A stretch of 11,155 nucleotides of DNA from a bacterium (GTDB taxonomy: Bacteria; Sysuimicrobiota; Sysuimicrobiia; Sysuimicrobiales; Kaftiobacteriaceae), in assembly GCA_044868695.1 (NCBI GenBank), contig JBIOWP010000158.1, forward strand, positions 1-11,155, read 5' to 3'. How positions within the stretch are numbered: position 1 is the first letter of the stretch; each line of letters opens with the position of its first letter. Of the stretch, positions 1 to 11,155 are shown piece by piece. A model generated the notes under the pieces. It ran no database searches. It was not told the origin of the DNA and saw only the letters and a program-made list of their open reading frames with translations. The translations under genes were made by a program, and so were the position numbers.

Positions 1-106
1 TCTTAGGACTGGTCCAAGTCTCCAGGGTTCCTGCCGCGTGGAGCGGAGTACCTGATCTTATTGCAGCATCGCCAAGGCGTCAGGTCTATGACCCAGATGA
101 GCTAAT

Positions 107-227
107 CGGTGCCAGGCACCCGGGTGCCTGGCACCGAGGTACCTGGCACCGCAGTACCTGGCACCGAGGTACCTGGCACCGAGGTACCTGGCACCGGGGT
201 ACTTGGCACCACGGCGCCTGGCAGCTA
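107..227. repeat. Tandem array of 15-bp palindromic units (consensus GGTACCTGGCACCGA): 7 direct copies plus 1 inverted copy; REP-like
   Basis: Direct units start at 123, 138, 153, 168, 183, 198 and 213 (the last is degenerate). The inverted unit at 107-120 and the first direct unit form a perfect 30-bp palindrome at 107-136 (CGGTGCCAGGCACCCGGGTGCCTGGCACCG). Confidence 0.95.
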
Positions 228-270
228 GGCTTCAAATGAGACGCGAGACACGTGGGTGTCATGGGAAGAG

Positions 271-346
271 TGGCGCGCCCGTAGGGATTTGAACCCCAGA
301 CCTTCGGCTCCGGAGGCCGACGCTCTATCCGCTGAGCTACGGGCGC
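271..346 (-). tRNA. tRNA-Arg (anticodon CCG), 76 nt, CCA encoded
   Basis: The reverse complement folds as a cloverleaf: acceptor GCGCCCG/CGGGCGC, D-arm GCTC-AGCGGATA-GAGC, anticodon arm TCGGC-CTCCGGA-GCCGA, T-arm TGGGG-TTCAAAT-CCCTA, then G-CCA. Confidence 0.98.
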
Positions 347-380
347 GCAGGCAGGCAAGAGGACGCGATATGCATCCTGA

Positions 381-409
381 ATTATATCAGCGTGCCCATA
401 CCCAAACAA
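381..409 (-). promoter_or_regulatory. Sigma70/SigA-type promoter for tRNA-Arg
   Basis: Minus strand reads TTGTTT (409-404), a 17-bp spacer, then TATAAT (386-381) with an extended -10 (TGaTATAAT), about 35 nt upstream of the tRNA 5' end. It is an AT-rich patch in GC-rich DNA. Confidence 0.8.
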
Positions 410-757
410 GGAACGAGAATTTCCCGGCGGGCGGTCGGCTTCCGCGGCGTCACGCTGGTCGGCCCACGCGGGAGGATCCTTGCGTATGCGGACAAAGCCG
501 CCGCCGGTCCAGGGACGATCGGTTTCAGCCGCGTGACGTTTGGCGCGTCGGCGCTTCCGGGCCTACTCGAAGGACGCGTACTCGGCGCCACGTTGCTAGC
601 CAACGGCCGTCCCCGCCTGCGGCTCGTCGGCTTCCGTCTCATGACCCCCACGGGTGAACAGCGGCTGCCCGGGGGCGGGTGGGCCTGCGACGCGGCGATC
701 GGGACCTTTCGGCGCCTCGTCCTCCTGAAGCGTCCTCGCCGGACACCCCGCCGGTGA
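392..757 (+). CDS. Hypothetical basic protein, 121 aa (start uncertain)
   Basis: Fills the gap between the tRNA and the helicase gene. Third codon positions are mostly G/C after the first ~10 codons. No clear SD sequence and no recognised family. Confidence 0.55.
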   Translation: MPIPKQGTRISRRAVGFRGVTLVGPRGRILAYADKAAAGPGTIGFSRVTFGASALPGLLEGRVLGATLLANGRPRLRLVGFRLMTPTGEQRLPGGGWACDAAIGTFRRLVLLKRPRRTPRR

Positions 758-848
758 CCGCGGACTGCCCGCAGCAGGCGGCGTCCAGCCCCACGTCTAC
801 CGATTTCGGCGCAGTGGCATGACACCAAGTGCAGGTCAACGCTGATAG

Positions 849-883
849 AGCGTCCCGTCGCCGCGATGATCAGACGGGACGCT
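849..883. promoter_or_regulatory. Inverted repeat (11-bp perfect stem, 13-nt loop) upstream of the DnaB-like gene
   Basis: AGCGTCCCGTC (849-859) pairs with GACGGGACGCT (873-883). There is no long U tract. Confidence 0.6.
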
Positions 884-905
884 TGGCTTGCGCGGGGTGG
901 GCCCG

Positions 906-2423
906 ATGGAAGAAGCCGCAGTCATTGAACGCACGCTGCTCAGCGGATTCATCCGTGACCGATTCCTACTCGGCCGGGCGCTGGACTCGGGATTTCGTCC
1001 GGACCTGATGCCCCACGCGCTGGGTCGGACGCTGGCGAAGGTCCTCGCCGACCTCTACGAGCAGAAGGACATCCCGCTGGAGCCACTGACCGTGCGGGGG
1101 TTGATGGGCGAACGTGGGACGATGACGCCGGAGATGCGCCGCTTCCTGGACGCGGTGGAGGCGACCGAGGAGCCCGAGGCGGCCCAGGTCATGGCCTACG
1201 TGGATATCCTGAAAGCCCGGGCGTCCCGGCTGCGCCTGGTCGAGGTCAACACGGCGATCACGACCTACCTGGAGCAGGAGCGTAGCGAGGGGAAAGATCT
1301 CGTTGATTTCGTCGGCCAGATCATTCCGTCCCTCCTGGAGATCCAGCAGCAGCGGATGGCGCGCAACACGCCACCGGCGAACAAGATCGGCGGCGCCATT
1401 GTCCGCGAGATTCTCGAAGGTCATGCGGGGTCGATGCTGGGATACTCGCTGTCGCCGTTCGACCGGCTCAGCGACGCGCTGTCCGGGATGCGCCGCGGAT
1501 TCTACTACGGGCTCGCGGGCGCGCCGCGGCGCGGCAAGACCAACTTCGCGCTGGAACTCGCCGCCACGGTGGCCGCGCGGTACAAGATCCCCGTCCTCTA
1601 CTATTCGTGGGAGCAGACCAGCCGCGTGCTGTTCGCGCGGCTGCTGGCGAAAGAGTCGCTGATCAACCCCGCGGCGCTGCTGTCCGCGGATGCGAGCTCC
1701 CCGCAGATCCAGGGGCGCGTGAAAGAGGCCTGGGCGAAACTCGAGGGCAACCTGGGCGCGCTGTATCTGTTTGAGGGCGGCCGCACCGACACCATCGAGC
1801 GCATCAAGGCCCGCGCCCACAACTTGATGCACGCCTACCAGACCGACCAGTGCGTGGTGTTCATCGATTATCTGCAGCGCGTCCCGCTCGACGAACCCGT
1901 GCATGACGACAAGGCGCGCACCGACCTGATCTCTGCCAAACTGGCCGATCTGAGCCTGGAACTCAATACGCCGGTGTTCGCCATTTCGCCGTTGGACAAG
2001 GAAGGGTGCCGTCTCGATGAAAAGCCGGCGGAGGACATCTCGGAGTTTGCGCGGCCGACGATGCACCACTGCGTGGGGAGCGGCGACCTCGAGTACGACC
2101 TGGACGTGGCGCTGGTGATGTCCAAGGACTGGGTGGCGACGAAGAACCTCGAGGATCTGCTGAAGACGGAGGCGAAAGCGGGCCGGTCCGGGAGCGACTT
2201 CGTGCCGAAGATTGACGTCATGGACGTGCACCTCGACAAGAACCGCGACGCGCCCGACACGATCGCCAACACCATCCAGTACGCCTTTTTCGTGACGCTG
2301 AACAAGTTCGTGGAGATCGGCTACAAGACGAGCGATGAGTTCAGCAGCGGGTTTCGCGACTTCGCGAAGATGCAACAGATTCTCGAGAACCTGCGCGAGG
2401 GCGGGCTGCTCTCACCGGTCTAG
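906..2423 (+). CDS. Divergent DnaB-like (SF4) helicase/ATPase with a DnaB-type N-terminal domain, 505 aa
   Basis: Walker A GAPRRGKT (1518-1541), YSWEQ (catalytic Glu, cf. FSLEM), VFIDYLQ (H2), LSLELNTPVFAISPL (H3), SGDLEYDLD (H4) and DKNRD (Lys/Arg finger). The N-terminus has PLEPLTV...AYVDILKARA.RLRL, like DnaB PIDxVTV...YAxIVxEKAxLRxL. ATG 906 follows a G-rich SD-like GGGGTGG; TTG 888 is an alternative start. Confidence 0.88.
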   Translation: MEEAAVIERTLLSGFIRDRFLLGRALDSGFRPDLMPHALGRTLAKVLADLYEQKDIPLEPLTVRGLMGERGTMTPEMRRFLDAVEATEEPEAAQVMAYVDILKARASRLRLVEVNTAITTYLEQERSEGKDLVDFVGQIIPSLLEIQQQRMARNTPPANKIGGAIVREILEGHAGSMLGYSLSPFDRLSDALSGMRRGFYYGLAGAPRRGKTNFALELAATVAARYKIPVLYYSWEQTSRVLFARLLAKESLINPAALLSADASSPQIQGRVKEAWAKLEGNLGALYLFEGGRTDTIERIKARAHNLMHAYQTDQCVVFIDYLQRVPLDEPVHDDKARTDLISAKLADLSLELNTPVFAISPLDKEGCRLDEKPAEDISEFARPTMHHCVGSGDLEYDLDVALVMSKDWVATKNLEDLLKTEAKAGRSGSDFVPKIDVMDVHLDKNRDAPDTIANTIQYAFFVTLNKFVEIGYKTSDEFSSGFRDFAKMQQILENLREGGLLSPV

Positions 2424-2533
2424 GCGAACGCCCGGCAGGAACCGGCTGCGCGGCCGGGAACTGCACCACTACCGACCCGGCGCGCACGTGGAGGCGACAC
2501 GAATCGTCGCCGGCGGCCCATCGCCCCACAGCA

Positions 2534-2950
2534 ATGGCGCCACTGCTCACAGTTCACGCGCTGTTTCCGTTGATCGCTGCCGCCGCCGCCGGGAACGCCG
2601 TGCTGGCAGCGTGGGCATTTGTCGCCCATCGCCGCCACCAGCGTGTGCTGGGGCGCGCGTTCTGGGCGCTGCTGCTCCTCGTCCTCAGTGTGCTGGCCGT
2701 GCAGGCGGCGGCGGGAGTGGCACTGGCGCTCGCCGGCGCCCGGCCGAAGACGGGGCTGCATTTCCTGTACGCGGTCCTCGTCGCCTCCGGCGCCGTGGTG
2801 CAGTTCGGGCTCCGGCCGGGCGGCTTCCTCCGCGCGGCGGTGACGCGCGACGCCGGACAGTTCGCCGAGCCCCGGTACCTCGCACTCATCTGCTTGACCG
2901 AGATGGCACTCATCCTTCGGGCGTACATGACCGGTGTTGCTGGACGCTAG
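2534..2950 (+). CDS. Hypothetical integral membrane protein, 138 aa, about 4 TM segments
   Basis: Four hydrophobic stretches and GC3-rich codons. The stop abuts the SD sequence of the next gene. Confidence 0.8.
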   Translation: MAPLLTVHALFPLIAAAAAGNAVLAAWAFVAHRRHQRVLGRAFWALLLLVLSVLAVQAAAGVALALAGARPKTGLHFLYAVLVASGAVVQFGLRPGGFLRAAVTRDAGQFAEPRYLALICLTEMALILRAYMTGVAGR

Positions 2951-2961
2951 GGGGGATCGTG

Positions 2962-3444
2962 ATGACGTGCCGCGAGCGGCTGGAGCGCTACTTTCGCGAG
3001 AACGGGGTCCGGTACGATGTGCAGTCCCACCCCGAGGTCTATACGGCGCAGGAAGTCGCCGCCGTCGAACACATCCCGGGCCGCTTCATGGCCAAGGTGG
3101 TGCTGGCCGTGGTCGATGGGACGCTGACCGCCCTCGTGCTGGCCGCGCCCAACCGCATCGACATTCCCAAGTTGAAGGCCGCGCTGGGCGCCAGAGAGGT
3201 CCGGCTGGCACGTGAGCAGGAGTTTGCCGCATCCTTCCCCGACTGCGAAGTGGGGGCGATGCCGCCCTTCGGGAACCTGTATCAGGTGCCGGTGATCGTC
3301 GACCGGTCGATGATTGACGACCCCAAGATCGTGTTTAACGCCGGCACCCACCGCGAGACGATGGCGGTGGCCTACGAAGACTTCGAACGGCTTGTGGCTC
3401 CTCGGACCGTGGAGTTCTCCGCGACCATGTCCGCTGCGAGGTGA
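2962..3444 (+). CDS. YbaK/EbsC (INS superfamily) aminoacyl-tRNA deacylase-like protein, 160 aa
   Basis: H..VYTAQEVA, conserved Lys in MAKVV, FPDCEVGAMPPFG (GxxxP loop) and FNAGTH. SD AGGGGGA lies just upstream of GTG 2959/ATG 2962. This is the real part of track ORF 2335..3444. Confidence 0.92.
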   Translation: MTCRERLERYFRENGVRYDVQSHPEVYTAQEVAAVEHIPGRFMAKVVLAVVDGTLTALVLAAPNRIDIPKLKAALGAREVRLAREQEFAASFPDCEVGAMPPFGNLYQVPVIVDRSMIDDPKIVFNAGTHRETMAVAYEDFERLVAPRTVEFSATMSAAR

Positions 3445-3704
3445 TGACGATGACGTCGATGGGACGACGCATGCCGCCCGGCGCCCGCCGGCGCGGGTTT
3501 GTCATTCCGGTGCCGCACACCCGCTCGGGACAGAAGCATGTACAGGCGTATGTGCAGACCCTGCGCCCCAACGTCAGCGACATCGCCGCGACGCTTGCGG
3601 TGGACCGCGCCGCGCTGGCGGAACTGGACGATCCTGATGAAATCGGCGCCATCTACCTGGGGGCATTCCTGGACGATCTCGGCGGACGGATGGGCGCGGC
3701 CTAG
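3441..3704 (+). CDS. Hypothetical protein, up to 87 aa (several in-frame starts)
   Basis: GTGA overlap with the YbaK-family stop, GC3-rich codons and a protein-like acidic C-terminal half. Confidence 0.65.
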   Translation: MMTMTSMGRRMPPGARRRGFVIPVPHTRSGQKHVQAYVQTLRPNVSDIAATLAVDRAALAELDDPDEIGAIYLGAFLDDLGGRMGAA

Positions 3705-3709
3705 CCCGC

Positions 3710-4060
3710 ATGCCGGTCCGCTGGCCGCGACAGCGGCGCCTCATCGGGCAGCTCCGGGACATACTGCGCCGCGATTTCGGCTGCCAGGACGCCTGGGTGG
3801 TGGTATCGGGCGGCCGGTGCCGTCTGGAGGCGCGCGCCGGCGGCCGCCGCGTGATGCTGCTGGAAGATACCGAGGACGCGTTCTGGGGGCGGTTCTACGA
3901 GCCCGTGCTGCGCGAGCGTCTGCATCTGGGCGAACGCCTCGTGGAAACCGAAACCTGGCGCAAGCCCACCCCTGATCTGATCGCGGTCCTCACGCCGTTG
4001 TGTCGGGAGCGCCTGGGACCGCCGCGTCCGGCTGGCGCGGGGCCGGGACCCGGCGCATGA
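3710..4060 (+). CDS. Hypothetical protein, 116 aa
   Basis: ATG 5 nt after the previous stop, GC3-rich codons and protein-like composition. The 3' end overlaps the convergent MFS gene by 71 bp. Confidence 0.7.
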   Translation: MPVRWPRQRRLIGQLRDILRRDFGCQDAWVVVSGGRCRLEARAGGRRVMLLEDTEDAFWGRFYEPVLRERLHLGERLVETETWRKPTPDLIAVLTPLCRERLGPPRPAGAGPGPGA

Positions 4061-5222
4061 GCAGGAGGCCGGCCAGCTGCACGACCGCCGAGGCCGCGAA
4101 GATCCAGTGCACGCCGATGCGCGGGATCAGGACCCCGGCGAGAAACGGCCCGGTCGTGGCGCGGATGCCGACCGCGGTGTTGAACAGCGTGACGTAGTGC
4201 AAGACCTGGCCCGTCGGCGCGTAATGCAGCGCGGCCGCCAGCCAGCCCAGATCGATGCCCGCTGACGTCAATCCGTCCGTCACGCCCGCGAACTGCACCA
4301 CCCACGCGTTTGGAGCCAGCAGGTAGACCAGGGGGGTGAGGATGCCGATGCTAAAGACGACTTTCATCGTGTGCGTCGCCGTCCGCCGGTCGATCATCTT
4401 GCCCCAGGAGTAGAACGAAAGCATCCACATGGTCGAGGCCACGGCGCCGAGGAGCCCGACTTGGAAGTTGGTGGCGCGGAGCTCATCCACCAGCAAGATC
4501 GGCACTGCCGGACTCATGAGCCATCCCCCGAAGCCGTACACAAAGAACGCCAGCAGGAACCGGCGGTAGGCCGCGTCGGCCCACAGGAGGCGCCAGGTCA
4601 CGGCGGGATTGATGTGCTCCGCCACCTCGATCGTCTCCGGCGTCCGCATCCGGCTGAATACGAGCGAGCTGCCCATGCCCAACACGCCTGCGGCCGCAAA
4701 GACCCACTGGAACGGGATGAGCTGCATCAGCTGGCCGCCGACCAGCGATCCGACCACCCAGACGGTGGCCATGCCGACCTTCATCAGCGCCATGATCCGG
4801 CCGCGGACATCATCTGGATAGACGGCGCGCATCACCTGTGCGTAGCCGAGGGTGTTGATCGAACTCACGGCATGGTACAGCACGACGAGGAACACGTACT
4901 GGGCGGGGGACCGGATGAAGGGCATGAGCAGGAACATCGCCCGGCCGACCAGTGCCGGCCAGACGACCAGCCGCACCGGGTGCACAGGCCGGACCGCGTT
5001 GACGATCCAGAATGACAGCAGGAAGACGATCGCGGGCGCGGCCACGAGCAACGATACCTGCAGCGGCGTGGCGCCCAGCCGGCGGCCCATCACCGGAATG
5101 AACGGAATGGTGAGGCCGCCGAACGCGCCGTACAGCAGCGCCGCGAGGAAATCGGTTTGCGCGTTGGCGCGCGTCATCGGAGGGATCGGGACGCGCAGCC
5201 AGCGACGGAGGAAGGTCATCAC
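3990..5222 (-). CDS. MFS transporter, about 410 aa
   Basis: About 12 hydrophobic helices in two halves, YPDDVRGRIM, and WGKMIDRR (motif-A-like in the C-terminal half). Start is GTG 5222 or ATG 5219. Confidence 0.9.
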   Translation of the reverse strand: MMTFLRRWLRVPIPPMTRANAQTDFLAALLYGAFGGLTIPFIPVMGRRLGATPLQVSLLVAAPAIVFLLSFWIVNAVRPVHPVRLVVWPALVGRAMFLLMPFIRSPAQYVFLVVLYHAVSSINTLGYAQVMRAVYPDDVRGRIMALMKVGMATVWVVGSLVGGQLMQLIPFQWVFAAAGVLGMGSSLVFSRMRTPETIEVAEHINPAVTWRLLWADAAYRRFLLAFFVYGFGGWLMSPAVPILLVDELRATNFQVGLLGAVASTMWMLSFYSWGKMIDRRTATHTMKVVFSIGILTPLVYLLAPNAWVVQFAGVTDGLTSAGIDLGWLAAALHYAPTGQVLHYVTLFNTAVGIRATTGPFLAGVLIPRIGVHWIFAASAVVQLAGLLLMRRVPAPRQPDAAVPGAPDTTA

Positions 5223-5262
5223 TGGTGATCAGACCCCTGGTGGCGGGCGACCAGTGCGACAT

Positions 5263-5335
5263 CTTCGGTGGACGTCCGGGCCTTCCTGTGGGGCGCGCGT
5301 GTCATTCACAGGAAGCGCGCGCGCCGATCCCGAAG
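5263..5335. promoter_or_regulatory. Back-to-back pair of CACAGGAAG-N13/14-CCGAAG motifs between divergent genes (putative alternative-sigma promoters or operator)
   Basis: Minus strand: CACAGGAAG 5290-5282 and CCGAAG 5268-5263. Plus strand: CACAGGAAG 5307-5315 and CCGAAG 5330-5335. Confidence 0.6.
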
Positions 5336-5367
5336 TGCGGATACATTCCGAATTCTTCCCGCGGATC

Positions 5368-6099
5368 ATGCGGTACGCGATCATCTCCGACGTTCACGCC
5401 AACCTGGAGGCGCTGGAGGCCGTGCTGGCGGACATCTCCGCCCGCCGGCCCGACGCGCTCCTGTGCCTGGGCGATTTCGTCGGATACGGGCCCGATCCGG
5501 TGGCCTGCGTCGACCGCCTGCGGTCACACCTGGCCGGGGCCGTCGTCGGCAACCATGATCTGGCGGCGCTCGAGCGGATTGATATCTCCACGTTCAACGC
5601 GCTCGCGCAGGCGGCCATCCTCTGGACGCGGGAGCAGCTGACCGACTCCGTCCGCCGTTACCTCGCCGGCCTGCCGCAGAAGATGACGCCGGACGGGTTC
5701 CTGGGCGTTCACGGAAGCCTGCGCGATCCCGTGGAAGAGTATATCTTCGACCCGCTCACCGCCCGCGCCAGTTTCGACGCCGCGCCGTTTCACTTCTGCG
5801 TGGTCGGCCACACGCACGTGCCGGCCGTGTACGTGGAGGCCGGCGAGGCGGTAACGGGGGAGCCGCTGCTGGCGGATCAGATCCTGTCGCTGCGGCCGGA
5901 CCGGCGCTACATCATCAACGTCGGCAGCGTCGGGCAGCCCCGGGATGGGGATCCCCGTGCGGGATTTGTCTGGCTGGATACGGAGCAGCTCAGCGCCACG
6001 CTCATCCGCCTGGACTATCCGATTGCGCAGACTCAGGAGAAGATGGCGGCCGCGGGCCTGCCCGCCATGCTGGCGGAGCGCCTGGCATTCGGACGCTGA
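5368..6099 (+). CDS. Calcineurin-like metallophosphoesterase (YfcE/MJ0912-like), 243 aa
   Basis: SDVHAN, LGDFVGYG, GNHD, HGS, GHTH and NVGSVGQPRDG motifs. The true start is ATG 5368, inside track ORF 4852..6099. Confidence 0.93.
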   Translation: MRYAIISDVHANLEALEAVLADISARRPDALLCLGDFVGYGPDPVACVDRLRSHLAGAVVGNHDLAALERIDISTFNALAQAAILWTREQLTDSVRRYLAGLPQKMTPDGFLGVHGSLRDPVEEYIFDPLTARASFDAAPFHFCVVGHTHVPAVYVEAGEAVTGEPLLADQILSLRPDRRYIINVGSVGQPRDGDPRAGFVWLDTEQLSATLIRLDYPIAQTQEKMAAAGLPAMLAERLAFGR

Positions 6100-6132
6100 G
6101 TACGGCCACGTGTCGTATCGAGAGGTGAAGAC

Positions 6133-8169
6133 GTGAGCACACGCAAGGTCTCGATCGAAGATCTGCTCGCGCTACGGTGGATCAGCGATCCTCAGCTGAG
6201 TCCCGACGGCGCGCGGGCCGTCTATGTCCAGACGGAGATCGACCGCGTGGCCGATACGTACCGCTCGCATCTGTGGATGGTGTCTCTGTCGGGAGGCGAC
6301 CCCCGTCCGTACACGGCGGGCGAGCATCGTGATTCGCAGCCGCGCTGGTCCCCCGACGGCCGCTGGATCACGTTCCTCTCCGACCGGGGGGCGGCGGCGA
6401 AGGCCGAGCCCGGCGCCAAGCGCCCGAAACAACTGTATCTGATCCCCGCAGACGGCGGGGAGGCGCGGCTGCTGGTGACCTCCGCCTACAGCCCGTCGGA
6501 CGTCGCGTGGTCTCCCGACGGCGAGACGATCGCCTTCGTGGGAAAGGCGCCGGTCGAGGAACCCAAGAGCGATGTCAAAGTCATTACGCGCGTCCGCTAC
6601 AAGTTTGACGGGGAGGGATTTTGGGACGGCCGCTACAAGCAGATTTTCTCCCTCAAGATTGCCAGCGGGTCCCCGCAGCAGATTACCGGCGGCGATTTCG
6701 ACCACGGCGATCCCGCCTGGTCGCCGGACGGCCGGGCACTGGCCTTCGTGGCCAACCGGACGGCGGACGCCGACTTCACCAACGTCACCGATGTGTGGGT
6801 CATCTCCGCATCCGGCGGCGAGCCCACGCGGTTGACGAAGTCCATCGGACCGTGCGCGACCCCCACCTGGTCCCCCGACGGCAGGCTGGTCGCCTATTAC
6901 GGGCATGACAACGCCTGCAGGGGAGCGACGAATACCAATGCCTGGATCGTTCCGGTGGACGGCGGTGATCCCGCGAATCTCACCGCGGCGTACGACCGGT
7001 CCCTCGAGCATCACGTCATCACCGACATGCGGGCCCATGCAAAGATCGGCGGACCGGTCTGGGCGCCGGACGGCGGCAGCCTGGTGGTGCTGATCGCCGA
7101 TGGCGCAACGAATCAGGTCGGCGCCGTGAACCTGCGCGCGGGCGGCGTGACCGTGCTCACGTCGGGCCGGCGGGAGGTCTATGGCGTATCTGTCGCGCGA
7201 GCGGGGCAGACCGCTGTGATCGCGGCGTCTGATCCATTCACTCCGGGTGACCTGTGGGTGGTGCCGCTGGATGGCCGCGGGAACGAGCGGCGCCTGTCGG
7301 AGGCGAACGCCTCCCTGCTCGCCGGCGTGGCGCTGAGCCAGCCGGAGCCGTTCACCTATGAGGGCGCAGACGGCTGGCCGATTGAGGGATGGGTCATGCG
7401 CCCCATCGAGTACCGTGACGGCCAGAGGTATCCGACCGTGCTCCAGATCCACGGCGGGCCCCATGGCGCATACGGCGAGGCGTTCTTTCACGAGTTCCAG
7501 CTGCTGGCCGCCGAGGGATTCGCCGTCGTGTACACCAACCCGCGCGGCAGCCAGGGGTATGGCCAGCGCTTCACGTCGGCCACGCACCACGACTGGGGCG
7601 GCAAGGACTACGAGGACATCATGCGGGGGCTCGATGCGGCCATCGCCCGCTGTTCCTTCATTGATCCCGACCGGCTGGGCGTGGCCGGCGGCAGCTACGG
7701 GGGGTTCATGACGAACTGGGTCATCGGGCACACCCCCCGCTTCAAGGCGGCGGTGACGATGCGGTCCATCTCCAACCATCTCAGCCAGTGGGGCATGAGC
7801 GACCTGGCGTTCATGAAGGGATTCTGGGAGTTTCCGGGCGACCCGTGGGAGGCGCCGACGTGGTACTGGGAGCACTCCCCGCTGGCCTATGTCGAGCAGA
7901 TCACGGCGCCGCTACTGATCCTCCACAGCGAACAGGATCTCCGCTGTCCGGTTGGCGAGGCGGAGCAGCTGTTCGCGGCGCTGGTCAAGCTGGGGCGCGA
8001 CGTCGTGTTTGTGCGGTTTCCCAACGAGAGCCACGACCTCTCGCGCAGCGGGCAGCCCAGCCACCGGGTCGAGCGGCTGCGCTGGATCGTCAAGTGGTTT
8101 GCCGACCACCTGCGGCGGTCCGCGCCCGCCCCGCCCCGCGAGCCTGCGGTCGCCGGCGGCACGGAGTGA
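6133..8169 (+). CDS. S9-family prolyl oligopeptidase / acylaminoacyl peptidase, 678 aa
   Basis: Repeated WSPDG (PD40-like propeller) motifs, IHGGPH, NPRGSQGYG, nucleophile GGSYGG, Asp in EQDLRC and His in NESHDL. SD GAGGTG at 6122-6127. No signal peptide seen. Confidence 0.95.
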   Translation: MSTRKVSIEDLLALRWISDPQLSPDGARAVYVQTEIDRVADTYRSHLWMVSLSGGDPRPYTAGEHRDSQPRWSPDGRWITFLSDRGAAAKAEPGAKRPKQLYLIPADGGEARLLVTSAYSPSDVAWSPDGETIAFVGKAPVEEPKSDVKVITRVRYKFDGEGFWDGRYKQIFSLKIASGSPQQITGGDFDHGDPAWSPDGRALAFVANRTADADFTNVTDVWVISASGGEPTRLTKSIGPCATPTWSPDGRLVAYYGHDNACRGATNTNAWIVPVDGGDPANLTAAYDRSLEHHVITDMRAHAKIGGPVWAPDGGSLVVLIADGATNQVGAVNLRAGGVTVLTSGRREVYGVSVARAGQTAVIAASDPFTPGDLWVVPLDGRGNERRLSEANASLLAGVALSQPEPFTYEGADGWPIEGWVMRPIEYRDGQRYPTVLQIHGGPHGAYGEAFFHEFQLLAAEGFAVVYTNPRGSQGYGQRFTSATHHDWGGKDYEDIMRGLDAAIARCSFIDPDRLGVAGGSYGGFMTNWVIGHTPRFKAAVTMRSISNHLSQWGMSDLAFMKGFWEFPGDPWEAPTWYWEHSPLAYVEQITAPLLILHSEQDLRCPVGEAEQLFAALVKLGRDVVFVRFPNESHDLSRSGQPSHRVERLRWIVKWFADHLRRSAPAPPREPAVAGGTE

Positions 8170-8768
8170 CACGCAAGCGCGCGGCGCCGCGGCGCCGCCC
8201 TCCGGACGGTGCTCCGGCGCCCCGGATCTACACGCGCACCGGCGACCGTGGAGACACGGGTCTCATCGGCGGGCGGCGCATTCCCAAAGACCAGGTGCGG
8301 GTGGAAGCGTACGGCGCGGTCGACGAGTTGAACGCGCACCTCGGCGTCGTCCGAGCGGAGGCCGCCGACGCGGAGACGGCCGACCTGCTAGACGAACTCC
8401 AGCACCGGCTGTTCGATCTCGGCGCGGAGCTGGCCACACCCGCGGATGCCGCGGGCGCCGCGTCACCGATCGGCGACGAGGCCGTCGCGCGTCTTGAGCG
8501 CGCGATCGATCGTCTGCAGGAGCGGCTGCCGCCGCTGCGCGAGTTCATTCTGCCGGGCGGCACCCCGCTGGCCGCGTCGCTTCACGTGGCCCGCACGGTC
8601 TGCCGGCGGGCGGAACGCCGCCTGGTCACGCTCGCCCGCGAGGAACCGGTGCGCCCGGCACTGCTGCGCTACCTCAACCGGCTCTCGGACCTGCTCTTCG
8701 TGCTGGCGCGCGCCGCCAATGCGCGCGCGGGCCGGCCAGACGTCATCTGGAAGAAGGGGTACGAGTGA
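8166..8768 (+). CDS. pduO: PduO-type ATP:cob(I)alamin adenosyltransferase, 200 aa
   Basis: IYTRTGDRGDTGL, EAYGAVDELNA, LFDLGAELA, FILPGG, ARTVCRRAER and YLNRLSDLLF. GTG 8166 overlaps the peptidase stop (GTGA). Confidence 0.93.
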   Translation: MTRKRAAPRRRPPDGAPAPRIYTRTGDRGDTGLIGGRRIPKDQVRVEAYGAVDELNAHLGVVRAEAADAETADLLDELQHRLFDLGAELATPADAAGAASPIGDEAVARLERAIDRLQERLPPLREFILPGGTPLAASLHVARTVCRRAERRLVTLAREEPVRPALLRYLNRLSDLLFVLARAANARAGRPDVIWKKGYE

Positions 8769-8772
8769 GTCT

Positions 8773-8976
8773 ATGCGCCAATCATCAGACGGCCCGCGCG
8801 AGCGTGACATCCTCACGGTTGAGCAGGCCGCGGACCTCCTGCAGATCCACAAGGTGACGGTCTACAAATACATCAGGTCCGGGATGCTCCCCGCGGCCAG
8901 GCTCGGCAAAGTCTATCGCATCTACCGCCGCGACGTCGAGGCGCTGTTGCAAGATCACCGCCATCGCGCGCGATGA
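8773..8976 (+). CDS. Excisionase-family (HTH_17/MerR-like) DNA-binding protein, 67 aa
   Basis: ILTVEQAADLLQIHKVTVYKYIRSGMLPAARLGKVYRI fits the LTvxEAAxxLxVxxxTVYxxIxxGxLPAxRxGxxxRI pattern. ATG is 4 nt after the pduO stop. Confidence 0.9.
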   Translation: MRQSSDGPRERDILTVEQAADLLQIHKVTVYKYIRSGMLPAARLGKVYRIYRRDVEALLQDHRHRAR

Positions 8977-10253
8977 TCGCGTCGCTGGCGCGGCTCTCCA
9001 CGTTTTCCGCCCTCCGGCACCGCAACTACCGGCTGTTCTGGACCGGGGCGCTGGTCTCCCTGATGGGGACGTGGATGCAGAGCACGGCCCAGAGCTACCT
9101 GGTGTGGGAGCTCACGCGCTCCGCGCTGGCCACCAGCCTCACCACGCTGTTCTTCTCGCTGCCTTCGACGGTGCTCTCCCTGGTCGGGGGCGTGGTGGCT
9201 GACCGCGTCGACCGGCGCCGCCTGATCCTCGTTACCCAGACGGTCTTCATGCTGCAGGCCGTCGCCCTCACGGCGCTGGCGTTCACCGGGCAGATCAAGA
9301 TCTGGGAAATCTACCTGCTCGCGCTGGTCAACGGGACCGTCATGGCGTTCGACTCGCCCGGCCGCCAGTCGATGATCCCGTCGCTGGTGCCGCGCGAAGA
9401 CCTCAGCAACGCGATCGCGCTCAACTCCACGGTGTTCAACGCCGGCCGTGTCATCGGGCCGCCGCTGGCGGGGTTCGTCTACGCGGCCGCCGGGCCGGCC
9501 TGGTGCTTCGCGTTCAACGCCGTCTCGTTCCTGGCCATTCTCTACCCGCTGTCGATCATCCGTCCTCTGCCGGTCGCCGCGGGCGTGGTGCGCACGCACC
9601 CCTGGGATGACCTGCGCGAGGGGCTGGGCTATGCGCGCGGGCATCCGGTCGTGCGCGCGCTGCTGCTGCTAGTGGGACTCGTGGGAACCCTGGCGTTCAC
9701 GTACGTCGTGCTGATGCCCGTGGTCGCGTCTACTGTGCTCGGCGGCGGGCCGGCGGAAAACGGCTATCTGCTCGGCTCGGCCGGCGTGGGCGCGACGCTG
9801 GGCGCGCTCGGCGTCGCCACGCTGCGTCCGAGCCGGCCGGGGCGGCTGATCGTCGGGTTTGGGTACGCGGCGTCGCTGGCCCTGGTGGCGTTCATGTTCT
9901 CGCGCCACCTGGCGCTGTCGATGGTGCTGACGGCGGTCGTCGCGGGATGCGTGATGGCGCTGCTGGCCACCTGCAACGCGACGATCCAGGGGTACGTGCC
10001 TGACGCCCTGCGCGGGCGCATCATGAGCATTTACTCGCTGGCGTTGATCGGCAGTGGCCCGCTGACCGCCGTCATCGCCGGCACGTTGGGGAACAGCCTG
10101 GGCGCCGCGGCGGCGATTGGCCTCAGCGGCTTTGCGCTCGGACTCTCCGTGGGCCTCGTCGCGGCGCGGAACCGGCTGGTCGTGGAACTCGAAATGCGCC
10201 GCGTGGGGCAGACGGCGGAGGGAGCCTCAGTTCCGGTCGGCACCAAGTCGTAG
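8973..10253 (+). CDS. MFS transporter (MFS_3 / transmembrane secretion effector-like), 426 aa
   Basis: ALRHRNYRLFW, GTWMQ, GGVVADRVDRRR (motif A), NAIALNS..FNAGRVIGP and VPDALRGRIMS. ATGA overlap with the HTH gene stop. Confidence 0.93.
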   Translation: MIASLARLSTFSALRHRNYRLFWTGALVSLMGTWMQSTAQSYLVWELTRSALATSLTTLFFSLPSTVLSLVGGVVADRVDRRRLILVTQTVFMLQAVALTALAFTGQIKIWEIYLLALVNGTVMAFDSPGRQSMIPSLVPREDLSNAIALNSTVFNAGRVIGPPLAGFVYAAAGPAWCFAFNAVSFLAILYPLSIIRPLPVAAGVVRTHPWDDLREGLGYARGHPVVRALLLLVGLVGTLAFTYVVLMPVVASTVLGGGPAENGYLLGSAGVGATLGALGVATLRPSRPGRLIVGFGYAASLALVAFMFSRHLALSMVLTAVVAGCVMALLATCNATIQGYVPDALRGRIMSIYSLALIGSGPLTAVIAGTLGNSLGAAAAIGLSGFALGLSVGLVAARNRLVVELEMRRVGQTAEGASVPVGTKS

Positions 10254-10260
10254 GCAGTCG

Positions 10261-10608
10261 TCAGAACCTGAGCAGGACGACGGCAGTCAGTACCGTCCCA
10301 ACGACGGCGGCGGCGTAACATGCGACGGCCACGGCTCGCCGGCCTCCCTTCACTCCCAGGTCGATGAGCGTGAAGCGAAAGCGATGCGCCCAGTGGAACA
10401 GCGGCAGAGAGATCAGGGCGAACAGGTAGAGCTTCGTAAGCGGATGTGAGATCAGAGTAAAGAGGCGTTGATAATCAAACGCACCCCTCGCCCACCCCAG
10501 CGGCGCAACGATCCCGGTGAGGAGAATCTGCACCGGCACCAGGAACGCGGCGATGACACCGCCTGCGGCGAACAGTGACCACCAGAAAGGTTCGGTTGAT
10601 TTGACCAT
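10261..10608 (-). CDS. frdD: Fumarate reductase membrane anchor subunit D, 115 aa
   Basis: STEPFWWSLFAAGG (cf. E. coli SDEPVFWGLFGAGG), LPLFHWAHR, 3 TM segments, and position after frdC. Confidence 0.92.
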   Translation of the reverse strand: MVKSTEPFWWSLFAAGGVIAAFLVPVQILLTGIVAPLGWARGAFDYQRLFTLISHPLTKLYLFALISLPLFHWAHRFRFTLIDLGVKGGRRAVAVACYAAAVVGTVLTAVVLLRF

Positions 10609-10611
10609 CGC

Positions 10612-10995
10612 TTAGCCCCGCATGACCAGCCAGGCGACCAGAGCGGAGATCACGATCCAGGCGGCGTAGTTGACGCCCGCGATTACTGTTGCCGGAATGC
10701 GTTGCTCTCCACGCCGCACGACGATCACCTTGGGCGTGATGTTGATCCACGTGATCGCGTGGTAAAGCGCGGCGGCCAGCACCACGAGATGAAAGACCAG
10801 CATCCCGGGCGCCCGCAGCAGCCCAAGGTACTCCTCATATGCCTCCCGCCCGAGGCGCAGTTCGTACAACAGGAGCAGGAGCAAGATGGCGTACGCAGCG
10901 TTGAAGACGCTCGTCAGCTCCCGTACCATAAACAGGAAGTAGGCGCGGTTGCGCAGCCACCACGCTGCGGGCATGGGACGGTGATACGGGCTCAT
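10612..10995 (-). CDS. frdC: Fumarate reductase membrane anchor subunit C, 127 aa
   Basis: [11 protein letters not shown]...FMVRELTSV (cf. PYVRPMTSTWW...YMLREGTAV) and LYHAITW. ATG 10995 overlaps the frdB stop (ATGA). Confidence 0.92.
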
Positions 10996-11153
10996 CGCTT
11001 CCCCCAGGGGAGGAGAACGTCTTTGTACCATTTGAGGGTGGCGGAGACCTTCGCCTGTTGGATGGCCGCGGCCGGATCGACGTGAGCCGGGCATACGGTC
11101 GTGCACTCGCCGACCAGGGTGCAGTCCCAGATGCCATCCTCGCTCATTAACGC
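10992..11153 (-). CDS. frdB: Fumarate reductase iron-sulfur subunit, C-terminal fragment (truncated by the window edge; not in the ORF track)
   Basis: Manual translation gives [53 protein letters not shown]. It has the C-x5-C-x3-CP motif and [12 protein letters not shown] as in E. coli FrdB. Confidence 0.93.
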
Positions 11154-11155
11154 CA

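Follow-up and report, generated by a model that had tools for sequence, protein, structure and literature searches.

Introduction

In textbooks DnaB is a motor with a single purpose, replication. The enzymes of E. coli, G. stearothermophilus and V. cholerae (TIGR00665; PDB 7t22, 4esv and 9dls) combine an N-domain, a helical hairpin, a linker helix and a RecA-type C-domain with Walker A and B motifs, a catalytic Glu and a K-x-R finger acting in trans, and the protein described here has all of these in common with them, the fold as predicted. Ring ATPases of the DnaB type are also found in non-replicative form, as in RadA/Sms, whose K-N-R interface motif reads KNRFG and is accompanied by a zinc finger and a Lon-like C-domain, and phages encode DnaB-like helicases (phrog_19, TIGR03600; G40P, PDB 3bgw) of comparable divergence from cellular DnaB. 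A further RecA-superfamily ring, the archaeal RecA/KaiC-like FlaH (ArlH), is a single-domain protein without the DnaB N-terminal tier. Its pairing with the PilB-family ATPase FlaI provides the precedent for a ring of this kind encoded with, and possibly acting on, an ATPase of type-IV-filament assembly (excerpt of PMC5019145).

The DnaB-like paralog studied here lies in a stretch of 11,155 nucleotides (the window) from a genome of the phylum Sysuimicrobiota (= CSP1-3), in which the lineage of the window is designated f1. It is only about 20–25% identical to DnaB, from which it differs in the absence of the H3 Gln, in the replacement of the R and E of the RESG loop, in two additional helices (see below) and in not being located beside rplI or dnaG. 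It shares K-N-R with RadA/Sms (DKNRDAP in the paralog), but neither the zinc finger nor the Lon-like C-domain was found in it with Pfam; in contrast to the phage helicases it is chromosomal and vertically inherited, with no phage genes around it. Literature searches on DnaB-like proteins together with type IV pili or PilB, on DnaB paralogs and on Sysuimicrobiota found no description of this family, and a term search of PMC11604079 for pili, DnaB and helicase came back empty.

The gene and its predicted architecture

The paralog is encoded on the forward strand by a single open frame (906..2423, 505 amino acids), which runs from an ATG at 906 to a TAG at 2421-2423, matches Pfam and NCBIfam models and is coding as judged from its GC content by codon position (0.66/0.41/0.87); a TTG at 888, upstream of this ATG, has no backing from the N-termini of homologs. 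Pfam detects only DnaB_C (PF03796, 86.2 bits, above the gathering score of 27) and AAA_25 in the product, which is thus not a member of the FlaH group by sequence, and the KaiC-type ATPase model PF06745 is absent among the matches at E<=0.01. The score of the paralog is far under the cut-off of all 15 matching DnaB-type NCBIfam models, including the equivalog of replicative DnaB (TIGR00665, 113.1 bits vs 385.25), phage DnaB (TIGR03600, 85.6 bits vs 498.65) and the DnaB of the SPI-7 island (NF040583, 68.9 bits vs 655), while no family of the PADLOC defence-protein models is assigned to it.

The original prediction had attributed a DnaB-like N-domain to the protein. This was not recovered with the Pfam model of that domain (PF00772, no match at E<=0.01) but it finds support in the TIGR00665 alignment, which spans residues 7-469, and in the predicted fold. 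In the AF2 model (pLDDT 87.8), the N-terminal tier (906..1415, + strand) is made of a helical globular domain (residues 1-86), a helical hairpin (92-151) and a linker helix (158-170), and the best PDB matches retrieved by Foldseek are full-length DnaBs, those of V. cholerae, E. coli and G. stearothermophilus, with TM scores of 0.71-0.80 over about 470 aligned columns, N-tier included. As modelled, the paralog has the full two-tier architecture of DnaB. Fused forms were not found at E<=1e-30 among proteins of 885-2525 amino acids, which is weak evidence.

Motif conservation across the family

Residues were counted in 77 members of the family, which span at least six phyla, and compared with 27 canonical-type representatives. 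The motifs quoted in the original prediction (Walker A, the catalytic Glu, DYLQ, SPLDK, RPTMHHCVGSG and the K-x-R finger) were all found where it had placed them, on the + strand. Those of ATP hydrolysis, identified in the translation and in the family alignment, are Walker A AGAPRRGKT (1515..1541), YSWEQT with the catalytic E236 (1602..1619), Walker B/DYLQ (1866..1877) and DKNRDAP with K445 and the Arg finger R447 (2235..2255), and their residues K211, E236, D321, Y322, Q324, K445 and R447 are present in 77/77 members. Walker A has in addition an invariant G210 and two family-specific arginines, R208 and R209, again in all 77.

The H3 and H4 regions, aligned both to E. coli DnaB and within the family, are altered. 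At H3, SPLDK (1986-2000, with the Pro codon at exactly 1989-1991) is followed by a family-specific KEGCRLDEK, the two covering 1986..2024; the Gln position is occupied by Ser (39 members), Pro (32), Ala (5) or Gly (1) and never by Gln, and the H3 Arg is a Lys in 75/77. Of the H4 loop of DnaB, E. coli R403, E404 and G406 contact the ssDNA (excerpt of PMC6391071). The corresponding loop of the paralog, RPTMHHCVGSGDLEYDLD (2052..2105), has VGSG opposite R403-E404-S405-G406 in the HMMER alignment. The R403 position is basic in only 2/77 members (T36, V29, M8, K2) and is R/K in 27/27 canonical proteins; the E404 position is Gly in 77/77 and never acidic, compared with E/D in 27/27. By these alignments the family as a whole has other residues in place of the H3 Gln and of all but one of the three H4-loop contacts to ssDNA phosphate.

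It had been anticipated that normal SQL/DLRESG motifs in close homologs would speak against a specialised protein; the deviations are instead invariant in 20/20 of them. The proposal that the HHC of the pore loop binds metal does not find family-wide support, since H387 is present in 48, H388 in 44, C389 in 47 and C368 in 68 of the 77 members. The two additional segments that had been pointed out are both there: a charged one, DWVATKNLEDLLKTEAKAG (2127..2183), for which alignment and AF2 model indicate a helix (residues 409-425) preceding the finger strand, and a C-terminal extension (2313..2420), kept within the family and with a predicted helix at residues 485-498.

A family that coexists with canonical DnaB

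Against the family profile, members of full length reach 445-760 bits and the next proteins about 145 bits. In the tree the family forms one clade separate from the canonical DnaBs (support 100), with subclades that track phyla; a zinc-ribbon branch (like P0131 and P0132) is included. Divergence among close relatives is 0.15/0.10/0.44 at the three codon positions, a pattern of strong purifying selection. By these sequence comparisons the family is real, old, chromosomal and vertically inherited.

The paralog is single-copy in the window's genome, which holds on another contig (C72) a canonical, intein-bearing dnaB with SQLSR and LRESG. A comparable pairing was observed in 5/5 tested genomes of other phyla, where a DnaB of 296-573 bits (above the curated cut-off in 4/5) is found alongside a paralog of 116-139 bits, and most carrier genomes in Sysuimicrobiota also hold a better DnaB, as judged from a weak second match. 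With a normal dnaB elsewhere in the genome, the paralog likely drives something besides the replication fork. That it is not the housekeeping helicase had been proposed from the sequence, with the reservation that it should not be the sole dnaB of the genome; the copy on C72 and the fixation of the motif changes across a wide family both bear the proposal out. A separate weak P-loop match in the window's genome, a 457-aa frame on contig C105, may be RadA.

Genomic neighbourhoods and a possible link to type IV pili

Pfam found neither rplI nor dnaG in the window, and no replication genes of phages or plasmids, in agreement with the original prediction; mobile, phage and defence genes were not seen in any neighbourhood examined. 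In the window, the paralog is preceded by a gene for a small conserved all-beta protein (392..757, + strand), restricted to f1, with tblastn matches at 11 f1 loci (44-63% identity, with an in-frame indel), an AF2 pLDDT of 84 and no PDB match at E<=0.001 in the structure search. It is followed by a gene for a hydrophobic membrane-type protein of 138 amino acids (2534..2947, + strand), present at f1 loci only and without a Pfam match. A YfcE-type metallophosphoesterase further downstream (5368-6099 in the window), found in f1 and at 6/8 Acidobacteriota-type loci, was considered as a linkage signal and rejected because the enzymes of the two groups are only 30% identical (80 bits).

Outside f1, the neighbourhood is of another kind. 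At 15/15 non-f1 loci of Sysuimicrobiota, with genes called on the basis of GC3, the paralog sits between a TPR-MshEN-PilB gene and PilB/PilT/PilC genes, and the same arrangement is seen at 14 further genome loci, some of them duplicates of those 15 (identical rows); in this sister clade of the same phylum the paralog is thus within the pilus motor operon. Among 94 Sysuimicrobiota genomes, 72 have both the paralog and TPR-PilB (scored with a TPR-only N-domain profile), two TPR-PilB only, none the paralog only and 20 neither, a phylum-wide co-occurrence that is confounded, as related genomes are not independent and, the two genes being adjacent outside f1, one deletion or assembly gap removes both. 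Four genomes without the paralog have a simpler PilT-PilT-sigma-PilB-PilC cluster, lacking TPR and Roadblock too. Pili also occur without the paralog in genus g21, where PilC is found in 6/6 genomes, and PilC presence, which extends to 88/94 genomes, was discarded as a tracker of the paralog. In a distant lineage (loci L075, L086 and L090), Roadblock-related and MshEN proteins are encoded a few genes from the paralog, with a TPR-Roadblock protein in L086.

The linkage is confined to part of the family. PilB/PilT/PilC are not within reach of the paralog at 63/80 genome loci, no pilus linkage is seen in four other phyla, and all Caldisericota, Acidobacteriota and Desulfobacterota loci are without PilB/PilT/PilC, MshEN or Roadblock matches nearby; the T2SSE frames of five other-phylum genomes, none above 629 amino acids, indicate that these lack the TPR-PilB fusion. 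Pilus genes do not adjoin the paralog in the window, nor at three further f1 loci, the first to be examined. Roadblock, TPR-PilB, PilB, PilT and PilC are nonetheless encoded in the window's genome, on contigs C115 and C145, unlinked to it; a search of this 95%-complete genome did not recover DUF6812, whose gene separates the paralog from pilB at some sister loci.

Our preferred reading, to which we assign a probability of roughly 0.45, is that the paralog is a retasked DnaB-type ring ATPase distinct from the fork helicase, and that it likely serves the motor of the type IV pilus. It is predicted to assemble a DnaB-type ring and to hydrolyse ATP at the subunit interfaces, and its role would be that of an accessory or regulatory ATPase beside the TPR-bearing PilB, a pairing modelled on that of FlaH with FlaI. 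The likeness to FlaH is a functional analogy only, suggested by the operon context and by PMC5019145. In the window's lineage the gene is located outside the pilus operon, with TPR-PilB still present in the genome. A repurposed ring ATPase, one of the options named in the original prediction, agrees with this evidence; the main functional lead, the pilus context of the sister lineages, could not be seen from the sequence on which that prediction was based. A more daring version, possible although doubtful, is that a DnaB-derived hexameric motor was recruited to the type IV pilus, either as the bacterial counterpart of FlaH-FlaI, docking on TPR-PilB, or as the missing motor on the cytoplasmic side that draws in transforming ssDNA behind the pilus, and that this job was kept where the gene left the operon, as in the window.

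Alternative explanations

The paralog could instead translocate on or unwind DNA or RNA as a specialised second enzyme, in recombination, repair, restart or the uptake of transforming ssDNA, its remodelled pore using a basic loop and a Gly-rich H4 loop in place of the R-E-S-G contacts. We consider this somewhat unlikely, although several observations agree with it: the whole DnaB architecture is predicted, N-tier and linker helix included, the ATPase and finger residues are all invariant, the third DNA contact, G393 (E. coli G406), is kept in 77/77 members, and basic residues that follow H3 are invariant or nearly so, of which K365, R369 and K373 could form a substitute DNA-binding loop. Pilus operons can also serve DNA uptake, and in Cryosericum the paralog adjoins dnaA-dnaN-recF-dciA at 9/9 such loci. 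Against it stand the family-wide loss of the R and E contacts, the lack of a linkage to recombination or repair genes conserved across phyla, and a group of relatives without the N-terminal domain, in which the Walker A, catalytic Glu and Arg-finger positions are degenerate and the altered loop is kept, suggesting a non-motor role of that surface.

A regulator or decoy of replication, forming mixed rings with DnaB or holding back DnaG or the loader DciA via the N-tier, is an improbable reading. The modelled N-tier and hairpin, the constant coexistence with canonical DnaB and the origin-proximal dnaA locus of the Cryosericum copy would fit such a role, but the N-domain is too diverged for PF00772, dnaG, dnaB or dciA were not seen linked to it outside Cryosericum, and the invariance of the hydrolysis residues argues for an active motor over a passive decoy. 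There is even less to recommend a protein that is still a replicative helicase, whether as an alternative fork enzyme called on in certain conditions or, in certain lineages, as the main one. Its ATPase core is intact, yet the much better DnaB of the window's genome, of the 5/5 other-phylum genomes and of most carrier genomes in Sysuimicrobiota, the scores far under every curated cut-off and the replaced DNA contacts all speak against replication. Not all working SF4 helicases have the H3 Gln, 11/27 canonical-type representatives carrying Ser in its place, which counts against our preferred reading.

That the gene is left over from the replication module of an integrated phage or plasmid is very improbable: its phrog_19 score (112 bits) equals that on cellular DnaB models and its nearest ESM Atlas feature clusters are phage DnaB-like proteins only, but the neighbourhoods examined are devoid of mobile, phage and defence genes, the gene is single-copy in the window's genome, the phylogeny tracks phyla and TIGR03600 scores remain low. 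A functionless dnaB duplicate that is decaying or drifting privately, for which nothing but the deviant motifs could be adduced, is refuted by their conservation in the close homologs and across the 77 members, and by purifying selection.

Significance

The window indicates that linkage to the pilus is lineage-specific, so that the core function of the paralog, read here as a retasked ring ATPase, may extend beyond pili. If the pilus link is true, one of the most thoroughly studied machines of bacteria would gain an unknown component. A paralog which, in at least six phyla, keeps the motor chemistry of DnaB with a rewritten DNA-gripping loop would place SF4 rings beside RecA/KaiC and AAA+ rings among those that have been put to new tasks, and the family is a natural experiment for finding the DnaB residues that link ATP turnover with DNA.

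The paralog has the DnaB fold and intact ATPase motifs

The ORF at 906-2423 (+), in a window of 66-70% G+C, translates in an unbroken frame into P0001, the DnaB-like paralog of 505 aa, and is clearly coding, with a GC of 0.66/0.41/0.87 per codon position and, among eight close relatives, a pairwise divergence of 0.15/0.10/0.44 at the same positions. All the motifs quoted in the original prediction are found in the translation, each in its place, including the Pro codon (1989-1991) of helicase element H3. About 25 nt 5' of the start codon, a 9-bp inverted repeat (CGTCCCGTC ... GACGGGACG; 851-881, +) can be recognized by eye, with no T-run 3' of it.

Pfam assigns P0001 to DnaB_C (86.2 bits against a cut-off of 27), with an AAA_25 match below threshold. 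TIGR00665, the NCBIfam equivalog of the replicative helicase, covers residues 7-469 with 113 bits against a cut-off of 385, and all 15 matching NCBIfam DnaB-type models stay far under their own cut-offs; phrog_19 scores 112 bits, and none of the PADLOC defence models matches. The best sequence match among solved structures is E. coli DnaB (E 2e-15), in whose alignment "rpvnsdlresgsieqdad" faces "rptmhhcvgsgdleydld" of the paralog.

The AlphaFold2 model, computed on a 62-row alignment (mean pLDDT 87.8, pTM 0.72), starts with an N-domain of helices (residues 2-86), a hairpin of helices (92-151) and a linker helix (158-170), after which comes a RecA-type domain (180-475). It also has an extra helix (409-425), which is the predicted form of the charged segment remarked on earlier, and a C-terminal helix (485-498). 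When this model is compared with the PDB by Foldseek, full-length DnaBs rank top, led by V. cholerae 9dls_C (TMq 0.71, TMt 0.80, 470 columns), with E. coli 7t22 and G. stearothermophilus 4esv next. The proposed DnaB-like N-tier is therefore supported by fold, but not by the Pfam sequence models, which detect no DnaB N-domain at E<=0.01.

Two of the three DNA contacts are replaced across the family

A word-indexed search with P0001 (8000 candidates scored) retrieved 559 proteins at E<=0.001, of which the best 120 are 48-100% identical and nearly all full-length. The boundary of the family is sharp: when 1.84 billion representatives are searched with its profile, scores fall from 445-760 bits for full-length members to ~145 for the next proteins, with ordinary DnaBs at 100-135 bits. 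In an alignment of 20 close homologs, 47-92% identical to P0001, the invariant residues include S361, L363, D364, K365, G367, C368, R383-H388 and G391-D394, as well as G210, K211, E236, D321-Q324, K445 and R447; the deviant residues are fixed in these homologs, so that the motif changes are not private drift.

When 77 non-identical members of the family are set against 27 representatives of the canonical type, K211, E236, D321, Y322, Q324, K445 and R447 are each present in 77/77 and 27/27. At position 362, that of the H3 Gln, the family has S (39), P (32), A (5) or G (1) and the canonical type Q (16) or S (11). According to PMC6391071, the ssDNA-contacting side chains of E. coli DnaB are R403, E404 and G406 (R381, E382 and G384 in G. 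stearothermophilus), which touch two ssDNA phosphates per subunit. The position of R403 (390) is T (36), V (29), M (8) or K (2) in the family and R (16) or K (11) in the canonical type; that of E404 (391) is G in all 77 members and E (25) or D (2) in the canonical type; that of G406 (393) is G in all 77 and all 27. Judged from these residue counts and the contacts named there, two of the three DNA contacts are lost, and fixed in that state, family-wide, with the ATPase chemistry fully kept. The suggestion of an HHC metal site in the H4 loop does not extend to the family, since H387 is found in 48/77, H388 in 44/77, C389 in 47/77 and C368 in 68/77 members.

A canonical DnaB coexists with the paralog

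The assembly containing the window (2.59 Mb, 162 contigs, 95% complete) holds another DnaB_C match, on contig C72, of 298 bits in a 799-aa open frame. Its N-terminus, PPQNLEAEQGVLG, is typical of DnaB, it retains SQLSR and RRPLLSHLRESGELEQ, and its frame is interrupted after DnaB_C model position 33 by an insert, an intein lying directly 3' of the Walker A Gly-Lys (…AARPAMGK/CLKYD … VHN/TTFSLN…). Because of this canonical dnaB the paralog is not the only one in its genome, which upholds the prediction that it is not the housekeeping helicase. Most paralog-carrying genomes of the phylum have an extra weak match (23-30% identity, frame ~790-1300 aa): the canonical DnaB with its intein. Over the phylum the canonical frames range from ~780 to 1345 aa, a spread that points to one or two inteins. 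Five genomes from other lineages (Caldisericum, Cryosericum, Acidoferrales, Desulfomonile and the lineage of locus L086) each have a DnaB that TIGR00665 scores at 296-573 bits, above the cut-off in 4/5, against 116-139 bits for the paralog.

Distribution and phylogeny

With one genome scanned for each prokaryote species, 240 relatives were found. The best 80 of these come from Candidatus Sysuimicrobiota (CSP1-3, often labelled "Armatimonadota" or "Bacillati bacterium ANGP1"), Caldisericota (Caldisericum, Cryosericum), Acidobacteriota (Acidiferrales, Sulfotelmatobacter), Desulfomonile, Syntrophales, WOR-3 and one Limnocylindrales MAG. Within the GTDB phylum of the window, sampled by 94 genomes of one order and seven families, a strong match (E<=2e-73) is present in 72, the window's own genome counted.

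Two trees, one built with FastTree (115 rows) and one with IQ-TREE under a mixture model (48 rows), agree in parting the family from canonical DnaBs by a branch with support of 100 and in making every phylum-level group of paralogs a single clade (97-100). The Sysuimicrobiota paralogs (97) divide into f1, the family of the window (100), whose stem is long (about 0.43-0.46), and a clade of f2, f4 and f5 (99). Two further forms stand near the family base: one with a zinc ribbon and a P/Q-rich linker (P0131 and P0132, of 728 and 793 aa), and one of ~400 aa without the N-domain (P0153, P0156, P0157, P0181), in several of whose members the Walker A, catalytic Glu and Arg-finger positions are degenerate, so that they look like pseudo-ATPases. 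A basic K-x-S-[IL]-K-L tail is common to both forms.

Gene neighbourhoods

In the window, tRNA-Arg(CCG) (271-346, -; ARAGORN; Rfam 69 bits) is overlapped by an Arg-rich "ORF" (256-657) that is probably spurious. Small ORFs flank the paralog in f1 loci only. The one 5' of it (392-757, +) is 44-63% identical in 11 f1 loci, with an in-frame 5-aa indel and a divergence per codon position of 0.35/0.30/0.55; its product, modelled by AF2 as confidently all-beta (pLDDT 84), has no match in Pfam or, at E<=0.001, among PDB folds, and looks like a real, lineage-specific protein. Directly 3' of the paralog, a hydrophobic ORF of 138 aa (2534-2947, +), whose C-terminal half is 56-78% identical in 13 f1 loci, has no Pfam match and probably encodes a small membrane protein. 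Then follow a YbaK-type tRNA-editing protein (about 2950-3444, +), two small ORFs (3441-3704 and 3710-4060, +), an MFS transporter (3990-5222, -), a YfcE-like metallophosphoesterase (about 5368-6099, +), an S9 peptidase (6133-8169, +), a PduO-type adenosyltransferase (about 8226-8768, +), a MerR/excisionase-type HTH_17 protein (within 8446-8976, +), an MFS_3 transporter (8973-10253, +), whose gene start coincides with the HTH_17 gene end, and frdD and frdC (10261-11154, -). The weak PADLOC "mad1" match of the HTH_17 protein (E 8e-9) is probably due to the HTH motif alone.

GC3-based gene calls over ±8 kb about the paralog, made for 18 genomes of the phylum, show T2SSE-family genes flanking it in 15/15 non-f1 loci; the window and the three other f1 loci have no pilus genes around it by the same calls. 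As named by Pfam scans of four of the 15, the paralog has on its 5' side, usually divergent, a PilB of ~770-820 aa with TPR, MshEN and T2SSE domains and, farther 5', a Roadblock/LC7 protein and a sigma-70-family factor; on its 3' side stand a PilT-like ATPase of 385 aa, PilC, pilins and a PMT_2 glycosyltransferase, which a DUF6812 protein and a PilB of 569 aa may precede. Among the best 80 of the 240 relatives, one locus per species genome, strong PilB/PilT/PilC matches occur in 14, all Sysuimicrobiota non-f1 and some from the same genomes as the 15 (identical rows), only a weak MshEN-type match in three (L075, L086, L090), and no PilB/PilT/PilC match in 63.

The window's genome keeps an elaborate pilus cluster on other contigs: C115 carries PilT, a sigma factor, Roadblock, an 823-aa TPR-PilB (693 bits on TIGR02538, above cut-off) and a second PilB running off the contig end, and C145 a PilB C-terminal fragment, PilT and PilC. 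The gap between the two PilBs, where sister lineages hold the paralog, is ~120 nt. Of C115, C89 and C145, two end inside PilB at the same T2SSE model position (3-262) and the third starts with the C-terminal portion that fits; the assembly seems to have been broken by PilB paralogs that are nearly identical.

The paralog is not required for pili: PilC is present in 88/94 genomes of the phylum, including 6/6 of the paralog-less genus g21, and four paralog-less genomes (G059, G060, G063, G092) have a simpler PilT-PilT-sigma-PilB(-PilB)-PilC cluster in which no TPR, Roadblock or paralog is matched. With a TPR-only profile of the large PilB, which is bimodal (E<=3e-38 or E>=5e-9), 72 of the 94 genomes have both paralog and TPR-PilB, two TPR-PilB alone (G046, 93% complete; G068, 86%), none the paralog alone and 20 neither (10 of them at least 90% complete), a count over kin rather than independent samples, and confounded because the genes are adjacent outside f1, so that a single deletion or assembly gap loses both. 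In f1 the two are unlinked, yet 20/22 genomes keep both.

In other phyla the neighbourhoods are conserved, but of their own, unrelated kinds, and no phage, plasmid or defence genes occur in any examined. Caldisericales have the order mfd, pth, GerM-domain protein, amidohydrolase, paralog, iPGM, CinA-like protein and NUDIX, with GerM and amidohydrolase genes 5' of the paralog in 14/14 loci. In the Cryosericum type (L096, L101, L102, L107, L115, L118, L119, L121, L124), the paralog is divergent from dciA, recF, dnaN and dnaA (dnaA in 9/9, GerM in 8/9) and would stand next to what is presumably the origin region; in four loci a small sigma factor of ECF type lies 3' of the paralog. The Acidiferrales type has Mrp/complex-I-like genes, paralog, metallophosphoesterase, enolase and two dynamins, and the Desulfomonile type pyrB, pyrC, DJ-1, hypA, DUF6125 and then the paralog. 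In L086 (7788-9542), of a lineage with L075 and L090 at 34-47% G+C, a paralog of ~585 aa separates accB from accC in the gene string efp-accB-accC, with a 749-aa TPR+Roadblock protein four genes 5' and an MshEN+SPOR protein three genes 3'; L075 and L090 have the same MshEN and Roadblock matches, and this distant lineage gives partial independent backing to a pilus connection. PilB, PilT and PilC occur in each of the five other-phylum genomes, with T2SSE frames of at most 629 aa and therefore no TPR-PilB fusion, and MshEN and Roadblock genes are absent from the surroundings of the paralog.

Possible function of the paralog family

The paralog has the DnaB fold over its full length, its ATPase and trans-finger residues are intact, and its family is conserved, vertically inherited, coexistent with canonical DnaB and rewritten in H3 and H4. 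A serious rival reading is that it is a remodelled nucleic-acid translocase. In the reading we prefer, the residue pattern suggests that the paralog would assemble as an ATP-burning ring which would not track ssDNA in the DnaB manner, and for that reason would not be the fork helicase. More speculatively, the client of such a ring could be the motor of the type IV pilus, and more precisely its TPR-bearing PilB. The pair would then parallel that of FlaH, an archaeal RecA/KaiC-like protein, with the PilB-family FlaI (PMC5019145).

A literature search found no paper on the family, which, by its sequences, would represent a subfamily of SF4/DnaB ATPases that is undescribed and has diverged in function. 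Since linkage to pilus genes is missing in f1 and in four other phyla, its core job may be more general than pili.
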